From NCBI GenBank assembly GCA_965113315.1, contig OZ220375.1: DNA of 64,000 nucleotides; one strand, given 5' to 3'. This DNA is from Podarcis vaucheri. Taxonomy: Eukaryota. A program made the position numbers and the translations under genes. Of the stretch, positions 1 through 64,000 are shown piece by piece. Numbering within the stretch: the stretch's first letter is position 1; each line of letters starts with the position of its first letter. The notes below the pieces were generated by a model, which was not told the origin of the DNA, did no database searches, and worked only from the letters and a program-made list of their open reading frames with translations.

Positions 1-2581
1 GCATGGAGATGCGTGGGAATCCAATGCTGGGCTACAGTGAAGGAAAGGCTCCACCTGAAATGTAAATGTTTTAAATTCTCTCCAAACCCAGGTATAAGTA
101 TTTCTACAATAAACCATATTTCTTAAAGATATTAGTCTCCACTATGCCTTGATTTCCCAGATACACCCCTGTTTGAGCACATCGAACCCCCTGGAATCTT
201 GCTACCACTTGGCAGAGTTTGGAGCAGGGGTTGGCACACAGACTTAAAAAAAAAAAAATCATTTCTAGATGTGAGGGTTACAGCCATGCTTATGGGGTTG
301 ACACAAGCATAATATATCCCCCAATGAGGCAAACTCAAACAGGCTCATGACTAAGTCTATCAATCAGTAGTACCTCGTCTTTTTTAAAAAAAAATCATTA
401 TTTGAGAATCCACATATTTGCTGGGGGAAGAAATTTGAATATAAACTACTTCCTTTGCAAAGGGGAAAAACTGCTCCTTTTAAAAACAGGGAATGATTTT
501 ATTTCCAAAGGAGGCTTGCAAAGCTTACTGTGCAGTACTTCCTAAGCACCATTCGCCAGCTGGGTGTCAGTTGTTGAGCTTTTTTGATTTTGGAAATTCC
601 CCCCAGACAATTTCAATTCCACTTTTCAAATCCAGGAATGTCTGGGAAAATCAGGACATATGGCAGCCCTACAACCAACTGATCAGCAGTGCCTGCAAAG
701 CCTTTTTTGTCCAAGTCCCACCTATAGCTGCCCCTCAGCTGATGTCACATATGACTTCACATGCAGGACAGCTGGGTGTGGCTTGAATGAAATGGCCTTA
801 CAAATAGGAAGCCCCAGTCTTCCAGATTAGGTCCTCAGGCTGATAGTTCTCCATTCCTGTTGTAGAGAGTTGCTGGAACTGGACGGTGGGGTCTGCATCT
901 GCATCTGTTCTGGAAATGCTAGGTGCCAAAGTGCAGCAGGTGTGGTCATGTTGAATTAGTAACCACAGAAGGCCATGCCTCTAGTATTGACATCAGGCAG
1001 GGCCACCCCAGAGGCAACATTCAGTCTTACAGTCTCAAAGATCAATGCTGAATGTTGGAAGAATTTGAACTCTGTGAATTTCAATATGAGAAGACTCCAT
1101 TCACCCTTCCCAAATTAATGAATCAGGTTGATTTTGCACTTCTCCCAACTTTGTGACAGTGTTCTCAGCTCATGTAAAATGTGTAAGTGCATTATCAAAT
1201 GTTCATTTTACATTATATTTAGAAAAATACATTTTGTGAGAAAAATACATTTTCAAATGCTAAACTTAACATTTTGACATGGATTTATTTATATATGTAT
1301 GCATCATCAAACTCTAATGCAGAATTGAATTAATATATGCAATGGTGATACAGACTAGAAATATACTGATCCAACCACCCCTCGTTACACATCCCTACTG
1401 TGTCTGAACAAAGCTCTGAAACCAGAGCATAGAGTTCCAGGTAATTAATATAGTCATAGTTGATTTATTTATAAACCACATATTCTACAAATACATCTGT
1501 GCTTGAAGCAGTTCACAAAAATATTTAAATATCGGAGCAGATTTTGTTGCTGGCATCCTTCTGTCTCAGGAGACAATGGAAAAATACATATGCTGTAGAG
1601 ACTAATATGGGAGAGACATGTTTCGTTGTAGCTGGGGTAGAGGAAGGAGCACATTTACAAAACATAATAATACCTCATGACACAAAATAATAATTATGAT
1701 GATAATTAATATTAAATAAAAATAACAGTTCATTTAACATACATGAAAATTTAAGAGTGCAAAGTTCAACAAGGCAAGTAGTTACACATCCAAATGCACC
1801 ATCAAAACTGATGGCATCAGTGCCGAGTAACCTCCTACCTTTCATTTACTCCTGATCCACAAAGTCCAGAAAGTAACTTCAGACTTAATCTGGAAATGGA
1901 TCCCTTATAAAGACTCTTATGCCTGGAGTATGGGGGAAAGCAAGCAGAAACAGCCATTCAATGATGAAAAACACAGTTTCTTTTCCCTCACAGTTCTTCT
2001 AGAAGAAGTTACATTATGAAGGCTCTTGGAGTGTGGGGCAAAGCATGTGAAACCAAAGTCTCCCCCTTCCCCTCATATTCACACCATACATTTAAAGTGA
2101 ATTGCTTTCCCTCAAAGAATCCTGGGAGCTGTAAGTCACTCCTCACAGAACTACAACTCCCAGCACCTTTAACAAACAACAGTTTGCCTGTTTTGCTCTA
2201 TTACCAAAGGGGCACTTGGGGGGAAGGATCTACTTAACAAGGGGAAGGATCCAGCTGCAAGGAGCAGAGGAACAGGAACAGGAGGACCTGGCAGTATATC
2301 AGTCTCCCCTGGACCATAGCTGGTTGAAGAGCTTGGTCATGAATAAGGGCGTAGTGCTACAACTGAAAAGACTCTCACTCTCTGTTCACAACCCGCATAA
2401 CCTCACATGGTGGGGAACATCTTTAGAGAAGAAGTTTCTCTGTAGATTAGTGTAGGAGAAGGCAATTCTCCACAGTCATAAAACCCAGTCAATATGCACT
2501 ATGGACAATGCAATCTGTGCTGTTGTGTTGAAAATGTGAACTTTCATGTAAGGTGTATATTCTGAAGGTGTATATAGTACA

Positions 2582-3529
2582 TTAGTTATATTTTATTCTG
2601 GAGGTTAGCTTCTTTAGGACATCTTTTAACACCTCTTTCATTTGTTCATTCCTTAGACTAAAGATGAAAGGGTTCAATAAAGGTGTCAAGATGCCAGAGA
2701 AAATGGCTAATGCTTTGTTCATGCTCATGGTGTCACTCTGGGATGGCCTGACATAAACAAAGATGGAGATTCCATAGCCCATGGAGACAACAGTGAAGTG
2801 GGATGCACAGGTGGCAAAGGCCTTCTCCCTTCCCTTTGCAGAAGGAATTTTGAGGATGGTACTGATTATGTAGACGTAAGAGACAGCAGTGAATGAGAGA
2901 GAGCCAAGCAGTAGAAGCAAAGACCCAATGAAATCTATGAACTCAATAAAGCTGATGTCAATGCAGGCGAGGTGTAGCAAAGGGGCACTGTCACAGAAGT
3001 AGTGATTAATGACATTAGGTCCACAGTAAGGCAACCTCACTTTCAGCACTGTTGACAAGAACACAGACAAGAACCCACCGATCCAAGAGCCAATCAGCAT
3101 ATTGACACAAACTTTCCCAGTCATGAGAGTGGGGTACCTAAGCGGGTAGCAGATGGCCATGTAGCGGTCAAAGGACATCGCAGCAAAAAGGATGAACTCT
3201 GTAGAACCCATGAAGAAGTAGAAGTATGACTGAGCAAAGCAACCACCAAACGAAATAGTTTTTCTTTCAGCCAGGAGGTTGGCTAACATTTTAGGCACAA
3301 CACACGTTGTCATGAGTATCTCAATTAAGGACAAGTTGCTGAGGAAGAAATACATAGGGGAGTGAAGGCGATGATCAGTGCAGATGAGTACAATGATGAG
3401 TGCATTCCCCAGCACTGTCACCAGGTAAATGAGAAGGAAAACTATGAAGAGGATGATCTCCACATTTGGTTCATACATAAATCCAAGCAGAAGAAATTCA
3501 CTGACATTTGTCACATTCTCTATTTCCAT
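2582..3529 (-). CDS. Olfactory receptor, intact, 315 aa (family 6/9A-like, class II)
   Basis: OR motifs LHSPMYFFLSNLS, MSFDRYMAICYPLRY, KAFATCASH and PLLNPFIFSLRN; N-glycosylation site NVT. The likely start is MEIENVT (ATG at 3529), just after a pyrimidine-rich acceptor ending at 3541. Confidence 0.95.
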   Translation of the reverse strand: MEIENVTNVSEFLLLGFMYEPNVEIILFIVFLLIYLVTVLGNALIIVLICTDHRLHSPMYFFLSNLSLIEILMTTCVVPKMLANLLAERKTISFGGCFAQSYFYFFMGSTEFILFAAMSFDRYMAICYPLRYPTLMTGKVCVNMLIGSWIGGFLSVFLSTVLKVRLPYCGPNVINHYFCDSAPLLHLACIDISFIEFIDFIGSLLLLLGSLSFTAVSYVYIISTILKIPSAKGREKAFATCASHFTVVSMGYGISIFVYVRPSQSDTMSMNKALAIFSGILTPLLNPFIFSLRNEQMKEVLKDVLKKLTSRIKYN

Positions 3530-3800
3530 GTTATGGCATCCTGAATGAAGGAAGGAGGGGAAGGGATGATCATCAGTACTAGCATTGTAAACTTCATTGC
3601 AAAAAATAAATAGAAGACCCATATTCCACACAGAGTTATATTACATAAACAAGTACCATAATGAAAAGCATGTATGTATTACTTGATCTTGCTTTGTAAG
3701 GATGGGATCATGTTTTCTGTTTCTGCGAAGCATGTAAATGTAAAGACTGAAGTGATGAAACATATTTTGCCATCCTTATTACCCGATGATCAGGTAACAA

Positions 3801-3802
<2 letters not shown>

Positions 3803-3849
<47 letters not shown>
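3803..3849. repeat. (GT)n microsatellite
   Basis: Read directly from the sequence. Confidence 0.98.
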
Positions 3850-3850
<1 letters not shown>

Positions 3851-5071
3851 AACGTATCATATATGTAGAAGATTTTAACAAGCTACAATATAAATACTAT
3901 TAAAGGATTGAAATATGTCTAAAATACTGGGTTGCAAGTGAATGTAAATTTCCTTATGAGTAAGCGTCACAATAGGTTATACTACAAGTAATCATAGATA
4001 AAGTTGTTCTGCATATGACATTAGGTTTTCTATCCCAGACTATAGTGCAATAGCTTTTATTGTACAATATTTTAGTAATAAGTAAATTATCAGAGTAAAA
4101 AAAGAGAGAGAGAAGTATCAGTTTGGCAACAGGTAGGTTTCCTTGAGAATCAATTTAGTTTATATCCAATTTATTTATTTCATAAAATTTATACATCACT
4201 TGATTGCAAAAACAAACAAACCTCAAGGTGATTTACAAAATTTATTGCTATCATACAAAAATTCTTGTTTCAAAATGTTGAGCTCCTCAAGTTTCATTTT
4301 ACTCCCATCTACAAAATCAATCTTAACTGCATTGTGAAATTAGCTATGGCAAAGTAGTTGATTCTATGAAACCATCAAATGAATGGTTTCATGTGTCAAT
4401 GAATAAATATCAATGCAATAGTTTAAAGCATATTGGAGCTATATTGGAGCCTATATTCTGCAAAGGTGACTTAGACATATGTGAAATGAATAATAAATAA
4501 AATCTATATTATCATCTGCATTTTCTAGAAAACAATATCCCAGTTTAGAATGTCTGTAAGTATTCAGTTGATAAATGGTTGGTACATGTGTATATTGTGA
4601 AAGTGAGCAAAGCAAGGTATCACAATTATCTTACCTTGCAAATGCTCAAGTGTTCTTCTGTATGCATAGGAAAGATCACCGGTAAGATTTCTAGGTGTAT
4701 GTCGACGTCAGATAATGTGTCCAGAATAATGCCTCTCATCTGCAAAGTTGTTGGTTTTTATTACTGCAAACTGCATGTGGTTTCTGAATGTAACTACACT
4801 TCCACATTTATCAAATATAAGGTCAACATCAAAATAATAACAAAGTTTTCCCGCTGCAGATTTTAAAGAATGAAAGCAAATGCAAATTGTTAATAATAAA
4901 ACCCAAAAACAATTGACCCCTACACAAAGTAGAGAGAATAACAAAGCCCTTCTGAAGATGAAATAGTTTTCCTGCCCCAGTCTATTATAAGGATGGTTGG
5001 ATTCTGTTGTTTCAAATTTTATGCTGTTTCACCTTTTCCTTAGGGAATGTTGCTTGCTACCCCTGACAACA

Positions 5072-5081
5072 TCCCCAGGGA
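5072..5081. promoter_or_regulatory. Candidate O/E (EBF) binding site TCCC-CA-GGGA upstream of the minus-strand OR
   Basis: Matches the TCCCNNGGGA consensus typical of OR promoters. It lies ~1.5 kb 5' of the OR ATG and upstream of a minus-strand GTAAG donor near 4631-4635. The motif is short and could be chance. Confidence 0.3.
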
Positions 5082-5211
5082 AAAAGGGAATGGAAGAATA
5101 TTTGTGTATATATGCACCCAGGACACGTATAAATTTGAGGAGAAGATGCCCACAACATTTCATCACATGACTAAAAAGAAACTTTTTGGTTTTCCTTAAA
5201 GAAGTGAACAA

Positions 5212-5756
5212 ACATTGCAGAATCACTTTAACCAGAGTGTGGGACTTCACAGCTGGCAATGCAAATTTGGCTGTGAGCTGGGAGGAAATAGGCCTGGGGA
5301 ACAGTATGGCTATGAGGTGAAGAACTTCATCAGCCTGGACAAGAAGACCCTGACCTGGACAGTAGTCGAGGTGCCAGCCCAGGTGACCAAGGGGGAGTGG
5401 GAGTGTGAACGCAATGCCACGCTGACCTGGAAAGGCTACTTAGAGGAGGAATGTATGGAGTAATTTAAGAAACTATAGCAAGATAGCCAGAGGTGAAGGT
5501 GACCAGGAAGGCTATGAAGGTTTGAAGACCTTCCTTTGCCAAGCCCACAGCTTCTACACCAAGGGGATTGATGTCAACTGGGTGGAGGATGGGGAGATCT
5601 GACAGGAGGGCAGCTTCTGTGGAGTGGTCACACCCAACTCAGAAAGGACCTAATACACTTTGCTTGGAATCAAGACAGACCCCAAGGAGAGGGACCACTA
5701 CTTGTGCCATGTGGAGCATGACAGCCTAAAGGAGCCTCAGGACATGGCTCAGGATC
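5212..5756 (+). pseudogene. MHC class I heavy-chain pseudogene, intronless (end of alpha1, alpha2, alpha3)
   Basis: TLQNHFNQS-VGLHSWQCKFGCEL..YGYEVKNFISLDKKTLTWT..AQVTKGEWE..WKGYLEEEC gives the alpha1 end (NQS glycosylation site) and alpha2 with both Cys. PEVKVTRK..TFLCQAHSFYTKGIDVNW..TPNSERT*YTLLGIKTDPKERDHYLCHVEHDSL gives the alpha3 IgC1 domain. Stops at 5461, 5600 and 5651 plus frameshifts; no introns between domains. Confidence 0.88.
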
Positions 5757-5761
5757 TCCCA

Positions 5762-6120
5762 CCCAGCAGCGGAGCAAACCGTTTGGGTGCCCTGTGCCCA
5801 GGGGTGGGGCCAACCGCCCATGGGAGCAGGGCCAGCTGCCCGTGGGGTGGGGCAAGCTGGGGTAGAATGCTCTGTGGGGCCTCTGAGGAGTCTGCCTGCC
5901 TCCTCCTACTCAGCCGCCCTACAGCTGAGGGGGAGGCAGCAGGTGCACCCTTTGGGGCAGCGTTGAGCCTGCGGGTGCCCAAGCCACCACGTCACTTCCA
6001 GGAGAGACATGTGGCTCGGGCGCGCTGCAGGCCCTGTGGTGAGTGCTGCCCAGCATTTTGTCACTCCTTCAGTGGTGACACCTAGGGTGGACTGCCCCCC
6101 CACCCCTGCTCCCAGCACCA
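5762..6120. mobile_element. GC-rich non-autonomous DNA-transposon-like (MITE) insertion at the 3' end of the MHC copy
   Basis: Abrupt GC-rich block starting CAGCAGCGGAGCA, with only a weak complementary TGCTCC near 6108. It resembles common squamate MITEs; no clear TSD. Confidence 0.35.
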
Positions 6121-6812
6121 CCCTCACAAAAATGATTCACCTCTTGTGTTAATAGAAAATATTACAGTAGGCATGAACGTAAGAATTTCGGCAGAACTTA
6201 ATTATCAGGAGACTAATTAATACGACCCACATTTTAAATAAGAATTCAGTTGTGTGTTTCCATAGGGAACTAATGAGTCAGGGAATGTGGGTTAAGCATT
6301 TCTTGGAATTTATTTAAAAGTTTTGGGGGGGATACAATTATTTGCCTTTCATTATTTTGAAATTAGGTAGAAAATATATCTTGGGAATAATGAAAGCATT
6401 GACACTCCTGGGTAAGATGGCAAAGAAAGAAATACAGTTTTGCAGCTAATTAGTTCTTAGAAGTTGTTAGAAATGTTTATCTATGGAATTAAACAGTATT
6501 AATCTACAATAGATGGCATTTGGCATTAATACTTACACATGTAAACTTGTACTAATCAACAACATATATTTTTCTGGTTGACATTTCTGATTAGCCAAAG
6601 CAGGTATTTAGTATTTTGTTCAATCTACATAAATCCACTTGGAAGGTACTTTGACACAATGCTTCCTGCATAAACTTATAGTGAGTGGGATAATTCTAAA
6701 ATAATTTCAACATAGAGAAAAGTACATTTCTAAATATAATATTGAACAGTTTAATCTCTTCATTGCTGATTTTATTCTATAAAAATATAGCACAGTAAAG
6801 CATTAAGGAGAC

Positions 6813-6858
<46 letters not shown>

Positions 6859-7050
6859 TTATACCCCACCCATCTGGCTGAGTTTCCCCAGCCACTCTGG
6901 TTGGCTCCCAACAGAATATCAAGCATTAAAAATGCCTCTAAACAGGGTTGTCTTCAGATGTCTTCTAAAAGTCAGATAACTGTTTATTTCCTTGACATCT
7001 GATGGGAGGGCATTCCACAGGGCGGGCACCACTATTGAGAAGGCCCTCTG
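6813..7050 (-). mobile_element. 3' end of an L2/CR1-group LINE with an (ATT)n tail
   Basis: (ATT)n at 6813-6858 adjoins ACCCCACCCATCTGGCTGAGTTTCCCCAGCCACTCTGG. Related reverse-orientation copies occur near 46900-46980, 51730-51790 and 60000-60060. Confidence 0.55.
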
Positions 7051-7774
7051 TACTCAGTAGTGCAGCAATATTTGCTAAACTACTTTATTTACATATAATA
7101 CACTCGGAGCATTCTGACCTAGCTCCTTCCTCTTTCTCATCAGGCAGCAAAGAGAAAGAGACAAAGGACAATAGTCCTACATTCTGGAACACAATAATAT
7201 AAACATCCTGTCTCTGTCACTTCCCACTATGTGGAATGAAAACATACACTGTCATATGATAAAAAACCAATCCCATGACTGCAACATGGGGCAAGAATCC
7301 TAACAGTAACTAGGGACTACATGCAAGCAGAAAGAAACTTCTGATTGTGTGTTGGGACAGGGAATTTTGCAAACAAATGGGTGCTGTATGCTAGAGCTGT
7401 GCACAAAAATTTCAATCTGCCCTGAAGCCCTTGTCTATGCCCTTCCTGCTACAAGATTGGGCAGATTTGCCTTGGTCTAGTCTGGAGTCCACCCACCTCT
7501 CCCCAAATCCATCCCCAAAGCTATTTGGGTTACGTTAAAGGTTTGTTTTGTTTTGTTTTTACAACCATATAAAAAAGCCAGGAGGAAATCCACCAACACT
7601 CTGCTGGATCTGATTCTATCACTTAGGAGCTGTCCAATTCTAAATGTTGCTGCTCCTTCATGAGGAGCTTCCTTGCATGCAAAAGAATCTGCTTGCAAAG
7701 AGCTAAAACTCCTTCATGAGGTCTGTGTAACTCAGATGAAATGAACATTCACATTTTATAATGTGGGAGCCCTT

Positions 7775-8574
7775 TACAGGACCACACACGGTGCTACAGT
7801 TCCCAGGGAACTATCTAGTAGAGAGGTGGCTGGCCTGCCTCTCAGTGTTATTATTTGGAGGTTCGTGCCCAGCCTCAGTAATCAAGTTTCTTGCTGGGAG
7901 GCGGGGCCAGCCCATTTATAATTAGGGGGTGGAGCCGACAGTATCCAGGCAGTCGGCTTAGGAGATTCACCCTCCCTACCCTCCCTTTGATTAATGTTTT
8001 CTTGTTTGCGAGTTAACTTTTTCTTCCTGTTTAGCAGGCTGCTACGGTCTTTGACTGGTAGCTGTTGAAGGACCGGGAAGAAATTTTCCTGCATTGGCAG
8101 GTTTTGTCTTCACCGTAGCAATTCATCACAACTTGGGCAGTTATGGCCTTGGGTGGGATTCTTTAGTCTTTTCTTCCCTATAATGGGGGGGGGAGGTTTG
8201 AAGTGGTGATTCACCCCCCTTCAGCGGTGATTCTAGGGACCACTCTTAAAGGGGTTATATATAATGGGTGTCACTGGCCATACACTGAAAGATCGTCAGT
8301 GAACTACCCTGTGTGCGGGGATATGGGCTTGGCTGCCTGCTACACTTACATCTCACAGAGCACCCCCATATCCCATTTACCCTGACGAGCCCCGGTTCCC
8401 CCCAGCTGGGAGGCTGGGAGGGATACATGCACAAGGCCTAAGCCAAGGTCTTCCTACATTCGAAAGTTTAATAATGCTGTGGCCTAATTTTTAATTCCAT
8501 AATGTCAGAGTCTTTATTCCTTTCTTATGATCCCTGGGGGCTGGGGGCTGGGGGCTGCAGCACCTGGTCACGCA
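7775..8574 (+). mobile_element. LTR-like element copy 1 (older; same family as 17424-18219)
   Basis: Shares blocks with 17424-18219 (TTTCCTGCATTGGCAGG..CCGTAGCAA, CCATACACTGAAAGATCGTCA, AGCCAAGGTC..GTGGCC) and ends ..GGTCACGCA. Confidence 0.6.
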
Positions 8575-11085
8575 ATGATACCTTCTGAATGCTGATGATG
8601 CCTTAGACTCAGGAGACCACATTCTTGCCACTAGCTCCCTATCTTGGTCACTTGGTCAGCATTGATGGCCTTGCTATGCTTCCCACTTCATAACTCTAGT
8701 CTAGAATATTTTGAAGTACGCATTGTACCCCCCTGCATCGCCCCAAGAGTAATATCCATACTAACTGGGCCTCCAAGGACTTTTTTATTAATTAGTTTGT
8801 TTATTTATTCAGGTTGTGTGGGGATTGAATAGACATCTTTTATGCATATAGAGAGACAGAAAGAAGGGCTGAGGTTGCCATTTTTCTTGCCATTGCAGGA
8901 ACTAATTTTAAAGTCAAATAGGTCAGTTTTTCAAAACACTTGGTGTTGGAACCAGTCTTTTCAGCAAGGTGCTCTAGTGCTTTATGGAGGTCAGAACAGA
9001 CTTTACTCTTAGGAGGATTCATTGCTAGACACATGGGGTTTTAGATTGCTAGTGGATAAAAAAATATGTTAAATCTAGAACTTTAGTGCTCCTTTCCACA
9101 CAGAACTCATGGATTTATGCCACTTAACTGTCCATGTTTTAACAAGAAATGCAGACATGCTAAAATCTAGACTTATTTTATTGTCCTTTTTATTGTGTGA
9201 TTAACTTGTTCATATACCTGTTATTACAGAACCTATAGGAAACACTTAACACGTATGATTTTCCTTACAAGAACTAGTCCATAATGGTCTGGCAGTAGCC
9301 ATCATACTGCAAACAATTTTATTTTTCTTCTTTGATGGACATGTAAGCATGGATAACTCAGTCAACAAGAAAGTGAGTAATTACAAAAATCTATCATCTA
9401 TCTCTATCTCTCTATCTCTCTATCTGATGTTCATACCAGCATATGAGGTGATATAGCTCAATGGCAGACCGCATTTCCATGTAATGATTTCCATGTAAAT
9501 ATTCTAAGATTCAATCTCTGGCAGACTGCCATCATGAAGACAAGTAGTTGGAGGTAAAGCCCATCAAAATTACTGGGCTTCCCTGTCTCCCAACTAAGTA
9601 AGTGTAAGAGGCACTAGCATCCTGAGGTGTGTGGTTGATGTCTTACTGTAGATATCAGAAGGAAAGGTTTGGTTGATCGAAATGGTAGCTGCCCATCCTT
9701 CTTCATGTAACTCACATGTTACTACTGCTTGTTTATTTGAGGTTAGGGAGATATTTGGATTGGAAGAACACACTGCAAAAGTAAAGAGGTTTCCAAAGGA
9801 AGTTAATGCTTTTCTCAAATTTTGGGAACCTCTGCAGTGTGTGTCCTAGTGTGTCCTGTGTCCTAGTGTGTAATTTTATACCCACTTAACAGCAAGCAAA
9901 CCCTGATATTAAAAACTTATAGCACAAATATATGAAATTTGCCCTCTCTAGCCTTAAATGTACAAATGCTGCTAGTGCATATACACATACATTAGGACAT
10001 TATGTTAAACTGTTTCATATGCAGCAGGTAAGTTAGTGTTGGAGCAACATTATAAACTGGAACTGTGTGTGCATTAAGCACTTGTTGTCCAGACACTTTC
10101 ATTATCTATATCACAATAAATAGAGAAATAATAGTACACAGGATCAAATGCACAGAGAAATTTGATGACTAGTTTACAAATTAAGCTTGATTTAATGTGC
10201 ACGTGTACATTTATACAAGTAATGTACAATTGGGGCCAGCTAGCACACATCTCTAATGAGTGACTTTCATGTTTAAACATATTGCCACAGGAAAAAAAAA
10301 TTGTATGCCCTAGCATTACCCCAGTGCAATGTTTTCCAAATGATTTTTCCAGCTACTAGTCATCAATTAAGTAGCAATTAAATGTAGATCAATGAAGCAA
10401 TGTGTATGTTTATATGAACAAGGTATTTATGACTATTAACTGAATGTATACACTAACTATAATATCTAGAAGTTTGGTGATTAGTATTGGACTTAGACAA
10501 GGGAGATCTGCATTTAAATTCCTGTTCAGCCACAAAGCTTATTGGGTGGCATTGAGGCAAGTAACCATTTTACAGCCTAATCTATGTCTAAAGGTGACAG
10601 TGAAGATAAAAAGGGGGGGGGATGTTCATCACCTTGAGCTCTTTGGAGATAAGTCAAAATATACATTTAATAATAGGATCATTCTGTGACATTATGTCTC
10701 TTATGAGTGACTCAAGACATTCCTAAATGTTATAAGCAACTGAGGAATATACTTCTGGGAACCAAACATAAGATAAGGTAGGGATGGGGAACAACTGACA
10801 CCCCCCCCATTGTTGTTGGACTACAGTTCCCATTATCCCTGACTATTGGTTATGATAGGCATGGCTACTGGATGTTGGAGTGAAACTTCTGGAAAGCCAG
10901 AGGTTCTCTATCCTTAAGCTATTTATTTTCTCTCATACAGCAAAGCAGGAAAAAGCCAGTAAAAGTCAGGTCCAGTCTGACTGGTGGCAGTCTGGAGGCA
11001 TCTGAGATGTAGCACTGTGGTTCCGATACCATTTGTAACAAGATGCTTTCTCGTTATCTAGGTGGAGAGATAAATATGATGAAAC

Positions 11086-12036
11086 ATGGAAAGGAAGAAT
11101 GCAACACATGTAACTGAATTCATCCTAACTGGTTTTCCAAATCCTTGGGAGATAGAGATCCTCCTCTTTCTGATATTCTTCATCATTCTGATGGCAACAA
11201 TGATTGGGAACACCATAATCATAACTCTTATAATAATTGATTACCGCCTACATTCCCCCATGTATTTCTTCCTCTGCAACTTGTCTGTCATTGAAATTTT
11301 TGCAACTCTGACAGTGGTGCCCAAAATGATGCAGAACTTCCTACTGGAAAAGAAATCCATCTCTTTCTATGGGTGCCTGGGTCAGTCATATTTCTATTTC
11401 TTGTTTGGCACCTCTGAATATGTTCTACTGGCTATGATGTCCTATGATCGATATGCGGCTATATGCTACCCACTTCGCTACAGCACAATCATGAGTGGGA
11501 AGGTTTGTGTCAATCTTGTTGTAGGTTCCTGGATGAGTGGATTCTTCTCTATACTTGTTCCCACGGTGATGAAGTTAGGCTTGCCTTACTGTGGCCCTAA
11601 TGTGATCGATCACTTTTTCTGTGATAGTGCCCCTTTGCTCCACTTAGCCTGTACTGACATCAGCCTTGTGGAGTTTATTGACTTCCTCGTCTCACTTCCC
11701 ATTCTTCTGGGTTCTCTTTTACTGACACTCATCTCTTACTTTTATATTATAAACACCATTCTCAGGATTCCTTCTGCCACAGGAAGGCAGAAGGCATTCT
11801 CAACTTGTGCCTCCCATTTCACCGTGGTTACAATTGGCTATGGCACCTCTGTCTTCATTTATGTTAGGCCGTCCCAAGCCAATTCTATGAGCTTCAACAA
11901 AATTGCCTCTCTGGTCACAACTGCAGTGACACCCTTGCTCAACCCCATTATCTTTACATTTAGAAACCAGAAAGTCCAGGAAGTTTTTAGGGACTCAGTT
12001 AACAAGTACATAAAGAAAAGAAACGAAGGAGATTGA
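11086..12036 (+). CDS. Olfactory receptor, intact, 316 aa (family 6/9A-like)
   Basis: LHSPMYFFLCNLS, MSYDRYAAICYPLRY, KAFSTCASH and PLLNPIIFTFRN; acceptor TATCTAG just upstream. Clearly paralogous to 2582-3529 and divergently oriented. Confidence 0.96.
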   Translation: MERKNATHVTEFILTGFPNPWEIEILLFLIFFIILMATMIGNTIIITLIIIDYRLHSPMYFFLCNLSVIEIFATLTVVPKMMQNFLLEKKSISFYGCLGQSYFYFLFGTSEYVLLAMMSYDRYAAICYPLRYSTIMSGKVCVNLVVGSWMSGFFSILVPTVMKLGLPYCGPNVIDHFFCDSAPLLHLACTDISLVEFIDFLVSLPILLGSLLLTLISYFYIINTILRIPSATGRQKAFSTCASHFTVVTIGYGTSVFIYVRPSQANSMSFNKIASLVTTAVTPLLNPIIFTFRNQKVQEVFRDSVNKYIKKRNEGD

Positions 12037-13683
12037 AAAGGGCTGTAAATTTACATTTATTCCACCCACACCCCTTAATTTTCTTCAAGGTGATAATTGT
12101 AGGATACAAGGTTCTCACTTTAATCCCCCCACCCTGGTAGCCTTGTGGTGTAGTTTATGTTGAGAAAAAGTAAATGGCCTGAGGCTGCCCAATGTGCTTT
12201 ATGACCGATCATGGATTTTACCCAAGTTTCTTCTTCATCACAGCATCCTAGACTTTACGACAAACAAAACATATTTAAAGTTATTATTAAAAATGTTCTA
12301 AATTTGTATGTCTATATTCTCTCAAATTTGTTTTTAGATGTTCTGTAGAATCTGTAATAATGGAACCATCCAACAAAAAGATGATATGCTATTATTTGTA
12401 AAGCATCTCTTGTATTTTTGTTTAAAATAAAAAATAAGGGTAGAAATGTTGAAGACAATATATTTTAGCCACAATAAATCAATTAATAAATTATTGGTTG
12501 GATCTTATTGTGTTAGCAGTCATGGAAATATGAGAAGTACTTTAAATACAGTATATTAATTTTAAAAACTCCAAGAGAGGAAAAAGACAAGGGGAAAAAA
12601 TGTGGTGGGATTGCAATGTTAAACCCAAGTCAAAATTAAATGAATATTTTAGGACTAAGGTTGCTTCCAGATGACCTATTTATTGTAGGGTTGTGCACTG
12701 GGTTCAGCCAAAGCCCAAATCCTGAACTGAAATCAGCTGATTCAGAACCAACTGATTCAGCATGTATCCTCTGGAAAGTTGCTCAGAAGATAATGTGGCC
12801 CTCACTTTGAAAAATGTCCCCTATCCCTGCAATGCACATTCCTATGGGCTTATCTCTAAGTAGACGTACATAGGACTATGCTGTTAAAATCCTATTGATT
12901 TTAATGGAACATGTTGCACATCAGATCTTAGTGTATTGCATAACATTTTATTTAGTCCCTGTGGTGATTCTGACAGTCTCATGAGAATCATTTTATGAAC
13001 AAATGTTATCTAATCAGCTGGAAGGGTGTAGTTGTTAAAGGATCGTTTGGTGAGCCATAGTAGCTGAGTGAAAGGAAGAGAATGTTTAGCACCATCTGAA
13101 ATAACTCTTAGAAAGAATATGAAACCTTTGTAGGTCAGTTATCATATGTGCACCAGGGAGGTCATCTGAACAAGTGATTTTCTATTGACTGAATAAGCTA
13201 TTAAAACAGCTTATTCTGGAGTACCTCTGAAGTGCGTGAGGTTCCAAAAAGATCAAATACAATTCTACAACAGCAATGGCAGGAACACAAATGAATATTC
13301 CTCTGATCTCTCTGTGTCCCCAAGCATCTTTAGAATGTATCGCCTGGAAATGCAGCTGATTTTTTTGCTGAAGATTTGGTTTAATGGTAAAAGAACACCT
13401 GTGAAGCACGGAGCGTGATTTATGTGAGTCACAAAATGCCTTATAAAAATTAAAATCTTCTGTGATATCATGTCAGTTACAAATACATTTATTTTTAAAA
13501 TATTTTTTTAGCAAAGTTGGGTGGGTGTTTAGTGTTCAGGTGTTTTTTTTATCTGAATAGAAAATTTTTGAATCCCCCAGCAGGAAGACCCGTATGCAGC
13601 CTCCATACAGCAGGATAAAGTAACATAATGCAGGGATGAATATAAGGGCAGCATTGATAAAGGATATGGATAGTTAAGGACAG

Positions 13684-13834
13684 NNNNNNNNNNNNNNNNN
13701 NNNNNNNNNNNNNNNNNNNNNNNNNNNNNNNNNNNNNNNNNNNNNNNNNNNNNNNNNNNNNNNNNNNNNNNNNNNNNNNNNNNNNNNNNNNNNNNNNNNN
13801 NNNNNNNNNNNNNNNNNNNNNNNNNNNNNNNNNN
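13684..13834. other. Assembly gap (N run)
   Basis: Run of Ns. Confidence 1.
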
Positions 13835-14368
13835 GCCAAGTAAGATTGTCTTCCATGGACACAGTCTTAACAGTGTGTGCGTCCGTAAGTGACTGCGGAG
13901 GCCAATTCCACACATCCTTCCACAGTGGGGACATAGGTCTCAAGGTAAAACAAGGCTAGCAGGAGGAGAGCCTTTGGGTGCCACTACAGGTAGCAAAATC
14001 TTATCAGCTCGCAGTGACTGATTCAGTAACTTGCATATTCTTACAAAAACAAAAACAAAACTAACCCCACCACTGACCTTTACACTGGAACATAGCGTCT
14101 CTCCAGCTTTTTAGGCAGGTCCCTTTCTCAAATCTAGTTAAGATTCCAGGGATTGCATCTAGGACCTAATGCATGCAAAACATTTGCTCTATCCCTGAGC
14201 TGTACCCCCACCCTCGTAGTTCAATACAACACTGTTTTCCATGCAGCCAACTTTATGCTTCTCAGTTGTTCATCTGCCTTTCCCCTTTTTCATTATTCAG
14301 CTCATCTTCTGTTTCTCCATTTGCCTTACCTTACTGCTCCATTTTTTCCCCTCTTGGAAGAAAAAGGA

Positions 14369-14370
<2 letters not shown>

Positions 14371-14406
<36 letters not shown>
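14371..14406. repeat. (CA)n microsatellite
   Basis: Read directly from the sequence. Confidence 0.95.
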
Positions 14407-14408
<2 letters not shown>

Positions 14409-14772
14409 CACACATGCACACAGAAACATACATATTCATTTTGCCTTCCAGGAATATTAATTTTAAATATGATTCTTTAACAGCAAACATAAACATGAAC
14501 ACACGATTATGTTGTGTTTCCTTGAGTGTGTCCTGTCACCAGGCTTACCTCTATTTGTCTTTTTTTTTAATCTCTTGCTATATTATCTATGTGCCTGAAA
14601 AAAATAAGTTGCAAGTTGTCATTTTATGTTATTATATGATATTGTATTTCACTCCATGGTATTTTATTTTATTTGTATTTTTGTATCATTTTACTTTTGT
14701 GAGGTCTTATATTAAATAATTCCCCCTCCCACCCACCAGTTCTACTTCTTTCTCTCAGGAATCCTTGAAACC

Positions 14773-15726
14773 ATGACAGAGAATCAAACTGTTATTACAG
14801 ACTTCATCTTCCTTAACTTTCCAGAACTGCATCGGCTGGAACATCTCATGGGAGTCATCCTCCTTGCATGCTACCTGCTCACTGTATCTGGAAACCTCAT
14901 GATCATCATGATCATCATTCATGATCATCACCTACACACACCCATGTACTTCTTCTTATGGAATCTTTCCTGCTTAGAGATTTTAATTACAACCACTGTA
15001 GTGCCAAAGGTGCTGACTAGTCTTCTGCTGGGCTTCACAACAATTTCGTACCCAGCTTGCCTTTCTCAGTGCTATTTCTTCTTCTTCTTAGGAAGCAGTG
15101 ACTTTGTCCTATTAGCAGTCATGTCATACGACCGCTATGTGGCTATTTGCAACCCATTGCGCTACACAGCAATTATGAGTACTCAGCTCTGCCCATGGCT
15201 AGTCCTCGGATCTTGTACTGTTGCCTTTTTGGCTACCATCTTTCCCACCATCCTGATTATAAATCTACCTTTCTGCAACAACAATAATATTGATCACTTT
15301 TTCTGTGACAGTGTAGCCTTGATGAAGCTGGCTTGTGCTGACACTAGTCTTGTGGAGCTACTGAGTTTCTTCTCATCCTCAGTCACAGTGATGGGATCCT
15401 TAATTTTCACAGTGGTGTCCTACATTTACATAATAAAAACCATTCTCAAGATCCCGTCTGCCTCTGGGCGCCACAAGGCATTCTCTACCTGTTCCTCCCA
15501 CTTTATTATTGTCAGTCTTGGCTATGGTAGCTGCATCTTCATGTATGTACGGCCCTCAGGCAGCAATCCATCAATTAATAAGGTGGTATCTTTGATCAAT
15601 ACGGTGCTGACACCCCTGATGAGTCCATTCATCTTCAGTCTGAGAAATCAGCAGGTGAAAGATGCCCTCAAGTCACTTTTTATTAAGCATGCAGTCTACT
15701 CAAAGAATAACCCAAAGCTGGGATAA
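14773..15726 (+). CDS. Olfactory receptor, intact, 317 aa (family 6/9A-like)
   Basis: LHTPMYFFLWNLS, MSYDRYVAICNPLRY, KAFSTCSSH and PLMSPFIFSLRN; acceptor TTCTCTCAG 14 nt upstream of the ATG. Confidence 0.95.
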   Translation: MTENQTVITDFIFLNFPELHRLEHLMGVILLACYLLTVSGNLMIIMIIIHDHHLHTPMYFFLWNLSCLEILITTTVVPKVLTSLLLGFTTISYPACLSQCYFFFFLGSSDFVLLAVMSYDRYVAICNPLRYTAIMSTQLCPWLVLGSCTVAFLATIFPTILIINLPFCNNNNIDHFFCDSVALMKLACADTSLVELLSFFSSSVTVMGSLIFTVVSYIYIIKTILKIPSASGRHKAFSTCSSHFIIVSLGYGSCIFMYVRPSGSNPSINKVVSLINTVLTPLMSPFIFSLRNQQVKDALKSLFIKHAVYSKNNPKLG

Positions 15727-16640
15727 TGGTTTTTAAATAGAAAACATGTAGGTGAAATTAAATGAAGGGGGGAGTTTCCTTTCAATTGTCTGTTGTTATT
15801 AGATAATCCACAAGATTTCAACTTTTCAGGTATAGTTTATATTAATTAGGGGGTCATGTGTAACTTCTTCACTTAGAGGGGGGAGAACTTCTTGCACTAC
15901 ATAATTTAGACTACTGGAAACTTCAGATTAGATTACTGATATTTCATGACTCTCTATTTTCTTTTAATTAAAAATGCATTTATTGTACTGTATTGTTTTT
16001 ACCTTTCTCGTGTTGTAAATCACTTTGATATGTTTTGTGATTTAGCTGTATATAAATGCTTTTATAAATTAAATAAATAAATATTAGAACTCTGTGATCA
16101 ATAGTTACCACTATTTATTGTTTAGTATATCTGCTAGCTGCTATATACCTTTACTGTGATACATTATTCACTCAACTATCAAATATTTTGAAATGCCTAT
16201 ATATGAAATTCAAAAAATCTGAGGTAGACTTCATTACATAGTTGTTTTGGGTAACTTAGTACTAGAACTCAGTTTATTTCAGTTTGTCCCAGCTATTTAC
16301 ATAGAAGAGCATCTGGAGAGAAAAATAAGATTTGAATTTTAAATCCACTGGTAGTTTTGTTTATATATGCACAAGCACAAGTTGTTTAATGACTTGATTC
16401 CAGGTTCAGGGAAACTTCTGAACTCTCCTTTTGTGGCACATTAGGCCCAGTGTATGGGGGAAATGGAGCTGATGAAGAATGAAATAGTGGGTAGCATTCT
16501 TGAGGGGTTTCTCAGACAACAGTTAGGCAGGGAACTGAGCCCCCGGAGGTAATTGTGATGTTCCCAGGAGGCAACACTTGCAAAAATTCCCAGCAAAAAC
16601 CATGCCAACCACCACCCAGTAGTGAATGCTTGTTGTAAGA

Positions 16641-16814
16641 CAGGCATGTCCAAAGTCTGTTTTGGGGGCCTAATCCAGCCTGCCAGTCGGTTTAATCCAG
16701 CTCCCTGTGGCAGTTATTTCCTGGGGTAAAAGCTCAACAACTTTGGTCAGCCTCTTGGTCGGCCCTTCACGTCATCAAATCTGGCCCTCTTTGAAAAAAG
16801 TTTGGACACCACTG
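16641..16814. mobile_element. hAT-like MITE remnant
   Basis: Imperfect TIRs CAGGCATGTCCAAA / TTTGGACACCACTG; no intact TSD. Confidence 0.45.
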
Positions 16815-17423
16815 TAAATGCAGATGGAATGGAGATCATGATTCTTGGAATGCAGCGGGGTGCCTCCGAACACGCAAACTACAAAAATAAATGCAAAATA
16901 AATATCTGCTCCAAAGCAGGGCGAGGTTGGGGATCCCTGTCTGTACTTCTTAATTACTCTGTATAGTACTAGAGAGTACTATACGGCATGCTATAGATGT
17001 GTGAAACTGTGTATGTGACCCAAGAATGGAAAGGGTGCACAGCTTTGCTAGTTATATTATGGACTGATTTAGGCAAAGGGTGCCCACAATGACAATGGAA
17101 TCAAATATCTCTCCATTAGCAGTTGGCTTTCTTCAGTGAGTAATCTAAGTTATCATAGTGCACAATGGCAGAATATAAATACTTTAAGCAAATGAACAAA
17201 CTCTTCTGAGCACTTCAGGGACATCTATGGATTGCTTCTGTGAGTCATTAACATTAGCAATAATCAGTTAGCTTCTCTCTAACTGAAGAGGAAAACACAT
17301 TTAATTTTGCAAGTGTCCCCCCCCACCCAAAAGCCATAAGCACATGGTAGACTTAGATACATGTCCTAAAGCCAATTCTAATATGGTAATGACCGCTCCC
17401 TGCTTAAAACGGGGGGCGCCCTT

Positions 17424-18219
17424 TGTGTGGACGCGTGCAGCCCCTAGATCTGGAGCGGCCCCAACAGCATAGGCTTGGTTTGCCTTCCCTCAGGTGGGAT
17501 ACCTGGAGGTCTCCGCCTACCTCAGTCATTTGTCCAATCCCACCTGGGGGAAGCGTTGCCAAGGAGACCAGGCCAGGTAGGGGAGGGATTACCTGCCCAC
17601 ACAATAGAGGGAGGATCTTACCTAGGAATCCTCACTTGGCTCCAGAGCTTCTCCCACCCTACCCACCCTCAGTTAATGTCTTATTTTTCAGGTTAACTTT
17701 TATTCACAAGTATGCGGGCGCTGCTACGATAAGGTCGCTGTTAAAGGGCCGGAAAGGAATTTCCCTGCATTGGCAGGTTTCGCCTTTCCCGTAGCAAAAC
17801 GTCACAACTTTGCCGGTATCAGGCCTTGGGCAGAATCCTTTTGTCCATCTTCCTCTTGCGGCGGCGATACCAGGGTTCCCCGTTAAAGGGGTTTTCTGAA
17901 GGGAGGCTTTGGCCGTACACCGAAAGGTCGTCATTGCTCTCTCCTGCGGCGGCGGCGTTACGGGGGCGGCCATCTCTGCTTGAACATATGTTCTCCAGAG
18001 CCGGCCCACCCCCACCCCCACACTGGATAACCCTGATGCTCCCTAGGTCCCCGGCTGGGGACCGGGGAGGGAGAACGCCCAATGCCTGAGCCAAGGTCTA
18101 CCCACATTTGAAATTTAATAAAGTTGTGGCCAATTTAATCCCATAGCACGTTGTCTTGAGTCGTTATTCCACATGACGGGGGGACCGTGCAGGATCTGGG
18201 GACTTCGCCTGTCCACGCA
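17424..18219 (+). mobile_element. LTR-like element copy 2 (~800 bp, CpG-rich, relatively young)
   Basis: TG..CA ends with inverted termini TGTGTGGAC/GTCCACGCA, and AATAAA at 18117 ~100 nt before the end. A G-rich tract (TTAAAACGGGGGG) lies just 5'. Superfamily (ERV/Gypsy LTR vs DIRS/Ngaro terminal repeat) cannot be determined by eye. Confidence 0.65.
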
Positions 18220-18979
18220 AAGCACAAGGCAGATATTCTGATCCCAGGACGTTTCTTTCTCAGCTTCCCTTCACAAGACCAATCCTATGCCTTACACTAT
18301 TTTTTCCCCTTTCAAAACAAAAAAGTATAGCACAGTACAGCTGAGATTTTGCAGATATGTTTTCCAGCTACATTGCTATACCTGGAAGCACAATTGTTGG
18401 GAGAGTATTGCCACCCCTGCAATTATTGAAATAATTGCTTCTCTCCCCGCCACCTGCTTTCTGAGGCCCTGTGGATACACAGATGCTACTTGCAAAATAT
18501 TTTGCGTGTGTTTGATACAATACCTGCCAACTGTTAACTTGTATAAATAAGGCATTTTAAATACATTGTCAAGACCACGGGAAAAGACAGTGTTGATACT
18601 GTCTATCTAAGATTTTTGTGGTCTAAAGAACCAGCATTGGTTGGAGATGTGTGTGTGCGTCTCAGTTTGACTACACTGTTGCAGATATTGGTAGACTATT
18701 ACTTGCTTTGACTTTGGTGCTATGCTGCAGTTAAATGATCTATTAACCTCACTCCTGTAGCTAGTTCACTGAAGGAAAATGTGCTGTGCAGTCCATAGGT
18801 CATGACATTAGGCTAAATGAGGCACCAGTTTCAACAAATGAGTAAGTTCAGCTTGGAAAGAGAAAAGGCTTCTCTCTGGGAGGTCTGTTGTAGCTTAGGT
18901 TGCAATTCTGTGTGCTAGAGACTTCTATCCAGTTTTGGCCATTGTTGGGTGAAGTGCTTTGCTGGTTTACAAAACAGTT

Positions 18980-21449
18980 ATGCTACTCATTCTATTGCTA
19001 CTCCTAACTCCTCACACAGTTCAGCAAAGTATGATATGTAGCCACAGTTCAGAAAGAGATCTGGTAATGTCTGAGAAATATGAGCGAGGGGGTCATACTA
19101 TTGGTGGTGTTTTTTCATTCCGTATAGCTGCATTTGAATTCAACAGCTTTCGGGAATCTGCTGCTGATGCTGGTATTTATCTGACAAGGTAAGCACTATG
19201 CATTTTTTAGAAATATAAAAAATGTCCTTGGCTACATTTGAATAAATACAAAAAAGCCCCTCACCCCACACTTGCACACGTGTTTCAAAAATTAATTGGT
19301 ATCTATTTTTTTATTATCTATTTAATTTTCAAAGGGCTTAATCACATGAAGATGCCCTATAATTCTCTGGTTCATATTTTTAAAAAATAAAATAGAAATC
19401 ATTTTAATATGATAGCTGATTCAGAGAGTATGCCAAAATCTACATGCAAATATTCTCAGAAAGAGAATGGCAGAGCCACTGACCATCCTTCAAAAAGCTA
19501 AACAACTTTGGCTGATCTCTTAAAAAAAGCTCCACCCCAGGCGCCAGCAGGGGTTGCTATGCTGCCATCTGTGCTGGATCCAAACGGAAGAAGCAATATG
19601 GTTTTGGTTGTTAATGCATTGAGCCCCTCACTCCTATGTTCATGTTGCATCTTATGTCTATATCCCAAAGACACTACAGTCTCAGCTGACATCCATTCCA
19701 AGGAAACTGAACACTAGAAAAGCATTTACTTCGGCGTGGGGGGGGGTGTTAGTGAAATTTTGAGACTTTGTGCAATGAATAAGAAAAATATATATTTTTT
19801 TATGGCTCATTGTTTATTGAATACTTATACTAGCAATTCAATAACTCAAAACTATATACGTATGCAAATGTCATTACACTTTGATGTTCACATTTGAATG
19901 CAATTAAGGTTGCATGGTCAATGTAATCTCATCTTTTTAGTTCTGCCTCTTTCATTGGAAACATGTATTAGAAATACTGTACTGACATGTCTCACATTTT
20001 TTCTTTAAGTAGTTGCCAGCTGAAAAATTTGTAACTATCAGTCCAATCCATGTTGTAGGATACTACCTAAGAATATCCAACATTTCCTGGCTTTTTGGTT
20101 TGCTATTATTGAAGTCAACAAGAATCCAAAGCTTTTACCTAATGTCACCCTGGGTTTCCGTCTACTTGACAACTTCTGCGATGGAAGACTCACTTATTTC
20201 ACAACAATGCAGTTGCTCACATCAGGAGGTGTTAGGACCAATAATTATAACTGTGATACAAAGAATAGTGTCTTGGCCATTGTTGGGGGTCTTGCATCTG
20301 AAAACTCCATTGAAATATCAAATATTGCGAGCACCTACAAAATGGCTCAGGTATGGACTTTTGGATTGGGAAGAGAGGTCATGTACTTTCAGAGGACTAT
20401 TCATTCATCAAAATGATTCATTTATTAAACATTCATCCTGATTTGCTTAGACAAAGCACTGTAAAGGTTAGATTTGCAGTCTTAATTGAGCATTCATTCT
20501 GATTGCAAGATAATAAGCATTCACCCTCATTTCTTTGTGCACATTTTATATGTGTTGCTGCTAATTGTATGTATACACCCAAACACATGGTTTTTCTTAT
20601 ATTGTTTATATTGGCTGAAACAGAATTTCATGTAAGCAAACAACCTGCAAGGCTTTCAAGAACATTTGCAAAATTTTCACTATATTTTCCTCCCCCATCC
20701 TGGATGTTTTAGCTCTTTTCAATTGATTCATTGCAACTATATATATGCTTGTGCTTATAATTACCTTAGCAGATCTTACAAAAGATAAGTGATAGAGATG
20801 GCTAGAGATGGATACATGGAGATAGCTAGACAGCTAGCTAGACTTTCGTCAAAGGCAAAACAAATGCCATGGATCTGCACAAAATCAAAACCCTTTGAAA
20901 TTAACAACATATAATATTACATTAGAGATCAAAGGGCCAGTTTCATTTTTTTTGTTTCCTTACCATTTTGAGTCAACAGAAGTTAACACTGGGATTCATG
21001 GTCTTACATGTCTTGCAATTTAAGCCCCTACTTGGACTCAGAGGGCAAGCTGTGGGTGAGAACTCCCCTCCCCCTGAGTATGGTTTCTTGATTTATGAAC
21101 AATGTATCATTCTTTTGCACATAAATGTCCATAGGGAACAATCCCTCCTCCATGGTAAAGTATTATCCTCAGATTCCCAGCTTTCCACTCATCCACACTT
21201 TGTCACGTGCCAAGAAATAATGAGTTCGAGTTTTCTGCTTGTCCCACACTTTCTAGGTGCAGGTGTGACTGGTTTTGCTCTTGCTTTACCACTTTTACTG
21301 GGAAAACCCACTCTTTAGAGATAAATTGGAGCAAATGTTAATCCAGAGAAAACCTGTCTGACATTTGCTCCAGATGAGTGATAAAGATCAAGTTTTCTCT
21401 GGGGGAAAGTGGTAAGGTGAGGTCAATTCTTGATGAGCCCTTTGGGGGG

Positions 21450-21483
<34 letters not shown>

Positions 21484-24400
21484 TTTTCTAGTATTTTTAG
21501 AACCTGAGATGTGAAACAAAATGTAGACATGAATCTCCTTGTGTGTGAGAAATTAGCTTTATCCTTTTTTTCCAGCATTGCTCCCCCAATCTTGCCTCCC
21601 ACTCAAAATTCCTGTGAATGCCCATGTGTATATAATGAACCAGCTATTGATCTTTTGTGTCTATTCTGAGTGGCAGCAGCTCAGCAAATTTTTAAAGAGG
21701 TGTTTGTCGTGAGTCACTTGAACTTTAGATGCACAGGACTGAAGATGGTACCTTCTGAACATTCAGTGACTATGTACCATCAAACACATCGAAATGGCCC
21801 TGTGCAACTCTTTTGCAACAGAGGATTGGCAGATATAATCCCAGTTTGCTTTCAGGCATCTTCTAAACATGGTATTATTCAGGAAGACCTTTTGAACCTG
21901 CAAATCTTTGCCAGCCATATTTTACATTTATAGATACTTAAATACTACATACCCGGGACGCGGGTGGCGCTGTGGGTAAAAGCCTCAGCGCCTAGGGCTT
22001 GCCGATCGAAAGGTCGGCGGTTCGAATCCCCGCGGCGGGGTGCGCTCCCGCTACTCGGTCCCAGGGCCTGCCAACCTAGCAGTTCGAAAGCACCCCCGGG
22101 TGCAAGTAGATAAATAGGTAATGCTTACCAGCGGGAAGGTAAACGGCATTCCGTGTGCTGCGCTGGCTCGCCAGATGCAGCTTTGTCACGCTGGCCATGT
22201 GACCCGGAAGTGTCTCCGGACAGCGCTGGCCCCCGGCCTATAGATGTGAGATGGGCGCACAAACCCCAGAGTCTGTCAAGACTGGCCCGTTCGGGCAGGG
22301 GTACCTTTACCTTTACCATTAAATACTACATATTAGAATTTGTTAAATATAAGACCAACCTAATTAACTTTAGTCTTTTCCAGTTCCAGTAGTGAATATG
22401 TTTATGTGGCTAACTTTCTCTGTTTGTTGTTACAGGTAAGGCTTTACTAGTGAGTGGTTGTACTAGTGAGTACAAAGCTACCAATGTAGTATGCTTCATC
22501 TATGGGTATTCACTAGTAATGTCTAATACAGGGATCACCAACCCATGGATGCCCTTGAGCCTCTTTCTTTCTTTCTTTCTTTCTTTTCAAACACTTTCAT
22601 TGGCTTTTAATAATGACAGGCAGATATAAAAGAAATAAGTGAAATTAAAAAAGGTTTCAAAAAGATTAGTTGACACAATTGTCATGTAATGCAGCTATGT
22701 GATCTACTGAGTCAATAACTAATCATACCGAGTGGCAAAGAATGTGTGGCCCATAATTACAAAGGGTTCCATGGTCTAAATGAAAACATTTTATTATTAT
22801 TGTTATTTCAAAAAAGAAAGTAAAAAGTAATCTTGAACTGTAGCCAATGCTGACACTTACATAGACCTGTAGTACCTGATGCTTCTGAGCCACTGCATTT
22901 GTGTATAAAATAAAATTAGGCCAAGTGGCAAAGAAGCGATCCCTGGGCTTTCATTGGGGGGGGGGGGTAAGTCTCTAGTCCTCCTTGAAAACGAAATGTT
23001 TTGATCTCAGGACATGTCTTTCTGAGCGCTTCCCAGTTACTGCACTTTTCCTGCTTCTACTTTTTTAATGCCCCCTCCCGCTTTACTCTTAAAGATGCTC
23101 TTCACACACAATAGAAATGTGTTTGAAATGAGCATGTCTGGTCAGAGCTATAGTGCCTACAATGCTGTTCATGTCATAGCACATGTTTTACATGAAATGC
23201 ACTTATCCACCTCCAAGCACATAAAGTTGGGGGAAAGAAGCAGATTCGGACTGAGGAATGTGCAGCAGCAGGTAACATGTTTCAATATTTATTATTCTTT
23301 TATTGATAGATGATGCTGATCCTGATGGTGATGATGTGACCAAAGTCAATTTGCCCAACTTGATGCCCTCCCTAATTTGAACTGAAAATCCCATCATCCT
23401 TGATCATTCTCCAGGCTCTAAGATTTCTCCAACAATCCCTACCATATGATGTGATTGTTTTGTTTTGTTTTAAAAAAGCTACACCATATGTTAAGAAACA
23501 TCAGGTTTAACAATAGTGCTGGGGAAGAGATATTTTTTAATGAGCACCAGGAGTCTACAACTGGATATGATATTGTGAATTGCTATGCGTTCCCTAATGG
23601 ATCCCTCATTCGAGCTAAAATTGGAATAATGGACTCCCATACATCAGTACACAAGAAGTTTATCATTAAAGATAATGCAATAACTTGGAACAGTTGGTTC
23701 AACAAGGTGGGTTATTTTAGTCATTAATATTATATGCACAAATAACAAAGTCCTTGTGTCATGCTTCATAAGCCATAAGTTCTGCACCACCCACATGCAA
23801 GAGGAGACATCAGCAGTGTAAGAAGTTCCCCCAGATATCTAGAAAAGTTGGGGAGCCTCTAACCCCCTGCAACTGGCACTTGGGACTCTCACTAAGCCAC
23901 ACTCCTATTTCCTCTGCTTTGTACCCTCCTTTAGAGTTTTTGCCTCACTAGAATGTGCCCTTGAATGCCCACCATCTATTATACAATGGTGTGAGGAAAT
24001 CACATTTGAGCATATTTTCTATAGACATCAATTTCACTTGAATACGTACTTCGACATCTAGAGCGTTTATATGAATTCATACTTTTAACTTAAGATGCAT
24101 GTTCTGATGGTTACTATGTCCACAAAATAACCTATAGTGTTTTATTGTTGTTGTCTTTTTATTAGTATTTTTAAATTTTTCTTTCGTTCTTCACTTTCAG
24201 TGATTTCCCCCCTTCCTTTTCTTACTTAAATATGAAAATAATAGAAGGAAGGAAGGATAGCATGGATAAATTTGCCCCCAACAGAATTGTGATGTGTCAT
24301 TCCTTAGTCATATGCCAGTAAATAGTGTGAGCTTTATTTGAGTCAGGGGTAAGAATGTAATACAACTAGTGCAATAGTCTCTGCTGTTCCCTATGTCACT

Positions 24401-26189
24401 ATTCACAGGATTACACCTATCTACCCCAAGTGAAGGATTAGCATCCTCGACCAGCAATACTTTAATCACCCTATTTTTCTATTTAGGCCCTGCCCCGTTC
24501 TGTGTGTTCTGAAAGCTGCCATCCTGGATACAGCCAGAGAGTTCAGGAGGGTAAACAAGTCTGCTGCTATGATTGCACTCCATGCCCAGAAGGGATGATT
24601 TCTAACCAGACAGGTAGGAAAGTCCTGGAGTCCCATAGTTATTTCAGCACTAAGTATGGGGCTGGGTGAAATTTCTTTCTCCACTTCGCAACCCAATTTG
24701 CATGAAGCGAAGGTGTGTGGACAAGTGGGCAAGAGTTAGAGTGATGGAAAGAAAATGCCCAGGCTCTGTAACATTTGGCTGGGATGCCCCTGAGAATGAG
24801 ACTGCATGATGATGTATTGCCATTCCCAGCACTATAAATCTGACTTTAAAAAGAGAAATCTTCATACAAACTACCATAAGTTATAGCCTGAAGAAGGGAA
24901 GAGCATGAATGCCAGCTAATTCCTCCGGGTAAGCAACAAAGTTAAAATTCAGCAAGCCTAGCATCAGTGAAGCTGAAAGCCCCTCCCCACAAAAAGAAAA
25001 CAACTACTGGTAAATATTAAAAACAACTAAATATTAAAAACTTTGTATCAGGGCTACTTAAGGTGGTGTAGTCAAGATATACTTGAACTCCAGGTCCCAT
25101 CATCCCTGACCATTGGTCATGCTGGCTGGGAATGATGGTAACTGTATTCTAACAATATCTAGAATATTGGCTACCCCTGCTCTATATATATTTCTGATGG
25201 GCTTTGCCCACAAAATCCTTGTTCCCTGATTCTGCTTTGATTTCACCTGGTATCTTACATCACTGACAGTTTCTACTCTTTTAAAAGATGCAGATCATTG
25301 TGACAGATGTCTAAATGAGCAACGCTCCAACCAAGAACGGAATCAATGCATTCCAAAAGTAATTCACTTCCTCTCATATGAAGAACCTTTGGGAATGGCT
25401 TCAGCTACCTGTTCCCTCATGTTGTCTTTAGCCACTGCTCTGATACTTCAAATATTCATTAAGCATCAAGACACTCCAATTGTCAAAGCCAACAACCGAG
25501 ATATCACCTACATTCTGCTTGTCTCTCTCCTGTTTTGTTTCCTCTGCCCCTTGCTCTTTATTGGTAGGCCAAGGAAAGTGACCTGCCTTCTCCGACAAAC
25601 AGCATTTGGGCTCATCTTCTCTGCTGCTGTTTCTTCTTTGCTGGCGAAAACCATCACTGTGGTCCTGGCTTTCAAAGCCACACAGCCAGGAAGCAATATG
25701 AGGAAATGGCTGAGGAAAAGAGTAGCCAACTCCATTGTCCTGTTCTGTTTCCTTGGCCAATTTGTAATCTGCACTGTATGGTTAGGAGCAAACCCTCCCT
25801 TCCCGAGCTTAGACATGCACTCTGAAAGTGGACAGATCATAGTTCAGTGTGATGAAGGATCAGTCACTATGTTTTATTGTGTCCTCAGCTACATGGGCCT
25901 TTTAGCCATTATCAGTTTTCTGGTAGCTTTCCTTGCAAGGAACCTGCCAGATAGTTTTAATGAAGCTAAATTTATCACTTTCAGCATGTTGGTGTTTTGC
26001 AGTGTTTGGGTCTGCTTTGTTCCAACTTACCTCAGCGCCAAAGGGAAATACATGGTAGCTGTGGAGATCTTCTCCATCTTAGCCTCTGCTGCAGGTTTAC
26101 TTGGCTGTATCTTTTTTCCAAAATGTTATATTGTCATTTTGAAACCTAGTCTTAACACTAAAGGGCATCTCATAAGGAAATCCGACTAG
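18980..26189 (+). CDS. Vomeronasal type-2 receptor (V2R, class C GPCR) with truncated exon 3. Predicted exons: 18980-19188, 20059-20350, 23095-23271, 23479-23706, 24487-24613, 25288-26189 (644 aa if spliced this way)
   Basis: Signal peptide MLLILLLLL; exon 2 [26 protein letters not shown]; exon-3 tail [16 protein letters not shown]; exon 4 [17 protein letters not shown]; Cys-rich [21 protein letters not shown]; 7TM with [24 protein letters not shown] and [10 protein letters not shown]. All introns are GT-AG with compatible phases. Functional status is uncertain. Confidence 0.85.
21447..21483. repeat. (GA)n microsatellite in V2R intron 2
   Basis: Read directly from the sequence. Confidence 0.9.
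21952..22318 (+). mobile_element. Sauria SINE (Squam1), full length and young
   Basis: tRNA-like head with A box (GTGGCGCTGTGG) and B box (GGTTCGAATCC), an (ACCTTT)n tail, and a 14-bp TSD TTAAATACTACATA (21938-21951 / 22319-22332). CpGs are largely intact. Confidence 0.9.
25050..25180. repeat. Short palindromic squamate interspersed repeat (non-autonomous DNA-transposon-like); similar copies near 10780-10915, 35650-35770, 38650-38780, 39600-39700 and 62190-62330
   Basis: Recurrent core CCCATCATCCCTGACCATTGG..GCTGG..GATGG in several degenerate copies across the window. Confidence 0.5.
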
Positions 26190-27487
26190 TATCATCTTTG
26201 TGGCATCTTCTTCATTTTCTCATCAGAAATCAACCTCTGTTTTGACCCTAAACTCATCTTCCAGAATAAAGCATAAAGCAAAAATGGGGGGGGGGGAGTA
26301 TCATGAAAAAGGCAAGTTCTAGAAATGTATTTATATGTTTTCAGGTTAGGTTTGTGTTAATTTGAAAATATATTATGAAAATAAGGAAGGAAAATACAGT
26401 GAAGTTACTCACTTTCCCTTCCCATGCATACACATCAACATGAATAAGTCAAAACTGATAAACATGGCAACTAAATTGTACATACGTCCATCTATCACCC
26501 ATTTATTCTGGTCTTTACTCTGACCCCAAAAGTCATGAGGTTCATCAACATTTCTCCAGTCTACATGTTATTTCCAGATACCTGATCATGTTTATTTATT
26601 CTATCTCACTGTCACTAAACACTGAAAATGATATGCTGTCATTTCTGATGTGAGGCATGTCAATTGTGAGGGGATAATTGAAATAAATTATTTCCAATGT
26701 ACCAGCACCAAGTTCTTATAACAACAATTTCAAGGAAAGGAAATTATTATGAGATTGGTATCTCATAAATTGGGTCCCATGGGCCAAAGAGGAATCTCTA
26801 TGGGAAGTGAAAACATTAACCAGTCCTACTGAGAAATAACAGGCCATACATTAATAGGAAAACAACATCAATGGTGTTGTTGACCCTGTTGCATTAGAAT
26901 CAGTGTATAAATAGTTACCTCACAATGTTGCTTTAGAAGTCAAGAAGATCACCAAGCAATACTAATGGATGATCTAACTATAGACAACCTGGGTTTCTGC
27001 CATCTTTCTTTAGATTAAGAATAGTTGTATTTTTAATGCTTCACAGTGATACTTGGTGTAATTGTTTTTGGAATAAAACTTATTTCTTGCCTTCCATGCT
27101 AAGTTTTCTATTCTTGAGAGAAATTAAATGCACCTTCAGATATCTGCAGTCCTTATGATGTGTGTGTGCATTCAGATTATCTAGGAGACAGCTGAGGAAG
27201 GGTGTATAGGTGAACCTCCCATGGTTCTTTTAGAAATTAAGGCAGGACGAATTGTCCTGGGTATTTGTTTAAAAAAATCATATTGAGAGGGAGACAATGA
27301 CTAACTTGGGCAAGAAAATCCCTTTGGCGCACTGACAGAAAAGGTAAGATTTATTTATTTTTTTTGGTGGGGGAACATATAGCGATGGGCCATCTTGCCC
27401 ATTGCCCTAAGGACCCTTAATAGATTATCTCAAAACAAATCTGTGCAAAAGCTATGGAGTGTAAATGGCCCACACTGGAATAGAGTA

Positions 27488-27746
27488 CCATATTTTTCAC
27501 TCTATAAGACGCACCAGACCACAAGACGCACCTTGTTTTTGGAGGAGGAAAACAAGAAAAAAAATATTCTGAATCTCAGGAGCCAGAACAGCAAGAGGGA
27601 TCGCTGCGCAGCGAAAGCAGCAATCCCTCTTGCTGTTCTGGCTTCTGGGATAGCTGTGCAGCCTGCATTCCCTCCATAAGACGCTCACACACTTCCTCTT
27701 ACTTTTTAGGAGGGAAAAAGTGAGTCTTATAGAGCAAAAAATACGG
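27488..27746. mobile_element. Tc1/mariner (pogo/Tigger-like) MITE
   Basis: TIRs CCATATTTTTCACTCTATAAGAC / GTCTTATAGAGCAAAAAATACGG with TA on both sides and an internal hairpin at 27581-27643. The paralogous segment at ~32950 shows the empty site. Confidence 0.85.
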
Positions 27747-28429
27747 TACTTGCAAATCTTTCTGCTTCAATAGAAGAATATAAAAAGGTCACATTCTCAG
27801 GGTCTTCAGAACATGGGCATTTAAACACTGCATGTTGTTTCCAGTTGAATTCTGTTTTGAAATGGTCACTTGAAATGTCTTTTTGAAAGTATCTTGGTGT
27901 TTTGCTCAAGTAAAAAACTGATAAGGAGAGGTCTGAATCATAGCACCGTCCCAGGGCACATGTCTTGCATGCAGAAGACCCCAGGTAAAATTACAATGTA
28001 GCAAGAGTTGGAATGGGGAATAAATTTGGTAGAGTGTTAATAACTTTGAGCATCATCAGAAAACAGCTCTCAGTCATTCGTTTTCCTAAAAACAGGTTTC
28101 CCCACTGAGACTGCAATCCTATACACATTTAATTGGGAGTAGGGCCCAGTGAACTTAATGGGACTTATTTCTGCAAAGATGTGCATAGTATTGTGCTGTA
28201 AATCAGCAGCTTTTTCTGTATTCTATGGTGAGCTGCGGTCCTTCTGCATTTTGCTTACTATGCATGAAAGGAGCAGGAGCGCAGCCCATATCAATTAAAA
28301 TCAGTACTAATGGACCTACAATCCAATTGCATATCAAGAAGTACTGACATTCACATCAAACCTAATTAGAATTAAATCAGAGGGGAGACTTGTCTGAGAT
28401 CTTTATGTCTGGGGTATGAAGAATTTATT

Positions 28430-29395
28430 TTTCAGGATGGTTAAAACAAAAAGGGACTGCAAAGAGCTCTAACTTATCCAAACTGAGTAAATACGCAGTA
28501 AGATGGCAAATGCAATTCACCATAAACAAGAGTAAAGTGATATATGCCAGAGAAGGGAGGAATTTTAATTTCACTTATGCATTCATGTGGCCTGAAATGG
28601 CAGTGACTCACCAGGAATGAGACTTTGTAGTGAAATTGAATAACTTAATGAAGTTGACAACCCAGTGTGTGGAAGATATAAAAAAGTCAACTTCCATGCT
28701 AGGGACCATTATTTTAAAAATGAAAATAAAACTGCTGTTCTACAAATAAATGGTTTGATTTCATTGGAACAACATGTAAGGTTCAGGTCATCACCTCTAA
28801 ATGAGACAGTATAGTTGGGATAGGTTCTGGAAATGGAAACCAAATAAAATAAGGTGATGGAGCGACTAAACCATGAGAAAAGGTTACAGCATTTGGGAGT
28901 TTTTAATTTAGAGAAAAGGTAAATAAGACCCAACAACATAAAAGTTTATAAAATTATGGATGGTATGGAGAAAGTGGGTAGAGACATTTTTCTCCCTCTA
29001 TTATAAGGCTGTAATTTATGGAAATCCAGTGAAGATGAATGTTGGAAGATTCATGACAGATAAAAGGAAGCACTTCTTCATGCAACACATATTCAAACTA
29101 TGGAACTCGTTCCCATGGGAGGCAGTGATGTCTACCAACTTGGACGGATTTAAAAGAGGATTGGACAACTTCAATGATAATAAGGCTATCAATAGCTACT
29201 AACCATGATGGCTATCTACAAGTAGGAGGCAGTATGCTCCTGGATACCAGTTCCTGGCAAGCTCAGAAAGGTAGAGTGCATTTGTGCTTGGACCCTGCTT
29301 GCAGGTTTCCCACAGGTATCTGTGTGGCCTCTGTGAGAATAGGAAGATGAACTGGTTGGACGACTGACTTGATCCAGCAGGTTCTTCTTATGTTT
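28430..29395 (+). mobile_element. CR1 LINE 3' fragment, decayed
   Basis: Degenerate C-terminal ORF2 motifs (WQMQF..K.KV; KRKHFF..FKLWNSFP..LDGFKRGLD) followed by a CR1-type 3' UTR. Confidence 0.8.
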
Positions 29396-29663
29396 TCATC
29401 CTATGTTCACACGCTTTGTGTGAATGTTGCCCAAGGTGAAGGGCAGCCCTTGGCCTGAAATGTATTTGCTACCCCTGCCCTAGGGTATGACACATAGATG
29501 AAAAATAACTTATTGTTACATTACAAATGTAATCCACAGCTGTCCTGTGAGTGTAAACACCATAACATGTATTATTAATATCTGTCTGAAGCTAGGTTTT
29601 TGCTACTTGTTATTAAGACTATATTATATTGATTTTATTTTGAAGGTCATTAACAGATACAGT

Positions 29664-30600
29664 ATGATCTCAGAAAACCAAACTTCTGTGAATGAATTCA
29701 TCCTCCTTGGTTTCTCTAATCCTCAAAGGCTTCAGACTTTTCTCCTGGCACTCTTCCTATTGGCTTACATCTTGGCCATATGTGGGAACATCACAATTAT
29801 CACCATTGTTCAGTTACATCGGAAGCTCCAAACTCCCATGTATTTATTCCTAAGCCATTTGTCTTTGATAGAAATTGGACACATGACAAACACTATCCCC
29901 AAAATGTTGTTCGACTTCTTAAAAGACAGGAAAGTGATCAGCATGGTTGGTTGCTTCACACAGCTTTACTTCAACCTCTTCCTGGGCCTGACAGAGAACT
30001 TCCTGCTGGTGCTTATGGCTTATGACCGCTTCTTAGCCATCTGTAACCCTATGAGCTATACCACAGTGATGAACAATAGTCTGTAAATCGCTGATTCTTG
30101 GGTGTTGGGTGGGAGCTTTCCTTGCTCCCTTGCCCCCAACCATTTTTCTCGCTATGCTGGATTTCTGTGGGCCCAATATAATCAACCATTTCTTCTGTGA
30201 TCTTGCCCCAGTGCTGACTCTTCCTTGTAGGGGGAAATCATTCATTGAATTTTTCTTTTTCATGTCCATTTCTTCAATGGTTTTGGGTTGCTTTTGCTTG
30301 ATTACAGTGTCTTATATCAACATCATTGTGGCTATACTGAGGATGCCATCCAGTGGGGGAAGGCGTAAAGCCTTCTCCACTTGCACTGCCCATCTTAGTG
30401 TAGTATTAATATATTATGGCTCAGTCATCTATATGTATGTGAGGCCTTCAGCAAGGGATATCCATAATACAGACAAAGTAGTATCTGTCTTCTATTGTGT
30501 GGTGACACCATTTCTGAACCCTTTCATCTACACCTTGAGGAATACTCAGGTCCATGAAGCATTCAAAAGCATAATAGTAAAGAGGAGAGTATTCTATTAA
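29664..30600 (+). pseudogene. Olfactory receptor with a single 2-bp frameshift (paralog of 34474-35406)
   Basis: AACAATAGTCTGT at ~30078 versus AACAATAGAGTCTGT in the paralog. Restoring AG gives an open 312-aa OR. Confidence 0.88.
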
Positions 30601-30758
30601 GGTATGCTCAATTTTTTAAAACTTCTTTATTTAATGCCAGAAATACAAATTCTAATACAGATATTATGTTACAGATGGATAGCCGTGTTGGTCTGCCATA
30701 GTCAAAATAAAAAAATTCCTTCCTGTAGCACCTTAAAGACCAACTAAGTTAGTTCTTG

Positions 30759-30796
30759 GTATAAGCTTTCGTGTGCATGCACACTTCTTCAGATAC
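30759..30796 (-). ncRNA. Second copy of the minimal hammerhead motif (inverted arm)
   Basis: Exact reverse complement of 31277-31314. Confidence 0.7.
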
Positions 30797-31276
30797 ACTG
30801 AAACAGAAGTTGCCAGATCCTTCTATATATTGAGAAGGTGGGGAGGGGTATTACTCAGAAGGGTGGTGGGAATCGGAGATTGGCAGATAGCTGAGATGAG
30901 CCAGAAACCAGTAGGAGAACACTTCAATCTCCCAGGACATTCTATACAAGATCTCAAAGTAGCTGTTTTACTACAAAGGAATTTCAGAAATAGACTGGAA
31001 AGAGAAGCTGCTGAATTACAACTCATTACCAAACTTAAAACAATGGAGAGACCTGGTCTGAACAGAGACATTGGATTCTTATCTCATTATACATGACTAA
31101 GCCATTTCTCACCTTCTCACCCCTTGCCTTTTCCTGTAAGACCTATTACAGTCGATAAGAGTCGTCAACAGGCTCATCTCAGCTATCTGCCAATCTCCGA
31201 TTCCCACCACCCTTCTGAGTAATACCCCTCCCCACCTTCTCAATATATAGAAGGATCTGGCAACTTCTGTTTCAGT

Positions 31277-31314
31277 GTATCTGAAGAAGTGTGCATGCAC
31301 ACGAAAGCTTATAC
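31277..31314 (+). ncRNA. Minimal type I hammerhead ribozyme motif (Penelope pLTR)
   Basis: GTAT-CTGAAGA-A-GTGTG CATG CACAC-GAAA-GC-TT-ATAC: core CUGANGA/GAAA, 5-bp stem II, palindromic AGCU stem III, stem I GUAU/AUAC. Confidence 0.7.
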
Positions 31315-31770
31315 CAAGAACTAACTTAGTTGGTCTTTAAGGTGCTACAGGAAGGATTTTTTTTTATTTTGACAGATATTATGTGTGACTGAAATGCCAT
31401 CATTTCTTATTGCAACAAACTAAATACTTGAATATCATATAGATATATATATGATATAGATTGGTGAAAAATTATGTTGTTTGTTTGAATATATTTTATT
31501 ATTTTACAAGAATGAATAAAACATAACCATTTTATTCCATCCCGAGAATCCTTCTTTTGTTTTAACGAAGTGTGCTAATTCCACCAAAAGAACATGAGAC
31601 ATTTCTAAATTCCAGAAATAATGAATCACAATAAAATAATACTTCATTTATGTAAGCTAAAATAAATCAGCATTATATTGATATTATAGCTACATCAACC
31701 AGGCAAAGTACACAACTTAGTGAAATCCAAAATGCAATGGGGAAAATTGCATTCTATGTAAAAAGAGTGT

Positions 31771-32070
31771 TGTAGTTGTTGTTTAGTCGTTTAGTTATAT
31801 CCAACTCTTTGTGACCCCATGGACCACAGCATGTCAGGCACTCCTGTCTTCCACTGCCTCCTGCAGTTTGTTCAAACTCATGTTCATAGCCTCGAGAACA
31901 CTGTCCAACCATCTCATCCTCTGTCGTCCCCTTCTCCTTGTGCCCTCAATCTTTCCCAACAACAGGGTCTTTTCAAGGGAGTCTTCTCTTCTCATGAAGT
32001 GGCAAAAGTATTGGCACCTCAGCTTCAGGATCTGTCCTTCCGGTGAGCACTCAGGGCTGATTTCCTTCAG
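31771..32070 (-). mobile_element. Bov-B (RTE) LINE 3' fragment
   Basis: Typical Bov-B 3' end (TCCAACCATCTCATCCTCTGTCGTCCCCTTCTCCT..CAATCTTTCCCA) with a (CAA)n-like tail; TSD AAAGAGTGT at 31762-31770 / 32071-32079. Confidence 0.88.
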
Positions 32071-34473
32071 AAAGAGTGTATAAGGTTCAGAAAAATGAGT
32101 ACAATTTTAATACATACTTTTTGTACATTCTTTCAAAAATACCCAAGCAAATGGGTTGGGATAGAACTATGATTGGGCACTGAAATTGGACAGAATTAGG
32201 GTTCTGGGTATTTCCTTAATAACAAGAATAACAAGCCAAGAGAGACAAAGAAAAATCCATTATGTGAATCACAATGGGTGGATGTTTCATAAATTGGCTC
32301 CCATGAGCCAATTGTGGCTCTGCATGGAAATATAGAGATATATTTTTTAAAAAAAATACTACTGGGAGAAAGCACAACATGCATTCCAGTAGGAAAACAC
32401 CATCTACAAAGTAAGGACATCATAAAACAATCACCTTATTCATTTTTTAAGAGTGCTTTAAGTAGATTGCCAAACAATGCTGATGGACTTTAGACTATTT
32501 ATACTCCTTCCACCTTTCTTCAAGTGGGAAATAGTTGTTTTCATTTTATACTTAACAATATTTAGCAATTTATTGAGTTCAGCTTCTATTTTTCTTTTTA
32601 TGCAGTATTTTCTGAAAGGAATTAAATGCACCGTCAGATATCTGCCATAGTTACAAGGTTTGTGTGTGCTCAGATCATTCATCTGGTATCTGAGAAACAT
32701 GTAAAGATGATCCTCCTGTAGTTTTGGTTTTAGGGGGATCCAGTAGATAGGATTGATTTCAACATCTTTTAAGTATTATTTTAGTTCAAAGTGAGAAGAA
32801 AATAAGGGTCAGATTGGGCAAGAAAATTAGGTAAGAGTTGAAAATATGTAGCAAGAGGCCACTTTCTATAATTTCTCATAATATCAAGGACCTTAAAAGG
32901 ATATGAGCAATGATATGTATGGTCTGTGAATGGTCGGGACCAGTAGAGGGTACTTGCAGATCTTTCTGTTTGAGTGGAGAACTATAGGAAAGTTACACTT
33001 TTGGGGTCATCAGCACCATGACTAAGCAATGCTTGATGTCTCTAGTTGATTGCTCCAAAATTGATTTTAAGCTTTTTGAGCTGTTTCTGCTGCTTTTTCC
33101 ATTGTGTTGCCATACATTACCTCTGAAGACCAGGACATGTCAGGAATTTTCCTGATGTATGGCAAGCCTACATGAAAGTCTTTTGATGTTCTGCTCAAAT
33201 AGGCAAAGGCAAAGATAGGCAAGGACCATTCTAGAGTGGTAGAGTATATGCTTTGGATGCAGAGATCCTTGGGTTCAATGTGGCTCATCTAGTCTAGCAT
33301 CCTGTTCTCACAGTGGAAGAAGACCTGAGCACAACAACTCTCTCCCGTCCTATGGTTTTCAGCAACTGGTATTGAGAAGCGTACTGCCTCTGACATAAAA
33401 GTTTCATGTTCCCAAACCCTTTATGTTGAAAATAGGTTCCAGAGTTGAATGTTGGTCATTACTCAAAGAATCTCCAAGGTTATGGCCATAATCAAAAGGC
33501 ATGGAATAATGCACCATTAGTTATTCTATTTCTCAGCAGACTGTGGCTTCTGGCTTAGGTGATAGAGAGAGGGCAATGTTAACAGACAGCAAATTGTCAG
33601 TTACTTAATTATGCATTTCATTACCTTCATTATTATATTATTTTCACTATTTCAGATTTCAGGCTCAGGCACCAAAATGTGTTAGTCTGGACAGTGGAGA
33701 TTTCAAGGGGACTGCTTGTAGATGTGTAGATGAAGTAATCCACCCTACTGTTTGTAGGGTGGATTACTTCACAGAGGGCTAACTGAAACAAAACAATCAT
33801 ACTACCTAGTGTTGTAATGTAAAACTTGGGTCACCCATACTTGCACCTGCCAAGGAGCTGCTTTTTATTTATATAATTCCACAGCCCTATAAGCTCTTAC
33901 AGTCACCATCATGCTGTGAGGTCACTGATTCAGCAATGTAACCCCACATAACCTGCCCTGCTCCATATATATAGCTGCATTATCCTCAAGTAGCTTTGAA
34001 CCATTTGTGATTGTACCATCCAGCTATGGGGTAACTCTATGTTGAAATGCAAGTTTATAAAGTGTGATTGTTGGATATGAACCATATTATTTTAGTGTAT
34101 CTCACTTACTTGTTTTTGCAGGTTGATGTGCAGCAATTAGCAAATCAAACTCTTCACAGCTTGGATACAATACCCTTTAGCATCTAATAACAATCAAACT
34201 GCTGAATCAAACTGCTGTTAAAAGTTTGGGTGCTGGATTTTTTGGTTGGGGGGCGGTTATCAGGACGGTATCAGTTTTAAGTGATGTTTTTCTTCCATCA
34301 CAGATTGAGACAGACCTAGCAAAAAAGGGGTGGAAACCCTGGGTGAACTCTCTTGGAAGTATTAACACTGCTAAGAGGAATAATTGTGAGTGCTTAAGTG
34401 ATCAAACCTATCTCTTATATACACCTAATTTTTTCTTTCTTTTTTTCTTTTTAATGTCTTAACAGATAGAGGT

Positions 34474-35406
34474 ATGATTTTAGAAAACCAAACTTCTGTG
34501 AATGAATTCATCCTGCTTGGTTTCTCTAATCCTCAAAGGCTCCAGAAATTTCTCCTGTCACTCTTCCTTTTGGCATACGTTTTAACCATAAGTGGGAATG
34601 TCACAATTATGACCATAGTCCAGCTTCATCAGCAACTCCAAACTCCCATGTATTTATTCCTAAGTCATTTGTCTTTGATAGAAATTGGACACATGACAAA
34701 CACTATCCCCAAAATGTTGTTCGACTTCTTAAAAGACAGGAAAGTGATCAGCATGGTTGGTTGCTTCACACAGCTTTACTTCAACCTCTTCCTGGGCCTG
34801 ACAGAGAATTTCCTGCTGGTGCTTATGGCTTATGACCGCTTCTTAGCCATCTGTAACCCTATGAACTATACCACAGTGATGAACAATAGAGTCTGTAAAT
34901 CACTGATTCTTGGGTGTTGGGTGGGAGCTTTCCTTGCTCCCTTGCCCCCAACCATTGTTCTTGCCAGGCTGAATTTCTGTGGGCCCAATATAATCAACCA
35001 TTTCTTCTGTGATCTTGCCCCAGTGCTGACTCTTCCTTGTGGGAAAAAGTCATTCATTGAATTTTTCTTCTTTGTGTTCACTTCTTCAATGGTTTTGGGT
35101 TGCTTTTTCTTAATAATAGTATCTTATGTCAACATCATTGTGGCTATATTGAAGATGCCATCCAGTGGAGGAAGGCACAAAGCCTTCTCCACTTGCACTG
35201 CCCATCTTAGTGTAGTATTAATATATTATGGCTCAGTCATCTATATGTATGTGAGGCCTTCAGTGAAGGACATTCGTGATTCGGACAAAGTAGTGTCTGT
35301 CTTTTATTGTGTGGTGACACCATTTCTGAACCCTTTCATCTACAGCCTGAGGAACACCAAGGTCCATGAAGCATTCAAAAGCTTAATAGTAAGGAGGAGA
35401 ATTTGA
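34474..35406 (+). CDS. Olfactory receptor, intact, 310 aa (family 6/11-like)
   Basis: LQTPMYLFLSHLS, MAYDRFLAICNPMNY, KAFSTCTAH and PFLNPFIYSLRN; acceptor TTAACAG just upstream. Confidence 0.96.
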   Translation: MILENQTSVNEFILLGFSNPQRLQKFLLSLFLLAYVLTISGNVTIMTIVQLHQQLQTPMYLFLSHLSLIEIGHMTNTIPKMLFDFLKDRKVISMVGCFTQLYFNLFLGLTENFLLVLMAYDRFLAICNPMNYTTVMNNRVCKSLILGCWVGAFLAPLPPTIVLARLNFCGPNIINHFFCDLAPVLTLPCGKKSFIEFFFFVFTSSMVLGCFFLIIVSYVNIIVAILKMPSSGGRHKAFSTCTAHLSVVLIYYGSVIYMYVRPSVKDIRDSDKVVSVFYCVVTPFLNPFIYSLRNTKVHEAFKSLIVRRRI

Positions 35407-35794
35407 TATTAGACTCCAAACTCAAGGTACAATGGAAAAAATACAGACTTTACTCTTTCTATGCCTACCTCCCTAAATGGTATCCTGTGTTCAGCCATAA
35501 ACCCAAAAATTCAGTTTTATTTTGGGCCAAAACCCAAAGCTTGCCATCCATTCACTTTCTACATATCCTTTACCAAATAGTGTTACCCTACATGTTGCTT
35601 ACCAATGTTCCTAACTGCAGAAAAGAAAGTAACTTGCGGAATGTTGAAAAACATGTTGCCTTCCAGATGCTGCAGGACTAGCACATCTGTCATCCTTGAC
35701 CATTAGTTATGCTGGTTGGGGCTAATGTAGGCTAGTGTTCAACAATATTTGGACAACCACAGGTTCCCTGTCTCTGAACCAAGTCACAACTAAA

Positions 35795-35837
<43 letters not shown>
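35795..35837. repeat. (GTT)n microsatellite
   Basis: Read directly from the sequence. Confidence 0.95.
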
Positions 35838-35838
<1 letters not shown>

Positions 35839-36876
35839 TTAAATACTGTAGATCTTAATATAGACTGCAATTCTCTACACATTTACTAGGGAGTAAGCCG
35901 CACAGAACAGCATTAAACATATTTGTAGACTGTTTGTTTTTTTATATAAAAAACCACCTTATTTATAGATAAGTGTTCTAAGAAAACCTGTAAATGTTTG
36001 AGTGTTGCATCTGTATATGAGTAGAAGACTGAATAAATATTCTGTCACCCATGCCTTCATGAAGCAGTAGATTTCCCTTTGATTATTAAATTACAGTAAT
36101 TAACATTGGTTATCTTACACATTATTAGAAATTTGCTCTTCATATATAGGCACATGCGCTTAATGTTAAGAGTTACTGCTAAATTTCAAGTTCCGGAAAC
36201 TCAACCCACCCCACCCCTCAAAAATTTTTCAAAGCAAAGCTGAGGTTTTGTCTTCAAAGCAAAACTTTCAAAAGATTTCAAGGGAACCCCAATTTGTTAA
36301 AATTACCTATAAATTGTGTGTCATTCTACAAACCTATACATTGTGGCAAAAATTCATAAACAAACAAACACACACACACACACACACACAATTCAGAGCA
36401 AAGTTGGTGGTACCTTTCCCTTTGAAATATCAAACATATTTCACAAGAAGGTATAACAGACAGAGCTATTTCTCAAGGGTGTTTAGTACACTCTTCTTTT
36501 ATACGACACTATAGCAGAAAACAGCATGTTCTCTATGTGACTCACATTGCAAAATACCTAAGAAAAAATAAGGATCTCTTTAGAAACCCAGTGCCCATAA
36601 TGCATTTTTTATTGAACAAGGTGATGGGTTCCTCTGTTTTCATAATGGGGTTGCACCCAATTAAATTCTACTCAGAGGTGACATATTGCAATGACCTAAC
36701 ATTGTCATGTTCATTCATTTCAATGGGCCTACTCTGAATTCTTAAGCTTTAAAGTATTTACCAAAACATGTGATTTTGCTGCTTGAGAGCCTTGCTGTAC
36801 TGATTGATTTTATTATCTGGTGCTGTATTTGTATTCCATACAGTTTTAGATTGTAGTGTAACATTTTTATTGCAAG

Positions 36877-37150
36877 CATGGGTCTGTCCTGAGAGGCAAT
36901 GGAGTGCACCCCCCAGTTTGAAGTCAAACTGCTCTGTGTTAGCAGCAGCAAAGTGACCTCCCTGGGGCACAAGCCTGGGTAGTGTGTATGGAGGGCTGCC
37001 CAGATGACAAGAGAGCCCCCCCTCCACATCTCACTGATATGGTCCAAAGGAAAGCAGAGCAATATTTTTGGCACCAGTAGTTGCCAGAAAGAGCTGTACA
37101 AGGCACTATCCAGCTGTCTTAGGGACTCCTTTCTGGATTTGTGTAGGGAC
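36877..37150. repeat. Unclassified interspersed repeat (second copy at ~58025-58425)
   Basis: Shared blocks GAAGTCAAACTGCT, AAGCC..GGG.AGTGTGTATGGAGG, GGGCTGCCCAGATGACA and GGTCCAAAG.AAAGCAGAG in both copies. Confidence 0.65.
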
Positions 37151-37353
37151 AGTTTCAACTGCTGTTAATAAATCAATAATAAAATCAGCACCAGTATGCA
37201 TTTGTAAATACCCATAAACACATGAACATGGTGTTAGAAATTTACTTTATAAGGCTATGCAATTCCTGGCTTTTCTCACAGATAACCTTGCAGAAATTCT
37301 AAATGTAAATGCAAAGTAAAATATAACAACAAAACAAGTACATGAGATCATCC

Positions 37354-38328
37354 TTAACAACAGCTAAAGCCAATGGACTTCCTTTCTCTACTTGGCAAGC
37401 TATGTAAACATTTCCTATTGACTAGTTTCTGCAAGGCATCCTTGAAATCTTTGTTCCTCAGACTGTAGATGACAGGGTTGAGAAGTGGTGTTAGCACAGT
37501 GTAGAAAATGGAGACCACCTTATTCAGCTCTGATGAAAGACTAGCACTGGGTCGAACATACATGGAGATCATGGTGCCATAATATATCACCACCACAGCT
37601 AAGTGTGAGCCACAGGTGGAGAAAGTCTTTTTTCTTCCAGAAACAGAGGGGATTTTCAGGATAGTCTTGATGATAAATGCATAGGACACCAAGGTAAGCA
37701 AGAAACATGTGAAAAGGACCAATATAGACAGCACAAAAATGCTCATTTCGGTGGTGGAAGTGTCAGAACAGGAGAGCTTCAGCAGAGGTGGGATGTCACA
37801 GAAGAAATGATTGATTTGGTTAGATCTGCAGAAATGCAGCCTAGAGATCAGCAATGAAGGTAGCAACCCTGTGAAGAGACCAATCACCCAAGACCCTATT
37901 GCCAAGCGGGTGCAGAACTGTGTGTTCATGGCTTCTGCATAATGCAATGGGTCACAGATTGCAAGGTACCGATCATACGCCATCACAGATAATAGGAAGC
38001 ACTCCGTTGCACCAAAGAAGACAAAAAAGTACAGCTGTGCCATGCATCCAATGAAGGATATGCTCTTGTTCTCCATAAGGAGGCTACTGAGCATCTTGGG
38101 CACAATGGTGGTGGTGTACCAGATCTCTAGGAAGGAGAGGTTTTGGAGGAAAGAGTACATAGGGGAATGAAGATATGACTCTAGCTTGACGACTGAAATA
38201 ATAACCACATTGCCTGTGATGGTTAGGAGGTAGATAAGTAAGAACATGGTGAAGAGTAGGGTCTGCCACCCTGGAAGACTCTGGAACCCCAGAAGCCGAA
38301 ATTCAGACACAGAGCTGCCATTCTTCAT
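37354..38328 (-). CDS. Olfactory receptor, intact, 324 aa (family 11, OR11L-like)
   Basis: Likely start MKNGSSVSEF (ATG at 38328). Motifs LHSPMYSFLQNLSFLEIWYT, MAYDRYLAICDPLHY, KTFSTCGSH and PLLNPVIYSLRN. Confidence 0.95.
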   Translation of the reverse strand: MKNGSSVSEFRLLGFQSLPGWQTLLFTMFLLIYLLTITGNVVIISVVKLESYLHSPMYSFLQNLSFLEIWYTTTIVPKMLSSLLMENKSISFIGCMAQLYFFVFFGATECFLLSVMAYDRYLAICDPLHYAEAMNTQFCTRLAIGSWVIGLFTGLLPSLLISRLHFCRSNQINHFFCDIPPLLKLSCSDTSTTEMSIFVLSILVLFTCFLLTLVSYAFIIKTILKIPSVSGRKKTFSTCGSHLAVVVIYYGTMISMYVRPSASLSSELNKVVSIFYTVLTPLLNPVIYSLRNKDFKDALQKLVNRKCLHSLPSRERKSIGFSCC

Positions 38329-39964
38329 TTGCTTTGCTGATCTTGAGCTCCCCTGCAGGTATGCCTCAGTCACAAAATGCACCATGAATAAGAATTTAGG
38401 TTACTCTATCACCTTCCTAGAAAGACCACAGAATAACATGAGTGATAGCAGTAATAGCAGCAGGAGTGGTAAATAAAGATATTATGTTGCACCCTAGGTT
38501 AGTACAAGTACACTAAGTACACAGATTTGAACAAGCAGACCAGATCTCTCATCAATGATTCTGTTCCCAACAGTAGTCAGTCAGATTCCTCTAAAAAGTT
38601 TGGACACATGGCATGTCCCTAACACCTGCTGCTCAGGATGCTCCATTTAGCCAGGGGTGGGGGACTTGTGACCCTCCATATATCATTGGAATACAAGTCT
38701 CACGACCCCTGTCCATTGGCCATACTATTCATGACTGTTGAGAGTTGGAGTCCAATCCAGGCGGACAGCCTCCTCACCTCCTCATTTAGTTATCATGGAT
38801 AATATCAATCTTAAAAAGTTATTTTCCATGAATTCGACTAATTCTTTTCTGAAGCTACCTAAGGTAATGGCCATTAACACAGCTTGTAGTAGTTGATATC
38901 ATGTTATTTGTTTCAAGTGAAATAGTCCTTTCTTTTGTCTCCACTTAATATGAAAAAAGGAACATAACATTGCTTAATGCTATTTAAGAAAGACTCAGGA
39001 AGGGGAGAGTTATCCCATATAAAAACAATTATTATCGTTCTCTGAAGTTATGGTTATGAAGCTAGCAAACAGTGATTGACCATAGTGATGTTAACATTCA
39101 AGGAGTGCATAATCAATCTACATGTACACAATAGTTCAGCTGTTCAAATCAACAAATGTCCATTCATTTTACACCAAGAGATGTACATGTGTAGAGACAG
39201 TTTGCACCTTTCTTCAGCGTAATGTGTCAACAGGTGTCATGTCACCTTCTTATGGGAAGTCATCTGTATAAAATCTGTGACAACTGTGTGACATGAGCAA
39301 CAGGTACAATCAAAACTCATATTTTGCATGAATTTGTAAAATTACATTTTCCCCTATATATTTGCTATTTTCACAGATATAATGTCTTCCTACCATAATG
39401 TCTGAATAATAATAATGATAATGAAAATATTTAATCATGGGTTTTCCCAAGGCAGTGTACCTAATGGTATCCTTTTTATGCATTGCACACTAAGCCAAAG
39501 CATGCATTAACTCACAGCAGCATGGCAGCAGCAGGACTCTTAAAGAAGCATTGAAATTGAGATCCCCCCCCAGTAACCCATATAATTGTCCATTTGTTCT
39601 AAGAGGCAATGTGGTATATCTCATCAGTCCCACCCAATATGGCCAATGTTCAGGGATGATGGGAACTGTAGTCAGGCAATATATGGAGGGCACTATATTG
39701 ACTATCCTTGTGTTAAGCCATGGTTTGACTTAGCTTTAAGTCTGAACTGAACTATTGTGTAATTCAGGCAACCACAAGACAAAGAGTTCTTGAGCTTGAG
39801 CAAGATCACTGCTTCAAGTGCCCTCAAATAATTTCCTGTGACCCAAATAAGCCCCATTACATTACATTACTGGAGAAAAACGGTAGAAGCCTCCCTCTCT
39901 CCTCCCTCCCCAATCCAAAATAAGGTCACCTGTATGAAAAGGTGTGTGAAGAGTTCAAGAATTC

Positions 39965-40110
39965 AGCTCAGGCATGTCTAAAGTTTGTCAGTAGACTTTG
40001 AGACTCTTCATCTCAAGGTTGTGGGTTCAAGCCCATTCCTGCCTTGCAGGAGGTTGGACTAGCTGACCCCTGTGGTGCCTTCCAACTCTATGAGGCTGTG
40101 AATCCATTAT
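39965..40110 (+). mobile_element. Decayed short tRNA-derived SINE with a CR1-like tail
   Basis: GACTCTTCATCTCAAGGTTGTGGGTTCAAGCCC (tRNA-Lys-like anticodon/T-arm) followed by GGTTGGACTAG.TGACC..TTCCAACTCTATGA (CR1-type 3' end). Confidence 0.55.
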
Positions 40111-41333
40111 ATGAATCTATGAATATTATAGGATCCTTACTGAAATAATCAGAATGACATATGTCTCACATGTCAACTCAGTAGGGTAGAACACTGAATC
40201 TTTTCAGGCTTGGTTGTACAGAAGAAAGGGGGACAGGGAAAAGTTGTTTATCTACTGCTTTATCCATTGTTTACAGGCAAACATATACAATACAAATATC
40301 CAATACAAATAGTCAAGAAATTACATAAGTAACCAAATAACTATATTAATATTTCAATCCAAAACCACTAACAAAATCAGGTCCCTAATGACTAAAACAT
40401 CCATTATTAAAAACAAAAATGGGTCTTCTGAAGGCAGATGCACATCTAATGAAGCATAAAATTGAATTTAAATTTAATTAGAGGCTTCAATTTGTGTTTG
40501 GAGTTCTTAGAGGGACCTTGAGTAATGCCATATCGTTGCCAAGTTGCCTTCATAACCACTATTATACTAAAAGTATACCTATCTGAAGTAGAAGCATAGG
40601 TCCAAATATTCATTGTCAAGTTCAGATAACTCACCAATTGAACTACCCCAGTTGTCTTGCAAAATAAACAGGGGAAACAGGCTGATGATCAAAATGGTTT
40701 CATCTCATTTCAAAGAGTGAGCAGAATTTGCACCTCATTTGGAATTGCAGCTCTTAGTTAAGTCGCAAAAGCTACAGAGAAAAATGGTGGAGTTGTTTGG
40801 CCTTACTGCTCTCCAGCATCATGTGTTTCTGGAAACAGTGGCACAGTGACTTTAAAGCTCTGGAGAACACCTTGGGGATCTTTTCTACACAGCACCAGAA
40901 GAATTCTCCAGGTGCCCACAGTGAAAAGAAGACCCCATCTGTTGTGCATTAATGAAGAAGCCATGCCCAAAGCATCTAACAAGGGGAAAGCACAAAGCAA
41001 AATATCAACCCAATTGCTATTTCTATATTATGAACAGAGATTAGCCAAGAACAGAGATGGGAATTTCAGGCCCAAGGATCACTTGTCTAGGCCTGCCTGG
41101 TTCTCAGTATTCTGTCCAGGCTAAACCCTCTACCAAGCCACACCTCTCACCAACCTTAATTTTAATCCTTTTTAGCATTTGTATCCTGCTGGGATGTGTC
41201 CTTAAAATTATGAACAGTCGGTTTGTTTTTATTTTACTTCAGATAATTTTTTAAAATAAATAAATAATCTATGGTAGCTATTCAGAAGCATGTTAGATGT
41301 AGAGTGATTTCTTTATTCCTGGAGTATAAGAGA

Positions 41334-42103
41334 AATTGGGTCCTCCCTTAAAGAGGGCATGTATTGCGGTGAGACCTGGAGAACCGACACCCTGTGTTGT
41401 GGGTGGGTATGATTGGTCAGCCACAACACCCGATTGCTGGGTCCCTCGAAGCTATGTGCAATCTGGCCAATGGGACGCAAAGGGACCTATTTATGCCCAT
41501 GCACGTGACCCAGAGTTTCCTCTTTCGGCACGTGCATTTGGAACACCTGCCCACCTCTCCCTATATTTTGGGCTTGCATGCTTGACCTTGCTATGCCCTC
41601 GTGTGTTGTCTGTCATTGGGACAGGGTCACGGCAGGAATTTTCCCCGCTTGGCTGTTGCCATTTGGGTTTCACCTGCCTCGTAGCAAATCGTTACAACTT
41701 GTAGGGTTGCAGATAGGCTCTGGTTCAGGTGATGGGGATGGGAGAACGCTCTCGCCATCTCTATGTGAAGGGTATTCCGTTAAAGGAATCCAGGGACTCA
41801 ATAGTTTGGTCAACCCCTGAGAGGGGGTTGTGCCCGTGTCTGAGTCCAGGGGGACATTTCGGTGGTGGAGTTAGCTTGTTCCTGGTTTTCTGCGTATCCA
41901 GGTGTTCACCCTTGGCTGACCTATGCTGGAACTATGGGTCAGCACTCCCTGCATGGCAGGGAGCTAGTTGAACCAGAGCCTATGCAACTAGTCACTTTCT
42001 GTAATCAATAAAGTTGTGGCCAAAATTCTGCCAAAAACCAAAACCAAAATTTGAGTCAAGTGTGAATTTATTTAGGGGGGATGGTTCTGGGTCTGAACAT
42101 GCA
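41334..42103 (+). mobile_element. LTR-like element copy 3, flanked by a ~75-bp direct duplication
   Basis: TG at 41365, ..CATGCA end, and AATAAAGTTGTGGCC at 42007 shared with 17424-18219. Flanks 41259-41333 and 42104-42180 are near-identical. Confidence 0.65.
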
Positions 42104-43713
42104 AATAAATAATTTGTGGTAGCTGTTCAGAAACATGTTAGATGTAGAGTGGTTTCTTTATTCCTGGAGTATATAAGAGACATGTCATGAATTCATTCAA
42201 CACACAAACAGAAAGCATTATCAAGTTATAAAGAGATATGTGAAATAGCATAACCTGAATAGACAGAAGAGGGCAGCAAACAATAAATAAACAAGTTGTT
42301 TCATGTGACTCATTATATTTGGTCTGGTGGGGTTAGTTTCCTGGCTTTGTCTCTTTCATACTCTCCTATGATTTCCCCTCCAACACACACAAACGCCTCT
42401 GCAGGGGGGGGGGCAGCTGACTTGCCTACAAATATATAAAAGCACCATGCAGCATTTATTTGACTGAAATTAAATAAAACGCTTCTCACTCTTGGGATTC
42501 CTGCAATGAACTGCATACAGAAAAAGTATTTGGTAAGAACTCTTTCTCTATATCCAACGCAGGCTGCCATTACTAAGACTGTGGGTCTTCTTGGAATTAA
42601 TCCCTTCTTGGCTTTTCTTCCCTGGCCTGTTTTCATTTCCTGGAGGAACATCTTACAGGCCTGAACCAATGAGGAAGGGGCTTCCAAATTAATCCTAATT
42701 TAGCTTGCTATGAGTTGGGGGGAGCAAACTATAAGGAAAATGTGCTACTCAGTGGAAAATGTGCTCCACTCAGCTGGGTGATGTGAAGACCAGAACTGAC
42801 AAAAGTTTTCATTTAAGTGTTATCTCTGCTGCAGGATTAATAGTGTATTTTATTAATAAACTCATACCTCTTGAATTAACAGTGCTCACTCATTCATTGC
42901 TGTCCCTGAAAGCATTGTCCACAATCAAGGTAGCAATCTCAACTAGAATTGGGAGATGCTCAACGCGATGGGACTTAACCTCCATATAGACATGTATAAG
43001 TTTATGGTATAAATCAACTCCTTTGCTCTTCCAGACACAGCTGAGACCACCTGCCCATATAATATTGTAAAAGATATGTGTGAGGAATGAGAACACAGTT
43101 TATTACATACACCTCAAATATGAATGGTGAGACATTTTAGGGAAGAGTTCTTATGGAAGTTTGGATTTCTTTTGAATGTAGTCATTGGGCATTTATTGCA
43201 ATATTGCAATATTTGAGTTAAGCATAAGTAGATGTAAGGCTGGACCACCCCAGCAGACAGCCAAATCCACTGCTCCTATATAAGCTCTCAAGAAAGACAG
43301 ACAGTACTCTAATATGCTGTTAGCTTTTTAGAATCCACAGCTACCAGATTCTGTCTGACACTAACTGCTATCTCCTCACTTTTTCGCACAGAGATCTAGC
43401 TTGATTATATCAATTGGCAAACAATTTCGTTCCTATGGCAACATATGATCTCTAATTAATAAAAGAGATCATTCACAGGCCAAGTTGTAAGGCAACCACT
43501 TGTCTAAAATTGGGATCAAGAGATGGAAAGGATCCTGGAGACCATCTAGTCCAATTCTGCCCCACAAACTTACATTAGCATATATGCTATTTTGCAATGC
43601 TAAAGTATTAATGCTTTGCTAATTCAATTTCCTGTTTTATCACTAATAATGTATTTTGGTTTTTCCACTAATAATGTATCAGCAGATAAAAATCTATCTA
43701 TGAAGCTCATCCA

Positions 43714-44652
43714 ATGGGTCATGTCTGTAATGAATCCGCTCCATCTGAATTCATCTTCCTGGCATTTTCAAAGCTTAATGAATGGCATTTTCTCTTCACT
43801 GGATTTCTGCTAATCACTTATACCTGCACACTCATGGGGAATGTTCTGGTCATCATTCTTGTCTGCTTACAACCAAATCTTCAAACTCCGATGTACTTCT
43901 TTCTGAGCAATCTATCCCTCCTGGACATCTGCCAGACTACAACCACTATTCCACAGATAATAGTGCATCTGATCTCAGGGACAAATGCCATCTCACATGA
44001 AAGATGCAAGATGCAACTCTTTTTCTTCGTCTTATTCATTGGTACTGAGCCACTCCTGTTGGCTGCCATGGCTTATGATCGTTACGTTGCCATCTGCAAT
44101 CCTCTCCGCTATAATGTGGTCATGAATTACAAACTCTGTGCCCAACTAGTGTCAGCTTCTTGGTTCACAAGTTCACTCAATGCCACCATCCACACCCTTC
44201 TCACATTGCGCCTGCCCCTTTGTGGTATCAATAAGATCAACTACTTCTTCTGTGACATCCCTCCCCTCCTAGCTATTTCCTGTGGTGATATCTCTGGAAA
44301 TATTATTGCCATGCTGGCTGCTAGCCCTGTAATGGGCATCGGACCAGGCATGTGTGTCCTCCTTTCCTATATTCACATCATCTTGAGGGTTCTGAAAATG
44401 CATTCTTCCTCTGGGATGAAGAAAGCCTTTTCAACTTGTGCTTCTCATCTCACAGTTGTCCTGCTCTTTTATGGCAGCTCTATGTTTCAATATGTCAGGC
44501 CCTTCTCCAGCTACTCTCTTAGCAAAGATAGCAAGATTGCCCTTTTTAACAACATACTCTCCCCTTTGTTGAACCCACTGATTTACACCCTCAGGAACAA
44601 TGATGTGAAGGGGGCACTGCAAAGGAGAATGATGAAGAAAATTATTTCCTAA
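43714..44652 (+). CDS. Olfactory receptor, intact, 312 aa (OR5V1-like array, copy 1)
   Basis: LQTPMYFFLSNLS, MAYDRYVAICNPLRY, INYFFCDIPPLL, KAFSTCASH and PLLNPLIYTLRN. Confidence 0.96.
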   Translation: MGHVCNESAPSEFIFLAFSKLNEWHFLFTGFLLITYTCTLMGNVLVIILVCLQPNLQTPMYFFLSNLSLLDICQTTTTIPQIIVHLISGTNAISHERCKMQLFFFVLFIGTEPLLLAAMAYDRYVAICNPLRYNVVMNYKLCAQLVSASWFTSSLNATIHTLLTLRLPLCGINKINYFFCDIPPLLAISCGDISGNIIAMLAASPVMGIGPGMCVLLSYIHIILRVLKMHSSSGMKKAFSTCASHLTVVLLFYGSSMFQYVRPFSSYSLSKDSKIALFNNILSPLLNPLIYTLRNNDVKGALQRRMMKKIIS

Positions 44653-45794
44653 AAGAGGTGGAATACACAGATAGCTTGAAATCCTTAGCTTTACTTTTGA
44701 ATTGTGCAGGGTAGTGGAAGTTGGAGTTCAGAGCAGTGTAACTAGGACCCAGAATGTCATTTTGTTCTGTTGGAATCAAAAGGTCTCAGGGGTGTGTTCC
44801 AAACAGTGCTGTAAAAATAAAGAAATCTGTCATTGTTTCTGAGGGGGGCACAATCCCAAAGGATATGTATTTCTATTTCATGTTCACTGTACTTGAGAAG
44901 GTTTTTAGAATGTCAATAGGAGCAGGGTTCTGAGATTACTTCATTGTTGCTAAGATGCCCAAGGTCTTGTAAATGCTTCTGCCTCATTTTTCAACCTCCC
45001 TTCCTGCCTATGATTCCTGATCAGAAAAAGACCCTTGGGAGACCTCATGATGTGTACTCCTGAGCTTGGATGGAAATTCAGGTACTCAGGAAGGATGAAG
45101 GTGAGGCTTTTCAGGTGGTGGAACTCACTGGAACTCAGTTCCTGCAGCTCTCAGGTGGACACCTTTGCCATTGTAAGAGAACAAGGGAGGTGTTCATTGT
45201 GAGCTTCTCGAACTTTCTCCCTTATAAAAATAGCACTGGATGAAGGGTTCAGACCACTGGTAAGATGATCTGTAGAACAAAATAAAAGGAGACTTGAAAT
45301 TCACAAGCACTGTTCAGCCACTCCTTTTTGATAATTTTCAGTCACAATTTTCTCTATAATTGATGGAGGGTTTTTTAAAGGGGAAATTTATTTATTGCTT
45401 ATGCCACACTAATTTGTGAAGGTAACAATGTAAAGTTGATTTTCAGGCTTATGGTACTGTTAATATAAGCTTTATCACTGTAGTCTATTTGGACTGATCT
45501 TTAGGGACTTTTATTATCAGGGACTTCACATTATTTTCTAAAAGAAAGTACTTATAAAAGTGTCTACTTTAGACAACTGCCCTCTCTGTTGTCTTTCTCT
45601 TTCAACAAGCTGTTTAAGTTGAGATCTGTATTGCATTTTTTAAATCACTTTTTACAATTGTAACTGATAAAACCAATAAAAATATATACTGCCTCTCACC
45701 GTGAAACTCACAAATCAAAAGGATTCCCCAGTGCCTGCCTCAGTGTTGTGCTGCATTTTATTTCATTCAACGTTTTCATATGCCTTGGATTTTA

Positions 45795-46070
45795 AAACTA
45801 TGAGCTTTCCCCTGGAGAAACTCTATCTTGGCCTCCTCCTTCTCTTGTCTCCACTTCTGCCTCTGCTACAGCCTCTTCCTGTTCACTAAATCTTGTTACC
45901 TTTTCATCTTCGGATACCTCCTCTTCCCAGTCTTCCCCCTCTTCCCCCTCTGAACACACATCATTACCCCACTGCCACTCCCTAAGCTCTGAGCCTTCTT
46001 TCTTTGGTGGTTCTCCAGCTGGTTCCTCCCACCATTCCTCTAAGTCCGACCTGCAGTCCAGGACCTCAGC
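45795..46070 (-). mobile_element. Probable LTR fragment (purine-rich; produces a spurious acidic ORF)
   Basis: Composition shift and GAGGAATGGTGGGAGGAACC-type sequence reminiscent of lizard LTRs; termini not resolved. Confidence 0.3.
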
Positions 46071-48312
46071 AAGGCAAGTAGAGCAGTTAATGTGCATAAC
46101 CACCCATGACTGTCCAACAGTCATTGTGGAGACTATGCACATAATTCTTCGTGGAAGAGGATATTCTTCACATTCCCTAGTCAGTACACACAGTCTTCAA
46201 CAGAACTTGAGAAATAGGCATACATTGACTGGAGTTTGTACATTCTCTGGCCATTGTGCACAATCCTCCAACAGATCTTACGAAACTTACTTTCCCCATA
46301 ACATATAAACTCTTCAAAGTTTCTAAGTGTCCTCACAGTATTTTTTAACAACTTTGTTTTCCATGAAAAATGACCAAATAATGTGACTCATTAAATTTAT
46401 ACCAGTGGGACTAATTTCCAGGGGGTTTTCCATGCTCCCTTTGGCTCTCCACCTCCAGGCAACCACACACATGCCACCACACGGGGGAGGCCCAACTAGC
46501 ATGTTCACAAATATATACAAAAGCACTACGAAGCCTTTAAAATATAGGATAATTTGCACACTTTGGCTTTCTGCAATGAACTTCAACACAGAGAAGGTAT
46601 TCAGAAAGAACACCCCCTCCCCATTTGGGTGGCCAAGGTTTAAATTACGTTTAAAGGATTCTAATTGATAAGACTTGCAGGTATCTCAGTCTTCTGTAAA
46701 TTCCACTGAATGCAAATCCGATATTTAATGCTAAGCTGATACTGAATGTGTTTCAAACTGTCTTTTTTAAGGACAATTTGAATGTAAGAAGAGCCATGTC
46801 AAATCAGACTACAGCATCATTGCAGTTCAGTATACATTTATCACAGTGACAAGCCAGATACCTAAGGGCAACCCTCAAGGAGAAGATTTTAAATGTTTGA
46901 TGTTTCAATGTGTTTTTGATATTTTTGTGGGAGCTGCTCAGAATGGCTGGGGCAACCCAGTCAGTTGGGCGGCATATTGTTGTTGTTGTTATTTAAAAGC
47001 GGGTTCTCTGTAGTCCATTTGTGAAAAGGGTAAAACCTTCCCACCACTCCCATGGTCCTGATCTGGATTGGGGCCCTGCAAACTACTTTTCCTGAAAAAG
47101 AAATAAAGTAGTTGGTGCTTTGCTTCCGGAAGCAAGATTCAAGGTGTTGTGTTGCAACTTTCCTTACTATGTGTCCAGATGAAAAAGGGTGTGGTGAAGA
47201 GATGATATCTGCTCTGTTGGGTGCCACAGTGACCTGAACTGACATGTTGGCATTTGCATTTTTGTGCTGCTGTGGAACTTAGATTGTAGTTCATTAATAG
47301 CCTTAGTCATCTTCAGCTAAGAGAACTCAGCCATTCTTCAACATGTTTCTCCATTGATACTGCAATTTTAAATGCACTTTGTTGTGAATTTTCACCATTG
47401 GACATAATTTAACTTGTTTCCAAATAGATGTGCATACTATACAAAAGTAAACAACTTATTGTATAAAAAAATGTATTTAGTAGAGTAAGATGTGCATAAC
47501 ATGCATGTATTCCTGGAAATAACATTCACAAATACATTATATTAGGGGAAATGGGTTAATAAACTGTATATTATGAGAAATATGCAGTAAAATGCTGCTG
47601 AATTTTCAAAAGGGGTTTTCTTTTAATAAACTGCCAGTTAGATGTGGAAGTGTGGAGAAGTATGGTAGGAGGTGAACTGAAATTGAAAGATTTGCCCATC
47701 CTTAGGTGAACACGCAGGCTACTCATGTTGAGATTGAGATTCTGTTGGACTCAGACCACATATTTTTTCTTCTCAAAGAGATCTAGCCAGATTCTATAAT
47801 ATTTATCTGCAGTGGTTTTAATATGTATACATTTCTTAAGAGTCTGTTCCATCCATGCAGCAATTGACAAGTTATCTAGTTCCCATGGCAACATAACAGT
47901 TTTAATTTACTTAAAAGGAGACCTTCCTAGGCCAGTTCAGAAATGATAAAGTAAATTCTTGGATCAAAAGAAGGAAAGGAATCTGTAGGCTACCCAGTAA
48001 AAAACTCCTCTGCCCTGTCAAAGCTTACATTAATATATTCTGAAAAAAGTAAGAATTAGTCAAAGCTCCTTAGTAATCCTAAGAATTTGTGATCAAATGT
48101 TGGGAAAGAAATTGCAGGAAATCAACTTAATCGTCTCACAGGTTGCAACATTAATATATAGATAGCTAAAAATGAAACAAGTTGAAGCTACATAGAAAGA
48201 GTAAAAGTCTAACACTTCTTCCATTGTTCATTAAATTTTCTGCATCACCACAACAAATAACATATTTTTGCTTCTGTCCACAGGAAAAAAATCAATCTAT
48301 TAATGTAATAAA

Positions 48313-49245
48313 ATGGATGTCAGTAATGAAACCACACCTTTCAAATTCATCCTTCTTGCATTTTCAAACAGTAATGAATGGAATTTCCTCCTTTCTGGAT
48401 TTCTGCTCATCACTTATCTCTTCACATTCATGGGGAATATTCTCATCATCACATTTGTCTCCATAGAACCAAGCCTTCAAACTCCCATGTACTTCTTTCT
48501 GAGCAACCTATCCTTCCTAGATGTCTGCCAGACTACTACCACTATTCCACAGATAATAGTTCATCTGATCTCAGGGACAAATGCCATATTGTATGAAAGA
48601 TGCATTATGCAACTATTTTTCCTTGTTTTATTCATTGGTGCTGAGGCACTCCTGTTGGCTGCCATGGCTTATGATCGTTATGTTGCCATCTGCAATCCTC
48701 TGCACTACAATGTGGTTATGAATTACAAATTTTGTGCCCAGCTGGTGTCAGCTTCTTGGCTCACAAGTTCACTCAATGCCACCATCCACACCCTTCTCAC
48801 ATTGCGCCTGCCCCTTTGTGGTATGAATGAGATCAACTACTTCTTCTGTGATATCTCTCCTCTCCTAGCTATCTCCTGCGGAGATATCTCTGGTAATATT
48901 ATTGCCATGCTGGCTGCTAGCCCTGTAATGGGCATTGGACCAGGCATGTGTGTCCTCCTTTCCTATATTCACATCATCTTGAGGGTTCTGAAAATGCATT
49001 CTTCCTCTGGGATGAGGAAAGCCTTTTCAACTTGTGCTTCTCATCTCACAGTTGTCCTGCTTTTCTATGTCAGTTCTATTTTTCAATATATCAGGCCCTT
49101 CTCCAGCTACTCACTCAGCAAAGATAGCAAGATTGCCCTTTTTAACAACATACTCTCTCCTTTGTTGAATCCACTGATCTACACCCTCAGAAACAAAGAT
49201 GTGAAGGGGGCACTGCAAAAGAGAATGATGAAGAAAATACCATGA
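48313..49245 (+). CDS. Olfactory receptor, intact, 310 aa (OR5V1-like array, copy 2)
   Basis: Full OR motif set; acceptor TGTCCACAG upstream; close paralog of 43714. Confidence 0.96.
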   Translation: MDVSNETTPFKFILLAFSNSNEWNFLLSGFLLITYLFTFMGNILIITFVSIEPSLQTPMYFFLSNLSFLDVCQTTTTIPQIIVHLISGTNAILYERCIMQLFFLVLFIGAEALLLAAMAYDRYVAICNPLHYNVVMNYKFCAQLVSASWLTSSLNATIHTLLTLRLPLCGMNEINYFFCDISPLLAISCGDISGNIIAMLAASPVMGIGPGMCVLLSYIHIILRVLKMHSSSGMRKAFSTCASHLTVVLLFYVSSIFQYIRPFSSYSLSKDSKIALFNNILSPLLNPLIYTLRNKDVKGALQKRMMKKIP

Positions 49246-49895
49246 AATTCTTGGCTTTACTTTTTAATTGTGCCGGGGAGTAGAAGTTGGGGTTTGGAGC
49301 AGCATAACTAGGGCCCAGAATCTCATTTTATTGTGATGATACAAAAAGGTATCAGGGTTGTATACCAAACAGTGCTGTAAAAATATATATATATTAAAAT
49401 AAATAAAAATCCTGCCATCAAGTTTTTTGGCTGGACACCACCAAAGGTTACATATTTCTGCTTCATATTTGGTACACTTGAAGATTTGTTTAGAATGTCA
49501 GTTGGTGCAGGTTTCTGGGGTTACTTGATTGTTGCTAAGATGCCCAATATTTTCTTTCCAGTCAACGCTCCTTTAGGATTTCTCAGCCTCCCTTTCTCCC
49601 TTTGATTCCTGATTGGAAAAAGACTCTTGAGAGTTTACCTTATGATGTGTACTTCTGAGCTTGGATGGAAATGCAGGCACTTAGGAAGGATGAAGGATTG
49701 AGACTACTGCAGCTAATAGGAGTTGTCATAGAAGTGGGGCAGTTGAAATGGCATTTTGTTAAGGTTGGATACGCCCAGGAGTTGCCTAGCATTGAATTCT
49801 GTCATGGTGCAAGCTAAGTATGCAGGGTATAACTGGGTGACCTAGTTGAGAGATTCCAACAATGTATAGGGTGTGTCATAGCTGTTCATTTGCAC

Positions 49896-50140
49896 AAGAA
49901 GAAGAAGAAGAAGAGTTTGGATTTGATATCCCGCCTTTCATTCCCTTTAAGGAGTCTCAAAGCGGCTAACATTCTCCTTTCCCTTCCTCCCCCACAACAA
50001 ACACCCTGTGAGGTGAGTGGGGCTGAGAGACTTCAAAGAAGTGTGACTAGCCCAAGGTCACCCAGCAGCTGCATGTGGAGGAGCGGAGACGCGAACCCGG
50101 TTCCCCAGATTACGAGACTACCGCTCTTATCCACTACACC
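49896..50140 (-). mobile_element. tRNA-derived SINE with a (CTT)n tail (Squam3-like)
   Basis: On the minus strand: head GGTGTAGTGGATAAGAGC, B box GGTTCGCGTCTC, tail (CTT)n. Decayed relatives occur at ~10480-10640 and ~12110-12230. Confidence 0.8.
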
Positions 50141-51298
50141 TATTGTATGGGTATAAGGGTGAGGCCCTCTTTATTGTGCTGACCATTCCCAGTGTCTTTT
50201 TACTCAGGATTTCAATAAGGTTGTGCAGAACGTTTAACATACGTAAACCTTATTTCATCAAGAGAACAGTGGGGCCGAGGGATGACTGGCCGTGTCATCC
50301 AGTGACCCATGTAGCTCTGTAAGAATCTTAACCTGGGAATCTCACAGGGCAAAATGGTCCCAAACTCTTCAAAGTTTCTAAGTGTCCTCACAGTACCTTT
50401 ATCAACTTTGTTTTCAATAAAAAATGTCCAAATAATGTGAATCATTAAACTTATACCAGTGGGAATAGTTTCTTATTTTGTTTTTTCTACACTCCCCTTG
50501 GTTCTCCACCACCAGACACTTATATACATGCCGCCACACTAGGGAGGCCCAACTAGCATGCCTGTAAATATATAAAAGCACACACTGAAAGATAATAGGA
50601 CAGTTTGCAATCTTGGACTTACTACCATGAACTACAACACAGAGAAAATATTCATTAAGAATGTCACCTCCCCATTTGGGTATCCATGATTTAGACACAG
50701 TTTAAAGGATTATAATTGGTAAGTCTTTCAGGTAACTCAGTCTTATATAAATGCCTCTCAATGCAAATTTGATGTTTAATGCCAAGGTGATACTAAACAT
50801 ATTTCAGTCCGTCTTTTCTAAAAATAAATTGAACCTAAGAAGAGCCATGTCAAATCAGAGTACAGCACCATTGTAGTCTAGTATCCAGTTCTCACAGTGA
50901 CCAGCCAGATACCTAAGGGCATCTCCCAACTTGTGACTCCCATCAACTGGCATTCAACAGCCCACATTGCCTCAGACAGCAGAGGCAGAAAGATAGTCAT
51001 AATAGTCATGGATAGCTTTAACCTTCATGACTTGTTCAGTTGTACAGAACTGGCATGGATATATCCCACCACTCAGATTTACTGTTCATAAAAAAATGAG
51101 AGCTGGTGCATTTTCACTCTTTATTTCTCTGTGCTGTCACTGTAGTCATTGGGGGAAGCATTCGTGGTGGTATCTTAATCTCCTATTTGTTTGCAGGAAG
51201 GCATTTAGTTTTGGAGCACCTGCTTTGTGGGATGCCATGGCAATCAGTAACAAGCAATGTTCAGAGATTGTTTAAAATATTCAAGTTTGCTCCATCAT

Positions 51299-51439
51299 NN
51301 NNNNNNNNNNNNNNNNNNNNNNNNNNNNNNNNNNNNNNNNNNNNNNNNNNNNNNNNNNNNNNNNNNNNNNNNNNNNNNNNNNNNNNNNNNNNNNNNNNNN
51401 NNNNNNNNNNNNNNNNNNNNNNNNNNNNNNNNNNNNNNN
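51299..51439. other. Assembly gap (N run)
   Basis: Run of Ns at the same position within the duplicated unit as the gap at 59456. Confidence 1.
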
Positions 51440-52621
51440 AACAACCGCCCCTCCCTTTACTGTGTTTTATAGTATATTGTACACTGCTGTGATATTCTCT
51501 GTTAAGTGGTCTGTAAATCTGATAGTATCTCCAAGCTTGCTGAGCATTTAAAAAGGAAAGGAAAAACAAGTCTGACATCATCAGAACTAAGCTTGCACTA
51601 TCAAGCCTGTTTAGTAGTGTTGCCTGTCCTAGGGAACACCTTCCCATCAGAAGTCAAGAAAATAAACAACTATGTGACTTTTGGAAGACACATACGGAAT
51701 TTTTCAATGTCTGATTTTTTATTGTGCTTTTAATATTTTGTTGGCAGCTGCCCAGAGTGTCTGCAGCAACCCAGTCAGATGGGTAAGATGTTAATCATCA
51801 TTATCTCTATCTAAGAGAGTGATATGTTATAGAGGATTTAATGTTGTGCCCAATTTGGAAATACTCAGAGAGGAGCCTTAAGTTATGTATGGCTGATGTA
51901 AATACATTGGAACAAGCCTAAGTTTTAAATGTTTCTCCCTTTGTTCATTTAATTACCCCAGCTCCCCAAAAACCTAATAAATTATTTTTTTTCTGTCTCT
52001 AGATAAAAATCATTTTACGAAGCTAATAAAATGGATGCCAGTAATGAAACTGCTCCATCTGAATTCATCCTTCTGACATTTTCAAACAGTTATGAATGGT
52101 GTTTCCTCCTTTCTGGATTTCTCCTCATCACATATCTCTTCACACTGATAGGGAATATTCTCATCATCACTCTTGTCTCCATAGAACCAAGCCTTCAAAC
52201 TCCCATGTACTTCTTCCTCTGTAACCTATCCCTCCTGGACATCTGCCAGACTACAACCACTATTCCACAGATAATAGTGCACCTGATTTCAGGAAGAAAT
52301 GCCATCTCATATGAAAGATGCAAGGTTCAACTCTCTTTCTTCATCTTATTCATTGGTACTGAGACCCTTCTGTTGGCTGCCATGGCTTATGATCGCTATG
52401 TTGCCATCTGCAATCCTCTCCGCTATAATGTGGTCATGAATTACAGACTCTGTGCTCAACTGGTGTCAGCTTCTTGGTTCACAAGTTCACTCAACACCAC
52501 CATTCACACCCTTATCACATTCCGCCTGCCCCTTTGTGGTATGAATAAGATCAACTACTTCTACTGTGACATCCCTCCTCTTGTAGCTATCTCCTGTGGG
52601 GACATCTCTAGCAGTACTATT

Positions 52622-53007
52622 TGTGGCTTTTTGTTTATATCCGTGACTCCCGCTAATTGATTTGCGAACCTCAATTAGCAATTTATGGCCGCCCGGTACA
52701 CTTCTGCTGCGGCTTTCCGTCACGACTCAGCAGAGCTTCGCACAGCGGTGTAGAACTGTCACGTAGCTTGTCTCAGCTCTCAGACAAACACACAGAGTCC
52801 AGGTTTGTCTATTTACAGCTTTTATTCCAACATTTCTTAGGAATTTCCAGGACTATTTGCAGCCATGACAAAACTGCATCCTTTCCCCACAAAATACCGA
52901 GTGGGACTGACAAACACTTCCCAAGCTCCTCCCAAGCTTCCAAAACTGACGTCAGAATGGTGTGGCATCCTGGGAAGAACTTAACCCGTTAAGTTCCAAA
53001 CCCAACA
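52622..53007 (-). repeat. 3' LTR of the copia element
   Basis: Direct repeat of 55862-56247, with 2 substitutions by eye. Confidence 0.95.
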
Positions 53008-55669
53008 CCCCCCTTTGCCGCACATTCTGACAAGACCTTTTTGAGTTCAACACCTTACCCTTTGCCTTGTGCTCCTTCCCAGCATCTTTCCCAGGCACCT
53101 GTTGAACCCTTTCAACACTCCCAGAATCACACTGTGCGAATCTCGCCCACGCACATGTTGCCTGGTATCTTTCAGGTGGAATGCCCTTTGTTGTGCGACT
53201 AGACCTTCTGGGCACAAACTCAGACGTTACCTCTGACTCACTGCCACCAGGAAATGTGTCCTCAGCATCACGGGATTCCCCCTCTGACTTAAAACGTTTT
53301 CGAATCCTCTCCATTACACTCACAGGGGAACTGGGCTCGCTTTTGGCCTCCTTTTTTACAACTTGTGGAGAAACTACCGATACCTCCTCCTGTTCCTGAC
53401 TTTGGTCAGTTACCTGATCGTCATCATCAGACTCAGCTTCTTCTTCCTCCCCCTCATAATCTTCCTGTTCTGAGAGACACTCTGAAAGAACATCATGCTT
53501 GACAGCAGCTTGTGTCTTTTTATCCTGCTCATAGAACTCAGCGTGTTTACTGATCAGCAACTTACTCTGATCACCTGATGGAAATGCAAATCTCCATGCA
53601 CTTGCTGTTGGCTCATACCCACAGAAGATCATTTTTCGGAACTTGGATCCATCTGGCCCCTGCAAAACAGCAGGTACCGGCACAGACGCACGTGACCCGA
53701 ACATACGCAAAAAATGAATCTGGGGTTTCCTGCCATGCAACAACCCAAACGGTGTGTCCCCTACCATGGAATTGTAGGTGCGATTCCAGGTGAAGCTTAC
53801 ATACTTGATTGCCTCCAGCCAAAACCTTGGAGGTAACCCAGAGTCTTCCAGCAACACCTGTGCAGTTTTAACCAGAGCCTGACATTTGAGCTCTGACACT
53901 CCCCTCTCATTGGGTGAAGTCACTGTGTGACGTATCCCTTTCTTGTGAAAGTACTTCTGCAAAGCAGAACCTGTAAACTCAGCTCCTCTGTCACTTGTGA
54001 CAGCTTGCACTTTGGTGGAAAACCTTTGTTCCACCCCCTCAATCCACCCTTTGATCAGCTGTGCTGCATCATCCTTGGATTTGAGGCCATGTATCCAGGA
54101 ATTCTGAGTAAAATCCTCCTGCATCGAGAGCAGAAACCTTGACCCTCCCAGACTTGGTTCCTTTACAGGACCCCACAAATCTATGTGAATCAGTTCAAAA
54201 GGCCTTGTTGTTATCCTTTCAACCTTTGGATAACTGCATCCTTTTACCTTTGCCAGTTTGCAAGTTTCACAACTTACAGCATGTCCACATTCTGAGATAT
54301 TACAACCATTGGAAACTTCTGGCAGCACCTGTAGTTCTTCAAGAGAACTATGAGCTGTACGTGTATGCCAAGCATGTACGCATGAATCATGATTGGGAAT
54401 TGTAGCACGCAGTGCTTGTGCTTTCTCAACCTTCCCACCACCCTCCAGAGACGTTTTAAGAATGAAGAGATCATTTTGCCCCTTTTTAACCTTGGCAAGC
54501 ATCCTCCCTCCTTTGGAGATTGTGCACACATCACCCTGAAAACAAACCGTAAATCCCTTTTTCAGTAAATAAGGCACAGATAAAAGACAGTGTTGCATCC
54601 CAGGAACAGTACAACACTCCAACGTTTCCTGTAAAACACAAAAATGCAAATTTACAGCATTAGTCATATTTCTTTTCTGTCCATTTGCAAACAGTACAGT
54701 TTTCCCGGCAGGAATTGCCGTGCAGTTCCACCTCTCGACTGCAGGTGTCTCTGGAATCAAATTGCGATTAGCTGCAGAGTCAATAACAAAACTTAGCTCT
54801 GTCCCACAGCTGTCTTCAGCCAACGCCAGACTAGCCGTGATCTGATACGTCTCCTCCTGGCACCTGGCACGTCCACCAGCCTCAGTCTCACGCCTGGTTG
54901 TTTTTCCAGACCGGTTGCCATGGAAACTCGACTGGTTCCCATGAGAAGTGTCCTTGAAGCCTTCCTGTGCAGCTGCTCTCTGTGGGCAGTCTCGGCGTAC
55001 GTGGTCAGCTGACTTGCAAATGTAGCAACGACGAACTTCAGTGGAAAAACACTGCCTGGGGCTCCTCCCAGCTGGCCTCCTTCTCCTTCTTCTGGAAAAG
55101 CACTCCTTGCCAGATCCGCCCCCCCTGAACTGCCGCTCCATTCCAGCAGATTCAGTGGAAAACTTTTCAAACTTGCCTTTGGAACTTTCCGCCCCCCCGA
55201 CTTGCTCACTAGCACTCCTTGAGGCTAAATCATCAGGAACAGGGGCTCCAGCCATCTCTAGGCTTTCAGCTTCCATCTGCCCTAGGCCTCCTGCTGAGCC
55301 TTCACACAGACGTTTCAGCACACTCCAGGCCTCACACGCAGATTCAATGCTTTCCAGGTGATGTTGCAAATTAGCATGAACACCTGCTCTCAACATGCAG
55401 ACCTCAGCTCTCATAGCCTTCTCCCTCTGCATTTTCTCCTCCAGAGAAACAGACTTCAGCCTTCCTGCATCTCTGTCCACCAGTTGCACTGGTTCCCTCT
55501 GGGAAATGTCCCAAACCTCCGTGGCTATAAACCACGCTCTCACCCATCTTGCCCAGGTATTCCACGCTTGGGCGGTGAGTTCCTCAAGCTGTTCAAACGG
55601 AGCTTGAATCACCTCCTGGCCATCTGCCATCTTCTCACGCTCTCCCAAATCGCCCCAAGCTGTACTCAC
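52952..55669 (-). CDS. Copia Gag-protease-integrase polyprotein, 905 aa, no reverse transcriptase
   Basis: CCHC knuckle CYICKSADHVRRDC; protease FVIDSAA; integrase HHCC WHTRTAH..CETC and core IHIDLWG / TSDRGAEF / GVSE; SH3-like MIFCGYE; PRRSSR..PPERY. The ORF then runs into the 3' LTR with no YVDD motif. Confidence 0.9.
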   Translation of the reverse strand: MSTAWGDLGEREKMADGQEVIQAPFEQLEELTAQAWNTWARWVRAWFIATEVWDISQREPVQLVDRDAGRLKSVSLEEKMQREKAMRAEVCMLRAGVHANLQHHLESIESACEAWSVLKRLCEGSAGGLGQMEAESLEMAGAPVPDDLASRSASEQVGGAESSKGKFEKFSTESAGMERQFRGGGSGKECFSRRRRRRPAGRSPRQCFSTEVRRCYICKSADHVRRDCPQRAAAQEGFKDTSHGNQSSFHGNRSGKTTRRETEAGGRARCQEETYQITASLALAEDSCGTELSFVIDSAANRNLIPETPAVERWNCTAIPAGKTVLFANGQKRNMTNAVNLHFCVLQETLECCTVPGMQHCLLSVPYLLKKGFTVCFQGDVCTISKGGRMLAKVKKGQNDLFILKTSLEGGGKVEKAQALRATIPNHDSCVHAWHTRTAHSSLEELQVLPEVSNGCNISECGHAVSCETCKLAKVKGCSYPKVERITTRPFELIHIDLWGPVKEPSLGGSRFLLSMQEDFTQNSWIHGLKSKDDAAQLIKGWIEGVEQRFSTKVQAVTSDRGAEFTGSALQKYFHKKGIRHTVTSPNERGVSELKCQALVKTAQVLLEDSGLPPRFWLEAIKYVSFTWNRTYNSMVGDTPFGLLHGRKPQIHFLRMFGSRASVPVPAVLQGPDGSKFRKMIFCGYEPTASAWRFAFPSGDQSKLLISKHAEFYEQDKKTQAAVKHDVLSECLSEQEDYEGEEEEAESDDDDQVTDQSQEQEEVSVVSPQVVKKEAKSEPSSPVSVMERIRKRFKSEGESRDAEDTFPGGSESEVTSEFVPRRSSRTTKGIPPERYQATCAWARFAQCDSGSVERVQQVPGKDAGKEHKAKGKVLNSKRSCQNVRQRGVLGLELNGLSSSQDATPF

Positions 55670-55861
55670 AAAAGCTCCTCTGGCGTGGAGAAACGATTCC
55701 TTGCTGCTCTCAGCTCACAGCTTTCAGCATTCAGCAACAGCGTCTTTCAGCTTGCTTGCTTGCTTGCTTCCGTGCTCCTCTGCTAGACACCGCAGATTTC
55801 TCAGCTCCCGGCAGCTCTTCCGTGACAGTTTTACGATAGGTGATTTAGGTTACCCATAACC

Positions 55862-56247
55862 TGTGGCTTTTTGTTTATATCCGTGACTCCCGCTAATTGA
55901 TTTGCGAACCTCAATTAGCAATTTATGGCCGCCCGGCACACTTCTGCTGCGGCTTTCCGTCACGACTCAGCAGAGCTTCGCACAGCGGTCTAGAACTGTC
56001 ACGTAGCTTGTCTCAGCTCTCAGACAAACACACAGAGTCCAGGTTTGTCTATTTACAGCTTTTATTCCAACATTTCTTAGGAATTTCCAGGACTATTTGC
56101 AGCCATGACAAAACTGCATCCTTTCCCCACAAAATACCGAGTGGGACTGACAAACACTTCCCAAGCTCCTCCCAAGCTTCCAAAACTGACGTCAGAATGG
56201 TGTGGCATCCTGGGAAGAACTTAACCCGTTAAGTTCCAAACCCAACA
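55862..56247 (-). repeat. 5' LTR of the copia element
   Basis: Direct repeat of 52622-53007; adjacent to the PBS. Confidence 0.95.
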
Positions 56248-59200
56248 CTATTGCCCTGCTGGCTACTAGTCCCATAGTGGGGTTTGGACCAGGTATGTGT
56301 GTCCTCCTTTCCTATAGTCACATCATCTTTAGAGTTCTGAAAATGCATTCTTCAGTTGGGATGAGGAAAGCCTTTTCAACTTGTGCTTCTCATCTCACTG
56401 TTGTGCTGCTCTTCTATGGTGGCTCTATCTTTCAATATATCAGGCCCTTCTCCAGCTACTCACTGAACAAGGATAGAATGATTGCCCTCTTTAATAACAT
56501 TCTTTCCCCTTTGTTGAACCCACTAATTTACACCCTCAGGAACAAAGATGTGAAGGGGGCATTACAGAAGAGAATGGTGAAGAAAATGTTGTCCTGAAAT
56601 AGACTGATGTCAATAAATCCTTGGATTTATCTTGTAGTAGTGCTGGGAAATTGAATGTGGGGGCTTGGAACACTATAGCTAGGGCTTGAGATTTCAGTTT
56701 TACTTTAAAGCCTAAGTGTTGTTCCAAATATTCAGTTTAATATCATGCCAAAATCTTTCCTCCCCACCCTTCCCCCCAAAAGAGAAAGATGGTTACATTT
56801 TTCTGTTTCATATACAGGGCACCTGAAAATTTGTTCATCATTTCAGCTTGAGGCTTTACCTCGTGGTGGGTACTCCTGGCACTTTGCAAGGATGAAGGGA
56901 GCAGACCAGTGGTAAAATGCTCTGTAGAGTGTACATAGAACTCAAAATTCAAATACCCTCTTCAACTGTTTCAAAAGTAAAGTAAGCACATCAGAAACCA
57001 TCCATAGCTCGATATCTGTATTTCACTGAATTTTTCTCTGCCCTTTAAAAAAATGTCAAATACTTTTTTTCTAATTGATGGGGAATTCTTTCTTTCTTTC
57101 TTTTGCACAGTACTATTTCATATCTTTCCAAAAATATAATAATGGAAAATCTCCAACACTTTTCTCTGACTTATGATACTGTTATTATTGGCTTAGATAT
57201 TGTAGCATACCAGGGCTTATCATTACATACTTGATCCCCCCCCCCCAGTTCACATTACTTTCTAAAAGTGTCTGCTTTAGATAGACGTAATCTTTCTTTG
57301 GGTTTTTTGGCACCAACCGAACAACATCTTTCTGGAAGCCTTTTAAGTCAAGATGTCTATTGGGATTTATTATTTTAAAAAAACATTTTTGTTTTGTTTA
57401 GTTTTATTGCTTGTTGTTTCCTGCTCTTAACTTCTTCAAGAGGAATCACAAGATAGAAATTTTAATCATCATCATTATCCAGATATATGTAGTGATAATG
57501 TTTTAGAAAGAACAAATTAGATGAATTCTGTGTGTAACCTTTCAAACCTGGAATTTTTATTCCTTGCCTACATTTCTATTCCTGCTTGACTAACCTAAGT
57601 CCCACTGATTTTAATAGGCTTCCCCCAAGCATGACCAAATTTGGATCCAGCTCTGTAATTTTAAATTGATGTGCAAGTGGTATACTTGGAAACAGTTGTA
57701 TTTCATCAAAAATGACACATACTGGAAGTATGGAAATAGAATTGCTAATGACTTCTATTTCATGTATTTTCTCCAAAGATTTAATCCTTTCAGGAAAATA
57801 AAAGGTTAATACAGATACTGTGGCAACATCTTCCAATTAAACATTTGAAAACATGCTGTTGTTTATTACTCATTTGATAAGACAGGGGGAGCAAAAAGCA
57901 ATTTATTCATAAATAGTTGGAATTTGTTTGTGACATTCTGGCACGGTTGTAAGATCAATTCAGCTACACAATTCCCCCCCCCCCTTAGACTTCATTTTGA
58001 TGCATCATATTATGGAATAGAACATTGTTGGCATCCATCTGTCTTGAGAGACTATGGAGTGTGCCTTAGGGGGTGAAGTCAAACTGCTGCATTAGTGGCA
58101 CCAAAGTAACCTCCTTGGGGTGCAAGCCAGGGCAGTGTGTATGGAGGTCCTGGGCTGCCCAGATGACATGGCTCCATGCCATTGACCTCACTGATGTGGT
58201 CCAAAGTAAAGCAGAGTGAAACATTTGGCACCAGCCTGGCTGCAGGAGTTGCCAGAAGGAGGCATGCAAGGTACCATCCAATCGCCTTAGGGATTCCAGT
58301 CTGGCTTTGTGTAGGGTTTACTCCTTAATATTTTATTCTCCCATAAATTAATGGCTTAGGATAAGAGTTTTCCTTCTCCTATAAGGACTACCATCCCAGG
58401 TTGATGAGCCCCATCTGCTTCATCCACAAATATACTTTTGTTTTCCTCTGTTTAATCTGTGGTGAATACATTTGTAAGCTCTGTAAGACTCTTAACCTGA
58501 AGGTGGGTGGGAATCTCACAGGGCAAAATGGCCCCAAACTCTTCAAAGTTTCTAAGTGTCCTCACAGTACCTTTATCAACTTTGTTTTCAGTGAAAAATG
58601 TCCAAATAATGTGAATCATTAAACTTATACCAGTGGGAATAGTTTCTTTTTGTTTTTTCTACACTCCCCTTGGTTCTCCACCACCAGACACTTATACACA
58701 TGCCACCACACTGGGGAGGCCCAGCTAGCATGCTTGTAAATATATAAAAGCAAACACTGAAAGATAATAGGACAGTTTGCAATCTTTGACTTACTGCCAT
58801 GAACTGCAACACAAAGAAAATATTCAGTAAGAATGCCCCCTCACCATCTGGGAATCCAAGATTTAAACACAGTTTAAAGGATTCTAATTGGTAAGCCTTG
58901 CAGGTAACTCAGTCTTATGTAAATGCATCTCAATGCAAATATGATGTTTAATGCCAAGGTGATACTAAACATACTTCAGACCGTCTTTTCTAAAGATAAA
59001 TTGAACCTAAGAAGAGCCATGTCAAATCAGAGTACAGCACCATTGTAGTCTAGTATCCAGTTCTCACAGTGACCAGCCAGATACCAAAAGGCATACTCAG
59101 AGCAGAAGCTGAGTCCAACAGCAATCTCCGAACTTGTGATCCCCATCAACTGGCATTCAACGGCACACATTGCCTCTGGCAACAGAGGCAGAAAGATAGT

Positions 59201-59455
59201 CATTGTAGTCATGGATAGCTTTGACCTTCATGAATTGTTCAGTTGTACAGAATTGGCATGGATATATCCCCCTACTCAGATTTGCTGTTCATAAAAAATG
59301 AGAGCTGGTACATTTTGGCTCTCCTGGTGGTGTCTTAATCTCCTATTTGTTTGCAGCAAGACATTTAGTTTTGGAGCAACTGCTTTGTAGGATTCCATGA
59401 CAATCAGTATCAAGCAATGGACAGAGATAGTTTAAAATATTCATGTTTGCTTCAT

Positions 59456-59676
59456 NNNNNNNNNNNNNNNNNNNNNNNNNNNNNNNNNNNNNNNNNNNNN
59501 NNNNNNNNNNNNNNNNNNNNNNNNNNNNNNNNNNNNNNNNNNNNNNNNNNNNNNNNNNNNNNNNNNNNNNNNNNNNNNNNNNNNNNNNNNNNNNNNNNNN
59601 NNNNNNNNNNNNNNNNNNNNNNNNNNNNNNNNNNNNNNNNNNNNNNNNNNNNNNNNNNNNNNNNNNNNNNNNNNNN
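59456..59676. other. Assembly gap (N run)
   Basis: Run of Ns flanked by ATCT-like sequence, suggesting an unresolved microsatellite. Confidence 1.
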
Positions 59677-60300
59677 ATCTATTTATCTATCTGACCATGG
59701 TGAATTATATAACCACCCTCCACCCTTTTACTGTGTTTTATAGTACATTGTACACTACTATGATACTCTCTGTTAAGTGGTCTATAAATCTGATTGTATC
59801 TCCAAGCTTGCTGAGCATTTAAAAAGGAAAGGAAAAACAAGTCTGGCATGATCAGAACTAAGCTTGCACCATCAAGCCTGGTCAGTAGTGTTGCCTGTCC
59901 TAGAGAACACCTTCCCATCAGAAGTCAAGAAAATAAACAACTATGTGACTTTTAGAAGACACATACAGAATTTTTCAGTGTCTGATTTTTATTGTGCTTT
60001 TAATATTTTGTTGGCAGCTGCCCAGAGTGTCTGCAGCAACCCAGTCAGATGGGTGAGATGTTAATCATCATTATCTCTATCTAAGAGAGTGATATGTTAT
60101 AGAGGATTTAATGTTGTGCCCAATTTGGAAATACTCAGAGAGGAGCCTTAAGTTATGTATGGCTGATGTAAATACATTGGAACAAGCATAAGTTTTAAAT
60201 GTTTCTTCCTTTGTTCATTGAATTACCCCAGCTCTCCAAAAACCTAATAAATTATTTTTTCTCTGTCTCTAGATAAAAATCATTTTACGAAGCTAATAAA

Positions 60301-61236
60301 ATGGATGTCAGTAATGAAACTGCTCCATCTGAATTCATCCTTCTGACATTTTCAAACAGTTATGAATGGTGTTTGCTCCTTTCTGGATTTCTCCTCATCA
60401 CATATCTCTTCACACTGATGGGGAATATTCTCATCATCACTCTTGTCTCCATAGAACCAAGCCTTCACACTCCCATGTACTTCTTCCTCTGTAACCTATC
60501 CCTCCTGGACATCTGCCAGACTACAACCACTATTCCACAGATAATTGTGCACCTGATTTCAGGAAGAAATGCCATCTCATATGAAAGATGCAAGGTTCAA
60601 CTCTTTTCCTTCATCTTATTCATTGGTACTGAGACCCTTCTGTTGGCTGCCATGGCTTATGATCGTTACGTTGCCATCTGCAATCCTCTCCGCTATAATG
60701 TGGTCATGAATTACAGACTCTGTGCTCAACTGGTGTCAGCTTCTTGGTTCACAAGTTCACTCAACACCACCATTCACACCCTTATCACATTCCGCCTGCC
60801 CCTTTGCGGTATGAATAAGATCAACTACTTCTACTGTGACATCCCTCCTCTTGTAGCTATCTCCTGTGGGGACATCTCAAGCAGTATTATTGCCATGCTG
60901 GCTACTAGTCCCGTAATGGGCTTTGGACCAGGCATGTGTGTCCTCCTTTCCTATAGTCACATCATCTTGAGGGTTCTGAAAATGCGTTCTTCAGATGGGA
61001 TGAGGAAAGCCTTTTCAACTTGTGCTTCTCATCTCACTGTTGTCTTGCTTTTTTATGGCAGCTGTCTTTTTACATATGTCAGGCCCTTCTCCAGCTACTC
61101 ATTGAACAAAGATAGAATGATTGCCCTCTTTAATAACATTCTCTCCCCTTTGTTGAACCCAATGATTTACACCCTCAGGAACAAAGATGTGAAGGGGGCA
61201 TTACAGAAGAGAATGATGAAGAAAATGTTGTCCTGA
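60301..61236 (+). CDS. Olfactory receptor, intact, 311 aa (OR5V1-like array, copy 4)
   Basis: Full OR motif set: LHTPMYFFLCNLS, MAYDRYVAICNPLRY, KAFSTCASH and PLLNPMIYTLRN. Confidence 0.97.
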   Translation: MDVSNETAPSEFILLTFSNSYEWCLLLSGFLLITYLFTLMGNILIITLVSIEPSLHTPMYFFLCNLSLLDICQTTTTIPQIIVHLISGRNAISYERCKVQLFSFILFIGTETLLLAAMAYDRYVAICNPLRYNVVMNYRLCAQLVSASWFTSSLNTTIHTLITFRLPLCGMNKINYFYCDIPPLVAISCGDISSSIIAMLATSPVMGFGPGMCVLLSYSHIILRVLKMRSSDGMRKAFSTCASHLTVVLLFYGSCLFTYVRPFSSYSLNKDRMIALFNNILSPLLNPMIYTLRNKDVKGALQKRMMKKMLS

Positions 61237-63668
61237 AATAGACTGATGTCAATAAATCCTTGGATTTATCTTGTAGTAGTGCTGGGAAATTGAATGTGGG
61301 GGCTTGGAACACTATAGCTAGGGCTTGAGATTTCAGTTTTTCTTTAAAGCCTATGTGTTGTTCCAAATATTCAGTTTAGTAGTATGCCAGAATCTTTTCT
61401 CCAATTTATTGAACAACCCCCCCCCCAGCACTATTTCATATCATTCCAAAATATTGTAATGGGAAATCTGCTTATTTGGAAGATGCTATCTGTATTAACA
61501 TTTTATTTTTCCTGAAAGGATTAAATCTTTGGTGAAAATACATGAAATATAAGCCATCAACAATTCTATTTCTATACCTCCCGTATGTGTCATTTTTAAT
61601 GAAATACAACTGTTTCCAAATATACCACTTGAACATCAATTTAAAATTAGAGAGCTGGATCCAAATTTGGTCATGCTTGGGGAAAGCCTATTGAAATCAG
61701 TTAGGGTAGTCAAGCACGAATAGAAATGTAGGCAAAGAATAAAAATTCCAGGTTTGAAAGGACTACCTTCCCAGGTTGATGAGCCCCATCTGCTACACAT
61801 ACCCACACACATTCACACACACACTATGTTGGTTGCTTTTGTTTTGCTCTGCTTAATCTGTAATGTAATTATTCTTGCATATTGTCTTTTTCTTTTCTGT
61901 TATCATAACCAATAAAATAATGCATTTCCATCATGACACTTATTGGCATCTGTTTCAAGAAACAATAGATTGTACCTCCACAGTGAAGTGGAGCATTAGT
62001 AGCACCAAAGTGACTATTTAGGTTGTTAATATTGTGCATATGGAAACAGGGAGCTGCCTGTACTCGGAGTTTTAATTTGTCAGATACAATCATGAGCTTA
62101 CATTATTGGTATGGTATTGATATTGTCTTTTAAAAAAGCAGTTATTAAGTGGTTACATAAATAGACACTGATTTCATTAAAAATATGTTCTTTTTGAGAA
62201 ACCTCTGGTCTTTCAGATGTTGCTTGAGTATAGATCCCATTGCACCTAACCATTAGCCATGTTGCCTGGGGCTGGAGGGAGTTGGAGTCCACATTACATC
62301 TGAGGACCATAGTTTCCTGCCCTTGTGTTATTCTTCAACTATATAAGATGTTAACTGCAATTTTTAAATGCCATTTTTAGCATCACTTGATATCTTTCAG
62401 AAACTAGTGTTGTCTGTGGTCCACTTGTGAAAAGCATAAAGCCTGCACATCAGACTCCTAGTCTTGATCTGGATGGGGGGCCTGCACATTTCTTTAAAAA
62501 GTAAAGTAGTTGGTGTTTTGCTTCAGGAAACAAGATCCACAGCAATTTGTTACAACTTGCATTACTACAGGCTGAGATCAACCAGAGTATGAGGAAGAGA
62601 TGAAGCTGGGAAGCATGGAGACCCAAACTGACATCAAATACCTCGCATTTTCACACGGACATTTGGGTTTTTTTGTGCTACTATGGGGGGAAATGTGAGA
62701 ACTGAAACACAGTTGACCTTGATAATGCATACTTCTAAAAATTTTGTAACATAGCTTCTCTGCCAAATAATGCATGCATTTACTGGGTTGTGGTGTTCGT
62801 GCCTAAAATTCATAAAAAAGTGTATATTTGGGAACATTTACAATAAAATACTGAGGAATATTCATGAGGATTAAAAGAAGAAGACTTTAATATAACGTGG
62901 AAATCTGAATAATTGAATTGAAATAGGGGGCATGGGAGAAACTGAGAGAAACCAACACTGACAGATTCACCCATTACTACTTAGAGTTTGGACAAGAAAT
63001 GAACTGTTTATCTTTGAAATGGTCAGGCAAATATCACTTTTTAAAAGAAGGTGTTAACCTGCTATAGGAACTAACCCTAACCTTCATGGCACAGGACCTC
63101 CAGAGATGCATAGATATTAACCCCATGCCACTCTAAGGTTTATGAAATTAATTCAGGTGAAAAGAATGATTTGTGGGGTAACAGCAGTTTGAGTCAGAGC
63201 ATCTTGGAGCTTTTGCATCTGAAGACTAACAAGATCTCAGGGTGCTTGCTGTCTCCCTGGAGATCTGATGCAGGAGTCGTGAGCTTGGCTGCCAGAATCT
63301 GTGTGCTCATGGGATCAGGTGTTGAAAAGCACCCCAGAGGCCATGCAGCCCAATTCCCCTCACCCCAAAGCTTACATTATTATATATGTACAGATAAATG
63401 AAAGAGTAAGTGGAATCTGTTTAGTAATACTAATAATTTGTAATCAAGAATTAGGAAGGACCCTGTAGGCCATCCACCCAGACTCCTGACAGGTTGCAAC
63501 ATTAATATATAGTTTTTTTAAAAAAAGAAATAAGTCGAAACTACAATGCAAGAGTAAAACTAAAATACTTCTTCCTTCATGTAAGTTTCTCCAAAACACA
63601 AACACCTCAACAAATATATTTTCCCTCTCTGTCCATAGATAAAAAAAACATTTTGTGAAACTAATAAA

Positions 63669-63715
63669 ATGAAAGCAGTAATGAAACTGCTCTATCCAAA
63701 TTCATCCTTCTGGCA
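63669..63715 (+). pseudogene. 5' stub of a fifth OR5V1-like paralog (1-bp frameshift, then interrupted)
   Basis: CTAATAAAATGAAAGCAGTAATGAAACTGCTCTATCCAAATTCATCCTTCTGGCA matches the paralog starts (MDVSNETAPSEFILL) minus 1 nt. The upstream 62430-63660 resembles 47020-48310. Confidence 0.8.
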
Positions 63716-63720
63716 CCCTG

Positions 63721-64000
63721 TTGCAGTGAACTCTACTTGCAGGGGGGGAAAGGCCTAGTGTAAGATGGGTAAAAAAACTGCACAGGACAACATTAGGGGA
63801 TTTAAAAATTGGCCACAACTTTGTTCATTCCAGATGTAGGTAGGCTTTGGCTGAAGCATTGGGCGTATATTCATTCTCAGCCCCATGTTTGGGGCAAGGG
63901 GCTGAGACTTGAGCAGGGTCAAACTTGGAGTGGAAGGACCACCTCAAGGAATCCCTGCCTCCCAATCCTTTGTCAATTGCCCCAGAGGCTTGTCCTTCAA
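63721..64000 (-). mobile_element. LTR-like element copy 4 (3' end; continues beyond the window)
   Basis: TTGGCCACAACTTTGTT at ~63810 is the reverse complement of the family motif AA(T/C)AAAGTTGTGGCCAA; the minus-strand end is ..GTTCACTGCA. Confidence 0.6.

Follow-up and report, generated by a model that had tools for sequence, protein, structure and literature searches.

The DNA examined here, a stretch of 64,000 nucleotides from the lizard Podarcis vaucheri (the window), carries a vomeronasal type-2 receptor gene (V2R) that lies alone among olfactory receptor genes on a contig, C34, which carries many V2Rs. The surrounding olfactory receptor cluster occupies both strands between positions 2585 and 61233. 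One of its members (29502-30597) is split over two frames, and a near copy at 34429-35403 is intact. Another (52007-52657 and about 56190-56594) is split by a young LTR retrotransposon inserted in it at 52622-56248, with a 920-aa open reading frame on the minus strand (integrase, zinc knuckle and SH3-like matches), terminal repeats identical at 385/387 positions and a 5-bp target duplication. A broken MHC class I-like sequence is found on the plus strand at 5200-5900 (Pfam MHC_I positions 79-166, E 2.3e-17, with a weak C1-set match close after), and its stops, frame changes and little intron spacing are as in a processed or decayed copy.

Both the six-exon structure, which is that of V2R genes as described in PMC4316634, and orthology to named V2Rs were found for the gene at 18980-26189 (Table 1). 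The splice and translation check of the window gives a six-exon coding sequence of 1,935 nt, corresponding to 644 amino acids and one terminal stop, with no internal stop and no second lesion in the remaining exons. AG precedes and GT follows at every expected place in all six exons, the intron phases along the model are 2, 0, 0, 0 and 1, and the interval is free of N letters, all three N stretches of the window lying elsewhere. An earlier note on this DNA had given the same exon lengths, GT-AG sites and coding length, an interval without N-gap and survival of the last ~155 nt of exon 3; its model was confirmed, the frame being open and the sites canonical, and ortholog alignment puts the remnant at 154 nt. 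Retention of the frame is nevertheless little evidence by itself, because exon 3 is a phase 0-0 exon whose skipping is equally stop-free. An alternative internal AG at 23144-45 is also in frame and free of stops (627 aa), which brings the splice routes without a stop to three (mini-exon, exon 3 skip and internal AG), while the nearby AGs at 23009-10, 23035-36 and 23113-14 lead to stops by residue 170-192.

Table 1 Features of the V2R locus in the window.
Feature	Position	Strand	Description
V2R exon 1	18980..19188	+	209 nt; ATG and hydrophobic N-terminus (putative signal peptide); agrees with ortholog N-termini
V2R exon 2	20059..20350	+	292 nt; N-terminal portion of flytrap lobe I; 96% identity to Zootoca ortholog
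High-copy repeat in intron 2	21955..22317	.	extreme depth in 4/4 runs; the break is about 800 nt away
Old pyrimidine tract of intron 2 with its AG and a 56-nt AG-free zone	23037..23094	+	candidate cryptic acceptor; other samples align throughout
Mini-exon (predicted)	23095..23271	+	177 nt; 23 nt of former intron and 154 nt of exon 3
Former intron, would be exonised upon use of the cryptic acceptor	23095..23117	+	23 nt; unmatched in ortholog proteins
Deletion junction	23117..23118	+	879 bp absent; X3 and X5 contigs carry them exactly there
Exon 3 remnant with native donor	23118..23271	+	154 nt; ortholog homology restarts at 23118
V2R exon 4	23479..23706	+	228 nt; end of flytrap; splice check and ortholog alignment
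V2R exon 5	24487..24613	+	127 nt; cysteine-rich domain; Pfam NCD3G E 6.6e-17
V2R exon 6	25288..26189	+	902 nt; end of cysteine-rich domain, 7TM, stop; Pfam 7tm_3 1-251/251, E 1.3e-86

Comparison with other lacertids shows what an undamaged copy of this gene looks like. A search with exon 2 retrieved two proteins among 173 candidates, the better being an 840-aa V2R of Zootoca. The ortholog cluster has eight members, all of which were inspected and six of which were aligned to the window. A whole exon 3 is present in six members (Zootoca twice, Lacerta agilis, P. muralis twice and P. lilfordi). The other two, one from P. raffonei and one an earlier P. muralis version since superseded by an 840-aa model, have 415 aa and start in exon 4, and the deletion junction occurs in none of the eight. 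The window gene is 93.1-98.5% identical to the six aligned orthologs, P. lilfordi being closest, and the gene is retained in three lacertid genera by its ortholog models. Ortholog exon 3 has 284 codons (852 nt), and the window is without residues 139-371 in the numbering of the P. muralis model, a lesion of 233 of 840 residues. The full-length orthologs rule out an ancient, paralog-specific architecture. The short P. raffonei model (XP_053217387.1, P0005) may reflect incomplete annotation, as in the earlier P. muralis version, or a lesion of its own.

In the genome itself, exon 2 gives short matches only, and the best other match to exon 6 reaches 76% DNA identity among the best 40 scored of 861 candidates. 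A query with the whole protein is dominated by 7TM exons. The lost 233-aa stretch, used as query, had no near match anywhere in the assembly among the scored matches, the best being 45%, and the paralog matches were stop-free in 150 of 150 cases (the best 150 of 843 candidates). On these comparisons, the gene is a single-copy V2R without close paralog in a genome with hundreds of V2Rs.

The deletion itself was followed in read-derived contigs from 4 of 23 sequencing runs (X1, X3, X4 and X5). In X1, a single contig spans 22595-25124 with 0 differences from the window and a depth of 31.6, as compared with 29-37 in flanking unique contigs. X1 is possibly the assembly's own sample and so tests for assembler error, not a second animal. 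The X3 contig, from a distinct sample and study with the same species label as X1, matches to 23117, carries 879 extra letters and resumes at 23118 (contig positions 556 to 1436), and the contig of X5, a different species, does the same (contig positions 707 to 1587). In X4 the match ends at 23118 with 288 letters unmatched beyond. The deletion is thus absent in all three other samples compared. These three runs diverge from the window by 1.21%, 1.08% and 1.24%. With values so nearly equal (1.1-1.2%), X3 stands no nearer to the window than other species do, whatever its label. The deletion is real and not a misassembly, the X1 contig crossing the junction and the missing segment being on no other contig. 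The earlier note had held that a private deletion, together with neutral evolution of the remaining exons, would speak against a retained receptor; as to the first half of this, the other samples and ortholog models examined are indeed without the deletion. By this comparison, the deletion is young and confined to one lineage or sample. The unbroken, full-depth junction contig suggests that X1 is homozygous for it, although contigs can drop variants.

Arithmetic and the ortholog proteins together indicate that the 879 bp would comprise about 181 nt of intron 2, including the native acceptor, and 698 nt of exon 3. An internal deletion that kept the native acceptor was ruled out, as the 23 nt after the AG are unlike the conserved exon-3 start of 40/40 paralogs, and the other samples have the 879 bases after those 23 nt. 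An imperfect 10-bp inverted repeat (9/10 matches) flanks the junction, with arms at 23101-23110 and 23118-23127. The high-copy repeat of intron 2 is skipped by the X3, X4 and X5 contigs and is apparently absent there; intron 2 may thus have undergone another change specific to the lineage, apparently unrelated to the deletion.

Pfam recovers the class C 7TM domain (PF00003) over its full profile in exon 6 and the nine-cysteine domain (PF07562) on exon 5, with its remainder in exon 6. The two-lobed Venus flytrap (PF01094, ANF_receptor) is incomplete: positions 4-349 of 353 are matched in the ortholog, whereas the window has only 4-76 in exon 2 (E 1.7e-10) and a weak match to 267-297 in the exon 3 remnant (E 0.0089, below cut-off), positions of about 77-266 being missing. 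In an alignment to solved CaSR chains, ortholog residue 139 corresponds to V165 and residue 371 to about P407. The equivalents of A168, S170, Y218, E297 and C236 are deleted, and those of S147, C101 and C131 are retained in exon 2. In CaSR, S147, A168 and S170 in LB1 and E297 in LB2 are given as amino-acid contacts, with Y218 as a listed contact, and the C236-C561 bond is described as fixing LB2 to the cysteine-rich domain (Geng 2016, PMC4977154); according to a review, this bond passes flytrap movement to the 7TM (PMC11252437). Ortholog C210 aligns with C236 and lies inside the deleted stretch, and the cysteine linking flytrap and cysteine-rich domain is absent; four cysteines are lost overall, the C236 equivalent and a later cysteine pair among them. 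Both flytrap lobes are assembled from discontinuous segments, and later lobe I sequence is presumably also within the deleted stretch. A literature search found no printed residue boundaries for the lobes.

The deletion has taken over half of the flytrap, the ligand-binding domain. Since the ligand residues of lobe I, the core of lobe II and the C236 equivalent are all lost, what remains is best read as a lobe I that is incomplete and has one cysteine unpaired, and not as a folded half. By analogy with CaSR, an in-frame product is predicted to have no flytrap ligand binding and no coupling to the 7TM, and it probably folds poorly. For the full-length P. muralis ortholog, single-sequence AlphaFold2 gave a model too poor to use (mean pLDDT 39.3). 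The lost stretch is more than the hinge and most of lobe II that the earlier note had assigned to an exon 3 of ~800 nt, since lobe I contacts (A168, S170) and C236 go with it, and the picture of a "half-flytrap" drawn from that description cannot be upheld, lobe I itself being incomplete.

The 644-aa product depends on the candidate cryptic acceptor. Its AG at 23093-94 is preceded by 18 pyrimidines in 21 positions, the highest count of 25 AGs in 22900-23271 and one reached by 3 of 40 real paralog exon-3 acceptors. It is, however, an AAG site, A at -3 being found in 3/40 of the real acceptors. When these 40 are used to train a crude composition model, the site scores -1.2 and the median real acceptor 3.9, but the acceptors of exons 2, 4 and 6 of the gene itself are equally low in this model. 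The two measures disagree, pyrimidine count calling the site strong and composition calling it weak. A strong tract with a phase-0 AG and a 177-nt mini-exon had been put forward before: the frame and the tract stand, while the composition score and the AAG context tell against strength. The tract and AG are old intron sequence, because they lie upstream of the break and are aligned in the other samples; at 23046, 23059 and 23082, which are listed as variant, those samples have pyrimidines. An acceptor arising after the deletion was ruled out on the same alignment. The deletion instead brought an old intronic AG close to the exon 3 remnant.

How unusual such a placement is was estimated from 29,600 simulated breaks at overlapping positions in 40 related paralog introns, with an in-frame, stop-free AG required. 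An AG within 25 nt that was equally good by pyrimidine count (18) was found for 75/29,600 breaks (0.25%; range 0.25-0.6%), a looser threshold typical of acceptors (count 15) was reached by 3-6%, and about 11% were as good by the composition model. The rescue acceptor is a modest coincidence, singled out post hoc in a family with hundreds of members; a retained product keeps a small probability because of it. At least two C-to-T changes in the tract belong to the lineage of the window (expected 0.25, p about 0.03, post hoc; among 40 of 187 variants), and at least four lineage-specific substitutions fall in the 200 nt that lead up to the break (22918-23117; expected 0.9; among the same 40 of 187). 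The tract changes are not specific to the tract, because this local cluster spans the 200 nt. In the coding exons, the lineage shows at least four amino-acid-changing substitutions (positions 23, 49, 263 and 393) and at least two synonymous ones (codons 85 and 147), which are too few to show constraint. At a lineage change of about 0.45% per site, a dead gene too would be expected to have its frames still open. The youth of the lesion accounts for the intact state of the other exons, which is no evidence of selection since then.

These observations are best explained, and we regard this as very probable, by a young loss-of-function allele of a single-copy lacertid V2R, a pseudogene in the making, that carries a real 879-bp deletion. 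With the native acceptor and most of exon 3 presumably gone, any transcript would either be spliced past exon 3 or enter it at an AG close by, the one at 23093-94 yielding the 644-aa form; from an in-frame product the ligand-binding loop, the core of lobe II and cysteine pairing with the cysteine-rich domain would be missing. We infer from CaSR that the lesion is disabling; in a family so very large and redundant, drift or relaxed selection would let the allele persist. Points that speak against a null allele are the rescue acceptor, which is better than most sites arising by chance, the two C-to-T changes in its tract, the junction contig in X1, which suggests homozygosity, the lack of a second lesion, and the ability of class C receptors to signal without an ectodomain (PMC12799464). 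Of the two outcomes that had been offered for this gene, a very recent pseudogene is supported by the absence of the deletion in other samples and ortholog models; a retained half-flytrap receptor is not supported, the short form being unconserved and incomplete in lobe I. An assembler that dropped 879 bases could account for their presence in other samples, and X1 may not represent a second animal; yet a separately assembled contig crosses the junction at full depth without differences, no N gap is present and the segment is on no other contig. This artefact is largely refuted already and hardly credible.

Perhaps the allele is translated to no purpose: its transcript would escape nonsense-mediated decay, and neurons choosing the gene would make a dead or dominant-negative receptor, whose effect would be incidental and without adaptive role. 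Three stop-free splice routes favour this, as does a snake study in which a V2R pseudogene was among the transcripts probed in vomeronasal sections and all those tested were detected (PMC3590772), but the competing AGs that lead to early stops weigh against it, and we consider it unlikely. Very unlikely, and somewhat more so than this by-product, is a selected short receptor in which the cryptic acceptor is used and a 644-aa surface protein serves as 7TM-pocket sensor, constitutive signaller or dimer modulator. Its open frame, a strong pyrimidine tract 23 nt from the break, which one of the two models makes a rare chance event, and a retained interchain cysteine equivalent (CaSR C131), cysteine-rich domain and 7TM would all fit; headless CaSR retains Ca2+ sensitivity with positive modulators (PMC12799464), and truncated taste-mGluR1/4 are proposed receptors (PMC12547497). 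However, the deletion is conserved in none of the three other samples or full ortholog models, the tract predates it, the remnant with its unpaired cysteine is unlike a cleanly headless construct, and the lineage changes are too few to show constraint. Just as little credence is given to a new architecture caught at its birth, in which the deletion fell 23 nt behind an in-frame acceptor already in place and the lineage now produces and retains a V2R without flytrap, signalling via cysteine-rich domain and 7TM or altering the tuning of a partner V2R. The favoured reading thus remains the young null allele.

As a null allele, the locus adds one minor case to the turnover of chemoreceptors in lizards. 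A single-copy gene kept in three lacertid genera would be lost, and this loss would amount to a natural knockout that could be linked to a scent phenotype. Repertoire counts or scans that rely on an intact 7TM would score the allele as functional. Should the short product turn out to be expressed and under selection, nature would have supplied a V2R without flytrap, on which ligand sensing by a lone V2R 7TM could be tested.

The closest known relatives of the allele are the lacertid orthologs named "vomeronasal type-2 receptor 26-like" (XP_034957487 in Zootoca, XP_028559470.2 in P. muralis, XP_033024496.1 in L. agilis and CAI5790469.1 in P. lilfordi), which are the same gene with the same exon junctions and domains and are 93-98.5% identical over aligned residues. 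The window allele differs in that it is without 233 residues and would gain 8 intron-derived ones. Neither this allele nor in-frame V2R exon-3 deletions appeared among the papers listed by literature searches; supplementary V2R tables of lizard genomes could list the locus. As in squamate and rodent V2R pseudogenes, one member of a large tandem family is lost; V2R repertoires of lizards and other squamates are described as large (bioRxiv 10.1101/551978), and 39 putative pseudogene contigs are given for a snake vomeronasal transcriptome (PMC3590772). Those pseudogenes were called by stop codons or frameshifts, whereas here a large deletion leaves the frame open. Taste-mGluR1, taste-mGluR4 and the engineered headless CaSR resemble the allele as class C receptors without much or all of the ectodomain, for which residual signalling is proposed or shown (PMC12547497, PMC3318850, PMC12799464). 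The taste-mGluRs, however, come from intact genes as transcript variants with a truncated N-terminus, and the headless CaSR is a construct, while the window allele is an internal genomic deletion in one lineage or sample, known here from DNA alone. Conservation of the short form across individuals and species, as expected of a functional truncated receptor of the taste-mGluR type, is not seen, the full exon being present in other samples and ortholog models. A splice variant of CaSR, itself a class C receptor closely related to V2Rs, is likewise without an exon of the flytrap (exon 3); as reported in PMC5003915, it is truncated at 153 aa and would miss the membrane, whereas the window allele keeps both its frame and its 7TM.
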